DNA from: an uncultured delta proteobacterium
GTDB lineage: Bacteria; Desulfobacterota; Binatia; Binatales; Binataceae
DNA: 64,000 nucleotides
Direction of reading: 5' to 3'
Assembly (NCBI GenBank): GCA_963711565.1
Contig: CAVQEQ010000002.1
Coordinates: 64,001-128,000 of the forward strand
The translations under genes were made by a program, and so were the position numbers. Shown in pieces: positions 1 to 64,000 of this stretch. The stretch's first letter is position 1. Each line of letters begins with the position of its first letter. A model generated the notes under the pieces. It did not search any database. It was not told where the DNA came from and saw only the letters and a list, made by a program, of their open reading frames with translations.

Positions 1-982
1 AGTAGCCGAGATCGTTTTCCACGATATGAATCAGCGCGGCGATCTTTTCGGGCTCGAACGACTCGCGCTTCAGTTCGTCGAACTTTAGCATCGTCGTGCG
101 AGCCTTCAGGAACGACAGGTGATGCCATCGCTCCAGATTCGTGTACGGCCACGTCGGCGCCGGCAGCACCATCCCATACGGCGAGCGGTACTTCGTGCCG
201 CGGCCGAGCGCGGGCGCGACCAGATGACGCATCACGCGGCCGTCGAAGAGATCGCCCGCGATGCCGACGCCATCGTTGCCGAGGATCTCGTAGCGCGCCG
301 CGCCATGCTTCGCCGCCGCTCTCGGCTTCAGTTGCAGCACTGAGAAGTCGCTCGTGCCGCCGCCGAAGTCCGCAATCAGCACCGTCTCATCGCGCGTGAT
401 TCGCAGCGCGTAGTCGTACGCCGCCGCCACCGGCTCGTACTCGAAGACCACGTCGGTCCATCCCGCGCGCCGAATCGCGATATCCAGCCGGCTGCGCGCG
501 AGCGCCTCATCCGGATTGCCAGCGGCGGCGAAATGCACCGGACGGCCGACGACGATCCGCGGCGGCAACTCGCCAAACTGCGCAATCGCCGCGTCGCGGA
601 GCGCGCTGATGATCGGCGCAATCAAATCGCCCAGCGTGTACGTCTCGCCCATGATGTCGGTCGATTCAAACGTCTTGTCCGCGAGGAACGACTTGAGCGA
701 TTGCACGAGGCGCCCGTTGCCGGCGGCCGCGAGGTAGCGCCGAATCGCGTCGTTGCCGATCGAGACCGCGGAATCGGTGCCGCCGGTTTCTTCGACGCCC
801 TCGAAAAAGAGAATCGAGCGGAACGTCTCGGACACATCGCCGCTCTCGGCGGCGGGAAACCGCGCCAGACGCGGCGAGCCGTCGGCGCCGACGATCGCGA
901 TTGCGCTGTTGGTGGTGCCGAAATCGAGACCGACCGCCTCTACTTTTGCCGTGGCGGGAGCGCTGGAGATTTCCTGCATCAT
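1..982 (-). CDS. Hsp70 family protein (YegD-like), runs off the window
   Basis: Manual translation from 982: MMQEISSAPATAKVEAVGLDFGTTNSAIA (Hsp70 phosphate-1 motif); later ADFGGGTSDFS. Missing from the ORF track because it has no stop in the window. Confidence 0.85.
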   Translation of the reverse strand, partial: MMQEISSAPATAKVEAVGLDFGTTNSAIAIVGADGSPRLARFPAAESGDVSETFRSILFFEGVEETGGTDSAVSIGNDAIRRYLAAAGNGRLVQSLKSFLADKTFESTDIMGETYTLGDLIAPIISALRDAAIAQFGELPPRIVVGRPVHFAAAGNPDEALARSRLDIAIRRAGWTDVVFEYEPVAAAYDYALRITRDETVLIADFGGGTSDFSVLQLKPRAAAKHGAARYEILGNDGVGIAGDLFDGRVMRHLVAPALGRGTKYRSPYGMVLPAPTWPYTNLERWHHLSFLKARTTMLKFDELKRESFEPEKIAALIHIVENDLGY

Positions 983-1011
983 GGGTCTCACGATTAAGGC
1001 GCGTCGAACTC

Positions 1012-1040
1012 TTGTCAACGTTGAGCATCGCGCATATACT
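1012..1040 (+). promoter_or_regulatory. sigma70-type promoter
   Basis: TTGTCA-17 nt-TATACT. Confidence 0.65.
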
Positions 1041-1044
1041 CGCC

Positions 1045-1133
1045 AAACCCTCAGGATGCGGATCGCGATGCGATTCGCATCCGCCAGAGAACGGTTTCCT
1101 AGCGGACGAGTTTTGCTCGTCCGCACTTTTTTT
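1045..1133 (+). ncRNA. candidate small RNA or attenuating leader
   Basis: Long stem (GGATGCGGATCGC/GCGATTCGCATCC) closed by AAACC/GGTTT, followed by a terminator, directly after the promoter. Confidence 0.4.
1102..1133 (+). terminator. intrinsic terminator
   Basis: GCGGACGAG-TTTTG-CTCGTCCGC followed by ACTTTTTTT. Confidence 0.7.
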
Positions 1134-1166
1134 GAGAGCGCATCGCCAGCGCGCAGGAGGGAGAGC

Positions 1167-1964
1167 ATGCCGCCGGAAATCCCGGAGTCCGAAGTCGCAG
1201 CGGAGTGGGATCGCAATGCCGCGGTGTGGGCCGAGCAGGTGCGCAACCGTTGGGACACTTTTCGCGAGCATTGGAACAATCCCGCATTCGTCGAATTCGT
1301 CGGCGACATCAGCGGCAAGAACGTGCTTGATACGGGATGCGGCGAAGGCTACAACACGCGGATGTTCGCGCGCCGCGGCGCTCGCATGACGGGAGCGGAC
1401 TTGTCGGCGAAGATGATCCAGTTCGCGCGCGAAGCAGAACTGTGCGAACCGCTGGGAATCCACTACGAACGCGCGTCGTACAGCAATCTGACGCCCTTCT
1501 CCGCGGGATCATTCGACGCGGTCATCTCGACGATGGCGCTGATGGACGGCCCTGACTTTCCCGGCGCGATGCGCGAAATCGCACGCGTGCTGCGCCCGGG
1601 CGGGACGCTCGCGTACAGCATCCTGCATCCGTGTTTCGCGACCAAAGGGATGGGCTGGATTAGGGACGAATCGGGACGCGCCGTAAAATTCACCGTCGCG
1701 GATTATTTCAACAGCGAACCGTTTGTCGAGCACTGGAAGTTCGGTCATGCGCCCAACGCGTCGGAGGTCGAGGCTTTCGGCGTGCCGCGTTTCGATCGGA
1801 CACTTGCTGACTATATCAATCCGACCATCGCGGCCGGTCTGCGCCTCGAGAAGATTTGCGAGCCGCGCGCGCCCGAGTCCGCATGCGCGCTGTATCCGGA
1901 GTCGTTTCGCAGATATCGCGATCACATTCCCTGGTTCCTCTACCTGCGCGCGTCGAAGCCGTGA
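1167..1964 (+). CDS. class I SAM-dependent methyltransferase
   Basis: VLDTGCGEG motif I, FDAVIS, VLRPGG; RBS GGAGG before ATG 1167. Confidence 0.88.
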   Translation: MPPEIPESEVAAEWDRNAAVWAEQVRNRWDTFREHWNNPAFVEFVGDISGKNVLDTGCGEGYNTRMFARRGARMTGADLSAKMIQFAREAELCEPLGIHYERASYSNLTPFSAGSFDAVISTMALMDGPDFPGAMREIARVLRPGGTLAYSILHPCFATKGMGWIRDESGRAVKFTVADYFNSEPFVEHWKFGHAPNASEVEAFGVPRFDRTLADYINPTIAAGLRLEKICEPRAPESACALYPESFRRYRDHIPWFLYLRASKP

Positions 1965-2395
1965 GCAAGAGTGTGATCCGCACCTCGACCGGAATTTTTG
2001 CAGCTGCAATTTGCGTGATACTCGCCGGATGCGGCGTGCAGGGCGAAGCGTACCAGCCGCGGGTAACTCCAGCGTCGCAGAGCCTCGTCTACATCTATCG
2101 GCCGTATGAATTTCTCACGTCGCAATCGACGCCGATGATCACCTGCGGGCATGAGAGTATCGAATTGGAGCCGGGCGGCTTTGACGAGTTCGTCGAGGAC
2201 AGCGGAACGGTGACTTGCGGGGTCGCGGGCGACACGACGACACTCAAGTTTGATGCGCGCGCGGGCGAGAAATACTTTATCAAGCAGTATGTTGACTCCA
2301 GCGGGCTCAGCACTCACGTGCGATTGATCTTGATGGATGCCGATGTGAGCGCCGACGAAATACGGGAGTGCCGCCGGCAGGGAATCAAGGATTGA
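1961..2395 (+). CDS. putative lipoprotein (DUF2846-like)
   Basis: GTG overlaps the upstream stop; signal peptide with lipobox LAGC; LVYIYRP motif. Confidence 0.65.
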   Translation: MSKSVIRTSTGIFAAAICVILAGCGVQGEAYQPRVTPASQSLVYIYRPYEFLTSQSTPMITCGHESIELEPGGFDEFVEDSGTVTCGVAGDTTTLKFDARAGEKYFIKQYVDSSGLSTHVRLILMDADVSADEIRECRRQGIKD

Positions 2396-2400
2396 ATCAA

Positions 2401-3318
2401 ATGCCGCGAATCGTAACCCTGCTGCCGAGCGCGACGGAGATCGTTTGCGCGCTCGGCTTCGAAGATCAATTGGTCGGCCGCTCGCACGAATGCGACTTCC
2501 CGCGCTCGGTCGTGCGGGTTCCCGCATTGACGGAACCGAAATTCAATCCCGAAGGGACCAGCGCCGAGATCGACCAGCGCGTGAAGAAGATCGTCGGCGA
2601 CGCGCTCTCGGTTTATCGCGTCGATGCGGCGATGCTGCGCGAACTTCGGCCGGACGTAATCGTCACTCAATCGCAGTGCGAAGTGTGCGCCGTCAGCGAG
2701 CGCGACGTCGAAGCCGCGGTGGCCGAATGGCTCGGCGCGGGGCCAAAGATCGTGTCGCTCGCGCCGTATGGCCTCGACAACATCTTTACCGACATGCAGC
2801 GGGTGGCTGATGCACTCGACGCGCATACGCGCGGGACGGAACTGGTCGAGCTGCTGCGCTCGCGGCTCGGCAAGATTGCGGACAAGGCGCGCGGCGCCTC
2901 GGTGCGGCCGAGCGTCGCGACGATCGAATGGATCGATCCGCTGATGGCGGCGGGAAACTGGATGCCGACGCTGGTCGAGATGGCGGGCGCAACAAATCTG
3001 TTTGGCAAAGCGGGCGAGCATTCGCCTTGGATGAAGTTCGACGAGCTGGCCGCGAAAGATCCCGATGTGATCCTGATTTCGCCGTGCGGCTTCAACATGG
3101 ATCGCGCGGCGGAGGACCTGCCCGCGCTTACGAATCGTGCGGAGTGGAGCGGCCTGAAGGCGGTGCGCGCGGGGCGCGTCTTCATGGCCGACGGCAACCA
3201 GTATTTCAACCGGCCCGGTCCGCGAATCGCGGAGTCGCTGGAAATTCTCGCCGAGATCGCGCATCCCGAGCTTTTCCATTTCGGCTACGAAGGTGCGGGC
3301 TGGCGGCGATTGCGGTAG
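2401..3318 (+). CDS. cobalamin/Fe-siderophore type substrate-binding protein
   Basis: RIVTLLPSATEIVCALG, GRSHECDFP, YFNRPGPR. Confidence 0.85.
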   Translation: MPRIVTLLPSATEIVCALGFEDQLVGRSHECDFPRSVVRVPALTEPKFNPEGTSAEIDQRVKKIVGDALSVYRVDAAMLRELRPDVIVTQSQCEVCAVSERDVEAAVAEWLGAGPKIVSLAPYGLDNIFTDMQRVADALDAHTRGTELVELLRSRLGKIADKARGASVRPSVATIEWIDPLMAAGNWMPTLVEMAGATNLFGKAGEHSPWMKFDELAAKDPDVILISPCGFNMDRAAEDLPALTNRAEWSGLKAVRAGRVFMADGNQYFNRPGPRIAESLEILAEIAHPELFHFGYEGAGWRRLR

Positions 3319-3321
3319 AGC

Positions 3322-4236
3322 CTATTTCTTCGCGAGATACGCCATCCCGACCCGGGCCGGCGTGAGATTTATTCCGAACTCATCGACCAGCGCATTGATG
3401 TCGCACGCGTTGTCGGCGGTGACGAACGTGACCGCGTCGCGCGACAGCAAGGGCTTGGGCAGTTTTTCGAGCAAACCGCCAACGCCGCGCATGACAGTTT
3501 CCGGAATATGAAACAGCGGGCGGCGATGTCCGCTCGCGTCCATGATGATCCGCATCATCTCGTCGAACGTCATCAGGTCGGGCCCGCCGATATCGTAAGT
3601 TCCGTTGCGGCCGCGCCCCGACACCGCGAGCATCACGCACGCGGCCAAATCATCAACGAGCACCGGTTGAACTTTCTGCCGCCCGGTGCCGGGCACGCCA
3701 AAGACCGGCGCGAAACGGATCGCTCGCGCGAGACCGTTCACAACTTTGTCCTCCGGCCCGTACACCAGCGACGGACGGAAGATCGTGTACGTGAGGCCCG
3801 ACTCGCGGATCGCACGCTCGGCGCGGCCCTTGGTGCGGAACGCCGGATGCGTGCTGTTCTCGTCGGCCGCGGCGCCGCTGATGTAGATGAATTGCTGCGC
3901 GCCGGCCTGCTTCGCGGCTTCGAGAAGTGCAACTGTGCCGCCGTAGTTGACGCGCTCGAAGGTGAGGCCGCGGCGCGGATTTTCGACGGGATAGCCGTCG
4001 AACTGGATCGCATCGACGATCGTGTTTGCGCCCTTGAGTGCGTCCGCGAGCGACGCGGGCTGCATGATATCTGCTTGAACGAAATCGACGCCGGTTAAGT
4101 CGAGCCGCGCGCGCGCCGTTCCAGGATTGCGGGTGAGCACGCGCAGCTTGACACCGCCGGCCGCGAGCAGCCGCCGCGCGATTGCGCGACCGATAAATCC
4201 TGAGCCGCCGGCGAGCGCGACGATTTTTGCGTCCAT
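3322..4236 (-). CDS. NAD(P)-binding atypical SDR (NDUFA9-like)
   Basis: GGSGFIG Rossmann motif, RPSLVYGP, QPVLVDD. Confidence 0.85.
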   Translation of the reverse strand: MDAKIVALAGGSGFIGRAIARRLLAAGGVKLRVLTRNPGTARARLDLTGVDFVQADIMQPASLADALKGANTIVDAIQFDGYPVENPRRGLTFERVNYGGTVALLEAAKQAGAQQFIYISGAAADENSTHPAFRTKGRAERAIRESGLTYTIFRPSLVYGPEDKVVNGLARAIRFAPVFGVPGTGRQKVQPVLVDDLAACVMLAVSGRGRNGTYDIGGPDLMTFDEMMRIIMDASGHRRPLFHIPETVMRGVGGLLEKLPKPLLSRDAVTFVTADNACDINALVDEFGINLTPARVGMAYLAKK

Positions 4237-4242
4237 GACGGA

Positions 4243-5232
4243 CTAGTGTTGCTTGCGATGCGGTCGATGAGTGACGGAGCGCGGCGTTCGGCGACGGCGG
4301 ACACGCTTCAACGGATGCAGTTTCCCGGTCGAGGCTGGTTTCTCCGCGGGCGACGCGTTGACGAGCGGCGTCAGCGAGAAGCGCGATACTTCAGGCGGGC
4401 AGTTGATGCGAATTCTCAGCCAGAACGTGCCGAGGCCGCGATTGGTGTAGATGTAAAAATCTTCGTAGCGATTCAGGCCCGAGTAAAATTCCTTGCCGAT
4501 GCGCAGGATCGATTTGAGCGGCGATCCGTAGAACGGAATTCGCACGACGCCGCCGTGCGTGTGGCCCGAGAGCATCACGCCCGGCCGCAGATGACGCGTG
4601 TATAGCGCGGTGTCGGGATTGTGCGCGAGGACGATCGTGCAGTCGTCGCTGTTGACATCGCCGAACGCGCGCGCAGGCTCGGCCCGCCGCGACCATAGAT
4701 CGTCGATGCCGACGACCATCAGTTTTTCGTTGCGGATGAAGAGCCGACGGCTGTCGTTGGCGAGCACGTCGGCGCCGGAGCGCTTGAGCGCCTCGGTGAT
4801 CCGCTCGGCCGACGACCAGTGATCGTGATTGCCGAGGATCGCAAACAGGCCTGACCTGGGACGCAAGTGTTTCAACGCGTCGCGAAACGCGCCGAGATAG
4901 CGATGCATCGTGTCGGGGCCGGAAAAATAATCGCCGGTGAGAAAAATGAGATCGGGATTCTGCTGATTGATCGCTTCGACCGCCAGCGCCAGCCGTTCGA
5001 GGTCCTCGTCGCGATCGACGTGGAAGTCGCTTATCTGGCATGCGACGAGTCCGCGCAGAGCGTCGGGCAATCCGCGCACCGGCAGGTCCAGGGCAGACAC
5101 CTGAATTTCATCGATCGTCTTCCGCCACATGCGATGCAACGGGCGCAGCGCCAGCGGGGGTTTCCCCTTGGCGCGGCCGGCAACAGCGGGCTGATGCGGC
5201 GGCAAGTCGGCTATCAATTCGGCGGTGGACAT
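4243..5232 (-). CDS. metallophosphoesterase (YkuE-like)
   Basis: SDFH, TGD, GNHD, HNPD, GHTHGG motifs. Confidence 0.88.
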   Translation of the reverse strand: MSTAELIADLPPHQPAVAGRAKGKPPLALRPLHRMWRKTIDEIQVSALDLPVRGLPDALRGLVACQISDFHVDRDEDLERLALAVEAINQQNPDLIFLTGDYFSGPDTMHRYLGAFRDALKHLRPRSGLFAILGNHDHWSSAERITEALKRSGADVLANDSRRLFIRNEKLMVVGIDDLWSRRAEPARAFGDVNSDDCTIVLAHNPDTALYTRHLRPGVMLSGHTHGGVVRIPFYGSPLKSILRIGKEFYSGLNRYEDFYIYTNRGLGTFWLRIRINCPPEVSRFSLTPLVNASPAEKPASTGKLHPLKRVRRRRTPRSVTHRPHRKQH

Positions 5233-5245
5233 CGGATCATCGATA

Positions 5246-5950
5246 CTAGAATACTTCGAGCAGGCGGCGAAAGGTGGTCAATTCGATAATCCTGTCGCCG
5301 GCTTCATTGATCTCTTCGTGCTCGAGTTCCCAGGTATGCGGATGCGGAATGAAAACGGCGCGCAGACCCGCGGCCACCGCGGGATTAATGTCCGAGCGCG
5401 GACTGTTCCCGATCATAAACGTCAGCGACGGATCGAGGCCGGCGTCGCGCACGAGGCGCCGATACGCGTCGATGTCCTTCTCGCGCGGCGTCTCGACGCG
5501 ATCGAATAGCGGAGCCAGCCCGGAACGCGCGAGCTTCTGCAACTGTTCGTCGCGCTGGCCCTTAGTGAACATCAATAGCCGGTGACGCTGCGACAGTTCC
5601 TGCAACGTGGGCTCGACGTCGGGCAGCAGCGCGCATTCGCGCTCGAGCAGATGCGCACCGATTCGCTCGATCTCGTCGCGCAAGCCTTCGTGACCCGCGG
5701 GCGCGAGTTCATCAGCCGCCTGATGGAGTGCTCTAATGTAAGGACGGCGGCCGTAACCGTGAGATTTAATGAGCATGATTTCGGCGCGTCGCACCGCGGC
5801 GTGAATCTCGATGCGCGACAGACCGAGCCCCGCGTCGCCGACCGCCGCGGCGAAGTTATCGAACGCCTCGAGAAAATGAATATTGGAATCCCACAGCGTA
5901 TCGTCGGCGTCGAAAATGAGATTTAGAGACTCAGTCGCGGAAGAGAACAT
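5246..5950 (-). CDS. HAD family hydrolase
   Basis: FDADDTLW, TKG, GNSPRSDINP. Confidence 0.88.
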   Translation of the reverse strand: MFSSATESLNLIFDADDTLWDSNIHFLEAFDNFAAAVGDAGLGLSRIEIHAAVRRAEIMLIKSHGYGRRPYIRALHQAADELAPAGHEGLRDEIERIGAHLLERECALLPDVEPTLQELSQRHRLLMFTKGQRDEQLQKLARSGLAPLFDRVETPREKDIDAYRRLVRDAGLDPSLTFMIGNSPRSDINPAVAAGLRAVFIPHPHTWELEHEEINEAGDRIIELTTFRRLLEVF

Positions 5951-6012
5951 CTGTCTAGAGGATACAGGCGTGTGCCGACGCGGGAAAGCGAGGGGGAAAT
6001 CACTTTATTAAA

Positions 6013-6067
6013 TCTGAACCCCACGGTGGGTTTCAGACTTCCCTCGGCAGGGGTGACCCCTGCACCC
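6013..6067 (+). repeat. REP-like family A copy 1
   Basis: Hairpin TGAACCCCACGGTGGGTTTCA plus core GCAGGGGTGACCCCTGCACCC. Confidence 0.8.
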
Positions 6068-6109
6068 GGTATTAAGATAAGAAGAAGAAGTTTTATCGGC
6101 GCGGGTGGG

Positions 6110-6925
6110 TCATGCGCGGGAATTGGGAAGTGCGGCGGGCAGGACGATCAGCGCGCCGGTCGAGGGATTGCGGCCGACGTAGACCTCGGTCTCGTAGACG
6201 CGGCGCAGATTCTCGGCCGTCAAAACTTCGGCGGGAGTTCCGTACGCGATCGCGACGCCGTCCGCGAGCAGCAGCACACGATCGGCATACAGCGCGGCCG
6301 CGTTGAGGTCGTGAAGCGTCGCGACCACGGCCATGCCGCGCTCGGCGCACAGCTCGCGAAAGCGCGCAAAGATTTCCGCCACGTGCTTGAGATCGAGGAA
6401 CGCGGTCGGCTCGTCGAGCAATGCAACCTTCGGCTCCTGCGCGAGCGCGCGGGCTAGGAACACGCGCTTGCGCTCGCCGCCCGAGAGTTCCTGCACGTGA
6501 CGCGCGGCGAGATCGCGCAGATCGAAGCGCTCGAGCGCGGCCGACGCGATCTCCAAATCGTGCGGGCTCTCGAAGCGGAAAGCGCCGAGATGCGGCGCGC
6601 GCCCCATCAGCACGATCTCCAGCACCGTGAAGCGGAACGCGACCGCGTTTTCCTGGCCGACCGACGCGACCGTGCGCGCGAACTCGCGGCGCTCGATCCA
6701 ATCGAGCGCGCGGCCGAACAATTCGACGCTGCCCGCGTCCGGCTTGATCGATCTGCCAAGTACTTTGAGCAGCGTGGACTTGCCCGCGCCGTTCGGACCG
6801 ACGATAGCGAGCATTTCACCGGCCGCGACTTCGATCGACACGCCATGCAGCACGGGCACGCCGGGGTATCCCGCATGAATCGCGCTCGCACGCATTGCGA
6901 CTGTTTCGCGCGACGCCGGCGTCAT
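6110..6925 (-). CDS. ABC ATP-binding protein (BtuD/HmuV/FepC-like)
   Basis: GPNGAGKS, LSGGE, LLDEPT, LHDLN. Confidence 0.9.
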   Translation of the reverse strand: MTPASRETVAMRASAIHAGYPGVPVLHGVSIEVAAGEMLAIVGPNGAGKSTLLKVLGRSIKPDAGSVELFGRALDWIERREFARTVASVGQENAVAFRFTVLEIVLMGRAPHLGAFRFESPHDLEIASAALERFDLRDLAARHVQELSGGERKRVFLARALAQEPKVALLDEPTAFLDLKHVAEIFARFRELCAERGMAVVATLHDLNAAALYADRVLLLADGVAIAYGTPAEVLTAENLRRVYETEVYVGRNPSTGALIVLPAALPNSRA

Positions 6926-7959
6926 AGCGAAAGCGGTCTCCGGCCCTCGCGGCGCAGCATATAGATGAAGAAGGGGCCGCCGCATAGCGCGGTGATCGCG
7001 CCGACGGGAATTTCTGACGGTGCGATTGCTACGCGTGCGAGCAAATCCGCCGCGACCATGAATGCAGCGCCGCCAATCAGCGACGCCGGCAGCAGCAGCC
7101 GATGATCGGCGCCGAACATCAAGCGCAGAGTATGAGGAACGATCAGTCCGACGAACGAAATGATCCCGCTGACGGAAACCGCGGCGCCGATCATGACCGA
7201 AGTCGCGACGAAGATCGTGCGCCGAAGACTGTCCACGTCAACGCCAAGTTCCGCGGCGGACTCGTCGCCGAGACTGAGCAGGTTCAGGTCGCGCGCGTGA
7301 TACATCAGGACCGCAAAGCCGGCCAGTCCCAACACTGCGACCATCGCCGCTTCGCCATACGTCGGCGCTTCGAGACTGCCCATCAGCCAGAACAGGATGC
7401 TGTGCGCGAAGTAAAAATTTACGACGCTGTTCACGAGCATGATTGCCGCGCCCCAGAACGAGTTGAAGATGACGCCGACCAGCAGCAACGTGAACGGCTC
7501 GAGCTGGCCGTCAACCATCGCGAGCCGATAAACCGCGACAGTCGAGAGAAGTGCCGCGCCAAATGCGCACAGCGGGACGGTCGCCTCGCCACCGCCGATT
7601 TTCGCCGACAGCACGAGCGCGAGAATCGCGCCGAACGCGCCGCCACCGGAGATTCCGAGGATGCCGCCCTCGGCCAGCGGATTGCGCACGAGGGCTTGCA
7701 GAGCCGTTCCAACTGCCGCGAGCATCGCGCCGACGATCACTCCCATCAATACGCGCGGCAATCGGGCGGCGAAAAAAATCGCGTGATCGGGACTGTCGGG
7801 ATCAGAAAACGCGCGCGCGAGGCTGATATGCGCAGTGCCGAACAATAGGCCCGCGACCGCACAAACGATCAGCAGAATTACAAGCACGCCCAGGATCGAG
7901 AGCAGCCGAGCGCGCGTCAGGTGCGCAGCCGGTGCGGGTTTGCTTGCCGGTGCGTTCAC
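6922..7959 (-). CDS. FecCD/BtuC family ABC permease
   Basis: RLPR, QALVRNPLA, GIISFVGLIVPH; likely GTG start at 7959; in frame with the upstream gene because of an apparent +1 indel. Confidence 0.85.
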   Translation of the reverse strand: MNAPASKPAPAAHLTRARLLSILGVLVILLIVCAVAGLLFGTAHISLARAFSDPDSPDHAIFFAARLPRVLMGVIVGAMLAAVGTALQALVRNPLAEGGILGISGGGAFGAILALVLSAKIGGGEATVPLCAFGAALLSTVAVYRLAMVDGQLEPFTLLLVGVIFNSFWGAAIMLVNSVVNFYFAHSILFWLMGSLEAPTYGEAAMVAVLGLAGFAVLMYHARDLNLLSLGDESAAELGVDVDSLRRTIFVATSVMIGAAVSVSGIISFVGLIVPHTLRLMFGADHRLLLPASLIGGAAFMVAADLLARVAIAPSEIPVGAITALCGGPFFIYMLRREGRRPLSL

Positions 7960-8817
7960 TTGTCGCCCCCTTGCCGCCATGCCTCGGGATGAATCTTGCG
8001 CGCGATTATCTTCGAGCGATTGCCCGACGCGCGGGCCGGCATGCAGCATCGGATCCTCGGCGTAGCCGTAAACGCGATGGTCACGCACGGCGGGAATCGT
8101 CGGATACTTCTCCCAGAAATCATCCGACGACGCGGAATCGGAACCCATCGCGCCGTCGAGGATAACTTCCGGACGCATCGCGATGATGAACTCCATACTG
8201 AGATGCGGCCACTGCTCGCCCGCCGCCGCCGCGATATTGTCGGCGCGCGCGATGCGCATCAGCTCGTCGAGGTAAGTGCCGGTGCCGACCGCGACGATCG
8301 GCTGATGACCGACGAGCATCAACGCGCGCACCGGCTTGACGCTCGCGAGACGTTGTTGGATCGCAGCGATCTGGGCCTCAATCTCCGCGACGAGCCGATC
8401 CGCGTCGTCTGGACGACTTATTCGCGCGCCCACTTTTTCGATACTGTCTTCGATTTCTTGCAAAGAGTCGTCGCTTACCAGCAGCACCGGATAGCCCATC
8501 GAGTTCAACGCGCGAATCTGGCGCACGTCCGACGACAGTTCAAGCCCGACCACCAGTGTGGGCCGCAGCGCGATGATCGCCTCGAGATTCGGCGTCAGAA
8601 AAGAACCGACGCGCGGCAGCGCGAGCACCTGCGGCGGGTAGTCGCAGTATTGCGAGACGCCGACGACCTCGGCACCCGCGCCCAGCGCGAACAGCGTCTC
8701 GGTGACGCTCGGCGCCAGCGACACGATTCGCATCGACGCAGCCGCGTTCGCCGCGGGAGCGAACGCCAGTACGCACAGGCAGAGCGCGGCGGCGGCCGCG
8801 AGTCGGGAAAAAGCCAC
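7956..8817 (-). CDS. BtuF-like periplasmic binding protein, apparent frameshift near 8011
   Basis: Signal peptide, RIVSLAPSVTETLFALG, YCDYP; removing one base restores LEIIARKIHPEAWRQGGDK* with a GTGA overlap. Confidence 0.8.
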
Positions 8818-8921
8818 ATCGCGAAACTACCTGATCGGACCGGCGCCCGTAAGCGCTCCCGCCGCTTTGTTGCATCGACGCGACGCGCTCAACTAGCCTC
8901 GTCGGGACGAGGAATATCGCT

Positions 8922-10745
8922 GTGCTCAAGATTGCCGTTTGCATCAAGCAGATTCCGCTGATCGAGGAAGCGAACTTCGACGCTGTCACCAAAACGATCA
9001 AGCGCGACGGGCCCAACGTGATCAGCTCATACGACCTGCGCGCGATCTCGCTCGCCGTCGAGCTGAAAAATCGCCACGGCGCCGAAACTACTGTCGTCAC
9101 GATGGGACCGCCCCAGGCGCGCGGCGCGCTCGTCGATGCGCTCGCGATGGGAATGGATCACGCTGTGCACCTTGAAGATCGTGCCTTCGCCGGCGCGGAC
9201 ACGCTGGCGACGGCTCGTGCGCTCGCGGCTTGGCTGGCGCGCGGAAATTTCGATCTCGTCATGCTCGGCAAGTATTCGCTCGACGCGGAGACCGGTCAGG
9301 TCGGTCCCGAGATCGCAGAGCTGATCGGCGCAGCGCAAATCACCGGTGCGCGAAAATTGGAAATCGAGGGCCGCACGCTTCGCGCCGAGCGCGAAAGCGA
9401 CGAAGGCTTCGATGAAGTCGAGGCTGAGATGCCCGCGGTGATCACCTGTGCCGAGCGCGTCGCGCAGCCGGTCAAGGTCAAGCCCGGTGCGTCCGATGAA
9501 GCGGCCACCCAGCCGATCCAGGTCGTGCGCGCGGCGGAGCTCGGCGCCGACGCGAAAGAGTTCGGGCTCGCGGGCTCGCCGACATGGGTGCAGGAGGTGC
9601 GCGTCGTCGAGACGCCGAAGACCGAATGTAAATTTATCGACGCAACTGATGCCGAACGTGCCGCGACTGAAATCATGTCCGCGCTCGAAGCACTGAGCGC
9701 GCTCGAGCCGCGCGTGCACAATCGCCGCCCGATTGGCACGGTGCGTCGCGCAAGCAAGCGCGGTCGCGACGTCTGGATCGTCTGCGAGACCGACCTCGAA
9801 GGCCGCGTCACGCGCGGCACGCTCGAGCTGCTGTCACGCGGCGACGAGCTCGCATCACGACTCGGCGGCGCGCTCGTCGCGGTAGGAATCGACGCCACTG
9901 TCGCACGGCACGCGGGATTGCTCGCGAGTTTCGGCGCCGACCGCGTGCTGACGCTCGAGCATCCCGCTCTTGTTTCCTACACTCCCGAGACGGCCGCCGA
10001 CGCAGTCGCGTCAATCGTTTCGACGCGCGCGCCGTGGGGGATTTTGATCGGCGCGACCGAGCACGGGCGCGATTGGGGACCTCGGCTCGCGGCGCGGCTG
10101 GGCCTTGGGCTCACCGGCGACGCGATCGATATCGAGCTCGATTCCGAGAATCGGATGGTCGCGCTCAAGCCGGCTTTCGGCGGCAACATCGTCGCGCCGA
10201 TTTACTCGAACACCTTTCCGCAGATGGCGACGGTCAGGCCAGGCGTGCTCGAACTCGCGGCGCCATCTGAAACCAGGCAAGCCGAAGTTCAGATTGTGCG
10301 GGTCGAGATCAGTCCGCCGAAAAGCCGGCTCGTAAAAGCGCACTCGACCCTCGACCCCACCGTCGCGCCGCTCGAAGGCGCCGAAGTTGTCGTCGGTATC
10401 GGCACCGGAGTCGGCGGGCCGGAGGGCGTCGCGAAAGTCGCTGCGTTTGCGCGAACTCTCGGCGCCGCGATGTGCGCGACGCGCCGCGTTACCGATCAAG
10501 GATGGGTGCCGCGGCAGTTGCAGGTCGGCCTGACCGGCAAATCGATCGACCCGCGACTCTACATTGCAATCGGCGTGCGCGGCGCGCCCAATCACACCTG
10601 CGGCCTCAAGCGCGCGCAGACGGTGGTCGCGATCAACAACGACGCCGACGCGCTGATCTTCGAGCGCGCGAATATCGGGCTGGTCGCCGACTGGCAGACT
10701 GTGCTGCCCGCGTTGCAGGACGCTTTCCAGCGCCGGCTTCAGTGA
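8922..10745 (+). CDS. fused electron transfer flavoprotein beta-alpha
   Basis: N-terminal VCIKQIP/GADTLAT/DAETGQV (EtfB); C-terminal QVGLTGK/AINND (EtfA FAD domain). Confidence 0.88.
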   Translation: MLKIAVCIKQIPLIEEANFDAVTKTIKRDGPNVISSYDLRAISLAVELKNRHGAETTVVTMGPPQARGALVDALAMGMDHAVHLEDRAFAGADTLATARALAAWLARGNFDLVMLGKYSLDAETGQVGPEIAELIGAAQITGARKLEIEGRTLRAERESDEGFDEVEAEMPAVITCAERVAQPVKVKPGASDEAATQPIQVVRAAELGADAKEFGLAGSPTWVQEVRVVETPKTECKFIDATDAERAATEIMSALEALSALEPRVHNRRPIGTVRRASKRGRDVWIVCETDLEGRVTRGTLELLSRGDELASRLGGALVAVGIDATVARHAGLLASFGADRVLTLEHPALVSYTPETAADAVASIVSTRAPWGILIGATEHGRDWGPRLAARLGLGLTGDAIDIELDSENRMVALKPAFGGNIVAPIYSNTFPQMATVRPGVLELAAPSETRQAEVQIVRVEISPPKSRLVKAHSTLDPTVAPLEGAEVVVGIGTGVGGPEGVAKVAAFARTLGAAMCATRRVTDQGWVPRQLQVGLTGKSIDPRLYIAIGVRGAPNHTCGLKRAQTVVAINNDADALIFERANIGLVADWQTVLPALQDAFQRRLQ

Positions 10746-10749
10746 TCGG

Positions 10750-11823
10750 CTACGCGCGGATTTCGTAGAGCGCTGAAAATAGATCGTCGATCGGCAGCCG
10801 CCGAAAATGCTTGAACCCCGCGCCCACGACCAGCTCGCGCGCCTTTGCCTCGCCCATGCACGCGCCGATGCCCGCGCCGCCGTGCGCGAGCAACGTCGTC
10901 ATGCAGTAGAGCGTGCTCATCGAGTACATCAGCCGGCCCAGCGGATTGATGTTGTCTTCGAGCTTCGACGACACGTTCACCTCGACCATCAGGTAAGTTC
11001 CGTCGGGTTTGAGCGCGGCGCGAATCGATTTCAGCAGCGCGTCGGGATCGACGGAATCGTGCACGACGTCGAAGGTCGAGATGAAATCAAATTGCGCGGC
11101 GGGCAGCCTCGTGCAATCGACGACTTCAAACTTGATTCTGTCGCCCAGGCCGGCCGCTTTCACGTTCGCACGCGCGCGCTCCAGCGAACCGCCATGCGCG
11201 TCGAAGCCGAAGACTTTGGCCTTGGGAAATGCGGACGCGATCGCGATCGCCGCGCGCCCGCTCCCACAGCCAACGTCGAGCGACGAGCCGCCTTCAGTCA
11301 GCTTGGCGACAACTTGGGGCATCGTCGGCAGCCACTTGCGAACCAGCTGATGCCGGTACATCGAGGCCGACGAACGCTCCATCGCTTCCCACGTCTCGGG
11401 CGGATATTCGCTCTGCGAAACGCCGCGTCCGTTCTTGAATGACTCGAGCACCTTCGGCGCGATCGACATCTGCGGGACGATCATTTCGATAAAGCCGCCG
11501 GCAAAGAACGGCGAGTCGTCGCGCGCAAGCACCATCGCATGCTCAGCCGGCATCGCGTAGGTCTTTGCCGCGGCGTCGTAGTTCACGTAGCCGGCGGCGG
11601 TCATCGCGCTCAGCCATTCCCGCAGATAGCGCTCACTGAGTCCCGTCTTTTCCGCGAGCTGCGCGCTAGTGACCGCTCCGGCTCCCGCCAGCGCACTGAA
11701 GATCCCAAGGCGATCGCCGATATAACTCAACGCACCAAGCATCGCGGCGCCGATATCATTCGACACCTGCTTCGAGAATTTCTTGATCTTGTCCCAATCG
11801 AGCTGCTGCTTGTCGTCGGCCAT
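10750..11823 (-). CDS. wHTH plus class I SAM methyltransferase
   Basis: GLSERYLREWL, LDVGCGSG, FDVVHD, ALKPDG. Confidence 0.88.
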   Translation of the reverse strand: MADDKQQLDWDKIKKFSKQVSNDIGAAMLGALSYIGDRLGIFSALAGAGAVTSAQLAEKTGLSERYLREWLSAMTAAGYVNYDAAAKTYAMPAEHAMVLARDDSPFFAGGFIEMIVPQMSIAPKVLESFKNGRGVSQSEYPPETWEAMERSSASMYRHQLVRKWLPTMPQVVAKLTEGGSSLDVGCGSGRAAIAIASAFPKAKVFGFDAHGGSLERARANVKAAGLGDRIKFEVVDCTRLPAAQFDFISTFDVVHDSVDPDALLKSIRAALKPDGTYLMVEVNVSSKLEDNINPLGRLMYSMSTLYCMTTLLAHGGAGIGACMGEAKARELVVGAGFKHFRRLPIDDLFSALYEIRA

Positions 11824-11878
11824 CGTGTTCCTCCGGAGACCGGCAGTATCGATCAATTCAGGCGTCGTCGGCTAGCGC

Positions 11879-14215
11879 TCAGATCTCTGGATCTGCGGTT
11901 GGCTCTTCCGGTTTCGCCGGCGGGGCACCGAATAGCGAGAGCTGATTCGGATTGTCCGCGGTTTCTACGACTGGCACGAACAGGCCGGGCTTCTCGACGA
12001 AGATGCGAAATTTTTCGTAAAGGTCGGCGAGCTTGTACTGATAGTACTCGACGTTTTCGTCGGGCTCGCGCGGATTGTACTCCGCCGCCATCTTTGCGAA
12101 CGCGTTCACACTCGCGGTCGCGCGGCGCCCGGTGACGTAATATGAAATCTGGTCGCCGGGAAGGTATGGGCGCTCGGCTTTGAGCGCGAGTTCGTAGGCC
12201 GCGGCGAGATTGCGGCTGTTGTCGCCGATTTTGCTGCGATACGTATCGAGCGAATCCTGCAGCGTCTCGGTCTTCATCAGGTCTTCGATTCCAATTTCGT
12301 GGCGTGCGAGCCGCGCGCGATATTCGTCGTGCAGTTTTGGAATTTCGTCGCGCCGATCCTCGAGCAGCAGGCGGAACATCTGCTCCATGAAACGGCGCTG
12401 GAAGCGTTCGAGTCCCCGCGAGCGCAATCCCGAGCCGCGAATCGTCATCTTCCCGGCGTTATCCTGCAGGACGTAATTTTTCATCTTGTACGAGAACATC
12501 GCGGCGTAACGGCCGTCGATCTCGAGCCGTATTCCTTCGGGCATGATCGAGCCGACCTGTTCCAGGAGCCTTTCCGCGCCTTTCTCGTCGGCGGCATCGG
12601 GCGGCGGCACGAAATAGATTCCGTCGGTATCGACCTCGATCACCTGCGCGCCGCGCTCCTCGAGTTCCGCCACTGCGCGTTGAATCAGATCGCGTCCGCG
12701 CTTCGTCAATGCGTTCGCCTCGCTGAAGTCATTGAAATGCCCCAGCGAAAATCCCAGGTAGCCGTAAAATGAATTGATCAGAATCTTGAACGTGAGCTGG
12801 AGCGCGTCGGCGTTGCGGCGCTCGCTCCCCTTGAGTTCGCGCGCGAGCGCCTTGGCCTGCACCCGGAAGCTGCGCAGATCGCCGAGCAGCTTGAGGAATA
12901 CGCCCAGCCGATCGGCGGCCGGCGCATGCCGATATTGCAGCATCAGCGACGGATAGAGCGACGTCACGTCGCAGTGCAGGACGCCATGCGCGACGCCGCT
13001 TCGCCGCATCTCGGTGTAACCGCCGGCGACCGGCGCGGGTGGCGACGGCTCGGGAATCGAATGTCCAGCGGCCAGGTACGCGCGCATCATCAGCGCGTCG
13101 ATCTTGGTCGCGTTGCCGCGCAGCACCGCGCTCTGGTACGAGTACGGAAAAATCTGCGCCTGCACGAAATAGCTGGGCGAGAGCGTCTCGGCCAGCGCCC
13201 GGGTCTCGCGAGCGTCGTCGAGCGCGTACTCGTAGAGCTTGTCGGGATCGTGCGCGAAGTAGTGGCTGATCTTTGACGCGTCGATATACACGCGATCCTT
13301 GCGCGCCAGTCCGAAATGTTGCGCAAGCTGCTTCAGCCCGAGGCTCTCCAGTTCGCGGCTCGAAATGTCGTAGTGCTGCGCGAGGATCCACGTGTCGATG
13401 ATGTTGCGGCCGGGGATGTCGTAGCGGCGGTAGGCGATCGAGCGTTCCGCAATTTGCATGCGCGACGGCCGCGCACGCAGCTCGCCGCCGTCGCGCCCCA
13501 GTCTCAACGGCACGCGATGGCGGCGCGCGCGCGTCTCCAGGTATTCAAGATCGAAGCGAAACAGGTTGTGCCCTTCGACGACATCGGGATCGCGCTCCTG
13601 GACGATACGCACCATCTCCTCGAGCATCAAGCGCTCGTCCATCTCGGTGCCTTTGAGCAGGCGCTCGAAGCCAGTCGAGTCGGTGAGCGAGATCGCAATC
13701 ACTCGATCGCCTTCGCGAGCCGCCGACGGAAACTCAAACCCCGGCGAGATGTAGGTCTCGATATCAAGCTGGAGACGGCGTAGCTCGGCGAAATCCATCC
13801 CGATGAAAAACGTCGTCCCGGTGAGCATCAGGTGCTGCTCGACCGGATCGGCCAGCACGAGATACGGCGCGTCAGGCGCATTGGGTGCCTTGCCCGTCTC
13901 GTTCCGGAGATGCCGTCTGGCGGTTTCCAGAGTTTCCAGCGAAGCGAAGGTGACGAGCACCCGGTAGCGGAAATCGCCGTCGAGCACGCGCGTCTCATGT
14001 GGCGCCTTGAAGCCTTCGAGCATCGACGCATTCTCGATCAGAGCGAACAGCCGAATCGGACGACGCTCGCGCGTGAGCCGGCCGGAGAGTCGCCGGTAAA
14101 CGTCGATCTCGGTCTTCGATGCGACCTCGACCGCGACCACGCTGGGGTCGGCAGGATCGCCGAACAGCAAACGGTTGCTGTAAAACTGCGCCGAAATTTC
14201 CTGGTACGTCGTCAT
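11879..14215 (-). CDS. polB: family B DNA polymerase (Pol II-like)
   Basis: Exonuclease motifs LDIET, GHNLFRFD, YALDD; polymerase motifs DVTSLYPS, KILINSFYGYLG, EVDTDG. Confidence 0.9.
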   Translation of the reverse strand: MTTYQEISAQFYSNRLLFGDPADPSVVAVEVASKTEIDVYRRLSGRLTRERRPIRLFALIENASMLEGFKAPHETRVLDGDFRYRVLVTFASLETLETARRHLRNETGKAPNAPDAPYLVLADPVEQHLMLTGTTFFIGMDFAELRRLQLDIETYISPGFEFPSAAREGDRVIAISLTDSTGFERLLKGTEMDERLMLEEMVRIVQERDPDVVEGHNLFRFDLEYLETRARRHRVPLRLGRDGGELRARPSRMQIAERSIAYRRYDIPGRNIIDTWILAQHYDISSRELESLGLKQLAQHFGLARKDRVYIDASKISHYFAHDPDKLYEYALDDARETRALAETLSPSYFVQAQIFPYSYQSAVLRGNATKIDALMMRAYLAAGHSIPEPSPPAPVAGGYTEMRRSGVAHGVLHCDVTSLYPSLMLQYRHAPAADRLGVFLKLLGDLRSFRVQAKALARELKGSERRNADALQLTFKILINSFYGYLGFSLGHFNDFSEANALTKRGRDLIQRAVAELEERGAQVIEVDTDGIYFVPPPDAADEKGAERLLEQVGSIMPEGIRLEIDGRYAAMFSYKMKNYVLQDNAGKMTIRGSGLRSRGLERFQRRFMEQMFRLLLEDRRDEIPKLHDEYRARLARHEIGIEDLMKTETLQDSLDTYRSKIGDNSRNLAAAYELALKAERPYLPGDQISYYVTGRRATASVNAFAKMAAEYNPREPDENVEYYQYKLADLYEKFRIFVEKPGLFVPVVETADNPNQLSLFGAPPAKPEEPTADPEI

Positions 14216-14469
14216 CGCGGTTCGCGTGTCTCGATTGTGCACCCGCATGGTCGCATCAGACAACGCGTACGCGCGAACAGTTTCAGAGCACTCCGAGGTG
14301 GCCGAGCCCAATTAGAACAATCGTGTAAAAATCGGCGGCGATGCAGCCAAACCGGCAAATGATGCGTATAATATTTGTAGCGGCCACCGACGAGAGCGCG
14401 ACTTCGCGACAAGGCCGCACGGCAGAGCGTCATTCGCCCAATGATCGCGCGGCGAAAATGGAAAATAAG

Positions 14470-14498
14470 TTGACTCGGATAGCAGCGATCCTTAGACT
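14470..14498 (+). promoter_or_regulatory. sigma70-type promoter upstream of rpoD-like gene
   Basis: TTGACT-17 nt-TAGACT. Confidence 0.55.
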
Positions 14499-14654
14499 GA
14501 GTCGTTGGTGTCGCTCACTTGCCTTTGTATTCTCGTCTGTATAAATGAGGCTACCTGATTCCCGGCTCGCGGTCGCAAGGGCGGCCGAATTGCGCGCCGA
14601 TTTTTCACGCATCGCATCGGCGGCCAACGTCCGCGCACAACGGAAGCAAAACGA

Positions 14655-16418
<1,764 letters not shown>

Positions 16419-16435
16419 TTCTCTCGCTTAAAAAT

Positions 16436-16574
16436 AGTGGGGCGGGCCGCCGTGCCCGCCATCGACGCGCGGGCGTTCGCTCCCGCACTTACCAATCAAT
16501 GACTCATCTTGCTTCTACCGAAGAGGCCTGCCTCTACAACCGGACGAGCGGCGGGCACGGCGGCCCGCCCCACT
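16436..16574. repeat. REP family B inverted doublet (REPIN-like)
   Basis: 25-nt AGTGGGGCGGGCCGCCGTGCCCGCC at 16436-16460 and its exact reverse complement at 16550-16574. Confidence 0.85.
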
Positions 16575-16670
16575 GACTCAAAGCCCGGTGCGGTCCGCGA
16601 CGATGAGTACCTGGCATCATTAGGTTCTTCAGGCATCCACCACGATCTTTTTGTGCTACGAATTCGGTCG

Positions 16671-18053
16671 ATGCCCTCGCGTCCGAACATCATCCTCATC
16701 CTCGCCGACGACATGGGTTACGGCGACTTCGGATGCTTCAACTACGGCGCCTCGCGCACGCCGACGCTCGACCATCTCGTCAACGAGGGAGTGTGCCTGA
16801 CGCAGCACTACTCGGCGTCTCCGGTTTGCGCGCCGGCGCGGGCGTCGTTGATGACTGGACGCTATCCGCATCGCACCGGCGTGATCGACACGCTTGAGAT
16901 CCGCGGCCTCGACCGCCTCGCGCTGCGCGAATTGACGGTGGCCGAACTGCTGAAACGCGCTGGCTACGTGACCGGCCTCGTCGGCAAATGGCACAACGGC
17001 GCGTACGATTCGCGCTACCATCCGAACCGCCGCGGCTTCGACGAATTCGCCGGATTCTCGGGCGGATGGCAGCCCTACTACCAGTGGAATCTCGATCGCA
17101 ACGGCTCATTCTCGCGCGGCGACGGCCGCTACTTGACGGACGTCTTCACCGAGGAGGCCACTGAGTTCATCCGGCGTCATCGCGCCGACCCGTTTTTTCT
17201 CCACCTCACGTACAACGCGCCGCATTTTCCGTTCGAGGCAGTCGAGGCCGACGCCGCACCGTACAAGGCGAGCGGCAACTTCACGCCCGCGGTCAGCCAA
17301 ATCTACGCGATGATCGAATGCATGGATCGCGGAATCGCGCGCGTGCTCGACGCGCTCGATAAGTCAGGCCTCACCGACAACACGATCGTGATGTTCACAA
17401 GCGACAACGGCCCGCAGTTCGGCGGCAAGGGCGAGATGTGCACCGACCGCTTCAACTGCGGCTTCGCGGGCTCGAAGCTGCTGGTGTACGAAGGCGGAAT
17501 CCGGTTGCCGATGGTGATCAGATGGCCGGCGGGGCTCGACGGACGCCGACAGGTCCACGACATGATTCATTTCACCGACTGGCTGCCGACGCTGCTCGCG
17601 ATTGCCGGCGCCGAGCCGCCGCGTGACCTCAAGCTCGACGGAATCGACGTGCTCCCTACGCTGCAAGGCGAGCGCGGCAAAGTCCCGACCGAACGCTTCT
17701 GGCAATGGAACCGCTACACGCCCGACGGTGAATGCAACGCTGCGATGCGCGACGGCCGCTGGAAGCTCGTGCGCCCCGCGATTCGCGAGCTGATGCAGGT
17801 CTCGAACGAGGACCTCGCGATGGACATCCAGTCGAAGTACAACCCCGAAAACTTCCACGACATCTCGCACGCACCCGAGCCCGACCGCATCAAACCAACG
17901 CCGCCGCCCGCGCAACTGTTCGACATCGTCAACGATCCCTTCGAGCGAATCGACCTCGCCGCGAAGGAACCCGCCCGCGTATCGAGGATGACCAACGCTC
18001 TCGCGTCATGGTTCGATGACGTCGAGCAAGACCGCCTCGCGATTCCTGATTGA
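16671..18053 (+). CDS. arylsulfatase family protein
   Basis: PNIILILADDMG, CAPARASLMTGR (CxPxR), GKWH, TSDNG. Confidence 0.92.
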   Translation: MPSRPNIILILADDMGYGDFGCFNYGASRTPTLDHLVNEGVCLTQHYSASPVCAPARASLMTGRYPHRTGVIDTLEIRGLDRLALRELTVAELLKRAGYVTGLVGKWHNGAYDSRYHPNRRGFDEFAGFSGGWQPYYQWNLDRNGSFSRGDGRYLTDVFTEEATEFIRRHRADPFFLHLTYNAPHFPFEAVEADAAPYKASGNFTPAVSQIYAMIECMDRGIARVLDALDKSGLTDNTIVMFTSDNGPQFGGKGEMCTDRFNCGFAGSKLLVYEGGIRLPMVIRWPAGLDGRRQVHDMIHFTDWLPTLLAIAGAEPPRDLKLDGIDVLPTLQGERGKVPTERFWQWNRYTPDGECNAAMRDGRWKLVRPAIRELMQVSNEDLAMDIQSKYNPENFHDISHAPEPDRIKPTPPPAQLFDIVNDPFERIDLAAKEPARVSRMTNALASWFDDVEQDRLAIPD

Positions 18054-18068
18054 AGAGACCAACCGTAA

Positions 18069-18121
18069 GTGAAACCCACCGTGGGTTTCACGCTTCCTTG
18101 GGCAGGGGTAACCCCTGCACC
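18069..18121 (+). repeat. REP-like family A copy 2
   Basis: GTGAAACCCACCGTGGGTTTCAC plus GCAGGGGTAACCCCTGCAC. Confidence 0.85.
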
Positions 18122-18212
18122 TTAGGGTAGGATGGATTGAATTCATCCGGGGTGGTCTGATTTAAGAGTCTGCACAGGCACCTTCGCCACCGGCTTTTCC
18201 GATGGAGCGCAA

Positions 18213-20318
18213 ATGAACGAGCAAGTTACCCGCCAGATCCTGTGGAACATCCCCGTGCCGTTCATCGTGCTGATGTACGGGCTGCTCGGGCTCCTGATCA
18301 TCGGCTTCATCTACGCCGGCCTCCGCTGGTACCGGCTGGTGAGTCTCGGCGTCGCCGACGATCGCCTCGATCATCCCGTCGAGCGGCTGCTGCTCTCACT
18401 GCGCGACTCGTTCGGGCAGGGCAACGTGATTCGCGAGACCTGGGGCTGGATGCATTACGCGTTCTACGTCGCCTTCGTCGGACTGTTCATCGGCACGACC
18501 ATCGTCGCGATTAACAGCGACGTGCGCGACCTGTTTAATCTCTTCGGACTCGACCTCTACTTCTACTACGGCGACTTCTACCTCTACTTCAAAGCCGCGA
18601 TGGATACCTTCTTCCTCCTGCTGATCCTCGGCGTGCTGATGGAAGGTGCGCGGCGTTCGCTGCGCAAGCCCACCGTGCTGAACGATCCGCCAGCCGACAA
18701 GATGCGCGACAATCTCGAGAACCGGCTCGGCTACTGGTTCCCGATGTCGATGATGGTGCTGGCTGCGGTCACGGGCTTGATGCTCGAAGGCGCGCGCATC
18801 AACGCGGCGCATCCGGCGTTCCACGAATGGGCATACGTTGGGCGCGTCGTGGGACGGATGGAAGGCGCGCTCGGCGCAGGCGTCACGTACCATCGATGGC
18901 TGTGGCTGGTGCACGTCCTGTTCGTGTTCGGGCTGCTGTTCTGTTTTCCGTTCACCAAGCTGCGTCATCTGATTTTCGGCCCGCTGAATCTTTTTTTCCG
19001 CAACATGGGTCCGCGCGGGAGGCTCGCGCCGATCAAGGATTTCGAGAACGCCGAGACCTTTGGCGTGTCACAGGTCGAGCAGTACACGTGGAAGCAATTG
19101 CTCGATATGGGCTCGTGCCTCGAATGTGGCCGCTGCACGATCAACTGTCCCACCGTCAACACCGGCAAGACGCTGAATCCCAAGTATCTCGTGATCGAGC
19201 AGCGCGAGCATCTGCTCGACAAGGCGCCGTTTCTGCTCGCGGCGAAGGCCAACGGCAAACCCGCCGAGGGCGCCGAAGCGCCTGCGTGGAACGGCCCCGA
19301 CATGATCACGCAGGTCGCGACCGAAGACGCGGTGTGGGGATGCACGTCGTGCGGATGGTGCGAGGAGGGCTGCCCCGTCGGCATCGAGCACATCCAGCGA
19401 ATCGTCAACATGCGGCGCTACGACGTGCTGATGGAATCGAGATTCCCGACCGAGCTGACGGGCGCGTTCAAGGGAATCGAGAACCAGGGAAATCCGTGGG
19501 GCCTCGCGCAGGAGAAGCGCGCCGAATGGGCGAATGGGCTGGAGATTCCCGAGATTGCCGAGCTCGAAGATCCGGCGGAGATCGACGTGCTGTACTGGGT
19601 CGGATGCGCCGGATCGTACGACGAGCGCAATCAGCGCGTCAGCAAGTCGTTCTCGGGCTTGATGAAACAGGCGGGCGTCAAGTTTGCGATCCTCGGACGC
19701 GAAGAAACCTGCACCGGCGACCCGGCGCGCCGCCTCGGCAATGAGTACTTGTACGCGACGGTTGCGGCGCAGAACGTCGAAACGCTGAATCGCTACAAGC
19801 CGCGGCGAATAGTCACGCAATGCCCGCATTGCTTTCACAATCTGAAGAATGAGTATCCGGACTTCGGCGGCAACTATACGGTCCTGCACGAAGCCGAGTT
19901 TATCGACGAGCTAATCCAGGCCGGGCGTCTGAAGCCGCGCGGCAAGATCGCTGAGCGCATCACCTATCACGACCCGTGTTACATGGCGCGCCACAATCGC
20001 AAATGGGACAGCGCTCGCAGCGCGCTCGGCGCGATTCCCGGCGCCGAACTGGAGGAGGTCGAGCAGTCGAAGAATCGCACGTTCTGCTGCGGCGCAGGCG
20101 GCGGATGCTTCTGGAAAGAAGAGCACGAGGGTACGCGCATCAATCAGAAGCGCTTCGATCAATTGCAGGAAGCGAAGCCCAAGTGCATCGCGGTAGGATG
20201 CCCGTTCTGCATGACGATGCTCGAAGACGCGGTGAAGTCGCGCTCGCTCGAAGAAACAATGCGCGTCCGCGACCTCGCGGAACTGGTAGCAGAATCCACC
20301 GGCGCTAACACGAAGTGA
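18213..20318 (+). CDS. membrane Fe-S oxidoreductase (FadF/HdrD-like, probable ETF:quinone oxidoreductase)
   Basis: N-terminal TM segments, two CxxCxxCxxxCP clusters, two CCG-type domains. Confidence 0.88.
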   Translation: MNEQVTRQILWNIPVPFIVLMYGLLGLLIIGFIYAGLRWYRLVSLGVADDRLDHPVERLLLSLRDSFGQGNVIRETWGWMHYAFYVAFVGLFIGTTIVAINSDVRDLFNLFGLDLYFYYGDFYLYFKAAMDTFFLLLILGVLMEGARRSLRKPTVLNDPPADKMRDNLENRLGYWFPMSMMVLAAVTGLMLEGARINAAHPAFHEWAYVGRVVGRMEGALGAGVTYHRWLWLVHVLFVFGLLFCFPFTKLRHLIFGPLNLFFRNMGPRGRLAPIKDFENAETFGVSQVEQYTWKQLLDMGSCLECGRCTINCPTVNTGKTLNPKYLVIEQREHLLDKAPFLLAAKANGKPAEGAEAPAWNGPDMITQVATEDAVWGCTSCGWCEEGCPVGIEHIQRIVNMRRYDVLMESRFPTELTGAFKGIENQGNPWGLAQEKRAEWANGLEIPEIAELEDPAEIDVLYWVGCAGSYDERNQRVSKSFSGLMKQAGVKFAILGREETCTGDPARRLGNEYLYATVAAQNVETLNRYKPRRIVTQCPHCFHNLKNEYPDFGGNYTVLHEAEFIDELIQAGRLKPRGKIAERITYHDPCYMARHNRKWDSARSALGAIPGAELEEVEQSKNRTFCCGAGGGCFWKEEHEGTRINQKRFDQLQEAKPKCIAVGCPFCMTMLEDAVKSRSLEETMRVRDLAELVAESTGANTK

Positions 20319-20365
20319 TCAAGACGTGATATGATGATGTCGTACGATACGTGCAAGACAGAGCA

Positions 20366-20536
20366 ATGAAACTGACTCGAGTGTTCAAAAGAGTGCGAGG
20401 CGGATACATCGGGTTCGTCGAAGAACTTCCTGGAGCAAATACGCAAGGTCGTACGTTGAGTGAGACACGGGCAAATCTGAAGGAAGCGATCGCGCTGGTG
20501 TTAGAAACGAATCGCACTTTAGCCAAAGAATCGTGA
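20366..20536 (+). CDS. HicB-like antitoxin (orphan, short)
   Basis: GYIGFVEELPGANTQGRTLSETRANLKEAI. Confidence 0.75.
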   Translation: MKLTRVFKRVRGGYIGFVEELPGANTQGRTLSETRANLKEAIALVLETNRTLAKES

Positions 20537-21378
20537 GCACACTTTCCTCAACTAACGACACGACGCCCGCGCTGCATCCGATGAATCATGGATTCACGTG
20601 GACGCCGGTGCGGGGACCGTTTCGTCTGATCAGGGACGAGCAGGCGCGGTCGTTCAACGAGCGGGGGTTTTTCGTACTCGAAAATGCGATCGATGCCGAG
20701 ACCGTCGCGCGCGTCATCGACGCGATTGCGCCCTTCGAGGCTAAGGCTGAAGAGTTCCTGCGCTCGCTCCCCGACGGCAGGATGGGAATCGCCAAGGCGG
20801 ACGGGATCACGTTCACCGTGCATCTGGTCAAGCTGTCCAAGGTGTTGCGCGAATTCTCGGCCAGCCGCGTGTTCCAGGACCTCTGTCACGATCTGATCGG
20901 TCTCGACGTACGCCTTTACTGGGACCAGGCCGTGTACAAAAAGCCCGAATATCCGAAGCCGTTCCCGTGGCATCAGGACAACGGCTACACCTACATCGAG
21001 CCGCAGGCGTACCTGACCTGCTGGGTCGCGCTCAACGACGCGACCCTTGACAACGGTTGTCCGTGGGTGATTCCGGGCGGGCATCTGCGCGGGACGCTGG
21101 CGCATCGTGCGTCGAAGCTCGGCTACGTGTGTCGCGAGGAGGACGGTCCCGAGGCGCTTGCAGTGCCGGTTCGTGCGGGCAGCGTCGTCGTGTTCTCCTC
21201 GCTGATGCCGCATCGCACCGGCCCCAACGTCACCAGCGGCGTGCGCAAGTCGTACATCCTGCAGTACGCGCCCGACGGCGCACGAATCGTGCAGACCGAC
21301 ACTGCCTGCGACGCGCCGGATCGCCAGTTCCTGATTCTGAAAAACGGCGCGCCAGTCTCGCCGCCGCCGCTTCAGTAG
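20533..21378 (+). CDS. phytanoyl-CoA dioxygenase (PhyH) family protein
   Basis: PWHQD, WVALNDA, NGC, PHRTGPN. Confidence 0.9.
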   Translation: MSTLSSTNDTTPALHPMNHGFTWTPVRGPFRLIRDEQARSFNERGFFVLENAIDAETVARVIDAIAPFEAKAEEFLRSLPDGRMGIAKADGITFTVHLVKLSKVLREFSASRVFQDLCHDLIGLDVRLYWDQAVYKKPEYPKPFPWHQDNGYTYIEPQAYLTCWVALNDATLDNGCPWVIPGGHLRGTLAHRASKLGYVCREEDGPEALAVPVRAGSVVVFSSLMPHRTGPNVTSGVRKSYILQYAPDGARIVQTDTACDAPDRQFLILKNGAPVSPPPLQ

Positions 21379-21381
21379 CGG

Positions 21382-22345
21382 CTACTTCTTCATATCGGAA
21401 AGAAAATCGAGGATCGCCGCGTTCACTTCGGCCGGCTTCTCCTGCTGCGTCCAATGACCGGAACCCTTGACCAGCACGGTCTTGCGCAGGTTCGGCACCC
21501 AGGTCTTCATCCCTTCGGCCATCTCGGGCCGCAGCACAACGTCGCGCTCGGCGGTGATCATCAGCGCGGGCTGCTCGATGCGATCGGTCTGGCCAGGCGC
21601 TCTCCTCCCAGCTCCGATCGATGCATCGATACCAGTTCAGGCCGCCCCGAAAGCCGCTCTTCTTGAACGCGCGCACGAAGACGTCGAAGTCCGCGTCGGT
21701 GAGAAACTTCCCATGCGGACGATCGGCGAATCGATCGAGCAGGCCGCCGCCGGCCGGTCCGAAGACTCCCGGTACTGACTTGCGAATCTCGCTCGGATCG
21801 ATTTCCGGCGGGTCCTGGTAGAAGCCGCGCAGCGAGCGGGCAACGTCGCGTTCGAGTTCCACCTCCGCAACGCCGGGCGTTTGAAAATAGAGAATGTAGT
21901 GGAAGCCGCCCGCCGCCATCGCGCGCATCGCATCGGTGGGCTTTACCGGCGAGCGTGGGATGAAAGGCGTGTTGATGCCGATCACGCGCTCGACGCTGTC
22001 GCGGGCCATCAGCGCGGTATTCCACGCGACCATGCCGCCCCAATCGTGACCGACGATCACGCACTTGCCGATTCCCAGCGCGTCGAGCATGCCGACGATG
22101 TCGGCGACCAGCTTGCGCTGGGTGTACGCGTCGATCGCCGCTGGCGCCTCGGTCTCGCCGTAGCCGCGCTGGTCGGGCGCGATCGCGCGAAAGCCGGCCT
22201 CGGCCATCGCCTTCATCTGATGGCGCCACGAGTACCACATCTCGGGAAAGCCGTGGCAGAACACCACCGGAAAGCCCTCGCCCGTCTCCGCCACGTGCAT
22301 GTTGATGCCGTTGGTGCGGACGAAGGCGTGCTTGATTTCACTCAT
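21382..22345 (-). CDS. epoxide hydrolase-like alpha/beta hydrolase, apparent frameshift near 21596
   Basis: HGFPE, GHDWG; the C-terminus (QPALMITAERD...GHWTQQEKP...MKK*) continues in a shifted frame. Confidence 0.85.
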
Positions 22346-22416
22346 TGCGTGAACCTCGAAATTCTTGTGGCAGCATCGGGACGACTTATGCTCTCGGCTT
22401 CAATACAGTGAAACGC

Positions 22417-22575
22417 TCGCCAGTTCCTGATTTTGAGAACCAGTAAGCGCGTTTCGCCACCGCCGCTGGAATAACAGCAATTCCGCGAACGCCGCCCTAT
22501 GCTTTCCCTCTCGACAACATGACGCTCGTTTGCGTGAACGAGTCCGATCAACATGGAGGAACACCCGATGAGCCG
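22417..22575 (+). repeat. diverged duplicate of phyH 3' end, downstream promoter and start of ferritin-like gene
   Basis: 22417-22474 matches 21321-21378 at 43/58 ungapped; the rest matches 24898-25006 (GCCCTATGCTTT, ACGCTCGTTT, TGGAGGAACACC-GATGAGCCG). Confidence 0.85.
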
Positions 22576-23090
22576 TTCCGACCGCCCGACATTGCGGGTG
22601 AGGTCAACGCGAAACTCTGGGCCAATCCCAGGAATTCCTCGCGAAGAACCTTGGCTGGCTCGAACGCGCCAGCTAGATGCGAGAGTTGGTCTTGAAGCGT
22701 AACCGCCGGTCCGAGCGCGTCGGCGAGTTCGCTCAAATGTTCGGCGAACGACGCGCAAAGCCGTTTGAGTTTCTCATCGAGAGCCTCCAGCGGAGCAAAC
22801 TGGTTCGGGACCGGACGAAGGCGTTCCTGGAAGTTGTGCATTGACTCTAGCACTCTGGCGAGGTCGCTGACCTGCATCGCGAACTTGCGTAACTCGGCAA
22901 ACACGTTTGCCAGCTTGCCGAGCCGCTGCATCGGTTCGCGAAAAGACGCGATACGAGCGAGCTGCGCTTGCAAGGGCTCGATTTGGTCAAAAACTGCCGA
23001 TACCGCCGGTCTGGCCTGAAACGCGTTGGAATCTTCCCGCTCGTTTGAAGGCGGCCCGTATAGGTCGGCTTTGATATCAAACAGTATCAT
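22548..23090 (-). CDS. hypothetical helical-repeat protein, paralog 1
   Basis: Colinear similarity to 23395-23856 and 24166-24510; RBS GGAAGG. Confidence 0.7.
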   Translation of the reverse strand: MILFDIKADLYGPPSNEREDSNAFQARPAVSAVFDQIEPLQAQLARIASFREPMQRLGKLANVFAELRKFAMQVSDLARVLESMHNFQERLRPVPNQFAPLEALDEKLKRLCASFAEHLSELADALGPAVTLQDQLSHLAGAFEPAKVLREEFLGLAQSFALTSPAMSGGRNGSSGVPPC

Positions 23091-23394
23091 CGTGCCTTCC
23101 CTGGTGCTTTTCCCACAATCGCACACTCGCGCGGCACTTCGCGCCAGGAAAAATATGCGGACCGGCGTTCACTTGGCGACAGCGGATGCCGCCGATTCAA
23201 CATCGTCTTAATCGAGGAAGGATGGCAGATTGCCCCAGCATGCCGCGAACGCGCGCGTGCTGCAATGATTCCCGTTTCCCTAGTTTCGCCGGCGTCTCGC
23301 TACGTATCCATTCGGCCTTTTCGCCTGTTGCCGGCATCTCCGGTTCGATTCTCTGGCAGGGGACCACTGACTTACGGGACCGCCTGCTTCGATC

Positions 23395-23856
23395 TTACTG
23401 GGGCAGGTCCGTCGGGCTGCGCTCGAAAATTTGAGCCAGCGCAGAGAATTCCTCGCGAAGAGCCTTGGCCGGCTCAAATTCAGTACACAGATGGGCGAGT
23501 CGATCCTGAAGAGCTGCAGCGGGCTCGAGAGCCGCGGCGAGTTGGCACAGACTTTCGCGGAACGACAAGCAGAGCTGGCTGAGTTCCTGGTCGAGCGTTT
23601 CCAGCGGTGAGAATTGCTTCAACACCTGCTGAAGTTGGTGCTGGAAGGTGTGCATCGGCGCGAGCACTTTAGCCAGGTCCCTGATCCGTTCCTCGAACTC
23701 GCGCAGAGGTTCGAACACGCTTGCAAGCTCAGAGAGCTGCTGTATCGGTTCGAGGATAACTACGATCTGCGCCAACTGCTCCTGGAGCGGTCCGATCTGA
23801 TCGAAGATCGTCGATACCGCCAGACCGGGCTCAAATGAAGTCCGCTGAGTTGCCAT
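23395..23856 (-). CDS. hypothetical helical-repeat protein, paralog 2
   Basis: Proline-punctuated amphipathic repeats (FEPL, LAPM, FSPL, FEPA). Confidence 0.75.
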   Translation of the reverse strand: MATQRTSFEPGLAVSTIFDQIGPLQEQLAQIVVILEPIQQLSELASVFEPLREFEERIRDLAKVLAPMHTFQHQLQQVLKQFSPLETLDQELSQLCLSFRESLCQLAAALEPAAALQDRLAHLCTEFEPAKALREEFSALAQIFERSPTDLPQ

Positions 23857-24165
23857 CTTAATCCGTCCCTGGCTTTTTTGGTGGCTAATCGTTGCAGTCG
23901 AAACTGCAGCGCGCCTTGAGACTAATTGTGGAAGACATAGAGTTCCTATCGTTTTAAGTGCCTACTGAAGTATAAAAATGCGTCAAATAGGCAACACAAA
24001 GTAGCTTTAGCGATCTTGCCAGCATCGTATAATACATCCATCTCTCGCAAGCCGCAGTGTCGCGACAATCCACAGGGGCCAAGTTGCTATTGCTGTGCCC
24101 TGACGCCAAGGTACGAACCAATCGACGGTCAATAAAAGTGGCTGTGGTTGGGAGGATAGACTCGA

Positions 24166-24510
24166 ATGGCAGATCAGCAGATTTCGTTTCACCCCACGCT
24201 CGCGGTAGAGGCGGTGTTTGAGCAGGTAAAGCCGCTTCAAGATCAACTCGCTCAGATAGCGTCGATTCTGGGACCCATAGGACAGCTTTCGGAGCTTGGG
24301 AGTGTGTTTGAACCGCTGCGCCAGTTTGGGGCGGAAATCAGGGATTTAGCCAAACTGCTTGAACCGATGCGCAGTTTCCAAGACCAGCTCCGACAGGTTC
24401 TGAATCAATTCGGCCCCCTGCAAGCTCTGGATCAGGAACTCGATCAACTTTCTGAAGGGTTCTGCCAAAGCCTAAGCCAGCTTGCCGCTGCGCTCGAGCC
24501 GGCAAAGTGA
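24166..24510 (+). CDS. hypothetical helical-repeat protein, paralog 3 (C-terminally shorter)
   Basis: RBS GGAGG; aligns to paralog 2 up to LAAALEPA. Confidence 0.72.
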   Translation: MADQQISFHPTLAVEAVFEQVKPLQDQLAQIASILGPIGQLSELGSVFEPLRQFGAEIRDLAKLLEPMRSFQDQLRQVLNQFGPLQALDQELDQLSEGFCQSLSQLAAALEPAK

Positions 24511-24773
24511 GTGCTGCTTCGGTAAGCGCAGGTGCGAGCATACCAGGCGGAACCACAGGAACAGTCAGAGAGATGCTATCGAAGGGCTTAACCAGTGTTC
24601 CACCCGAACAAACGTTTCAGAAGATTGTTGCGGGGCAGCTCAAGTTCGGGATTTGGGGAACTGTCACCTATACTGACGTTCTGAAGGAGAAACATCAGGA
24701 GAACTTTGAGTACTTTTGGGATCGCAACTTTCCGAACGCTTGCCTGTTCACCGTAGTTGCGCACACCCAGTGA
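24507..24773 (+). pseudogene. probable C-terminal fragment of an unrelated gene
   Basis: No clear RBS; reads like a protein tail (GIWGTVTYTDVLKEKHQENFEYFW). Confidence 0.35.
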
Positions 24774-24817
24774 ATAGAGTCCGACCCCACAATCTCGATA
24801 CCACCGGTACCGATAGA

Positions 24818-24867
24818 CCTGGCTTCTGAAAAACGGCGAACGCGTCTCGCCACCGCCGCAACAGTGA
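24818..24867 (+). repeat. third copy of phyH 3' end
   Basis: Encodes LKNGERVSPPPQQ* versus LKNGAPVSPPPLQ*; 35/44 nt identical. Confidence 0.85.
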
Positions 24868-24902
24868 TAATCGATGGCGCGCGGGCGCTAAGAAAACCGC
24901 AA

Positions 24903-24932
24903 TTGACACGTCCGCGGACGCTGCCCTATGCT
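24903..24932 (+). promoter_or_regulatory. sigma70-type promoter with palindrome in the spacer
   Basis: TTGACA-18 nt-TATGCT; spacer contains CGTCCGCGGACG. Confidence 0.55.
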
Positions 24933-24998
24933 TTGGGTTTCAGGAGACTGAACGCTCGTTTAATGAGAACGGGTTCAAACCAATGTGGAGGAACACCG

Positions 24999-25646
24999 AT
25001 GAGCCGCGATTTTGAATTCCAACAACTGCTGCGAGCCTATCGCAAAGGAATAATTTCGCAGTCAACGTTTGAGTCCGAGATGGCGTCGCTCGAAGCCGCT
25101 GCGCCCACCACCAACGGCAACGGCAATGGCGGCGCCGGCTTCAAGGCGTTCGGCCGCACTTACAAATCCGAGCGCGCGGCAGTGGTCAGTTTTCTCGACA
25201 AGGTTCGCGTGGGCGAGGCCAATGGCGGCGAAGCGTTCGCGGCGTGGGCCGAAGTCTGCACCACCGATTGCATCCGCACCGGCATTCGCATCGTCGCCGA
25301 GCGCGAGGCCTATCATTCGCGAGTCTTCGCGCAGCGGCTGGCGGAACTCGGCGGTGAGGCGCGCGCGATGACGTCCGAAGCCGGGCGCAAGGCAACCGCC
25401 TATCTAGGCAACCCATCGATTCCCGACAACGAAAAGCTGCTCGATTTCACCAAGCGCGTCGGCAAGCCCGAAGATGCGATCAAACCCATCTGCGAGTTCG
25501 CCGCACTGCTGAAGGAAGATCTCTCGACCAAGGAAGCGTTGCGGCTGTTCGCCGAAGACGAGCTCTCGACGGCGAAATGGATCTGGGATTCATGCGCCGC
25601 GCTTAACGCGCCCAGGCGGGATGCGTCAGCGTCAGCATCGATGTAG
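24999..25646 (+). CDS. ferritin-like domain protein with short N-terminal SHOCT-like helix pair
   Basis: RBS GGAGG; GEANG...EREAYH (ExxH)...EDELST; N-terminal YRKGIISQSTFESE. Confidence 0.7.
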   Translation: MSRDFEFQQLLRAYRKGIISQSTFESEMASLEAAAPTTNGNGNGGAGFKAFGRTYKSERAAVVSFLDKVRVGEANGGEAFAAWAEVCTTDCIRTGIRIVAEREAYHSRVFAQRLAELGGEARAMTSEAGRKATAYLGNPSIPDNEKLLDFTKRVGKPEDAIKPICEFAALLKEDLSTKEALRLFAEDELSTAKWIWDSCAALNAPRRDASASASM

Positions 25647-25670
25647 TTATTCCGATCGGATTGAAGCTAC

Positions 25671-25702
25671 GAGCGGGGCCCCAACGGACCCCGCTCTTTT
25701 TT
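25671..25702 (+). terminator. intrinsic terminator
   Basis: GAGCGGGG/CCCCGCTC stem plus TTTTTT between convergent genes. Confidence 0.75.
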
Positions 25703-25721
25703 ATCTTCAGATTTGTGCGAC

Positions 25722-26543
25722 TCAATGCGCCGCCGGCGCCGCGCCTGCGGCTGGTGCGCCCGCAGCCGGCGCCATCTTCATCGCCCCCGGCTTCATCATC
25801 ATTCCGCCCGGTCCCGGCAGATCTCGCTTGGTGTAGTCCGACGGCACCGTGAAATCGGCGTCTGCCAGCTTCTTCGATTCGATCTTCTCGACCACCGTGC
25901 TGGTCATCACCGGCGGACGTTTCGCCATCATCTCGTTGATCTTTTCCGCCTGATCCGGCGCCATCCCCGGGATGTTGACCTTGCCCATCTTCATCGTCGA
26001 GTTCAGCGCGAGCGGCACTCCGCGCGGAATCTCGCCATGAGCCGTAGTGGTGCCCGTGCTCTTGAGCTTGTCCGCCATATTTTTCTCGAACGCCGCGAAC
26101 TCCTCGGCGCCGGGTGCGGTGGTCGAGAAACATTCCTTGATCGTGTAGTCGCCCGCCATCATGTGGCCGCCACCGTCGTAGTCGCTGCACTTGTAGCCGG
26201 CGACGTCGCGCGTGCTGCCTGCCTTTTTGAAGTTCATCGCCGCATTAGTGCTCGCGGCCATCATCGCCGCCATCTGCCCCTGCGGCGGGAACTCGATCTC
26301 GAAGTAAGTCTTCGCCTTCGGATCGAGCACGTACATTTTGCCGTTGTCGAGGTCGGTTATGATCGTGTGACGTTCGGTCACCATCTTCTGCTTGTTGCCC
26401 TGCACCGAAATCGTTTGTTCGGAGTCGCGAGCGTTGGTGCCGCTGGTCACGTGCTGCTTCTGCGTTATGACGACCCCGGCGGCCGCGGGCAGCGCGGTCA
26501 TTGCGAGCGTCATCCCCGCAACCAGGGCGGTTAATTTCCTCAT
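25722..26543 (-). CDS. secreted DUF4412-like protein
   Basis: Signal peptide; KMYVLDPKAKTY, VAGYKC, DFTVPSDY. Confidence 0.75.
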   Translation of the reverse strand: MRKLTALVAGMTLAMTALPAAAGVVITQKQHVTSGTNARDSEQTISVQGNKQKMVTERHTIITDLDNGKMYVLDPKAKTYFEIEFPPQGQMAAMMAASTNAAMNFKKAGSTRDVAGYKCSDYDGGGHMMAGDYTIKECFSTTAPGAEEFAAFEKNMADKLKSTGTTTAHGEIPRGVPLALNSTMKMGKVNIPGMAPDQAEKINEMMAKRPPVMTSTVVEKIESKKLADADFTVPSDYTKRDLPGPGGMMMKPGAMKMAPAAGAPAAGAAPAAH

Positions 26544-27592
26544 AGCGATTGCTCTCCTTGTGCTCGTTGCATTTTCATCACAGCGTCGCGTCCGGCCGGC
26601 GCGGCACCCTTAACATCACTCCGCTGCCGCACGATCATCCGATGGATCATCAGGGCCAGCAGTCCGAACAACACCCATACCATTTCCTTGATGCGGCGCA
26701 GAAACCCCACGACGAAGCCGATTCCCGGCGGATAACCCAGCATCCCGAGGATCAGCGCCTTGCCACCCTCCTGGCTCACCAGCTTGGCTGGGATCAGGAA
26801 GGTCGCGCGTTCGATCAGCAGCCCGACCGACTCGACCAGCAGCGCGGTTTGTAAGGTCGCCGGCTGATGCAACAGCCGCAGCAGGATATAAATTTCGAGC
26901 GGGCCGAGACTCCACGCGAACGCGTAACAGAGGCACGACAACACGAACCGGCCGCGGTTGCGCGCGTAGAAGTCGAGCAGCACCGCGTCGGCCTCGTCGG
27001 CTGAGTCGCGGATTTCGTCGGTGTTGACGCGCGCGATATCGAGCCTGGTCGCGGCACGCCACAGATGCGAGAACGGCCGCTTCATCTGCACGAAAAAGAA
27101 CCCGCCAGCCAGCGCAACCGCCAGCGCGAACCCGCCCACGATCGCCCAGTACAGGTCGGCAGCTACCGGTATCATGCGCAGCGAAATTACCAGCGCGATC
27201 GACATAAACACGATTTGTCCGATCGCTTCCGCCAGCGACGCGACCACCACCGTCGCCAGCCCAACGGGCATCCGCAGTTTCTCGCGCACGTCCACCGCCA
27301 TCACGAACTGCCCGCCGAGCTGCGCCGACGGCGTCACATAATCGACCGCCTCGCCGCCGATTCGCGCCGCAAACAGCTCGACAAACTTTAGCGTGGGCGG
27401 ATAGTCCTCAATCGTGACCCGCCAGCCGAACGTATTCGCGATTCGGGCAATCGACTCCAGCGAAATCGTCAGCACCAGCCCCCATCCGGCAATCCGTACG
27501 TAGCCAAGCACCTGCCGCGGACCATAATGAGTCAGGAACCAGGCGTAGAACGCGATCGCTATTAGTATGAAAATTGTCTCGACGCGGCGCAT
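26540..27592 (-). CDS. lysylphosphatidylglycerol synthase TM/flippase-like membrane protein
   Basis: Multiple TM helices; GEAVDYVTPSAQLGG; QEGG; RRIKE. Confidence 0.8.
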   Translation of the reverse strand: MRRVETIFILIAIAFYAWFLTHYGPRQVLGYVRIAGWGLVLTISLESIARIANTFGWRVTIEDYPPTLKFVELFAARIGGEAVDYVTPSAQLGGQFVMAVDVREKLRMPVGLATVVVASLAEAIGQIVFMSIALVISLRMIPVAADLYWAIVGGFALAVALAGGFFFVQMKRPFSHLWRAATRLDIARVNTDEIRDSADEADAVLLDFYARNRGRFVLSCLCYAFAWSLGPLEIYILLRLLHQPATLQTALLVESVGLLIERATFLIPAKLVSQEGGKALILGMLGYPPGIGFVVGFLRRIKEMVWVLFGLLALMIHRMIVRQRSDVKGAAPAGRDAVMKMQRAQGEQSL

Positions 27593-27718
27593 CGGCAGGT
27601 AGGGGCCGCCAATAGGGCCGGGCGGCAACCGATGCATTGTTTCAGTCGCGCCCCACCTGCGCAACCCGAAATGCGCGAGTTATCCGCCGGTCTTACGGCG
27701 CAGGAAACCCTACACTGC

Positions 27719-27770
27719 GTGCAGGGGTCACCCCTGCCCAGGGAAGTGTGAAACCCACGGTGGGTTTCAC
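27719..27770 (-). repeat. REP-like family A copy 3 (inverted)
   Basis: Reverse complement of the copy 2/copy 4 consensus. Confidence 0.85.
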
Positions 27771-27799
27771 GTTAAATTAAGTAGTCCCATCCTCTCTAA

Positions 27800-28915
27800 T
27801 TACGGTTCCCCACCCTGCTGGAACAATCGCATCAGCTCCTCGACCGTTGCCGGCGCCTTGCGCGCCGTCTCGGTTGTGTCGCGCACGTGATCGACCGACT
27901 TCATCCCGACCAGCGCCACATCCACGCCCGGCGTCGAACGTACGAACTGAACCGAGCGCTGCGCATCCGTCGCGAAACCGCTGAATGCATTCGCGACTAT
28001 TGGCGGCAACCCGCGCGATAGCTGCCCCTGCAGCAGCGACGCGCTCGCGCAAACCGCAAGCCCGAACGCCTTCGCCGCCGCCAGCGTCGTCGCCTTGCCG
28101 GCATGCACGAATTGGTTCGAGCGCGTGACCGCCTCGGGCATCGCGAGATTGTACGGCAACTGGATCGCGCGAAAATGATGCGCGTCGCCGGCGACCTCGC
28201 GCGCGATTCTCATCAGCTCGTCGAGCGACAGCCATCCGCGCTCGGTCTGCGCCGCGCGGAAGCCGTTCCACGTCGCCGTCCCGTACACGCCGATCTTGCC
28301 GTCGGCCACCGCAGTTTCAAGGAACTCTAAAATCGTCGCGATGCGCGCCAGGAACTCTTTGCGCTCGATCGCTTCGAGCTGAGTCTCGGGATTGTGAATA
28401 TAGTAGATGTCGATCGTCTCGAGATTGAGATTCTTGCGCGACAGTTCGAGCATCGTGCCGATATACTTCGGCGTCATGCAATGCGACCCGTCGACCAAAT
28501 CGGCGGGCGCGACGATCCCCGTCTTCACGTAATGCTCTTCGAACCACGCGCGCGGACTGGCGGGCACCTCGCCGTCAAACGTGATGTAACCGCCCTTGGT
28601 CGCGACGACCACCTGCTCGCGCGCGATCTCGCCCGCCGCCACCAGCTCGCCAATCGCCGTCCCGATATTCCGTTCGCTGCGCTGGAAGCGGTAGTTCACC
28701 GCGGTATCGATCAAATTGATCCCGCCGCGGATGCTCGCCTTGATCGCCTCCTCGTAAGCGCGATCGGTCTCGTCGTCGGGCTCGCCCAGGTAGGTGCCAA
28801 TTCCGATCGATGAAACCGACACTCCGAGCGCCGGCCGGAAATTTCCCGGCAGCGTCGGAAAGCGGCTCGCGTATGCTGCGCTAGCGTCGGCGGTCGCGCG
28901 CCCTTTGAGCATCAT
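27800..28915 (-). CDS. aldo/keto reductase
   Basis: GIGTYLG, IDTAVNY, ATKGG, DIYYIHNPE. Confidence 0.88.
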   Translation of the reverse strand: MMLKGRATADASAAYASRFPTLPGNFRPALGVSVSSIGIGTYLGEPDDETDRAYEEAIKASIRGGINLIDTAVNYRFQRSERNIGTAIGELVAAGEIAREQVVVATKGGYITFDGEVPASPRAWFEEHYVKTGIVAPADLVDGSHCMTPKYIGTMLELSRKNLNLETIDIYYIHNPETQLEAIERKEFLARIATILEFLETAVADGKIGVYGTATWNGFRAAQTERGWLSLDELMRIAREVAGDAHHFRAIQLPYNLAMPEAVTRSNQFVHAGKATTLAAAKAFGLAVCASASLLQGQLSRGLPPIVANAFSGFATDAQRSVQFVRSTPGVDVALVGMKSVDHVRDTTETARKAPATVEELMRLFQQGGEP

Positions 28916-28935
28916 GCAGTGTCTCCCATGAATTG

Positions 28936-29328
28936 TTACGACGAAAAAGATTGCGGACTGATCGTCGGTTCGTAGAGCGCCTGGATCACGTTGCCGTCCG
29001 GATCGCGAATATAGAACGACACCGAGCCGTCGCGATGATGCTTGAGTTCGTGCACGATCTCGACGCCGATGCTCTTCGCCCAGGCGTACCCAGCCTCAAC
29101 ATCGGCGATCGTCGGCACGATAAACCCGAGATGGTCCAGGCGCTGCGCGTCGCCGCCGTGATCGCCGCGATGCAGTGCGACGTTGTCGCATCCCGAGCTC
29201 AGGTATGCGTTGTCCGCGTCGGGCTGCCACACCAGCTTCATCCCGAACACGCGAACGTAGAAATCCTTCGCGCGCTCAACGTCGGAAACCTTGAGCGCCA
29301 GATGACGCATGCCGCGATTTTTGATCAA
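28936..29328 (-). CDS. VOC/glyoxalase family protein
   Basis: HLALKVSD, LDHLGF, FYIRDPDGN; TTG start overlaps the upstream stop. Confidence 0.85.
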   Translation of the reverse strand: MIKNRGMRHLALKVSDVERAKDFYVRVFGMKLVWQPDADNAYLSSGCDNVALHRGDHGGDAQRLDHLGFIVPTIADVEAGYAWAKSIGVEIVHELKHHRDGSVSFYIRDPDGNVIQALYEPTISPQSFSS

Positions 29329-29966
29329 CTCTTTGCCTCGCGCGTCTTGTAACCCACCACCGCCCAAATCGGATCCGACGGCGGCGCGGTCGGCGCGCTG
29401 CGATCGATGAAATCTATATTCTCAAACGCGCCGCACTCCATAAAGTAGCTGCCGACCAGCTTGCCGTGGTCGTAGTCGTCGAGACTTTGCCAAATCGCGA
29501 CCGCCTTCGTCGGGAACATCCGGTTCGAGAACGTTGCGACGAACGGCGCGCCCGGCTTGAGCACCCGCCCGACTTCCGCGAACGTTTCGAGTGGCCGCGT
29601 CATATATTGCACCGAGACCGTCACCACCGCGCCGTCGAATTCGTCGGCGGCGAACGGCAGCCTCGGCTCGCGATTCAGATTGTGGATGACGACCTCGGTG
29701 AGCGCCGGATTATTTTCCATCTCCGCGCGATTCATCCCCAGCCCAACGACTCGCGACGGCCTGATGTGCGCCGGCAGATGCGACCGCCAACTGCTCATCA
29801 GGTCGAGGATCGCGCCGCCTTGCGGCAGCAGTTGCGCGTAAATCTCGCCGACCTTCGCGATTGCGCCGTCGTCGATATGAGTGACGAGCCGCGGGACCGA
29901 GTAAAATACCTCATCATCGTCGTCATCGACGCGCCTGAAGAAATCGGCGGGAAGTTGTCTCGGCAT
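29325..29966 (-). CDS. methyltransferase type 11
   Basis: PRLVTHIDD, LDLMSSWRSH, FSNRMFPTKA. Confidence 0.88.
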   Translation of the reverse strand: MPRQLPADFFRRVDDDDDEVFYSVPRLVTHIDDGAIAKVGEIYAQLLPQGGAILDLMSSWRSHLPAHIRPSRVVGLGMNRAEMENNPALTEVVIHNLNREPRLPFAADEFDGAVVTVSVQYMTRPLETFAEVGRVLKPGAPFVATFSNRMFPTKAVAIWQSLDDYDHGKLVGSYFMECGAFENIDFIDRSAPTAPPSDPIWAVVGYKTREAKS

Positions 29967-30164
29967 GGCTGAAATCCTGTTTTGGAGCCCTGTTGATAGG
30001 TTGAATTTATCGTTCAAAATTAGCTATTTATCGCAATTCTACGAAATCTTACGGAGCATCGTTGACAGACTTCGATTAGGTCACTTAAAGTAAAACACTT
30101 TTACATACTGCGCTGCAGCTCTCGTACTTCGAGTCGCCGCGTAGATACTGAAAAAACTGAAAAA

Positions 30165-30947
30165 ATGGTCCGACGCGATAAAACCAACTACGTAATTCAA
30201 TCCGTCGCGCATGCGCTCGACGTGCTCGAACAGTTCTTCGGCGACGTCGATGAACTCGGCGTTACGGAACTTTCCAAGCGGCTCAAGCTGCATAAGAACA
30301 ACGTCTTCCGATTGCTCGCGACCCTCGAAGCGCGCGGTTACATCGAACAAAATAAGGCCACCGAGAATTATCGCCTCGGCATCAAGTGCCTGCACCTCGG
30401 TCGCCGTTACATCCATCATATGGGCCTCGTGAGGCAAGCGCGCCCGATCCTCGCCGATGTGGCAAAGAAATGCCGCGAAAGCGCGTACGTCGCAATCGTG
30501 CGGCGCGACGGCGTCGTCCCGCTCGAAGCCGCCGAGGCCGAAGATCGCGCCGTGCGCATCACCCCGCCCATCGGAATCACGCTGCCGCTCCATTGTACCG
30601 CGGCCGGCAAGGCGCATCTCGCCTTCGACGCCGAGGAGCAGCTCAAATCCGCCCTACCCGAGTCGCTGAAGCGTTATACGGATCGGACGATCGTCGATCG
30701 CGCAATCCTGCTCGCGCAGCTCGAAGCAGTCGCGCGCGACGGCTACGCCGTCAACTCGGGCGAGTTCATCGAAGAAGTCTCATCGGTCGCAGTCCCGATT
30801 CGCGACTACACCCGCTCAGTCGTCGGCTCAGTCGCAGTCGCGGGCCCAAGTTATCGTATCGGCCCCGAACGCATCACCGCCGAAATCGCCCCAAGCCTCC
30901 TCGAAGCCAGCCGCGAACTCTCCCACCGCCTCGGCTACAACGAGTAA
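30165..30947 (+). CDS. IclR family transcriptional regulator
   Basis: IQSVAHALDVLE HTH, PLHCTAAGKA, VAVPIRD. Confidence 0.92.
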   Translation: MVRRDKTNYVIQSVAHALDVLEQFFGDVDELGVTELSKRLKLHKNNVFRLLATLEARGYIEQNKATENYRLGIKCLHLGRRYIHHMGLVRQARPILADVAKKCRESAYVAIVRRDGVVPLEAAEAEDRAVRITPPIGITLPLHCTAAGKAHLAFDAEEQLKSALPESLKRYTDRTIVDRAILLAQLEAVARDGYAVNSGEFIEEVSSVAVPIRDYTRSVVGSVAVAGPSYRIGPERITAEIAPSLLEASRELSHRLGYNE

Positions 30948-30953
30948 TCAAAT

Positions 30954-31007
30954 GTGAAACCCGCCGTGGGTTTCACGCTTCCCTGGGCAGGGGTGACCCC
31001 TGCACCC
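30954..31007 (+). repeat. REP-like family A copy 4
   Basis: GTGAAACCCGCCGTGGGTTTCAC plus GCAGGGGTGACCCCTGCACCC. Confidence 0.85.
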
Positions 31008-31068
31008 AGTGTTAAGGAAGATGCGGAACTCCGTCCCTCTTAGAACTCTTTTGTGTGTGATTCTGACT

Positions 31069-31152
31069 TGTGTCATTCAGAGCGAAAGTTGCTGTAGCGA
31101 AGAATCCCGGCTCTTCGTCTTTGTGTCATTCTAGAGCGAAGCGAAGAATCCC
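31069..31152 (+). repeat. two family D repeats (GTCATTC..GAGCGAA..GCGAAGAATCCC)
   Basis: Tandem copies at 31069-31108 and 31122-31152. Confidence 0.7.
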
Positions 31153-31166
31153 GATTCCTGAATTTG

Positions 31167-31220
31167 CCTCGCCCGTTGAGGGGAGAGGCCGCCGCGCGTC
31201 CGCGCGCGTCGGGTGAGGGA
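31167..31220 (+). repeat. REP-like family C copy 1
   Basis: CCTCGCCC..GGGAGAGG..GGGTGAGGG, related to 41729-41796 and 59243-59309. Confidence 0.65.
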
Positions 31221-31297
31221 CCGAATTCGCAGAGATTGGAATGTACGCTGCGTTTCTAACGCGTGCTCGGGAGAACCTTGACCTACTACGAGCCCGC

Positions 31298-31501
31298 TCA
31301 AGTCTCGCCTCTTTCGGGCAAAATTGAAGCGAGATCGTCCTCTATGTCCAATCCGTGTTGAGCGGCAAGCGTCGCAATGTGTACTCCAAAAATCCCGCGC
31401 ATCTCTCCAAGCGCGATCTCAGCCTCGGGCGGATTCCAAGAGACCCCGAATACGGGACTGCTTATTCCCGTGAGTCTGGTCAGCACTTCCTTGAACTTCA
31501 T
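31298..31501 (-). pseudogene. internally deleted DUF6650-like gene
   Basis: N-terminus (RLTGISSPVFGVSWNPPE) joined directly to C-terminus (ALGEMRGIFGVHIA..LASILP); family recalled from memory. Confidence 0.5.
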
Positions 31502-31594
31502 CAGTTCCCTTCCACACGGCGTAAAGAAGCGTAGTCCTCGCGAGCCAAATCATTCACGGGCGCCCAGCAGTATCGAGTCGTTTCGCTAGCATGC

Positions 31595-31753
31595 TCAAAA
31601 ACGGTCATCGTAGGCTGCCTGGCAGTCCCAGAACTCGGAGAAGAGAGTCTGGCAGCGGGTCAACTTCTCGATTCCGCGATCGATTTCCTCTTCTGAATCG
31701 AAACGCTTGATTTCCGCGAAGGAGGGCTGTGTTTGTTTGACTGATTTAGGCAT
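31595..31753 (-). pseudogene. short ORF, probable 5' fragment of an accessory gene
   Basis: MPKSVKQ..SEEEIDRGIEKL..F*, 52 aa, in lower-GC DNA. Confidence 0.3.
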
Positions 31754-31790
31754 CTTAGTACCCTCGGTACGTCACACGGAGACGATAACA

Positions 31791-31807
31791 TCGGCTACAA
31801 CGAATAG
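31791..31807 (+). repeat. duplicate of iclR 3' end
   Basis: TCGGCTACAACGAATAG versus TCGGCTACAACGAGTAA at 30931-30947; both read GYNE*. Confidence 0.7.
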
Positions 31808-31958
31808 GCAGGCTTTGCGCGGCGACCCCTCCATTAGTATGGTTTGACTGGCTGATGGTCCACTGTTAGAAAATTTGCGTTTGTCGGCTCTATTCCCTGG
31901 GCAACCTCATCGTTCCAGATCAATCGATGCATGAACGAATGCGTGGAGTTATAAGGCT

Positions 31959-32705
31959 TTGAAAATCCTGGTTCCAATCAAACGAGTCCCCGATCCCGCG
32001 ACCACTATCCGCGTGCTGCCCGACGGCACCGGCATCGCCACCGACAATGTCAAATGGGTGATCAACCCGTTCTGCGAAATCGCCATCGAAGAGGCGCTCC
32101 GCATTAAGGAGAAGCAGACCGGCGAGGTCATCCTCGTCACCGTCGGCCAGTCCACCTGGCAGGAGCAATTGCGCACCGGGCTCGCGATGGGCGCCGATCG
32201 CGCGATCCTGGTCAAGACGGACACCGCGCTCGACTCGCTCGCCATCGCGCGAATCCTCGCGAAAATCGCCGGCGACGAGAAGCCCGACCTCATTATATTG
32301 GGCAAGCAGGCGATCGACGACGACTCGAACCAGGTCGGCCAGATGCTGGCCGAGATGCTCGGATGGCCGCAGGCGACGTTCGCGTCCAAGGTCGAGATAA
32401 CGCCCGAGAAGACGTCGGTCGTGCGCGAAGTGGACGGCGGCCTCGAGACGATCGCGTTCAAGCTGCCTGCCGTCATCACCACCGACCTGCGCCTCAACGA
32501 GCCGCGCTACGCATCGCTGCCGGGAATCATGAAGGCGCGCAAGAAAGAATTGAAAGAGGTCGCGGCCGACAGCCTCGGCGTCGATCTCGCTCCCAAGCTT
32601 AAGATAAAAACGATGGCTGCGCCGCCCAAGCGCCAGGCCGGGCGCAAGGTCGCGTCGGTGCAGGAGCTGGTCGCAGTCCTTCACACCGAAGCCAAGGTCA
32701 TTTGA
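31959..32705 (+). CDS. etfB: electron transfer flavoprotein beta subunit
   Basis: KRVPD, INPFCEIAIEEA, GKQAIDDD, LNEPRYASLP. Confidence 0.93.
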   Translation: MKILVPIKRVPDPATTIRVLPDGTGIATDNVKWVINPFCEIAIEEALRIKEKQTGEVILVTVGQSTWQEQLRTGLAMGADRAILVKTDTALDSLAIARILAKIAGDEKPDLIILGKQAIDDDSNQVGQMLAEMLGWPQATFASKVEITPEKTSVVREVDGGLETIAFKLPAVITTDLRLNEPRYASLPGIMKARKKELKEVAADSLGVDLAPKLKIKTMAAPPKRQAGRKVASVQELVAVLHTEAKVI

Positions 32706-32744
32706 AAAACGATTCTTACGTTCACGATTCCGGAGTGAATTGAA

Positions 32745-33719
32745 ATGGGTGACGTTCTGATTTTCGCGGAGCATCAGGGGGGACATTTCCCCAAGACCAC
32801 GCTGGTCGCCGTTCACGCGGGCCTCGACCTGGCAAAAAAGCGCGGCGGTAAGGCGATCGCGGTCGTCGCGGGCGACGCGCCCGAGGCTGCGGCGGGCGAG
32901 ATCGCCAAGTACGGCGTCGCCAAGGTGATCGCGCTGGCGCATCCCGCGCTGAAGAACTATCTCGCCGACGCGCACGCGCAAGCGCTCGCGGCGCTGGCGA
33001 AAAACGAAAATGCGGAATTCGTGCTCGCGACGGCGACTGCGATGGGCAAAGACTTGTTTCCGCGGCTGGCCGCGCGCCTCGGCGCGCCGATGGCCTCGGA
33101 AATCACCGCGATCAGTGACGATCACACCTTCGTGCGTCCGACTTACGCCGGCAACGTGATGGCGACGGTCGAGCTCGACGGACCGATCAAAGTATTGACG
33201 GTGCGCGGCACCGCGTTCGATGCCGCCAAGCCGGGCGACGCCGCCGCTCCCGTCGAAAAGCAGAATGCCGAGATCGACGCGGGCGCGCTCAAGATGGAAT
33301 TCGTTTCATTCAACGCGACCAAGAGCGATCGCCCGCAGCTAACCGAGGCGCGAATAATCGTTTCGGGCGGACGCGGCCTCAAGTCGGGCGAGAACTTCAA
33401 GACCGTGCTCGAGCCGTTGGTTGACGAGATGGGCGCCGCGATGGGCGCGTCGCGCGCGGCGGTCGATGCGGGCTTCGTGCCTAACGACCTGCAAGTTGGG
33501 CAGACCGGCAAGGTCGTCGCGCCAGAACTTTACATCGCCGTTGGAATTTCAGGCGCGATTCAGCATCTGGCCGGGATGAAGGACTCGAAGGTCATCTGCG
33601 CGATCAACAAGGACGAAGAGGCGCCGATTTTCGCGGTCGCGGACTATGGTCTGGTCGCCGACTTGTTCAAAGCAGTCCCCGAGATGGCCGAGGAAATCAA
33701 AAAACTCAAGCATTCGTAG
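32745..33719 (+). CDS. etfA: electron transfer flavoprotein alpha subunit
   Basis: VSGGRG, ASRAAVDAG, QVGQTGK, GISGAIQH. Confidence 0.93.
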   Translation: MGDVLIFAEHQGGHFPKTTLVAVHAGLDLAKKRGGKAIAVVAGDAPEAAAGEIAKYGVAKVIALAHPALKNYLADAHAQALAALAKNENAEFVLATATAMGKDLFPRLAARLGAPMASEITAISDDHTFVRPTYAGNVMATVELDGPIKVLTVRGTAFDAAKPGDAAAPVEKQNAEIDAGALKMEFVSFNATKSDRPQLTEARIIVSGGRGLKSGENFKTVLEPLVDEMGAAMGASRAAVDAGFVPNDLQVGQTGKVVAPELYIAVGISGAIQHLAGMKDSKVICAINKDEEAPIFAVADYGLVADLFKAVPEMAEEIKKLKHS

Positions 33720-33800
33720 CCCGCAATCGACGCAACCACCCGTCTGCACAGCCTTCTCCACGATCTATATTTTCGTAGGAAACAATAGTAGAATCTTTGG

Positions 33801-34061
33801 ATGCAGATATCAGCTCAAATCTCCAAAGAGACCAAGGTCCGACTGGAGACCTATTCGCGCGCTCACGGGATCAAGAAACAGTTCCTGATCGAAACCGCGT
33901 TGTTGCAGTTCCTTCGCGCTCTCGACGAGCTTCCGGCCAACATCATGCTGCCTTCCCGCCTGATCGTAACAGAACGCAGTGGCCGCAGGGTGGCAAGCTT
34001 GATTTCCGGCAAGCGCAAGCCCACCCGCGCTCTCGTGGAACTTATGCGCGGTGACGATTGA
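33801..34061 (+). CDS. RHH-type antitoxin
   Basis: QISAQIS N-terminal strand; KPTRALVELM tail; overlaps the GNAT toxin. Confidence 0.7.
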   Translation: MQISAQISKETKVRLETYSRAHGIKKQFLIETALLQFLRALDELPANIMLPSRLIVTERSGRRVASLISGKRKPTRALVELMRGDD

Positions 34062-34587
34062 GATACGGCTGCTGGAGCAGGCAGACGATCGGAAATCATT
34101 TCACTCGGGCGACGCTGATCTCGACCGCTTTTTTCAGAAATATGCCTGGCAGAATCAGTTCAGGCATCATATCGGAAGTACCTATGTAGCCATTGAGCGA
34201 CACCGTGTCCTCGGTTTTATGACGCTGTCGGTCAGCAGTATCGAGTTCGAAAGCCTTCGCGCCGATCTTAAGAGAAAGCTGCCGAGATATCCCCTTCCCG
34301 TTCTAAGATTGGCGCGCCTTGCTGTCAGCCAGGACGCGCAGGGCCAAGGTATCGGACGACACCTGATGCGAGCCGCGTTTGTGATGGCAATCGATCTTCG
34401 AGAAAAGTTTGGTTGCGTCGGAGTGGTCGTCGATGCGAAGCGCGACGCCGAGAGTTTTTACTCGAGCCTTGGCTTCGAACCGCTCGAAGTGATCGAAGGT
34501 CAGATAGAAGAAAAGCCGGCGCCAACGGCGATGTTCCTGCCAATCCGCGAAGTAGCGCAGGCAATCAAGGTCGCGCCAACACGCTGA
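34051..34587 (+). CDS. GNAT acetyltransferase toxin
   Basis: FHSGDADLDRF, RYPLPVLRLARLAV, QGQGIG, VVDAK. Confidence 0.85.
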   Translation: MTIEIRLLEQADDRKSFHSGDADLDRFFQKYAWQNQFRHHIGSTYVAIERHRVLGFMTLSVSSIEFESLRADLKRKLPRYPLPVLRLARLAVSQDAQGQGIGRHLMRAAFVMAIDLREKFGCVGVVVDAKRDAESFYSSLGFEPLEVIEGQIEEKPAPTAMFLPIREVAQAIKVAPTR

Positions 34588-34643
34588 TTCACGTTGGCAC
34601 CATTGGCAATCCCGTGTAGATTCCGGGACAGAGGAACCTCCCC

Positions 34644-35603
34644 ATGTCCGACCTTCAACACAAATTCGTCAACACTAACGGCATCCGGATGCATTACGTC
34701 GAGCAGGGCGCGGGGCCGCTCGTCGTGCTGTGCCATGGATGGCCCGAGTCATGGTACTCGTGGCGGCATCAGATTCCCGCGCTCGCGGCGGCGGGCTTTC
34801 GTGTCGTCGCGCCCGACCAACGCGGCTACGGCCAGACCGACGCGCCGGCGCCGATCGAGTCGTACAACATCCTGAACCTGGTCGGCGATATCGTCGGGCT
34901 GGTCAACAGCCTCGGTGTCGAGTCGGCGGTGATAGCAGGTCACGATTGGGGCGCGCCGGTGGCGTGGAACTCGGCGCTGCTGCGTCCCGATATCTTTCGC
35001 GCGATCGCGTTGCTGAGCGTTCCGTATCTTCCGCGCGGTCCCATCCGTCCGACCGACGGGATGAAGATGCTCGCCGGCGATCAGCATTTCTACCAGCTCT
35101 ATTTCCAGGAGCCGGGCAAGGTCGAGAAGGAACTCGACGCCGACCCGCGCCGCTCGATGGCGATGGTCCTCTATTCCGCGTCGGGCGACGCACCGCGCGA
35201 CGGTGAGTTCTCGTTCCTGTTCCCCAAGACGAAAAAGTTCATCGAGACCGGGATGGTGCCCGACAAGCTGCCGCCGTGGCTGACGGAAGCCGATCTCGAT
35301 TTCTTTGCGGGCGAGTTCAAGCGTGCGGGCTTTCGTGGAGGCGTCAACTGGTATCGCAACGCCGATCGCAACTGGGAGCTGACGCCTTTCCTCGACGGCG
35401 CCAGGCTGCGCCAGCCCGCAGTGTTCGTCGCCGGCGAGCATGACGTGGTCGGCAAAATGATCCCCGGCGGCTATGAGTTGGCGGGCGCCTTCACTCCGAA
35501 TCTGAACAAGAAAGTGATAGTCCCCGGCGCCGGCCATTGGATCCAGCAAGAACGGCCCAAAGCGACCAACGAAGTCCTGATCGAGTTCCTGAAGAGTCTG
35601 TAG
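34644..35603 (+). CDS. epoxide hydrolase (EphA-like)
   Basis: HGWPE, GHDWGA, YQLYFQ, GHWIQQE. Confidence 0.92.
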   Translation: MSDLQHKFVNTNGIRMHYVEQGAGPLVVLCHGWPESWYSWRHQIPALAAAGFRVVAPDQRGYGQTDAPAPIESYNILNLVGDIVGLVNSLGVESAVIAGHDWGAPVAWNSALLRPDIFRAIALLSVPYLPRGPIRPTDGMKMLAGDQHFYQLYFQEPGKVEKELDADPRRSMAMVLYSASGDAPRDGEFSFLFPKTKKFIETGMVPDKLPPWLTEADLDFFAGEFKRAGFRGGVNWYRNADRNWELTPFLDGARLRQPAVFVAGEHDVVGKMIPGGYELAGAFTPNLNKKVIVPGAGHWIQQERPKATNEVLIEFLKSL

Positions 35604-35655
35604 TAAAACTTCTCCGTGGATTTCACCCTTCCTTGAGCAGGGGTAAGTCCTGCAC
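35603..35655 (+). repeat. degenerate REP family A copy 5
   Basis: CCGTGGATTTCACCCTTCCTTGAGCAGGGGTAAGTCCTGCAC. Confidence 0.65.
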
Positions 35656-35782
35656 TAGGCGGGGTCGAACCGAGCGCGTATACGTATTCATCGGGACGAA
35701 GGCCGCCCTGCAGCAGGCGGTCCGCAATCAAGACAAACGCAAACGCCTAAGCCGCCTCGCCGAACGTCTGCGAATCGACTGA
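35656..35782 (+). pseudogene. C-terminal remnant of RecD2-like helicase
   Basis: VFIGTKAALQQAVRN..RLSRLAERL resembles the RecD2 C-terminus. Confidence 0.55.
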
Positions 35783-35873
35783 GAGCCTCGTTGACTGCCT
35801 GTCGATGCAGGTTTAGCATTCGTCGAGTTGTAAAAGTTGAGTTTAGTTCTAGCTGACATGAAAGACAGGCAAA

Positions 35874-36344
35874 ATGAAGCGAAAAGCTAAGTGCAATATA
35901 TTTCTGCTGGCGGCAGCTGCGGCGATGCTGAACAGCTCATGCGCGACCCTCTTCAGCAGCGATAGCTCGGTGGTGCAGCTCAATTCCAATCCACTTGGGG
36001 CAACCTATACCTACGGTCCGTTCTCTGGAAAGACACCCGACTCAATCGCAGTGCCGAAAAAGGAAATCACCGGCTACGCGACCTTCGCGATGAATGGCTA
36101 TGAATCGCGGACGGTGCCGGTTCCTACCGGGATCACCGGCGTCTTCTGGGTCAATATCCTGTTCTGGCCCGGGATGATCGTCGATGTGGTTACGGGCGAC
36201 TATCAGACTATCAAGGTGCCCACGATTACCGCTGACCTCACTCCAGTTGCGCCTGGCGCCGCGGCTCCGGCGTCCACAGGCGGTGTTCCAGCGATACCTG
36301 CCCCTGCGCCGAGCGCTGCGCCGACGCCCGCGCCGCAGGGGTAG
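35874..36344 (+). CDS. putative lipoprotein
   Basis: Signal peptide, SSCATLF lipobox-like; upstream TTGACT-17-TAGCAT. Confidence 0.7.
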   Translation: MKRKAKCNIFLLAAAAAMLNSSCATLFSSDSSVVQLNSNPLGATYTYGPFSGKTPDSIAVPKKEITGYATFAMNGYESRTVPVPTGITGVFWVNILFWPGMIVDVVTGDYQTIKVPTITADLTPVAPGAAAPASTGGVPAIPAPAPSAAPTPAPQG

Positions 36345-36363
36345 GAGCGATCTCTGTGCGCGA

Positions 36364-36591
36364 TCATCGCGGTATCGAGTCCCACAGATCGCGGCGATGA
36401 ATCTTCGCGAAGTCCGATTGGTATCCGATCGCGTCCGGAGCCGGCGACAGGACTTGGTGATCGGTTGCGCTATAGCGGGTCCATTGCGGCAATCCGCCGG
36501 GATTGCCGGACGTGATGAATCCGATCCAATAGCCCATTATCGCGTCGGAGAGCTTTTGCTGTACGGCCGATGCAGCGCCGTTGGCCGCGAT
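36364..36591 (-). pseudogene. C-terminal remnant of type-B carboxylesterase
   Basis: QQKLSDAIMGYWIGFITSGNPGGLPQWTRY..DFAKIHRRDLWDS*. Confidence 0.7.
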
Positions 36592-36645
36592 GCGATGGGT
36601 TCCGCACTTCCTGGCTCACGGGTGACTCCTGCCCCCGGTGTTAAG
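36591..36645 (+). repeat. degenerate REP family A copy 6
   Basis: TGGGTTCCGCACTTCCTGGCTCACGGGTGACTCCTGCCCCCGGTGTTAAG. Confidence 0.55.
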
Positions 36646-36699
36646 AAAAAGAGGCGGGACTTGCCTGCCCGGCCGTGCATTTTTGTGTCATCTTGAGCC

Positions 36700-37995
36700 A
36701 TGCGGCTGACCGGCCTAATCACTTTTCTGTTCGTAGCTGCGATGCTCGTTGCTGGCAGCGTCGAGGTGCGCGCGCAGGTCGCTGCTTCGCCGTCGCCGGC
36801 CGTGTCGCCCATTCCCGAAGCCGCCGCGGAACTGAAGCCCGGGACGATTATTGGCGCCGACAATGTCGATCAGTACGCGCGCTATGTTCCGGCCGCGGCG
36901 AAATTTGCGGTCGCGCACGGGTTCAAGATGCGCGTTTTACCCGAGCGGCGCGTTGAATGGTCGCAGGGCTTTCAGCACGCCACAGAGAAATATGCCGCGC
37001 AGGTCACGCTCGACAAAGACGACTACGTTAAGAACTACGTCGCCGGCATGCCGTTTCCACTGGTGGACGCGACCGATCCGAAGGCAGCCGTGAAGATTGC
37101 TTACAACTGGCACATGGGACCGTTCATGCCGGACGATTTTTCCATTGCGCCGTGGAGCAGCAACGCGTACGGGGCCGATCCCGCCAACCCGCTGAAGATC
37201 GTTCCAGACAGCAACGCCGACTACGGCTGCGAGCAGTTCGAGTTCCTGCGCTTTGCCCATCGCACGGACGTCGATCCCCGCCCGACGCTTGGCGACAACT
37301 CGATGGGCGTCGAGTGGAAGGCGCGATGCACCCGCTGGATGACCGACATTACCGGCACTCCGAGCGAGGGCGCCGGCATCTGGGTTCGTTACCTCGACCC
37401 GAAGCAACCCGACGAGTTCTTCTCATTCAGCGAGGAGACGCGCCGCGTCCGGCACATGGCGGTGAACCTGGCCTATCCAGGCGAGAACTGCCGCGGATGC
37501 CATCAGCCCTATTGGGCCTACGCGCTGCCCAAGACCGAGAACTATGAGTATCGATTGCTCGGCACCACAACGCTCTTGGCATGCCTTGCGGCCGACGATG
37601 AACCGGCGGGATTTAAGACCGGCGCCGACGGCTTGACCCTGGGTGAGGAGCCGTTCGAGCTGCGTCACGCGTACATTCTCGAGATGCGGCCGCGATATCC
37701 CGAAAGCGGATCGTCGGCTCAACGGACGATCGTCTATATCGACAGCGAAGTGTACGTCTGGTTGGCCGCGGAGTTCTACAACGCGAGCGGCCTGACGGCG
37801 ACGGCGATGCCGCTGTGGCGGATGCGGCCGTCGTCGGAGGGCGGCAGCCTGTTCGATCTCGCCGGCAGTTTTTATCATCGCGAGGATACTGGCTCGCTCT
37901 TCCGCTCGCTGGTTCCAGCGCACAACGAATTCAATCAGGTGATCAACAGCGGCAACGTCACCGAAGGCACGTTCAATCCGCTGATGATGCACTGA
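36700..37995 (+). CDS. DUF1329-like secreted protein
   Basis: Signal peptide; ATEKY, NYVAGMPFP, AAVKIAYN, YIDSE. Confidence 0.8.
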   Translation: MRLTGLITFLFVAAMLVAGSVEVRAQVAASPSPAVSPIPEAAAELKPGTIIGADNVDQYARYVPAAAKFAVAHGFKMRVLPERRVEWSQGFQHATEKYAAQVTLDKDDYVKNYVAGMPFPLVDATDPKAAVKIAYNWHMGPFMPDDFSIAPWSSNAYGADPANPLKIVPDSNADYGCEQFEFLRFAHRTDVDPRPTLGDNSMGVEWKARCTRWMTDITGTPSEGAGIWVRYLDPKQPDEFFSFSEETRRVRHMAVNLAYPGENCRGCHQPYWAYALPKTENYEYRLLGTTTLLACLAADDEPAGFKTGADGLTLGEEPFELRHAYILEMRPRYPESGSSAQRTIVYIDSEVYVWLAAEFYNASGLTATAMPLWRMRPSSEGGSLFDLAGSFYHREDTGSLFRSLVPAHNEFNQVINSGNVTEGTFNPLMMH

Positions 37996-38124
37996 GGGCG
38001 GCGGCGTTTTCTCTGAATTTTCGATGTGTGACCGCCAGTCGAATTGTCGCGCGAAAATTCCCACTTGCCGCAACTCCGTCCCACCTATATAGCTCGGTTA
38101 GTACAAGTGGGGGGTTGCAGTGGT

Positions 38125-38394
38125 ATGCCGTACAAATATCCGTTTGATTCAGCCAGCGAAGAGCTGAAGCTGAGCGTATGGGCGAAGGGTAAGATAGCCG
38201 AGGGATACAACGGCAACTTCTATCGCCGCGATGCATTCGGCACCTGGATGCAGTACACCGCGCACGGCGATACGCTGTCTTACTTCGGTTGGGAGATCGA
38301 TCATATCCAGCCGCTCGAAAAAGGCGGGACCGACGACATCTCGAATCTTCAACCGCTCCAGTGGCAGAACCACCGCCGCAAGAATGGCTACTAA
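38125..38394 (+). CDS. small HNH endonuclease
   Basis: GWEIDHIQP..GGTDDISNLQPLQWQN. Confidence 0.85.
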   Translation: MPYKYPFDSASEELKLSVWAKGKIAEGYNGNFYRRDAFGTWMQYTAHGDTLSYFGWEIDHIQPLEKGGTDDISNLQPLQWQNHRRKNGY

Positions 38395-38395
38395 C

Positions 38396-38479
38396 CATCC
38401 GTTTCGCACGATGGACAACGTCACCGTCACCCCCCATCTGGGATACGTGACGCGCGAGTCGCTGACGGCGGCGAGGTAA
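38396..38479 (+). pseudogene. fragment of D-2-hydroxyacid dehydrogenase
   Basis: HPFRTMDNVTVTPHLGYVT (catalytic TPH motif). Confidence 0.7.
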
Positions 38480-38553
38480 GACAGGTTGATTCGCGCCAAC
38501 TGCGCAGTTATTTTCAATTTCATCTTTGACAGAAGAGGCTAAGGGTTTGCGGA

Positions 38554-38636
38554 AGTAACTACTCCATCGTTCGTGTCTTCGGACAACCGCTCGCGCGAAT
38601 ATTTTTGCGCGCGCTCATTTTGGTGGAGCAGTTACT
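38554..38636 (+). promoter_or_regulatory. structured 5' UTR sequestering the ABC-F ribosome binding site
   Basis: AGTAACT-A-CTCCATC pairs with GGTGGAG-C-AGTTACT; inner cUUCGg hairpin. Confidence 0.6.
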
Positions 38637-40145
38637 ATGTTCGTGCGACTTTCAGGTCTCTCTTTTTCATATAGCGATTCCGTTTCCACTCTTAACAACG
38701 TCATGCTTACGCTCGCGACCGGATGGACCGGAGTGGTCGGGCCCAACGGCAGTGGCAAGACTACTCTGCTGCGGCTGATCGCGGGCGAGCTGGCGCCTGC
38801 GGCCGGCCATGTCAATCTCGATCCGCCGCGCGGCGTGATTCGCGCGTGTGCGCAGACCGTCGAGGCGATGACGCCCGAGATTGCCGCGTTTGCGCGCGCG
38901 ACCGACGGCGTCGCGCGCCGAATCCACGGCGAGTTGCGCCTCGACGCCGCTTCACTTGCGCGATGGCCGACGTTGTCGCCAGGCGAGCGCAAGCGATGGC
39001 AGGTCGGTGCAGCGCTCGGCGCGGAACCTGCCGTGCTGATGCTCGACGAACCGACCGACCATCTTGATGTAGAAGCGCGCGAGCTGCTGATCGCGGGCCT
39101 CCAGCGCTTTCGCGGCGTTGGAATAATCGTCTCGCATGATCGCGCGCTGCTCGATCGAATCACTCGGTACACGGTGCGTGTCCACGACGGCGCGGCGCGC
39201 ATCTGGCGCGGCGGCTACTCCGACGCGAAGGTCGCGTGGGAGGCCGCGGAGCGCGAGCATCACGCGGAGTACGAGCGGCTGAAGCATCAGCGCGAGAACC
39301 TCGCGCGGCGGCTCGCCGACAAACGGCGCCTCGCAATGTCGGCCGAAGCCGAGGCAAACGCCGGCACGCGCAAGCGGATGAAGTTCCGCGGCGATCACGA
39401 CGCCACCAGCGCGCGGGCGAAGGGCAAGGCGCGGATGGCGTCGGAAAGAATCTCGCGCGACGCGGCGGTGCTGCGAGCGAGCGTCGATCGCGTGTCGAAC
39501 AAGCTCGGCGAGTACAAGTTCCGCAAAGCGAAGGGACGCTCGATCTTCGTTGACTACGTCCCGGCGCCCGTGGCGAAAGTCTTCACGCTCGACCAGGCAG
39601 CGATATGCGCGGGCGATGCGCCAATCCTCGAAGACGTGCATCTCGCGGTGCTGCGCGACGCGAAGATTCGCGTCGCCGGCCCGAATGGAATCGGCAAGAC
39701 TACCTTCCTGGCCGCGATGATCCGCGGCGCGCATGTCGCCTTGTCGCGTATTCTCTACCTGCCGCAGGAACTCACCGCGCGCGATGGGATCGCGATGCTC
39801 GACGCGGTCCGCGCGCTCAACCATGGCGATCGCGGGCGCGTGCTCACCCTGGTCGCGTCGCTCGGAATCGATCCCGACAGGTTGCTCGAGTCTGCGTCGC
39901 CGAGTCCCGGCGAAGCGCGCAAGCTCGCGATGGCGTACGGTCTCGGGCGGCAGGTGTGGGCGATGGTGCTCGACGAGCCGACCAACCATCTCGACATGCC
40001 GGCGATCGAACGGCTCGAGGAAGCGCTGGTGGAGTATCCGGGCGCGATGGTGATCGTGACGCATGACGACGCACTGGCCAAGCGTTGCACAAGCATCGAG
40101 TGGCGGCTGGAAGGGGGGAGGGTCGAGGTGAGATCTCCTTGCTAG
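38637..40145 (+). CDS. ABC-F family ATPase (ribosome-protection-like)
   Basis: Two NBDs (GPNGSGKT/LDEPTDHLD; GPNGIGKT/LDEPTNHLD), long basic linker, no TM segments. Confidence 0.85.
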   Translation: MFVRLSGLSFSYSDSVSTLNNVMLTLATGWTGVVGPNGSGKTTLLRLIAGELAPAAGHVNLDPPRGVIRACAQTVEAMTPEIAAFARATDGVARRIHGELRLDAASLARWPTLSPGERKRWQVGAALGAEPAVLMLDEPTDHLDVEARELLIAGLQRFRGVGIIVSHDRALLDRITRYTVRVHDGAARIWRGGYSDAKVAWEAAEREHHAEYERLKHQRENLARRLADKRRLAMSAEAEANAGTRKRMKFRGDHDATSARAKGKARMASERISRDAAVLRASVDRVSNKLGEYKFRKAKGRSIFVDYVPAPVAKVFTLDQAAICAGDAPILEDVHLAVLRDAKIRVAGPNGIGKTTFLAAMIRGAHVALSRILYLPQELTARDGIAMLDAVRALNHGDRGRVLTLVASLGIDPDRLLESASPSPGEARKLAMAYGLGRQVWAMVLDEPTNHLDMPAIERLEEALVEYPGAMVIVTHDDALAKRCTSIEWRLEGGRVEVRSPC

Positions 40146-40221
40146 CCGCTCGCGCTCAGGAGAGTTCCGCGTAGCGTCGGAGGTGCTGCAGAGAACAATC
40201 ACCTGCGCGGCGGGGGAAGAT

Positions 40222-40310
40222 GCGGGGCTCCTCGCCCCGCGCCCTCGGCAGGGGTGACCCCTGCACCCACTGTGAAGCGCAAAGTTGCGCGCAGCGCGCT
40301 ACTTTGCGCT
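40222..40310 (+). repeat. REP family A variant copy 7
   Basis: Core hairpin with a different 5' hairpin and a 3' CAAAGT..ACTTTG hairpin. Confidence 0.75.
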
Positions 40311-40457
40311 CAGACGCGGTGGCTCTCGATTGCAGGGCGAGGAGAAGAAGTGCGCGCGTGTTATGGGCGTTGGCGAGGAAGAGATCATCCGGCTGCTCGA
40401 CGAGAACTCCCGCGCAATCCTGTCGTGAAGGGTTGAGGGTTATGCCGAGTGGCGGCG

Positions 40458-41660
40458 TCAGGCGATCACACCGTTGGTGCGTAATCGCTTCAGATCATCC
40501 TGCGAATACCCATTTGCGGCGAGCACTTCATCCGTGTGCTCGCCAACTAGCGGGGGGCGGGTGATTTTGCCGGGGGTCGATTCCAGCTTGGCGGCCAGGC
40601 CCGTCGTTAGAAATTCGCCGAGTTGAGGATGCGGCAGCTTCAGCAGCATCTCGCGGGCGGCGGTTTGCGGATGCTTGAACATTTCTTCGATGGTGAGAAT
40701 CGGGCCTGCCGGGATGCCCTCGCGGTTCAGCACTTGAATCCAATGATCGGCGGTTTGCGGCGCTAGCGCGAGATTGATCTCCTCGGTCAGGGCGGCGCGA
40801 TTTTTTACGCGGCGGCCGCTGCTTTTGAATCGATCGTCGTCGGCCAGCTCGGGGCGTGCAATCACTTTGACGAACTTTTGCCACATCGCCTCGCTGCCGC
40901 ATGCGATATTGAACGGGCGGTCGGACGCCTTGAAGACACCGTACGGCGACGACAGCGGATGATTGTTGCCGGCAGGCGCGGGCGTCACCCCGGTCTCGAA
41001 ATAAATGCCGGCCGACCAGGTCAGGATGCTGACGATGGATTCGAGCAGCGAGGTCTCGACGCGCTGGCCGCGGCCGTCGCGATGGCGCGCTTGGAGTGCG
41101 AGCAGGATGCCGTTGGCGGAGAGGATTCCCGCGAGCAGATCGCAGATGGCGATGCCGACGCGGGTCGGGCCGCTCTCGACGGTGCCGGTCACGCTCATCA
41201 GACCGGACATTCCCTGCGCGATTTGATCGAAGCCGGGGAAATCGCGCAGCGGGCCGGTCGAGCCGAAGCCCGAGATGGAGCATGTGATGATGCGCGGATT
41301 GCGCGCGGCGAGGGATGCGTAATCGAGGCCGAGCGCATCCATCACGCCGGGGCGGAAGTTATCGACGACGATGTCGGCGGCGTCGATCAGGCGCATCAGG
41401 ATTGCGCGGCCTTCGGTGTTTTTGATGTCGAGGCGGACGCTTTTTTTGGAGCGGTTGGTGGACAGGAAGAAGTAGGTGTCGGGGCCTTTGCCGCCGCCGA
41501 GTTCGCCGCGCGGATTTTCGACGGGCTCGATTTTGAGGATTTCAGCGCCGTAGTCGCCGAGGATTTGGGTGCAGAACGGACCGGCGAGGTAGCGGGTGAG
41601 ATCGACGACCTTGATGCCGGCGAGCGGCGGTGGTTGTGGCTGCGATTGTGATTTGGACAT
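40458..41660 (-). CDS. CaiB/BaiF family III CoA transferase
   Basis: LAGPFC, NRSKKS, DNFRPG, SGFG. Confidence 0.92.
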   Translation of the reverse strand: MSKSQSQPQPPPLAGIKVVDLTRYLAGPFCTQILGDYGAEILKIEPVENPRGELGGGKGPDTYFFLSTNRSKKSVRLDIKNTEGRAILMRLIDAADIVVDNFRPGVMDALGLDYASLAARNPRIITCSISGFGSTGPLRDFPGFDQIAQGMSGLMSVTGTVESGPTRVGIAICDLLAGILSANGILLALQARHRDGRGQRVETSLLESIVSILTWSAGIYFETGVTPAPAGNNHPLSSPYGVFKASDRPFNIACGSEAMWQKFVKVIARPELADDDRFKSSGRRVKNRAALTEEINLALAPQTADHWIQVLNREGIPAGPILTIEEMFKHPQTAAREMLLKLPHPQLGEFLTTGLAAKLESTPGKITRPPLVGEHTDEVLAANGYSQDDLKRLRTNGVIA

Positions 41661-41728
41661 GGCGGTCAGGTTAGTCGGGTCGGGGGAATTTGCTCAAGTG
41701 GTGAGAGGTGCGAGCATTTCTCATGAGT

Positions 41729-41796
41729 CGCGGAACCCTCACCTACCGGCGGCTCCGCCCGCCGGCCGCCTCTCCCGTAAAATAACGGGAGAGGTA
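41729..41796 (-). repeat. REP-like family C copy 2
   Basis: Reverse complement closely matches 59243-59309. Confidence 0.75.
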
Positions 41797-41816
41797 TTTG
41801 GAAGGAGCGCGCGACG

Positions 41817-42977
41817 CTACTTGCGGGTTTCGAGGCCCATGCGGCGCGCGATTATCACCTTCATGATTTCGTTGGTGCCGGCGTAGATCGATTGCACCGC
41901 TGCGTCCGCATAGTCGGTCGAAACCGGGTACTCCATCATGAAGCCGTAGCCGCCGTGGAGTTGCAGGCATTGGCTGGTCAGGCGCTTCTGCAGATCGGTG
42001 GTCCACCATTTTGCCATGCTGACTTCGGCGACGATGTCATCGCCGCGCACGTGCGCTTGCAGCAGCTTATCGACAAAGGCCTGGCCGACTTCAACCTCGG
42101 TCATCATCTCGGCGAGCTTGAATTGCGTATTTTGAAATTCCGCGATCGGCTGGCCAAACGCGCGGCGATTCTTGCAGTAGGCGATCGTGTCCTCGAGCGT
42201 GCGGCGGCAACTCGCCATCGAGCCGACTCCGATGCACAACCGCTCCTGCTGGAGTTTCTCCATCAGCATCTTGAAGCCCGCACCCTCTTTGCCGAGCAGG
42301 TTGCCGGCGGGGACGCGGCAGTCCTCGAAGAACAGCTCGCTGGTGTCCTGGCCGCGCAGCCCGAGCTTGTCGAGCTTGCGGCCGCGGACAAAGCCGGGCG
42401 CGCTCGCGTCAACGAGCATCAGGCTGACGCCCTTATGCGGCGGATTTGCCTTGGGGTCGGTCTTGCAGACGACGATGACGAGATCGGCGATCTGGCCGTT
42501 GGAAATAAAAATCTTCGAGCCGTTGATCACGTAATGGTCGCCGTCGCGGCGCGCCGTCGTCTGCACGGCGGCGAGATCGGAGCCGGTGCCCGGCTCGGTC
42601 ATCGCGATCGCGAGGATAATCTCGCCGGCGATCGCGCCGGGGATGTAGCGGCGCTTCTGCTCCTCGTTGCCGAAGCTGGTGATGTAGGGCATGCAGATGT
42701 CCGAATGCAGCGACATCATCAGGCCGTGCGCGCGCACGCGCGACAGCTCTTCCATCACGATGGCGTCGTAGATGAAATCCACGCCGCCGCCGCCGTATTC
42801 GGCGGGTGCGTTGGCGCCGAGGAAGCCGGCCTCGCCCATCTTGCGCCAGCTCGCGCGATCGCTCATCCCGGCGCGATTCCATTCGGGCACCTTGGGCTCG
42901 ATCTCGGCATCGACAAAGCGGCGCACCTGCGCGCGGAACATCTCGTGCTCTTCGGTAAAAATATCTCGTCGCATCAT
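41817..42977 (-). CDS. acyl-CoA dehydrogenase
   Basis: AMTEPGTGSD, GSKIFISNG, QLHGGYG, IYAGTNEIMK. Confidence 0.93.
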   Translation of the reverse strand: MMRRDIFTEEHEMFRAQVRRFVDAEIEPKVPEWNRAGMSDRASWRKMGEAGFLGANAPAEYGGGGVDFIYDAIVMEELSRVRAHGLMMSLHSDICMPYITSFGNEEQKRRYIPGAIAGEIILAIAMTEPGTGSDLAAVQTTARRDGDHYVINGSKIFISNGQIADLVIVVCKTDPKANPPHKGVSLMLVDASAPGFVRGRKLDKLGLRGQDTSELFFEDCRVPAGNLLGKEGAGFKMLMEKLQQERLCIGVGSMASCRRTLEDTIAYCKNRRAFGQPIAEFQNTQFKLAEMMTEVEVGQAFVDKLLQAHVRGDDIVAEVSMAKWWTTDLQKRLTSQCLQLHGGYGFMMEYPVSTDYADAAVQSIYAGTNEIMKVIIARRMGLETRK

Positions 42978-43027
42978 TGTGGCATCTTCGTGTTGGCGCG
43001 CATCGCGATCAAGCCCGGCAGATCGTA
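42974..43027 (-). repeat. diverged duplicate of GFA gene 3' end
   Basis: YDLPGLIAMRANTKMPQ* versus YDLPGLIALRTKTNMQR* (43377-43430); 43/54 nt identical. Confidence 0.85.
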
Positions 43028-43038
43028 TCTCGGATGCC

Positions 43039-43063
43039 AGTGGGGCGGGCCGCCGTGCCCGCC
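43039..43063 (+). repeat. REP family B copy 3
   Basis: Identical to 16436-16460. Confidence 0.85.
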
Positions 43064-43071
43064 GGTGACAT

Positions 43072-43353
43072 CTACGCAGCCTTAAAAGATCGCACCCGGA
43101 TTCGATTTACGCGCCTACGCGCCTGCCAAAGATCGTAAGCCATCTGCATTCCGAGCCACGTCTCCGGACTAGAGCCGAATGCCTTCGAGAGCCGAATCGC
43201 CATCTCGACCGAGACCGCCGCTCGCTCGTTCACAACGTCCGAGAGGGCCTGGCGTGTGACGCCCAAAGCTTTGGCAGCATCGGTCACCGAAAGCTTCAAA
43301 GGCTCCAGACACTGTCGCCGTACGATGCCGCCGGGATGAGGAGGATTGTGCAT
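43072..43353 (-). CDS. higA: HigA antitoxin (orphan)
   Basis: MHNPPHPG, LGVTRQALS, EMAIRLSKAFG, MQMAYDLW. Confidence 0.88.
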   Translation of the reverse strand: MHNPPHPGGIVRRQCLEPLKLSVTDAAKALGVTRQALSDVVNERAAVSVEMAIRLSKAFGSSPETWLGMQMAYDLWQARRRVNRIRVRSFKAA

Positions 43354-43376
43354 AGCTACGGAATTCGGTTTCGAGA

Positions 43377-43841
43377 TCATCTTTGCATGTTGGTTTTTGT
43401 GCGCAGCGCAATCAACCCCGGCAGATCGTATTGCGGGAGATCGTCGGTGATTTCAAACCATGGCGGGTTCAGCTCGATGAAAATGTGTTTATCGGGTTTC
43501 ATCCCGGGATCGTCATCGACAAGACCGGCAGGGATTTCGAGCGTCCCCGAACGGCCGCGCGTCCTCTGCGTTTCGGGATTCGGATTTGGCACCGGCGAGC
43601 CGCATCGGCTGCAGAAGGACACGCGGTATGCCGGCGGCTCGCGCAAAATCGGAGCTTCATAGGTGGTGATCAGGTCTGCGCCCGCGACCAGTCGGAAATC
43701 TTCGATGCGCACGTACAGCCCGGCGAAGAATGCGGAGCCGGTGACTTTGCGGCATCGCGTGCAATGGCACAGCTCGAACGGGCCGGCAGGTTTGGTGAAC
43801 TCGAAGTGTATGGCGCCGCAGAGACAGCTTCCGTGAATCAT
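43377..43841 (-). CDS. GFA (CENP-V) family protein
   Basis: GSCLCG, CHCTRCRK, FCSRCGS. Confidence 0.9.
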   Translation of the reverse strand: MIHGSCLCGAIHFEFTKPAGPFELCHCTRCRKVTGSAFFAGLYVRIEDFRLVAGADLITTYEAPILREPPAYRVSFCSRCGSPVPNPNPETQRTRGRSGTLEIPAGLVDDDPGMKPDKHIFIELNPPWFEITDDLPQYDLPGLIALRTKTNMQR

Positions 43842-43896
43842 GTCGTCACCCGTCGAGGACCCGTGCCTGGTACGCAAAGCTTTGAGGTGCAGTTGC

Positions 43897-44292
43897 CTAG
43901 CGCACCGTATTAATGACGCTATTCTTGATTACAACAATCATTCGCTTGTCTCCTCGTTGTTGGGCCTTCTCGTACTCCAATTCGATGAGCGACATCGCCT
44001 CCTCGACTCGCTGTGCCGCCTGCGGCTCGCTACATTCGAGCGAAATACGGCTTAAACGCCTGAATCGAGCGCGATGGCCCTTCGGAATCCGTGGCGCGAT
44101 CAATTTGAAGTCGCGATCGCAGGTAACGAGAACGGCGCCCTCTTCCTCACTCACGGTGGCGACCAAAGGATCTGGAGAATCGACGGGTAAGATGTCACGG
44201 ACATGCTGGACTTTGTGTCCATGCCGGCGAAAGACATGGGCCACCGAATCAGGAACGTTGTGATCGAGCAGCAGAGAAATTACCACGGACAC
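43897..44292 (-). CDS. DUF5615/VapC45-like PIN protein
   Basis: LLDHNVP, LVTCDRDF. Confidence 0.8.
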   Translation of the reverse strand: MSVVISLLLDHNVPDSVAHVFRRHGHKVQHVRDILPVDSPDPLVATVSEEEGAVLVTCDRDFKLIAPRIPKGHRARFRRLSRISLECSEPQAAQRVEEAMSLIELEYEKAQQRGDKRMIVVIKNSVINTVR

Positions 44293-44304
44293 AACGAAGC
44301 CTGG

Positions 44305-44958
44305 CTAAGCTCGCTGCGCTCGTCTCGCTTCCCGCTCCTCTCGCTCCACTGCCGCTTCAACGTCCCGCTGGTTGAGCATCGGGTATTCTCGAATTATCTT
44401 GTCCGCAGAATAGCCCGCTTTGTGAAATCGCCAAATGATTCTTGTCGGGATTCGAGTCCCGGCGACGACCCAAGCGTTGTGCGCAATGTAGCGGTGGCGT
44501 TCGATCTGTCCGAACTGTTCGCGAAGACGTAGTTTCAGTCTGTTCGCGGCAGTTGTGAGATCGTGAATGATACTTCTGAGCGTGATGTGCGTATATTGGC
44601 CGCTCAATACGCCGCGCAACTGCTCGGTCTCAGGCTCTCGAAAGATTACTTCCTTCCCAAGTACGTACAGTATGATCTCCGACCATGGCTCGGCTCGATA
44701 CTCGCTTAGCTTTCGTGCGACTTTTCGAAGTTGCTGCAGAGGAATACCGTAGCGCTTGCGCAAAATACCCAGTGTGCGCAGGCCAACAACGTCCTGAAAC
44801 GAGTATACTCTGCCAAAAGGGCTTCGCCGATTCTCTGATGCGTATCGGGGGCGGAAAAACCCGGTATTGTCCCAGTACCGAAGCTGACTGTGGGACAGTC
44901 CCGTCAGATGGACAACGTGATTGGCGCTGAACGCCCGAATGGCTTCCTCGCTGCTCAT
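44305..44958 (-). CDS. MerR-HTH plus DUF433 antitoxin (VapB45-like)
   Basis: QLRYWD..RVYSFQDV; VAGTRIP..IIREYP. Confidence 0.8.
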   Translation of the reverse strand: MSSEEAIRAFSANHVVHLTGLSHSQLRYWDNTGFFRPRYASENRRSPFGRVYSFQDVVGLRTLGILRKRYGIPLQQLRKVARKLSEYRAEPWSEIILYVLGKEVIFREPETEQLRGVLSGQYTHITLRSIIHDLTTAANRLKLRLREQFGQIERHRYIAHNAWVVAGTRIPTRIIWRFHKAGYSADKIIREYPMLNQRDVEAAVEREEREARRAQRA

Positions 44959-45193
44959 CAGAACCTACCTCCCAGTCGAAGCGCCGAGACTATCAAATCG
45001 AGAGAGACGCTGCCTACCTCTCACTATCCTCTTGCCCTTGCGTTTGACCCTGGAGGCGCTGGAACCGCCGTTCCCGGAATTACCGCAGGGGCGCATTTGA
45101 ATTGAAATCGCCGGCGCGGTCGCCTGCACTTTGCAATTTTACTAAACGATTGGTATGTGATTGGAGTCTTATCCGTACACGGAGGATCCCGCG

Positions 45194-46276
45194 ATGAAAG
45201 TTGGTGGCGCCGTTATTTTTCAGAATCCGCACAATGTGCGATCGGACCGCGACGTTTATGTCGAAGACCTGCATATCGGCGATCTCTATGAGCCGCTTGG
45301 ATTCGACTCCATCTGGAGCGTCGAGCATCACTTTGACGACTACACGATGTGCCCCGACGTACTGCAGTTCCTGACCTACTACGCGGGGCGCACCAGGACG
45401 GTTCAGCTTGGATCGATGGTGGTCGTGATGCCGTGGCATGACCCGATGCGCGTGGCGGAGCAGGTGTCGGTCGTCGATCACATGTCGAACGGGCGCATGA
45501 TTCTCGGCCTTGGGCGCGGACTCGCGCGAATCGAGTTCGAGGGCTTCCGCGTGCCACTCGGAGAATCGCGCGAGCGCTTTATCGAATCGGCCGAGATGCT
45601 GCTCGAAGGTCTCGAGAAGGGCTACTGCGAATACGACGGCAAGTATATCAAGCAGCCGCGCCGCGACATCAGGCCCAAGCCGTTCAAGTCGTTCAAGGGA
45701 CGCACTTACGCGGCCGCGGTCTCGCCCGAGTCGGCCCGCATCATGGCGAAGCTCGGCATCGGCATCCTGATCATTCCGCAAAAGCCGTGGGAGGCCGTCG
45801 CGCAGGAACTCGGCGAATATCGCACTATCTACAAGCAGGTGAACGGCGGCGAGCCGCTGCCGACGATCGCGGCGGGCTGGACGTTCTGCGACAAGAGCGC
45901 TGACCGCGCGCGCGAGATGGCGGTCAAATATATCGGCGGCTACTGGGACACCGCGCTGCGGCATTACGAGATGGCGAGCGAGAATTTCGGCAAGGCCAAG
46001 GGCTACGAATACTACGAGCAGATGGCGAAGGCACTGAAGGGCAACACGAGCGCATCGATCGAATACTTCCTGAGTCTGCAGGTCTGGGGCACACCCGAGA
46101 TGTGCTTCAACAAGATCGACGAGATTCGGCAGAAGGTCGGCGCCGACCATTACACCGGCGTGTTCAGCTATGCGGGGATGCCGATCGAGGACGCGGAGAA
46201 GAGCCTGCGGCTGTTCGCGGCCGAGGTGATGCCGGAGCTGAAGAAGCTCAACGGGGTGAAGGCCGAAGCGGCGTAG
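45194..46276 (+). CDS. LLM class flavin-dependent oxidoreductase
   Basis: WSVEHHF, DPMRVAE, GRMILGLGRG. Confidence 0.9.
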   Translation: MKVGGAVIFQNPHNVRSDRDVYVEDLHIGDLYEPLGFDSIWSVEHHFDDYTMCPDVLQFLTYYAGRTRTVQLGSMVVVMPWHDPMRVAEQVSVVDHMSNGRMILGLGRGLARIEFEGFRVPLGESRERFIESAEMLLEGLEKGYCEYDGKYIKQPRRDIRPKPFKSFKGRTYAAAVSPESARIMAKLGIGILIIPQKPWEAVAQELGEYRTIYKQVNGGEPLPTIAAGWTFCDKSADRAREMAVKYIGGYWDTALRHYEMASENFGKAKGYEYYEQMAKALKGNTSASIEYFLSLQVWGTPEMCFNKIDEIRQKVGADHYTGVFSYAGMPIEDAEKSLRLFAAEVMPELKKLNGVKAEAA

Positions 46277-46308
46277 GAGCAACCGATAAAATCGCCTACG
46301 CGGCGGGC

Positions 46309-46368
46309 GGCAGGGCTGAGCCCTGCACCCAGTGTGAAGAGCAAAGTTGCGCGCATCGCGCTACTTTG
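46309..46368 (+). repeat. REP family A variant copy 8
   Basis: GCAGGGCTGAGCCCTGCACCC plus the CAAAGT..ACTTTG hairpin shared with copy 7. Confidence 0.75.
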
Positions 46369-46385
46369 GTCTTAGGGGCTGGAGC

Positions 46386-47174
46386 TTACCTGCCGATGAA
46401 CTTGCCGGGGCGGCGTTCTGCTACCGCCTTCACGCCTTCGCGGTGGTCTTCGGTTTTGAATAAACGGGATTGTTCCTTGAACTCGTGATCGGTTTGCGCC
46501 TTGACCGCATCGGCGAGGCCCTGGCGCATCGTCGCTCGCGTCGATAACAGCGCGAGCGGTGCGCCTTCGGCGATTTCGGCTGCGAGCGCGTTCGCGGAAT
46601 CGCGGAGCTTGTCGGGCTCTGCGAGCTGATCGCACAGGCCCCATGCCAATGCTTCGTCGCCGGTGAGACGGCGGCCCGTGTAGAACATCAGGCTGGCTTT
46701 CTGTACGCCGATGAGGCGCGGCAGTGTGTAGGTGAGACCGAAGCCTGGGTGGATGCCGAGCTTGACGAAGTTCGCGGCGAAGCGGGCATCGGCGGTCGCC
46801 ACGCGGAAATCCGCTACCAGCGCGAGTCCGAAACCTCCACCGATCGCGGCGCCTTGTATCGCGGCGACGACGGGCTTCTTACATCGGAACAGCCGCACGC
46901 CTTCGACGTAGAGCGGATTCTCGCCGGTGCGCGCCGGCGCCTCGCCGCTTTGGGCGTCGCGATTGGCAAAGTTCGCGCCCGCGCAGAATGACTTGCCTTC
47001 CGAACAGAGCACCAGCGCGCGGCATTCAGGCTCCCTGTCGAGCGCCTCGAACGCGTCGGCGAGATTTTGAATCAGCTTGAAGTCGAAGAAATTGTGCGGC
47101 GGCCGATGAATCTCGAGCGTCGCCACGTTGCCGTCGAGCGTTACGGATACGTCGCCATATTTTGGTTCCACCAT
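46386..47174 (-). CDS. enoyl-CoA hydratase/isomerase
   Basis: FCAGA, KPVVAAIQGAAIGGG, LPRLIG. Confidence 0.92.
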   Translation of the reverse strand: MVEPKYGDVSVTLDGNVATLEIHRPPHNFFDFKLIQNLADAFEALDREPECRALVLCSEGKSFCAGANFANRDAQSGEAPARTGENPLYVEGVRLFRCKKPVVAAIQGAAIGGGFGLALVADFRVATADARFAANFVKLGIHPGFGLTYTLPRLIGVQKASLMFYTGRRLTGDEALAWGLCDQLAEPDKLRDSANALAAEIAEGAPLALLSTRATMRQGLADAVKAQTDHEFKEQSRLFKTEDHREGVKAVAERRPGKFIGR

Positions 47175-47237
47175 TTGATGCTCCTTCGCGGCTATAGCCT
47201 GAACGCGGGCAAGCTGCTACAAAGTTATAGTTCGAAC

Positions 47238-47398
47238 GTCGGGAGAAGGCACGCCAGAATGAATCCGAATATCGAAAGGGCCCGGGAAACCTCCCGTGGT
47301 GGTGTGTCTGCGACGTTCGGTCATCATTGACTCATTAGCTTAATCGGAACGCGTCAGACGGCCACGGGTGCAAGCACTCCGTGGCCGTTTTGTTTTTT
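47238..47398 (+). ncRNA. candidate attenuator/riboswitch leader or sRNA
   Basis: Nested stems plus a terminator whose 5' arm has an alternative upstream partner. Confidence 0.4.
47358..47398 (+). terminator. intrinsic terminator upstream of ABC genes
   Basis: ACGGCCACGG/CCGTGGCCGT stem plus TTTGTTTTTT. Confidence 0.75.
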
Positions 47399-47437
47399 CG
47401 GGATGAAAACGCGCGCGCGTTAAAGGCAGGTAATTCG

Positions 47438-48178
47438 ATGCTGGTAGAAGTGGAAAATTTGAGCAAGACGTTCGGCGACTTCTGTGCCGTCGATAACGTG
47501 AGCTTCGGGATCGAGCGCGGCGAGATCATCGGGATGCTCGGGCCGAACGGCGCGGGCAAGACGACGACGATTCATATGATTCTAGGCCTGATCACGCCGA
47601 CCTCGGGGCGTATCAGCATTTTCGGCAAGTCGATGGCGACGGATCGCGGCGAAATCCTCGAGCGGATGAATTTCACGTCGCCGTACGTCGCGTTTCCGTT
47701 CCGGCTGACGGTGCTCGAGAACCTGATGGTCTTCGCGCGCATCTACAATCTGAAAAAGCCGCGCGCGCGAATCGACGAGCTGCTCGAGCGTTTCGGCATC
47801 ACCAAGCTGCGCGACAAGGCAATCGCACGGCTGTCGTCGGGCGAGAATACGCGGGTCGGATTGTGCAAGGCGTTCATGAACGATCCGCAACTGCTGCTGC
47901 TCGACGAGCCGACGGCGTACCTCGATCCAGAGGTGGCGTGGCAGGTGAAGAACGCGTTGCTCGACGCTCAGCGCGAAAAAGGGACGACGATTCTGTACAC
48001 GTCGCACAACATGGACGAGGTCGAGCGGATGTGTAAGCGCATCGTCTTTCTGCATCACGGCAAAGTTATCGCCAACGGCAGTCCGATCGAAATCACGCAG
48101 GCAATTCTCGAAGAGGAACGCGAAGAACCGGCGCTGGAGGAAGTCTTCATGCGCCTGGTGAAGGGCAAAGCGGCATGA
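47438..48178 (+). CDS. ABC-2 exporter ATP-binding protein
   Basis: GPNGAGKTT, LSSGE, LLDEPT, TSHNM. Confidence 0.9.
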   Translation: MLVEVENLSKTFGDFCAVDNVSFGIERGEIIGMLGPNGAGKTTTIHMILGLITPTSGRISIFGKSMATDRGEILERMNFTSPYVAFPFRLTVLENLMVFARIYNLKKPRARIDELLERFGITKLRDKAIARLSSGENTRVGLCKAFMNDPQLLLLDEPTAYLDPEVAWQVKNALLDAQREKGTTILYTSHNMDEVERMCKRIVFLHHGKVIANGSPIEITQAILEEEREEPALEEVFMRLVKGKAA

Positions 48179-48963
48179 AGCTACATCGCATCAACGCCGT
48201 CATCGCGCGGCATCTATATGAGTCGCGGCGCAACTTCGATCGCGTCGTCGATATGATCTGGTGGCCGGTGCTCGACATCGTGATGTGGGGCTTCTTCACG
48301 GTTTACCTGGCGGACAGCAACCGGCTGCAGCCGACAGTAGTTAGCTGTCTGCTCGGCGGCATAATTCTGTGGGGAACGTTCTACAGCTTTCAGCGCGACA
48401 TGGCCGTTGGCTTCATCGACGAACTATGGTGTCGCAACCTCATCAACCTGTTCTCGACGCCATTGACCCTGGCTGAATACATGGCCGGACTGCTGACGGT
48501 GTGCTTGATGAAGGTGATGGTTGGCCTATTGGCGGCGTCGGCGATCGCGTGGGCGGCGTACTCGTTCGACATTGTTCCGTGGCTGCCGAAGTTCATCCCT
48601 TACATGGCGAACCTGTTGCTCTTTGCGCTCGCGCTGGGAATCGCGATTACCGGAATGATTTTTCGCTACACGACGAAAGTCCAGGCGCTGGCGTGGGGCT
48701 TCGCAGGGCTGCTGATGCCGGTGTCGTGCGTGATGTATCCGATGTCGTCGCTGCCGCGCTGGCTGCAGGGCATCGCGTGGGCAATGCCGACGGCGCACTC
48801 GTTCGAAGGGATGCGCGGCATTCTGAACGGCAAGGGATTTTCAATGGAGCACTTCTGGTGGGGCATCGGGCTCAACGTCGTGTACTTCGCGGTCGCGATT
48901 GTATTCTTCCTCTGGATCTTCGAAAAGGCGCGGAGCCGGGGGCTGCTCGTCAAGCAGGACTAG
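48175..48963 (+). CDS. ABC-2 type permease
   Basis: Six TM segments, YPMSSLPRWLQ; coupled to the ATPase. Confidence 0.88.
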   Translation: MKLHRINAVIARHLYESRRNFDRVVDMIWWPVLDIVMWGFFTVYLADSNRLQPTVVSCLLGGIILWGTFYSFQRDMAVGFIDELWCRNLINLFSTPLTLAEYMAGLLTVCLMKVMVGLLAASAIAWAAYSFDIVPWLPKFIPYMANLLLFALALGIAITGMIFRYTTKVQALAWGFAGLLMPVSCVMYPMSSLPRWLQGIAWAMPTAHSFEGMRGILNGKGFSMEHFWWGIGLNVVYFAVAIVFFLWIFEKARSRGLLVKQD

Positions 48964-48968
48964 GTGTC

Positions 48969-49754
48969 ATGCGTCATCCCGATCACGATCGTCTACGCGA
49001 GGAGGTTCGTTCATGGTATCGAACTCCCGTTCTTGGCTACCACGTCGAGCGAAGACGTTTCGGATCTTATCGCCGTCACGCCGAAGATCCGGATTCGGGG
49101 CTTATCATCGTCGATGCTCTGACGCCCGCCGAGGTGCCTGAGTTTCTCGCGGATGCCAGTAGCTACTTCGATAACCGGGCGGTGAACATCTGGCTCGATA
49201 ACAGAGATCTCGACGCGAAGCTTGGACCGGCGCTGGTTGCGGCTGGAGCTTCGATGGACAGCGAGAACTGCCACCTCGCACATGTCGGGCCGCGGCCCGA
49301 ACAAGTACGGCGTTCGGACGTGACCGTCGAGGTCGTCACGCCGGACACGTTGCTGGACTACGTGATGGTGAAGCTGAAAGGATTCGCGAACTCCGAGGAC
49401 GCACCGCCGGCTGAAGACGTTGAGAAGGAACTGGCGGTGCGTCGGCGCGAACTGGCAAGCATCGGCCGATTCCTCATCGCGCGGGTCGGTGCCGATGCGG
49501 CGGCAATCCTGGGATACTACGATGGAAGCGACCGATTGATCTTCAACCTTGCGACGCGGACGCCGTTTCGGATGAGAGGTATCGCGCGAGATCTGCTATG
49601 CGAGGTCGTCGCGGATTCCTATGAGCAAGGCTGCCGCTCCGTAATCATCAACACGGACCCGAACGACACTCCTATTCAATGGTATCGGCGGCTCGGATTC
49701 ACGGACGAAGTTTATTGGCGTCGCAGCTATCATTGGGCATTGCGATTTCGATGA
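48969..49754 (+). CDS. GNAT family acetyltransferase
   Basis: LATRTPFRMRGIA, WYRRLGF. Confidence 0.75.
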   Translation: MRHPDHDRLREEVRSWYRTPVLGYHVERRRFGSYRRHAEDPDSGLIIVDALTPAEVPEFLADASSYFDNRAVNIWLDNRDLDAKLGPALVAAGASMDSENCHLAHVGPRPEQVRRSDVTVEVVTPDTLLDYVMVKLKGFANSEDAPPAEDVEKELAVRRRELASIGRFLIARVGADAAAILGYYDGSDRLIFNLATRTPFRMRGIARDLLCEVVADSYEQGCRSVIINTDPNDTPIQWYRRLGFTDEVYWRRSYHWALRFR

Positions 49755-49838
49755 GGTTTGCATTGAACAGCACGATGCAATTTGAAATGTCGCAATACAA
49801 AATGGTGCTAAAAGCCATATAGAACGAGCGTTTCCGCA

Positions 49839-49855
49839 TTGGCACGCGCGGTGCT
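49839..49855 (+). promoter_or_regulatory. sigma-54 -24/-12 promoter of the kdp operon
   Basis: TTGGCACGCGCGGTGCT (GG-N10-GC); the operon ends with a GAFTGA activator. Confidence 0.65.
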
Positions 49856-49898
49856 GTTAGTCCTGTCGGAAGAGACACGACGGAGGCTAGCGGCGCTC

Positions 49899-50252
49899 AT
49901 GAAACAGCTCGCAGAAACAAGATTTCCCCATCTGTTTGCGGTAACAGAACTCGACAAACTCCCCGGCCTCTTCAAGCCGCGCCGATACCTGTATCACTGC
50001 GCGCGCTGCAAGTGGTCGTTCGTCGTCAACGACGGCCGCCGCGGTGCCCTCAGGCCAATTGTCGAAGACGGCAAGACACTCACGCGCGAAGAAGTCGTCG
50101 CGCGCGCCGAAACCTTTGCGGCCGGGCCGTGCCCCGCGATGCGCGCCGTGGCGGAGGCGCATCTGCATGTAAACGGATCGCACGGACGTGCGCCCGCAAA
50201 CGTCGAGCGGTCGCGCCAGCCTGAAGTCCGTACGAATCAACTACAGCACTAA
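49899..50252 (+). CDS. hypothetical Cys-containing protein, first gene after the sigma-54 promoter
   Basis: YHCARCKWSF and GPCP motifs; GGAGG upstream. Confidence 0.55.
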   Translation: MKQLAETRFPHLFAVTELDKLPGLFKPRRYLYHCARCKWSFVVNDGRRGALRPIVEDGKTLTREEVVARAETFAAGPCPAMRAVAEAHLHVNGSHGRAPANVERSRQPEVRTNQLQH

Positions 50253-50275
50253 ACTTTACCAATCAGGACATTATC

Positions 50276-50359
50276 ATGTGGGATCTACTTTCAATTCTGA
50301 GCAGCATTGCCTTCTTCGCGATCGCAATCGAATACGTTCGGGGGTGTGACTACCTATGA
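50276..50359 (+). CDS. 27-aa membrane peptide upstream of kdpF
   Basis: MWDLLSILSSIAFFAIAIEYVRGCDYL*; RBS AGGA; ATGA overlap with kdpF. Confidence 0.7.
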   Translation: MWDLLSILSSIAFFAIAIEYVRGCDYL

Positions 50360-50448
50360 GTCCGGTTGAAACAGTACTTGGCGGAGTATGCGCCTTCCTG
50401 CTGGCGGTCTACTTGATATACGCATTGCTGCGCCCCGAACGCTTCTAA
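50356..50448 (+). CDS. kdpF: K+-transporting ATPase subunit F
   Basis: MSPVETVLGGVCAFLLAVYLIYALLRPERF*. Confidence 0.88.
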   Translation: MSPVETVLGGVCAFLLAVYLIYALLRPERF

Positions 50449-50471
50449 GTTACTAGTCGGTAAATAGCTAC

Positions 50472-52198
50472 ATGCTATCCAATTCGATTACTCAGCTCGC
50501 CGTCTATTTCATCCTGGTAACGGCGGTAAGCGTGCCGCTCGGCCTCTACATGGCGCGAGTGTTCTCGAATGAGCGCACCTTCCTCGATCCCGTGCTCTCG
50601 CCAATCGAGCGGCTGATCTACAGGATCTGCGGGATAAACCCCGGAGTCGAAATGGGCTGGGCTGGCTACGCGATATCGATGCTGGCGTTCAGCTTGATCT
50701 CGATGATCTTCCTGTACGCGCTGCAGCGGCTCCAGTATTACCTGCCGCTGAATCCGCAGGGGCTCGCCGGGGTGCCGCCGGGACTGGCGTTCAACACGGC
50801 AGCCAGCTTCACCACCAACACCAACTGGCAGGCCTACTCGGGCGAGCAGACGCTGAGCTACCTGACGCAGATGGTCGGGCTGACGTCGCACAATTTTCTG
50901 TCGGCGGCGGCCGGAATCGCGATGGCAGTGGCGGTGATTCGCGGGTTCGCGCGCCGCAGCTCCAAGACAATCGGCAACTTCTGGGTCGATCTCACGCGCA
51001 CGACGCTGTGGGTGCTGCTGCCGCTGTCACTCGTCTTCGCGCTCGTCCTCGTTTGGCAGGGCGTGCCGGACAACTTCAGCCCGTACGTAAATGCGACGAC
51101 GCTCGAGGGCACTTCGCAATCGATCGCCGAGGGCCCCGTCGCGTCCCAGGAAATAATCAAGGAGCTTGGCACCAACGGCGGCGGCTTCATGAACGCCAAC
51201 TCGGCGCATCCGTATGAGAATCCGACGCCGTTGACGAACTTGCTCGAGATGCTCGCGATCTTTTCGATCGGCGCGGGTCTGACGCACACCTTCGGCAAGA
51301 TGGTGGGCGATCGCAAACAGGGGTGGGCGCTGTTCTCGGTAATGGCGATTCTGTTTCTCGCCGCGCCGCGCCCGCAATCTGGGCAGAGCAACACGGCAAT
51401 CCGCAATTCACCAGGATGGGAATCGATCAGCATGCCTCCGCCACGCAAAGCGGCGGCAACATGGAGGGCAAGGAGACGCGTTTCGGAATCGTCGAGTCCG
51501 CGCTGTGGGCGACTGCCACCACCGACACCTCGTGCGGCGCCGTCAACTCGATGCACGACAGCTATACGCCGCTGGGCGGGTTGGTGCCGATGGTCAATAT
51601 GCAGCTCGGCGAGGTGATCTTCGGCGGCGTCGGCTCGGGCCTGTACGGAATCATCGTGATGGCGGTGCTCGCGGTGTTCATCGCGGGCCTGATGGTGGGG
51701 CGGACGCCCGAGTACCTCGGCAAAAAAATCGAAGCGAGAGAGATGAAACTTGCGATGCTCTACGTGCTGATCTTCCCGACGGTCATTCTGATACCGACCG
51801 CGCTCGCGACGGTCTTGCCCGCGGGCTTGTCGAGCATGTCGAATCCGGGACCGCACGGCTTCTCGCAAATTCTGTACGCATACACCGAAGCGGGCGCGAA
51901 CAACGGTTCAGCCTTCGCCGGTCTGAACGCCAACACCGCTTTCTACAACGTGACGATCGCGATCGTGATGCTGCTCGGCAGGTTCATGATGGCGATCCCC
52001 GCGTTGGCAATTGCCGGATCGGTCGCGGGCAAGAAATCGACCGCCGCCAGCGCCGGGACGTTCCCGACCGACGGCATCCCGTTCGTGTTCCTGCTGATTG
52101 GCGTGATCATAATCGTCGGCGCGCTGACCTTCTTTTGCGCCGACGCGCTCGGACCAATCGTCGAGCAACTGCTGATGATGTCCGGGAAACTTTTCTAG
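50472..52198 (+). CDS. kdpA: K+-transporting ATPase subunit A, apparent frameshift near 51363
   Basis: [33 protein letters not shown] split over two frames. Confidence 0.9.
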
Positions 52199-52214
52199 GT
52201 TTGGTGTCTCAACC

Positions 52215-54263
52215 ATGAGTGATCGCAAGGCTCCCGCACTTTGGAATCGCGAAATCGTCTCGCGCGCGTCGATCGACTCGTTCGTCAAGCTCGACCCGCG
52301 ACTGATGATCAAGAATCCGGTGATGTTCGTGGTCGAGGTCACCAGCGTACTGGTCATGTTCACGCTGTTTCGCGACCTGCTGGATCACAAGATGGCGCTG
52401 GCCGGATTCGAATTTCAAATCGCGCTGTGGCTGTGGTTCACCGTGCTGTTCGCAAACTTTGCTGAGGCGATGGCGGAAGGACGCGGCAAGGCGCAGGCGG
52501 ATAATCTGCGCAGGACGCGCACCGAAACTCAGGCGAAGTTGATCACCGCCAGCGGTGAGACGAAACTGGTGCCGGCCGCGCAACTGCGGCGCGACGACGT
52601 GGTCATGGTCGCCGCGGGCGACGTCATTCCCGGCGACGGCGAAATTATCGAGGGCATCGCGGCAGTCAACGAGGCCGCAATCACCGGCGAATCGGCGCCT
52701 GTCATTCGCGAGAGCGGCGGCGATCGCAGCGGCGTCACCGGCGGGACTACGGTGATCTCGGACTGGATCAAGGTGAAGATCACCGCCAACCCCGGCGAAA
52801 CCTTCCTCGATCGCATGATAGCGCTGGTCGAAGGCGCGCATCGCCAGAAAACGCCCAACGAGATCGCGCTCAGCATCCTGCTCTCCGGCTTGACGATCGT
52901 CTTCCTGCTCGTGGTGGTCACGCTCTACCCGTTCGGGCTGTATGGCGGGACGAAGCTCGCGCTGCCGGTGCTGGTGGCGCTGCTGGTATGCCTGATTCCG
53001 ACGACCATCGGCGGATTGCTCTCCGCGATTGGGATCGCCGGGATGGATCGCCTGGTGCAGCACAACGTGCTCGCGATGTCGGGGCGCTCGGTTGAGGCGG
53101 CCGGCGACGTCGATACGTTGCTGCTCGACAAGACCGGAACTATCACGCTCGGGAACCGGATGGCGGCGGAGTTCATCCCGGTGAATGGCGTCGAGATACG
53201 CGAACTCGCCGAGGCAGCACAGTTCGCATCGCTGGCGGACGAGACTCCCGAGGGTCGCTCGATCGTGGTGCTGGCCAAACGCGATTTCGACCTGCGGGCG
53301 CGCGAACTCGGCAGCGGCGACGATGGCGCTACCTTTATACCGTTCTCCGCGCAGACGAGGATGAGCGGCGTTGACATCGGCGGGCGTCGAATCCGCAAAG
53401 GGGCCGCTGAGCAGGTCGCAAATTTCGTCAGAGAAAATCACGGCACGCCGCCGACTGACCTGAAGGAAATCGTCGAGCGCATCGCGCGCAGCGGTGGAAC
53501 TCCGCTGGTCGTCGCGGACGAGTCGAAGGCGCTCGGCGTGATCTATCTGAAAGACGTGGTCAAGGAAGGAATCCACGAACGCTTCGAGCGCCTGCGCGCC
53601 ATGGGTTTGCGCACGGTCATGATTACCGGCGACAACCCGCTGACCGCGGCGGCGATCGCCAAGGAATCGGGCGTCAACGACTTCCTGGCCGAGGCCACGC
53701 CCGAAACCAAGCTGCGCCTGATTCGCGAGGAACAGAACCAGGGCAAGCTGGTCGCCATGATCGGCGACGGCACCAACGACGCACCCGCGCTGGCGCAGGC
53801 CGACGTCGGGATCGCGATGAACGCAGGCACGCAGGCCGCGCGCGAGGCTGGCAACATGATCGACCTCGACTCGAATCCGACCAAGGTCATGGAGGTCGTC
53901 GAGATAGGCAAACAGCTTCTGATGACGCGCGGCGCGCTGACGACGTTCTCGATTGCCAACGACGTCGCCAAGTATTTCGCGATCATCCCGGCGCTGTTCA
54001 TCGTCGAGTACCCCGAGCTGCAGCGACTCAACGTGATGCACCTGGCGACGCCGCAGAGCGCGATTCTGTCGGCGGTAATCTTCAACGCGCTGATCATTAT
54101 TGCGCTGATTCCGCTGGCGCTGCGCGGCGTGCAGTACCGTCCGGTGGGCGCGGCCGCGATTCTGACCCGTAATCTTATAATCTACGGCTTCGGCGGCGTG
54201 ATAATTCCGTTCATCGGCATCAAGGCCATCGACATCATGGTCGCCGCGCTGCATCTCGCCTGA
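52215..54263 (+). CDS. kdpB: K+-transporting ATPase subunit B
   Basis: TGES, DKTGT, TGDN, GDGTND. Confidence 0.95.
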
Positions 54264-54273
54264 GGTTATTTCA

Positions 54274-54897
54274 GTGAAGACGTTTACAACTGCTCTGATT
54301 GCGACGGCGGTGCTCACCGTGCTGACGGGCATCATTTATCCGATTGCGGTCTGGGGCATCGCGCAGGTGATTTTTCCAAGCCAGGCCGGCGGCAGCATTG
54401 TCGTGGCGGGCAACAAGGTCGTCGGCTCGAGTCTCATCGGGCAGAATTTTTCGACGCCGCGATATTTTCAGAGCCGGCCTTCCGCCGCCGGTGACAAGGG
54501 CTATGCGGCCGACAACTCGGGCGGATCGAATCTCGGCCCGACCAACAAGGCGCTGATCGACGCGGTAAAATTGCGGCTGAAGAACATCATCGAGAGCAAT
54601 CCCGGCATCGACCCGCACCAGGTCCCAATTGACCTGGTGACTGCTTCAGGCAGCGGGCTCGATCCCGAGATCAGCCCGGCCGCCGCCGACCTGCAGGTGG
54701 CGCGTGTTGCTCATGCGCGCGGTCTGAGCGAAGATCAGGTGCGGCAGTTGATCGCTGGAAACACGCGGCCGCGATCGGCTGGAATCTTCGGCGAGCCGGG
54801 CGTAAACGTCCTGCTGCTGAACCTGGCCCTCGATCGCGCCGCGGAAAGTCACAATGCTCGCGCCGCTGGAAGTCATGGCGGAACGCCCGGGACTTGA
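54274..54897 (+). CDS. kdpC: K+-transporting ATPase subunit C
   Basis: LIGQNF, YFQSRPS, TASGSGLDPEIS, VNVLLLN. Confidence 0.93.
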   Translation: MKTFTTALIATAVLTVLTGIIYPIAVWGIAQVIFPSQAGGSIVVAGNKVVGSSLIGQNFSTPRYFQSRPSAAGDKGYAADNSGGSNLGPTNKALIDAVKLRLKNIIESNPGIDPHQVPIDLVTASGSGLDPEISPAAADLQVARVAHARGLSEDQVRQLIAGNTRPRSAGIFGEPGVNVLLLNLALDRAAESHNARAAGSHGGTPGT

Positions 54898-56058
54898 ATG
54901 AGCGATGACAAACGACTCGAGCCCGAAGCTTTTCTCGATCTTGCGCCGGAACCTCAACGGGGACGACTCAAAGTTTATATCGGCGCCGCCGCGGGCGTAG
55001 GCAAGACATACCGGATGCTCGAGGAGGCGCATCAACTCCGCGATCGGGGAGTGGATGTCGTGCTGGGTTTCGTCGAAACGCATCATCGCCGGGAGACCGA
55101 GGAACGGATCGGCGACCTCGAGCTCGTTCCGCGCCGCAAGATCAAATACCGCAACGTCGAGCTCGAAGAGATGGACGTCGACGCGATCATCGCGCGCAAG
55201 CCTGACGCGGTGATCGTCGACGAACTCGCGCATACCAACGCACCCGGCTCGCGCCATACCAAGCGCTACCAGGATGTCGAGGAGATCGTCGGCACCGGCA
55301 TCAACGTGATTACCGCGATCAACATCCAGCACGTCGAGAGCCTGAACGCGTTGATGAGACGCGTCACCGGCATCGACGTGCGCGAGACGGTGCCCGATTC
55401 GTTGCTTGCCCGCGCCGATCAAATCGTGAATATCGACGTGCCGGTCGAGGCGCTGCGCGAACGCCTGCGCGAGGGCAAGATTTATCCGCGCGAGCAGATC
55501 GAAAACGCGCTCAAGAATTTTTTCAAGCCGAGCAATCTAGCGTCGCTGCGTGAGCTGGCACTGCGCGAGGTCGCGCGCAGTCTTGACCGCCAGCGCCTGG
55601 ACCGCGAGTCGATCAAGCGCGAGGGCGGCCACCGCGCGAACGTGATCGAGCGCATCATGGTCGGACTGTCGTCGAACGCAGCGGACACCGGACAGTTGCT
55701 GCGCAAGGCCTCGCGCATCGCCGGGCAGCTCAACGCCGAATGGTTCGCCGTGCACATCGAGACGCCCAACGAATCGGTGAAGAATATCGGCACCAGCGAT
55801 TTCGTCGCGCTGCTCGACAACATCAACGTGGCCAGCGACCTTGGCGCCGAAACCGTGTGGCTCAAGTCCGACGACGTGGTCAAGGCGCTGATCGACTTTG
55901 CGCATGACAAGGGCGTGTCGAAGGTAATCGTCGGCCGGACGCATCAACCGCGATGGCGCCGGTGGCTCAAGGGCGACGTGCCGGCGCGGCTGGTGGCGGA
56001 CGCAACCGATCTCGATGTGGAAATTGTCGCGACCGACGAACGGGAGGACTCGCGATGA
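54898..56058 (+). CDS. kdpD: stand-alone KdpD N-terminal domain plus USP domain
   Basis: GAAAGVGKT, DELAHTN, KRYQDV, LRELALR; no TM or kinase domain. Confidence 0.88.
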   Translation: MSDDKRLEPEAFLDLAPEPQRGRLKVYIGAAAGVGKTYRMLEEAHQLRDRGVDVVLGFVETHHRRETEERIGDLELVPRRKIKYRNVELEEMDVDAIIARKPDAVIVDELAHTNAPGSRHTKRYQDVEEIVGTGINVITAINIQHVESLNALMRRVTGIDVRETVPDSLLARADQIVNIDVPVEALRERLREGKIYPREQIENALKNFFKPSNLASLRELALREVARSLDRQRLDRESIKREGGHRANVIERIMVGLSSNAADTGQLLRKASRIAGQLNAEWFAVHIETPNESVKNIGTSDFVALLDNINVASDLGAETVWLKSDDVVKALIDFAHDKGVSKVIVGRTHQPRWRRWLKGDVPARLVADATDLDVEIVATDEREDSR

Positions 56059-57845
56059 ACGCACCCTCGATGCAACGCCAGATCCGCAACGGCACCCTGC
56101 TGATGCTGGCGTTGGTCGTGCTGCTCGGGCTCTACACGCTGCCGCGGGTTTACGCGCTGGGCGGCGCGATCCGCGCGACCCTCTACCGCAACTACGTCAG
56201 TATCGAGGCCGCGCAGAACATGCACGCGGCGCTCAACACGCTGCAGGTGGCCGAGCACGACGGCAAAGCGAAGGATGTTCTGCCCGGCGCGCGGCATAAT
56301 TTTCTGCAGTGGAACAACGTCGAGAATCACGACTTCACTGAAGTTGGCGAGCCTGAACTCGCCGCCGATATCACTCGCCGCGCCGACAAATTGTTCGCCA
56401 ACGTCGCCGCGGCGCCGCCCGGCACGTATCATGATCGCGAATTTGCCGAGTTACATGGCCGCCTCGACGACCTGATCGCGATGAACAAGGCCGCGATGTT
56501 CCGCGCGGACAGCCGCTCGGTACAACTGGGCAGGCATCTAGCCTACGAATTCGCCGGCGGTCTCGCGCTGGTGCTGCTGGTGGGCGCCGCCGTGTCGTGG
56601 GGGCTAGGATGGCGGCTCTCAAAGCCATTGATCGAGCTCACCGAGCGCCTGCGCGGAATCAGCCAGCGCAAATCGCAGGTGCGATTAGGCCCGCAGCCGC
56701 TGGCCGAGCTCGAGGCGGTTGCGCGCGAATTCAACCAGATGGCCGAGCGCCTGGAGCAGTACGACAAGCTCAACGTCGAGCGCCTGGTTTACGAAAAGAG
56801 CAAGACCGAGGCGATCATCGAGAGCCTCGAAGACGGCGTGGTGCTGATCGACAGCGATGGAATCGTCGCGCACATCAATGAGATCGCGTCGCTGATCCTC
56901 GGTGTCGATCTGCAGGACGCGCTCGGCAGTCCGTTCGACGACCTCAGCAGCAACCATCCTCACTATCTCCGCGTTCGCGACGCGCTGCGCACGCTGCAGA
57001 AGGCCGGCGCTGACGGTCATCGCACCGAGATCGATCTTCACGTTCGCGGCCGCGATCATTCCTACGTACTGAAGCCCGTGCCGCTTCATCACACCGTCGG
57101 CAAGTCGCTGGGCACGCTGCTGATTCTGCAGGACGTGACGTACATCCGCGATCAGGATCGCGCCCGCACCAACCTGGTCGCGACGTTGTCGCACGAGCTC
57201 AGGACCCCGCTCACCTCGCTTGCGTTGTCAGCGGAGCTGCTGAACCGCGAGAATACGCCCGACGTGAATGCGAAGAGCGGCGAACTGCTGCAGGTGATCC
57301 TCGAAGAATGCTCGCGGATGCGCCAACTGACCGACAATCTGCTCAACCTCGCGCGCGGCGAGATCCCCGCGATCACAGTCCAGCAGAAGCGTCTCGATCT
57401 CGCGCGGCTCGCTGCCGACGTGACCCGGCGCTTCGCGATCCAGGCGCGCGAGAAGCACGTCAACATCGAAGAGCATATCGGCTCGGTGCCGGAGATTATC
57501 GGCGACCCGGTCAAGCTCTCGTGGGTGATTTCCAATCTGCTCGGCAACGCGCTGCGCTACACTCCCGCCGGCGGGATGATCACGGTCACGGCGCGCGCCA
57601 CCGAGCAGGCGACGCGGCTGGAGGTCACCGACTCGGGCCCCGGGATTCCAGCCGACATGAAGGACTATATCTTCGAGCGGTTCGTGCAGTATGGTTCCGA
57701 CGGCTTCGAGAAAGGCTCGGCTGGGCTGGGCCTGTCGATCGTCAAGGAAATCGTCGAGGCGCACGGCGGCAGGATTTTCGTCGAGAACGCTAATTCTCAC
57801 GGCGCCCGATTCATCGTCGAAATTCCCGCCGCGCAGGAGATTTGA
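56055..57845 (+). CDS. sensor histidine kinase (2TM, HAMP, PAS; KinB-like)
   Basis: SHELRTPL, NLLGNA, DSGPGI, GLGL. Confidence 0.9.
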   Translation: MNAPSMQRQIRNGTLLMLALVVLLGLYTLPRVYALGGAIRATLYRNYVSIEAAQNMHAALNTLQVAEHDGKAKDVLPGARHNFLQWNNVENHDFTEVGEPELAADITRRADKLFANVAAAPPGTYHDREFAELHGRLDDLIAMNKAAMFRADSRSVQLGRHLAYEFAGGLALVLLVGAAVSWGLGWRLSKPLIELTERLRGISQRKSQVRLGPQPLAELEAVAREFNQMAERLEQYDKLNVERLVYEKSKTEAIIESLEDGVVLIDSDGIVAHINEIASLILGVDLQDALGSPFDDLSSNHPHYLRVRDALRTLQKAGADGHRTEIDLHVRGRDHSYVLKPVPLHHTVGKSLGTLLILQDVTYIRDQDRARTNLVATLSHELRTPLTSLALSAELLNRENTPDVNAKSGELLQVILEECSRMRQLTDNLLNLARGEIPAITVQQKRLDLARLAADVTRRFAIQAREKHVNIEEHIGSVPEIIGDPVKLSWVISNLLGNALRYTPAGGMITVTARATEQATRLEVTDSGPGIPADMKDYIFERFVQYGSDGFEKGSAGLGLSIVKEIVEAHGGRIFVENANSHGARFIVEIPAAQEI

Positions 57846-59176
57846 TGGCCAAGCTGCTCATTGTCGATGACGAGCGCAATATCCGGCGCAGCCTCACCAC
57901 GTTTTTCGAGTCGCTCGGCCACGAGGTCCGCGCCGCCGAGAACGGCACGCAGGCCGTCGCGCTCCTTGCCGAAACGGTGTTCGACCTCATCCTGACCGAC
58001 TACAAGATGGCCGAGATGAGCGGGCTCGAACTGCTGCGCGAAATCAAGCGGCGTGCGCCCGAATGCCTCGTAATCCTGATGACCGCGTACGCGACCGTCG
58101 AAAATGCGGTCGAGGCGATGAAGTCCGGCGCTTACGACTACGTCACCAAGCCGTTCTCGCTCGAGCAGATTCAGCACACCGTCGATCGCGCGCTACACGT
58201 CGGTCTGCTGACGGCGGAGAATCGCGCGTTGCGCATCGCCATCGACGAGGAGCCGCTACTCGACTCGAAGAGCCCCGCGATGCAACGGCTGCTCGAAACC
58301 GCGCGCCAGGCCGCCGCCAGCGACGCAACTATTTTGCTCACGGGAGAGAGCGGAACCGGCAAGAACGTCATCGCGCGGCAGATTCATCGATGGAGCCGCC
58401 GGCAGAGCAAGCCGTTCGTCGTCGTCAATTGCACCACGCTGTCGGAGGAACTGCTCGAGAGCGAGTTGTTCGGGCACATGCGCGGCGCCTTCACCGGCGC
58501 GGTCAAGGACAAGCCGGGCCGGCTCGAGGCGGCCAACGGCGGCACCGTTTTCCTCGACGAGATTGCCGACTTGACGCCGACTCTCCAGACCAAGTTTCTG
58601 CGCTTCCTGCAGGATCAGAACTTCGAGCGCGTCGGCGGCGAGCGTACGATTCACGTCAACGCGCGAATAATCGCCGCGTCGAATCGCGACCTCGAGTCCG
58701 AAGTCACCGCGCATCACTTTCGCGAGGACCTCTACTACCGCCTCAACGTCATCACCCTGCGCGTCCCGCCCCTGCGCGAACGCCGCGAAGACATTCTGCC
58801 GCTCGCAAATTGGCTGCTGAACATCGCCGCCATCCGCAACTCGCACCCCGGCCTCGCGCTGTCACCCGGAGCAACGTCGGCACTGGCGCGCTATCGATGG
58901 CCCGGAAACGTGCGCGAACTTCGCAACGCGATCGAACGCGGCACCGTGCTGATGCGCGGCGCGACCATCGCTCCCGAGGACCTGCCTGACTCTCTTTTCC
59001 ATGACTCAACCGAGGCGCTGGCCGGCATCCCCAACGCCGCCAGCCTCGATGACGTCGAGCGCGAGCACATCGCGCGTGTGCTCGCCGCCAGCGCCACGCT
59101 GGAGGAAGCCGCCGAAACCCTCGGCATCAACGTGACAACCCTATGGCGCAAGCGCCGCCGCTACGGAATCGAATAG
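57845..59176 (+). CDS. sigma-54 dependent response regulator (NtrC/AlgB-like)
   Basis: REC domain, GESGTGK, GAFTGA, WPGNVREL, Fis-type HTH. Confidence 0.92.
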   Translation: MAKLLIVDDERNIRRSLTTFFESLGHEVRAAENGTQAVALLAETVFDLILTDYKMAEMSGLELLREIKRRAPECLVILMTAYATVENAVEAMKSGAYDYVTKPFSLEQIQHTVDRALHVGLLTAENRALRIAIDEEPLLDSKSPAMQRLLETARQAAASDATILLTGESGTGKNVIARQIHRWSRRQSKPFVVVNCTTLSEELLESELFGHMRGAFTGAVKDKPGRLEAANGGTVFLDEIADLTPTLQTKFLRFLQDQNFERVGGERTIHVNARIIAASNRDLESEVTAHHFREDLYYRLNVITLRVPPLRERREDILPLANWLLNIAAIRNSHPGLALSPGATSALARYRWPGNVRELRNAIERGTVLMRGATIAPEDLPDSLFHDSTEALAGIPNAASLDDVEREHIARVLAASATLEEAAETLGINVTTLWRKRRRYGIE

Positions 59177-59242
59177 CCACTCCAATAGCCACTTGCAAGA
59201 AACTCAAATAGTTAGTCCAATAGCAAGTCGCGGACAGATTCC

Positions 59243-59309
59243 TACCTCGCCCGTTACTTTACGGGAGAGGCGGCCGGCCGCAACGCGGCCGGCGGTGAGG
59301 GTTCCGCGA
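59243..59309 (+). repeat. REP-like family C copy 3
   Basis: CCTCGCCCGTTACTTTACGGGAGAGG..GGTGAGGGTTCCGCG. Confidence 0.75.
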
Positions 59310-59344
59310 TTCGAGCAGAATCCCGAACCGATCGAGGCGTCTTA

Positions 59345-59863
59345 TCAATCCAACCCCTCAGCAAACTCCCTCAACCTCTCGAACCAAATCAACTTGTGCT
59401 TGAATCCCGGATAGCTCGCATTCAATCCGCTGGGATTCGGCAACACGAAGATCCGCGCACCAAAGATCTCCTCTTCCTTGGCGCCGGCACCCTCTCCCGC
59501 TACCACTCCGAAAAATCGGCGGTAGATACTCACGCCGACGAACGCGACCACCCGCGGCCGCACTCGCCGAATCTTGCGCGCGAGCACTTTCTGCCCCGCG
59601 ATCATCTCGGCTGTGCTCAGCTCCGACGCCGCCCGCGTCGCCCGTGAGCACAAATTGGTCAACGCCAAATCAAACTCCACCAGCCGTCCGTCGTCTTCGC
59701 ACTTGAGTTCCACCGGCACCAGGCGCGCCGCATGGAGCAGCCGCCAGAACGGATTGCCGGGACTCGCAAAATGATGCCCCATCTGCTCGGAGCGAATACT
59801 CGGATTGATCCCGACGAACAAAATCCGCGGCCGCGGTTTGAGGATGTCGCGTAGCTTTGCCAT
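59345..59863 (-). CDS. mug: mismatch-specific uracil DNA glycosylase
   Basis: GINPS, HHFASPGNPFW, LPNPSGLN. Confidence 0.88.
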   Translation of the reverse strand: MAKLRDILKPRPRILFVGINPSIRSEQMGHHFASPGNPFWRLLHAARLVPVELKCEDDGRLVEFDLALTNLCSRATRAASELSTAEMIAGQKVLARKIRRVRPRVVAFVGVSIYRRFFGVVAGEGAGAKEEEIFGARIFVLPNPSGLNASYPGFKHKLIWFERLREFAEGLD

Positions 59864-59956
59864 CCGCCGCATATTGGCATCTTCGCCATATTCGCGCTTG
59901 ACCCGTCGCGCCCGCTGCCGTAGCAAAGTGGAAGGATCTCAGGAGTACTTCCCGCC

Positions 59957-60814
59957 ATGACGACACCAAGCACAGAAAGCACAGCCGCTCTCGGCCCCGA
60001 TTACGTAACCGGCGTCCTCAACTATCTCGCCGACCGAGATCAGCATCCGGTAAGCTACAACTTCAAACCGCCTCCGGGCGTCCCTGCGCGGACGGGAACC
60101 TACGCCAAATTCACCGTGCCGATTCACAGCGCCCGCGCGATCCTTGGGCAGCTCTCGCTCAACGTCCAGGGCTTTGCAGTGACGCGTCAGAACACCGCGG
60201 TCGAAAATTTCTACGACGCCGACGAAGTTCACCGGATCTACTATCCCGAGGTCGAGCGGATGGTCCGGGAATTTACTGGCGCGGTCAAAGTGCACGTGTT
60301 CGACCATAACGTCCGCTCCCGCCCGATGGCGAAGCGCCGCGAGAATGGCGCGCAGGAGCCGGTCAAGGTCGCGCACAATGACTACACGCTCAAGTCCGGA
60401 CCGCAGCGCGTGCGCGATCTGATGGGGAACGAAGCCGAGGCGCTGCTCAAGAATCGTTTCGCGGTAATCAACGTATGGCGCCCGATTCGCGGACCGGTGC
60501 AGGAATCTCCGCTCGCGGTGTGCGACGCGCGAAGCATGGTGCAGGACGACTTCGTCAAGCACGTGCTCAAGTACCGCGATCGCGACGGCGAAGTGTACTC
60601 AGTCGCGTACAACCCGAATCATCGATGGTACTACGTTCCGAATCAGGAAAAGGAAGAAGTACTATTGCTCAAGTGCTACGACTCTGACGGACGCCGCGCG
60701 CGATTCACCGCGCACTCCGCCTTCGAGGATCCCACGAGCCCGCCCGACGCGGCGCCGCGTGAAAGCGTCGAGGTGCGGACTCTGGTCTTCTTCGCGCCCG
60801 ACGCCACAGCCTGA
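59957..60814 (+). CDS. CmcJ/NvfI family oxidoreductase
   Basis: VFDHNVR, AHNDYT, INVWRPI, PLAVCD, RESVEVR. Confidence 0.85.
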   Translation: MTTPSTESTAALGPDYVTGVLNYLADRDQHPVSYNFKPPPGVPARTGTYAKFTVPIHSARAILGQLSLNVQGFAVTRQNTAVENFYDADEVHRIYYPEVERMVREFTGAVKVHVFDHNVRSRPMAKRRENGAQEPVKVAHNDYTLKSGPQRVRDLMGNEAEALLKNRFAVINVWRPIRGPVQESPLAVCDARSMVQDDFVKHVLKYRDRDGEVYSVAYNPNHRWYYVPNQEKEEVLLLKCYDSDGRRARFTAHSAFEDPTSPPDAAPRESVEVRTLVFFAPDATA

Positions 60815-60831
60815 CAACGAAAGGACCCATC

Positions 60832-61773
60832 ATGGAATATCGAAATCTCGGCAACTCGGGACTCAAGGTCTCCGCCGTCGGCCTCGGATGCAACAACTTC
60901 GGCATGCGATGCGACGCGGAGCAGACACGCGTCGTGGTGCATAAGGCGCTCGACGAGGGCATCACGCTCTTCGACACCGCCGATATCTACGGCAATCGCG
61001 GCGGCTCCGAAGAATTGCTCGGCAAGGCGCTCGGCGATCGACGCCGCGAGATCATCGTCGCAACGAAATTCGGGATGGCGATGGGCGACGGTCCTTATAT
61101 GAAGGGCGCGTCGTATCGCTACATCATGGCGGCGGCAGAGGCGAGCCTTAAACGATTAGGCACTGACTATATCGACCTGTATCAGATTCACCAGCCCGAT
61201 CCCGAAACGCCGCAGCATGAAACCCTCGAGGCGCTGAACGATCTCGTCCGCGCCGGCAAGGTTCGCTATATCGGACATAGTAACTTCGCCGCGTGGCAGG
61301 CCGTCGATGCCCACTGGATATCGCGCAGCCGCGGCCTCGCCTCGTACATCTCCGCGCAAAACCTGTACAACCTGCTCGACCGCCGCATCGAACGCGAACT
61401 GGTTCCCGCATGCCGCGAATTCGGCGTAGGTATCCTGCCCTACTTTCCACTGGCTAGTGGATTTCTCACGGGGAAATACAAGCGCGGCGCCGAGCCGCCC
61501 AAGGGCACCCGGCTTTCACTCGTGCAACGGATGGCGAAGCAGGCCCTGACTGACGAAAATTTCGCGACGCTCGAAAAGCTCGAGAAGTTCGCACGCGAGC
61601 GCGAGCACACGATCCTCGAGCTTGCTGTCGGATGGCTGGCGTCGCAGCCGCAAGTCTCCAGCGTAATATCCGGCGCAACCAGCCCCGAGCAGGTCAGCCA
61701 AAACGTAAAAGCCGGCACCTGGAAACTGTCTGCGGACGAACTAGCCGAAGTCGATAAACTCACGCGCCGCTAA
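60832..61773 (+). CDS. aldo/keto reductase
   Basis: GLGCNNFG, FDTADIY, DLYQIH, PLASG. Confidence 0.92.
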   Translation: MEYRNLGNSGLKVSAVGLGCNNFGMRCDAEQTRVVVHKALDEGITLFDTADIYGNRGGSEELLGKALGDRRREIIVATKFGMAMGDGPYMKGASYRYIMAAAEASLKRLGTDYIDLYQIHQPDPETPQHETLEALNDLVRAGKVRYIGHSNFAAWQAVDAHWISRSRGLASYISAQNLYNLLDRRIERELVPACREFGVGILPYFPLASGFLTGKYKRGAEPPKGTRLSLVQRMAKQALTDENFATLEKLEKFAREREHTILELAVGWLASQPQVSSVISGATSPEQVSQNVKAGTWKLSADELAEVDKLTRR

Positions 61774-61789
61774 TCGGCGCATCGTGGCG

Positions 61790-61812
61790 CTGTATTACAC
61801 GCTGTGATACAG
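61790..61812. promoter_or_regulatory. palindromic operator upstream of TA operon
   Basis: CTGTATTACA-CGC-TGTGATACAG, one mismatch. Confidence 0.55.
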
Positions 61813-61820
61813 TTTCATTT

Positions 61821-62120
61821 ATGGGTGCCTTGAATGTCAGAATCGACCCGCAGACTGCTGCCTTCCTCGAGCGGTTCGCGCGAGAGACCGGGCTGACCAA
61901 GTCCGAAGTCGTGCGTCAGGCGTTGGCGACCCTGCGTGAACAACGGGCGAGAGCCACAGCCCCAACGCCCTACGAGCGGGTGGCTCATCTGATCGGCTCG
62001 GGCGACAGTGGCGGGATGCAACTTTCCGAGCGCACCGGCGAACGCTTCACCCAAATGCTGCTGGAAGAACGCAATGCCAAGCGTGCTCGTCAACGCCGGA
62101 CCACTCGTCGCACTCATTGA
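61821..62120 (+). CDS. CopG/RHH antitoxin
   Basis: LNVRID..GLTKSEVVRQAL; overlaps the PIN gene. Confidence 0.8.
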   Translation: MGALNVRIDPQTAAFLERFARETGLTKSEVVRQALATLREQRARATAPTPYERVAHLIGSGDSGGMQLSERTGERFTQMLLEERNAKRARQRRTTRRTH

Positions 62121-62484
62121 TCGTAGCGACTCCTACCATCGGCGGTGCGCCGCTGTGCTTGAAACTATTCGCGATCCGCTCCTCACTGTGTGGCCCGCAT
62201 TCACAGAAGCGATGCATCTCCTGCGCTACGACCCCAGGGACCAACGAGCACTGTGGGACATGATTGATGCTGGCGGATTGATATTCGCGAACCTCGGTCC
62301 TGACGATATCCCGCGCATGCGCGAGTTGATGTGGAAGTACCGCGACCTGCCGATGGACCTCGCTGACGCCGCGCTAGTTCGTGTCGCCGAGCGCGAGGGT
62401 CTGCGCCGCGTCTTTACGATTGACCGCCAGGACTTCGAAATTTATCGACCACATCGCTTCGGACGGTTTGAGATCCTGCCGTAA
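62074..62484 (+). CDS. VapC PIN-domain toxin
   Basis: FTEAMHL, PMDLADAALV, FTIDRQDF; first conserved Asp reads Asn (LVNAGP). Confidence 0.85.
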   Translation: MPSVLVNAGPLVALIDRSDSYHRRCAAVLETIRDPLLTVWPAFTEAMHLLRYDPRDQRALWDMIDAGGLIFANLGPDDIPRMRELMWKYRDLPMDLADAALVRVAEREGLRRVFTIDRQDFEIYRPHRFGRFEILP

Positions 62485-62595
62485 TTCCTCCTTTCTTCGC
62501 TGATTGTTCACTCCGTTCGCCGCATTTGAACAGTCCGTTCAGGCCATTTTAACGCCTTGTCAGTGAAGAGGTTGTTCCATCAGGAGGCGAACAAA

Positions 62596-62775
62596 ATGAC
62601 TTCACTACTGTCAGAGAAACAGATGGCGTCGATTCGCAGTTTCATTAAACCGTCGCGCGAAACGGAGGGACTCAATATGTGCCAGAACTGCTTTTTGTCC
62701 GAGTTGCCGGGCGTGGTCTTCGGCATCGTAACGGTCATCTGGATCGTCAGCACCGTCGGTCTGCTCAACCGGTAG
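62596..62775 (+). CDS. small hypothetical membrane protein
   Basis: RBS AGGAGG; CQNC followed by a C-terminal TM helix. Confidence 0.4.
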   Translation: MTSLLSEKQMASIRSFIKPSRETEGLNMCQNCFLSELPGVVFGIVTVIWIVSTVGLLNR

Positions 62776-62777
62776 CT

Positions 62778-64000
62778 TCAGGGAATGAGTTTCTTGAGCG
62801 CGTTGATCGGGTTCGGAATTGACGGAATCGCCGAGCCCGCCGACGGCGAGCCGACCACCGAGCCGACCGCGTTCACTCCGCCACGGATTATGTTGCCGGG
62901 CATGTTAATCGCGCCCATCGCCACGCGCTCCGTCAACGTCGGCAAATCCGGCAGCACGATAACCGAGGGCAGTTTCCCGGTCACGTAAACGGGAATCGCA
63001 ACTTGCAGTCCGAGTGTCATCCGGATGTCGGCGTTCATCGTGATGTTTTTGTCCATGTCGAACCAGCCGTCGCCCGTGATCGTGTAGTCGGGCGACTGTA
63101 CGTATAGGTCATGCGTCGTGAAGCGCGGGCCGGTCTGCTGAAAGCTCATGCTCGCCGATTGCAGCTCGGTGTCAGGATCGACCAGCATCCCATGATGACT
63201 CGACATGAACGCCACGTTCACGAGCTGGCTGACTCCCGGCGCCTTGGCGACTGCGTTGAGCGCGTCGGCCACGATATTGACGCCGACCAGCTTGCCGTTC
63301 GCGATTGACACTCGTCCGCTGCCGCGAATCGTCGGCCTGATTCGATTCCAATCCTTGCCGCTGCCCGACGCCGCCACGTTGCCGGTCAGAAACCCGTGCA
63401 CGGTGCTGGCCGCGCCGATATTTTGCGAGCGCAGCGCTTGTTCCATGTTCAGATTTCTTATCACCAGCGTGACGTTGAAGGTCGGCACGCGGCCGAAAAC
63501 CGCATCCGTATCCGCCGTCAGCGACCCGCCGAACACGTCAACGTCGAGCGGACGCGCCGACGCCCGGCCGTTCAAGTATGCCGCCGTCAGATCGAGATTG
63601 CGGTATGAAACATTTTGCAGCGAGCCGTCGGTCGATTGGATCGCCGCGCTGATTCGCGGCGCACTTATCTCGCCGTCCGCGGTGCCTTTCACCACCAGCC
63701 CGTTCATGATGTCGCCGGGCGGACGACTCGCGAAGATCTGCGCGAGCTTCACCGAGTCGGCCTTCAGCGCATAGCTCGCGCTCAGCGGGCTTAACGATTC
63801 AATTCGCCCTTCGAGATTCGCGTGCGCGGAACCGAGGGTGAAGCTGGTCGGCTCGACTATTTCGACGCCATTGGCGAAACGAATTGTGCCATTGAGATCG
63901 CTGATGCGGTCCTCCAGCGACGGCAGCTTCGCGGCAACCTGTTTCAGCGCCACGGTTCCATCCACCGCCGGCGCGTTGTTGCCAAGCTTCACAGTGCCGT
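62778..64000 (-). CDS. AsmA-like protein (C-terminal part, runs off the window)
   Basis: Beta-rich repeats, VFGGSL, GKLVGVNI, IPVYVTG. Confidence 0.75.
   Translation of the reverse strand, partial: GTVKLGNNAPAVDGTVALKQVAAKLPSLEDRISDLNGTIRFANGVEIVEPTSFTLGSAHANLEGRIESLSPLSASYALKADSVKLAQIFASRPPGDIMNGLVVKGTADGEISAPRISAAIQSTDGSLQNVSYRNLDLTAAYLNGRASARPLDVDVFGGSLTADTDAVFGRVPTFNVTLVIRNLNMEQALRSQNIGAASTVHGFLTGNVAASGSGKDWNRIRPTIRGSGRVSIANGKLVGVNIVADALNAVAKAPGVSQLVNVAFMSSHHGMLVDPDTELQSASMSFQQTGPRFTTHDLYVQSPDYTITGDGWFDMDKNITMNADIRMTLGLQVAIPVYVTGKLPSVIVLPDLPTLTERVAMGAINMPGNIIRGGVNAVGSVVGSPSAGSAIPSIPNPINALKKLIP

Follow-up and report, generated by a model that had tools for sequence, protein, structure and literature searches.

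Integrative islands that enter at the 3′ ends of genes leave an intact gene, followed by the cargo, followed by a displaced 3′ fragment; the locus described here has a comparable layout, although it contains no integrase and has no fixed crossover point. Entry of DNA without an integrase is known from homology-facilitated illegitimate recombination (HFIR), which has been reported in S. pneumoniae, A. baylyi and P. stutzeri and is rare in E. coli (PMC3240628, PMC2884548). By the measurements given in PMC3240628, homologous recombination exceeds HFIR in frequency by a factor of 100 to a million, and HFIR was judged to be perhaps too infrequent to have shaped the genome of E. coli; its laboratory products usually delete about as much DNA as is inserted. 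What we propose below shares with HFIR a homologous crossover on one side and the lack of an integrase, and the joint on the other side may likewise be a short match. It differs in that the joints lie just inside the end or start of the anchor gene and a remnant survives, whereas in the laboratory a comparable length of DNA is usually lost; furthermore, HFIR was shown by genetics in the laboratory, and here the process is read from sequence. Sequential displacement has also been described at T6SS loci of V. cholerae (PMC5361080) and for rhs C-termini (PMC2935791), where HFIR or circles were proposed. As in those arrays, successive insertions appear to have displaced old gene ends downstream to form a stack, here of two tails and two promoter/start remnants. 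Yet the arrays are toxin/immunity modules with variable tips, whereas the anchors here are ordinary genes (phyH, the ferritin-like gene, clpA, rng, pth, lptG) that go on encoding nearly the same product, the cargo bears no relation to them, and stranded remnants include promoters with gene starts besides tails. Likewise, the minimal mobile elements of Neisseria place variable cargo between conserved flanking genes, but the account of their exchange by homologous recombination describes double crossovers and no remnants (PMC3787668), whereas here remnants lie at the joints and one cassette occupies six sites. The mechanism itself has laboratory precedent and has been put forward to explain toxin arrays; for housekeeping genes, a literature search covering mostly open-access main texts found no account of genome-wide tail remnants.

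The scars in the stretch of 64,000 nucleotides from an uncultured soil bacterium analysed here (the window) are probably, though by no means certainly, the leftovers of several interspecies transfers, each using homology at one end and an illegitimate, short-match joint at the other. The locus consists of these parts:

20533–21378, + strand: intact phyH-family dioxygenase (Pfam PhyH, E 1e-32; orthologs 75–90% identical in amino acids); the final 58 nt are tail copy 1
21382–22345, − strand: alpha/beta hydrolase of epoxide-hydrolase type (Pfam Abhydrolase_1; the label "epoxide hydrolase" comes from the first-pass annotation), a resident gene
22346–22419, + strand: P'', a third, truncated copy of the ferritin promoter, with the −35 lost and the −10 and downstream motif kept
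22417–22474, + strand: phyH tail copy 2, a displaced remnant, matched by profile
22475–22575, + strand: P', a decayed ferritin promoter, RBS and first codons (profile E 7.9e-16)
22576–22600, − strand: last trace of a katG-like (catalase-peroxidase) scrap, within the paralog 1 tail and out of frame
22548–23090, − strand: helical-repeat paralog 1, with a C-terminus made of katG scrap and antisense ferritin RBS; pN/pS 0.48
23395–23856, − strand: helical-repeat paralog 2, 153 aa, proline-punctuated helices
24166–24510, + strand: helical-repeat paralog 3, 155 aa in relatives but interrupted here at residue 113 by a 1410-nt gap
24507–24773, + strand: last 88 codons of membrane protein X (~500 aa), its head inside the 1410-nt gap
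24773–24823, + strand: right flank belonging to the cassette, common to copies at unrelated sites (G003, G036, G062, G067)
24824–24858, + strand: copy 3 of the phyH tail, running directly into sequence from upstream of the promoter, probably by a hydrolase deletion
24859–24998, + strand: intact promoter (TTGACA-18-TATGCT, 24903–24932) and RBS serving the ferritin-like gene; type as in G009, G063 and G070
24999–25646, + strand: ferritin-like protein, predicted four-helix bundle, a mosaic with a likely crossover near +62

The three phyH tails lie on the same strand, at 21321, 22417 and about 24810–24824. When the whole 4.84-Mb genome was searched with a profile of 18 orthologous tails that did not include the one in the window, copy 2 was matched at E 5.5e-8, copy 3 was matched at E 6.4e-6, and, a phyH paralog on another contig aside, the next match had E 0.14. 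The first-pass annotation had noticed that copy 2 continues into a decayed promoter, RBS and ATGAGCCG with a disrupted −35 box, and this is borne out; the box is deleted in the window and present in G027. It had placed copy 3 at 24818–24867, where the tail is real but its extent was drawn too widely: what precedes it is flank of the cassette itself, and the "QQ" and stop of its reading align upstream of the ferritin promoter, not to phyH. It missed P'', which was found at E 2.6e-4 within the loci and 0.0037 genome-wide, with the alignment in agreement, and which is more decayed than P'. P'' and tail 2 share TCG at their joint, and P' and the cassette share GCCG. Such matches of 3 and 4 nt occur by chance at about 6% and 2% of joints, and a third joint is patchy. 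HFIR would be expected to leave 3–10 bp of microhomology at the illegitimate joint, and matches this likely by chance count somewhat against it.

Misassembly of strain variants, a concern raised with the original observation, could produce such repeats, and the assembly does carry blemishes that look private to it. An extra base at 21595, probably an assembly error, frameshifts the hydrolase and is absent in 8/8 runs compared, and 1410 nt are missing at 24498–24503, a joint crossed by none of the pieces listed, with the missing DNA present in contigs X1 and X2. The scars are another matter: among the contigs listed, those of three other studies (X2, X6, X7) span copy 2 and those of two (X2, X6) span copy 3, each with 0–2 differences, the best match X1 having been left out of the count as a possible source. 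Contigs from independent studies thus cross both scars, with their tails, decayed promoter, RBS and ATG, and antisense C-terminus, which refutes misassembly and leaves it a negligible probability.

It is informative to consider the order of genes in relatives. The first-pass annotation held that phyH followed by the ferritin-like gene was ancestral and that two successive events brought in the cassette and the hydrolase. In the 28 genus loci counted (two half-frameshifted genomes retained; G030, at a contig end, G037, of another family, and three paralogous ferritin loci excluded), the gene directly upstream of the ferritin promoter is the hydrolase in 20 and phyH in one, and in three trees, built from ferritin, CCG and DUF4412, parsimony reconstructs the hydrolase as the root state. 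On this adjacency and root state, the hydrolase is resident and not cargo. Direct phyH–ferritin adjacency does exist, in G021, where the allele is intact, but as a derived deletion. In favor of the original order are this genome and also G027 and G033; in the latter two an intact phyH runs into P' with its ATG and then paralog 1, fossilizing a phyH–P'–ferritin allele whose former existence is supported; moreover, the last event may have put a hydrolase allele into a chromosome that lacked one. Nonetheless, P'' shows that the hydrolase arrived with its usual ferritin promoter, and together with the adjacency and root state this makes the phyH–ferritin order very improbable as the ancestral one. 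The phyH–promoter fusions instead arose where the hydrolase was deleted, and these deletions differ in breakpoint, with three or more distinct ones. Two events are likewise too few, since the sequence records a minimum of four joints plus one deletion. The two deepest genomes (90 and 98% complete) had no match to phyH DNA.

Comparison with orthologs suggests that the repeats derive from different alleles and are not decayed copies of one site. P'' scores best against G029, G001 and G004 (44–38, versus 24 for the window's own promoter), and P' is closest to the promoters of G017 and G021 (108 and 90, versus 65). Tail 2 has 11 differences from the tails of G004 and G036 and 15 from the window's own; tail 3, across 35 nt, has 3 from G036 and G070 and 5 from the window's own. 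That the nearest relative of each scar is in another species, and not the copy in the window itself, argues against local duplication at insertion (a long target-site duplication, replication template switching or a trimmed tandem duplication) with neutral decay of the spare copy, an explanation that would account for cargo flanked by direct repeats. Tails 1 and 2 both read TTC where 20/20 orthologs have TAC, as local duplication would have it; this private state otherwise needs conversion, or both alleles within one species. The shared TTC also counts against one-sided recombination.

The cassette itself is a 3.6-kb, integrase-free unit of four genes, the three helical paralogs and membrane protein X, with ragged ends. 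It occurs in 13/47 genus genomes at 88–95% DNA identity and at six sites: seven copies are at the phyH/ferritin locus, with three left and four right junction types, and six are elsewhere, at five distinct sites by flank comparison. In G063 the cassette replaces the hydrolase. In G020 it lies beside a 234-nt copy of a gene tail in which 14/19 differences are at third positions (p 4e-4 against one third; 0.014 against 46%, the expectation under duplication plus decay), and in G067 there is a 113-nt tail repeat. Counting against one-sided recombination, no flanking repeat was found within 7 kb at 3/6 of the copies elsewhere, nor in G064. A transposon or IS with a short identical target-site duplication was considered and rejected on cargo content and repeat length: the cargo has no transposase match, and the repeats are 30–234 nt long and differ as alleles do. 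Pfam (E 1e-6) found no integrase or transposase in 29 cargo ORFs plus X, and the genome's nine tyrosine-recombinase, one resolvase and one IS110 matches (the genome-wide IS search covered IS110) all lie outside the 14 inserts.

Similar leftovers exist at 13 other genes of this genome. Among 480 short direct repeats, 283 multi-copy and 44 within-gene ones were dropped before counting; of the 39 that pair a gene with intergenic DNA, 15 cover the stop codon (8% expected, p 1e-7). These represent 14 genes, including clpA, rng, pth and lptG, and the remnant is always downstream; many repeats are only 30–60 nt, and the inserts are 0.35–7 kb. At rng and clpA, 42 loci contain 12 remnants that start 30–138 nt before the stop (eight different starts from −30 to −138 at rng, −49 to −137 at clpA) and end at the stop or within 7 nt of it. 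As to whether the scar rate is particular to the genus, rng remnants occur in 8 of the 43 genus genomes that gave a full match, in 0/12 of family f4 (Fisher p 0.18), and in 0/24 of family f9, to which the query tail gave a poor alignment. The same HTH cargo is present in four genomes whose remnants start at different points; these are two sister pairs, so later erosion may account for the starts as well as independent re-joining at rng.

These remnants bear on two of the explanations. Changes found only in the remnants of rng and clpA number 27 synonymous and 11 non-synonymous (p 2e-8 against 27%), which largely refutes local duplication; the coincidence of repeat ends with stop codons also speaks against it. 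The pooled codon bias of the genome's 15 repeats does not reject it: third positions hold 57/108 changes, which is not significant against 46% (p 0.09). A null of one third had been tried and set aside as too lenient, about 46% being fairer, and the polarized 27:11 test therefore carries the weight; local duplication is left as quite improbable. Site-specific integration at gene ends, with an integrase acting in trans or since lost from the islands, would fit the island-like layout and the nine tyrosine-recombinase matches of the genome. Against it are the 14 unrelated target genes, the lack of a recombinase in any insert, and starts that differ among genomes at one gene; variable starts at rng and clpA and the ragged cassette ends likewise speak against a fixed attachment core at the crossover, and we regard such integration as more improbable still.

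One-sided recombination would account for the locus as follows, in an order and direction of events, and with a delivery by natural transformation, that we infer. The resident locus would have been phyH–hydrolase–promoter–ferritin. The cassette, with a katG scrap from an earlier home, would have arrived upstream of the promoter, as in the G063-like state. DNA carrying cassette, promoter and ferritin-like gene may then have entered a hydrolase-less phyH–P'–ferritin allele, with its anchor in the ferritin-like gene and its joint at ATGAGCCG of the recipient; P' would be left behind as a remnant, and paralog 1 would acquire a different end. Next, phyH–P'–cassette DNA would have entered a standard allele, using phyH or sequence above it as anchor and the recipient's phyH tail as the place of the joint; this would strand tail 3 (the G027-like state), and the hydrolase behind it would then be deleted. 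Finally, recombination of this allele with a standard phyH–hydrolase–P'' allele, joined at P''/tail 2, would yield the window arrangement. The parts, the junctions, the states in relatives and the allele differences on which this scheme draws are observed. Deletion of recipient DNA of about insert size, usual though not obligatory in HFIR, is not seen; recipient DNA is mostly kept, including remnants of its tail or promoter, which counts against the scheme, with G063 the exception.

The anchor in the ferritin-like gene can be examined directly. Up to +62, 20/24 informative sites resemble those of the cassette clade, as against 45/120 beyond; with groups chosen after seeing the trees, a permutation gives p 0.0015, and the gene appears to be a mosaic with a homologous crossover in the flanking anchor. 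At rng, divergence of the window genome's intact gene from G069 rises from 5.0% to 13.5% at −289 (0/1000 permutations), three times the length of the 95-nt repeat. This result is weakened by the greater variability that all genomes show at the 3′ end of rng, and by an earlier run, with a wider range, that gave another breakpoint. Both observations weigh on circular intermediates, in which a gene end and its cargo are circularized, by end joining or by recombination between repeats, and a single crossover in the shared end pushes the old end downstream. Circles predict no foreign tract outside the repeat, whereas donor-type sites reach +62, with P'' already ending some 48 nt ahead of the ATG, and the foreign tract of rng extends to −289; many of the repeats are, in addition, only 30–60 nt. 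Yet circles would explain duplication instead of deletion, variable starts and ends at the stop, conversion during the crossover would explain the shared TTC, and the genome has Ku, which could make circles; they have been proposed for rhs (PMC2935791) and were seen with linear DNA in E. coli (PMC3240628). We consider circles unlikely, while giving them real weight. Matches to comEC, dprA, comM-type and mutS genes are present; the competence genes also matched in 8–11 of 14 controls and prove nothing.

If one-sided recombination is correct, the scars would make the natural rate of HFIR countable from genomes alone and would show by what means cargo lacking an integrase can come in while essential genes stay whole. 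Programs that look for islands by their integrases or tRNAs would overlook this route. The phyH/ferritin locus is an unusually complete example: anchors in either direction are represented, relatives still alive preserve intermediate states, and one protein has a two-scar tail. A broader view is speculative, and we hold it to be possible rather than likely: one-sided interspecies recombination might be a main route of gene gain in this soil genus, gene ends and starts serving as self-renewing landing pads, and cassettes without mobility genes recording former homes and gaining C-termini, with competence and ComM or Ku steering the joint to the anchor edge and X acting as a tethered anti-repressor of XRE regulators.

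The proteins themselves offer few names. The helical paralogs have no Pfam or NCBIfam match over the cut-off, and their model is extended and all-helix (pTM 0.30), with no PDB fold match and unnamed Atlas neighbours. The ferritin-like protein likewise has no Pfam or NCBIfam match; its model (pLDDT 83.5) predicts a four-helix bundle of ferritin topology, the best structural match being a Dps-like protein (Z 15.6, rmsd 2.4, 139 aligned), while every Foldseek match is at E 0.01 or weaker. Of the ligands expected in a di-iron set, E73, E103-x-x-H106 and E188 are candidates, invariant in 13 sequences, and a second histidine is absent from the invariant columns. As first proposed, paralog 1 takes its C-terminus and stop from the antisense strand of the scar, ending in GGRNGSSGVPPC across the antisense RBS with its stop at 22548–22550, where its homologs P0007 and P0011 end in LRSPASPE and LRSPVSPE. 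The katG-like scrap in the same tail had been missed; it is longer in cassette copies at other sites, where tblastx (E 1.3e-11, 63% identity) matches it to residues near 620–660 of a 736-aa ORF that is a Pfam peroxidase. The scrap is older than the P' scar, and the tail of paralog 1 is built from two successive scars.

The repeated phyH 3′-ends described in the first-pass annotation are real, and its observations stand as a whole, although its interpretation survives only in part. A profile of orthologous tails run against the whole genome recovers tail 2 (E 5.5e-8) and tail 3 (E 6.4e-6), and misassembly fails as an explanation for the repeats, both scars being crossed by contigs of other studies. 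The copies of the tail and of the ferritin-like gene's promoter (P, P′ and P″) lie as follows:

21321–21378, tail 1 of phyH
22346–22419, P″, a truncated promoter copy, absent from the first-pass annotation
22417–22474, tail 2 of phyH
22475–22575, P′, a decayed promoter copy
24824–24858, tail 3 of phyH
24859–24998, P, the intact promoter

As had been described, tail 2 runs on into a remnant of the promoter, RBS and ATG that lacks the −35 box, and paralog 1 of the helical-repeat genes has its C-terminal end on the antisense strand of this remnant. The damage to P′ differs by genome: the −35 box is deleted in the window (22475–22510), the −10 region is deleted in G033 and the spacer is lengthened in G027 (loci L042 and L055). 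P′ is oriented so as to read antisense into paralog 1 and may therefore be selected against. A palindrome-like motif, AACG-CT-CGTT, lies just 3′ of the −10 box of the ferritin-like promoter (24949–24962), is conserved in most of the genus and has further copies near 22409 and 22522; it is possibly a repressor site.

The gene order is phyH (+), an epoxide-hydrolase-type gene (−), paralog 1 (−), paralog 2 (−), paralog 3 (+), an 88-codon fragment (+) and the ferritin-like gene (+). Because the hydrolase frameshift at 21595 is missing in 8/8 runs compared, and the DNA missing at a 1410-nt gap (24498–24503) is present in two runs, it is likely that in the population the hydrolase is intact, paralog 3 is complete and a membrane protein of 500 aa, X, is encoded. 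The description of the last gene as ferritin-like holds on its predicted fold; sequence searches gave no support for the ferritin label. Nearby, a lone HicB-like/UPF0150 ORF, under the Pfam cut-off and found in only some relatives, lies between the CCG-domain gene and phyH (20351–20536); a hydrolase paralog (about 34660–35390; C2:98665–99387) with ~72% DNA identity lies 13 kb downstream; and a REP-like 52-nt palindromic element has two copies at 94% identity (about 18070–18125 and 27750–27800).

It is in the ancestral order that the earlier interpretation fails. It had placed phyH directly before the ferritin-like gene and made the hydrolase a later addition. Among 28 loci (25 genus genomes plus three further loci reached via the cassette), the ferritin promoter adjoins the hydrolase in 20, the cassette in five, CCG in two and phyH in just one, and by parsimony the hydrolase comes out at the root of three trees (ferritin, CCG and DUF4412), each of which covers a single locus and is open to recombination. 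Fusions of phyH to the promoter have three distinct breakpoints (G021, the P′ allele and tail 3), which fits repeated deletion. In four genomes phyH is sited elsewhere, and a DNA query found no phyH match in the two deepest genomes.

The cassette itself (three paralogs and X; 88–95% identity) occurs in 13 of 47 genomes, seven times at this locus and six times elsewhere, at five sites by flank comparison, G020 and G064 having one in common. The cassette has ragged ends; junctions at this locus fall into three types on the left and four on the right. None of its four genes is a recombinase, and site-specific integration fits poorly. A rough count gives pN/pS of 0.23–0.48 for these genes. Where cassette copies lack the ATG junction, the 3′ end of paralog 1 bears a katG-like scrap; since the window retains ~25 nt of it, the tail of this paralog is two scars deep. 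A 57-residue domain of X, also in short X relatives (L042:12856–13062; the corresponding part falls in the window's gap), aligns with the domain at the C-terminus of XRE/HTH_3 regulators (hhalign: E 5e-12, probability 97.5). The window genome has four proteins with such a domain (Pfam HTH_3). In G032 an XRE gene adjoins the array, and in G062 one lies close to the cassette. As a lead, X is a candidate membrane-tethered anti-repressor. Several genomes have arrays of two to four pairs in which a helical-repeat gene and a short X-like gene take turns (L099, L103, L105, L106, L107), suggesting a functional pair.

By sequence affinity, the promoter and tail copies are different alleles: P is nearest to types in G009, G063 and G070, P′ to G017 and G021, and P″ to G029, G001 and G004, and tails 2 and 3 are nearer to other species' tails than to tail 1. 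Local duplication, which would derive the copies from the resident sequence, fits poorly. In G020 a 234-nt tail copy adjoins the cassette and differs mostly at third positions. Counting against the different-allele reading is a TTC common to tails 1 and 2 where 20/20 orthologs have TAC; it fits conversion or two alleles in one species, and the last event may have run in either direction.

Each junction in turn would be accounted for by incoming DNA that recombined homologously on one side and formed an illegitimate joint on the other. Such DNA may have entered by natural transformation, as comEC, dprA and comM-type matches hint, these being common in non-competent genomes as well, and joints would gather at gene edges, where between-species similarity stops and insertion leaves the gene unharmed. 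The main rival, a circle integrated through one crossover, yields the duplication naturally, and Ku is present in the genome; however, one-sided recombination predicts foreign tracts exceeding the repeat, and these are found at ferritin and at rng, each with caveats. At ferritin the affinity switches near +62 (p 0.0015, with groups chosen after the trees were seen).

The scar stack works like displacement driven by homology-facilitated illegitimate recombination (HFIR), a likeness of working that does not by itself make it HFIR in the strict sense. HFIR is a laboratory-established process (PMC3240628; PMC2884548). Stacks built by displacement have been described at rhs (PMC2935791) and at V. 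cholerae T6SS loci, where HFIR is proposed (PMC5361080), and minimal mobile elements exchange without scars (PMC3787668). In literature mostly without subscription journals, we found no account of genome-wide gene-end remnants at ordinary genes.

A scan with heuristic gene calls for short direct repeats spaced within 20 kb gave 480; of these, 283 were excluded as multi-copy and 44 as lying within a gene. The stop codon is covered in 15 of 39 gene-versus-outside pairs, against 8% expected; these represent 14 genes, among them clpA, an Rne/Rng ribonuclease, pth and lptG, with the remnant downstream in every case. Nothing in the varied cargo matches an integrase or transposase, and the genome's known recombinases lie outside the inserts. 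An unpolarised pooled codon-position test in this genome was not significant against a null of duplication and decay (~46% third-position changes). For rng and clpA (21 loci per gene, ten of them chosen for a second BLAST hit), twelve remnants exceed a score cut-off of 40 (mid-gene controls ≤31) and start 30–138 nt before the stop; their remnant-only changes are 27 synonymous versus 11 non-synonymous, where neutral decay expects 27% synonymous. Displaced tail copies (78 and 35 nt) of the CCG-domain Fe-S oxidoreductase gene (18213–20318) occur in G015 (L053) and G027 (L055), and at 42973–43431 (C2:106973–107431) a 55-nt copy of the end of a 166-aa gene brackets an HTH_3 gene.
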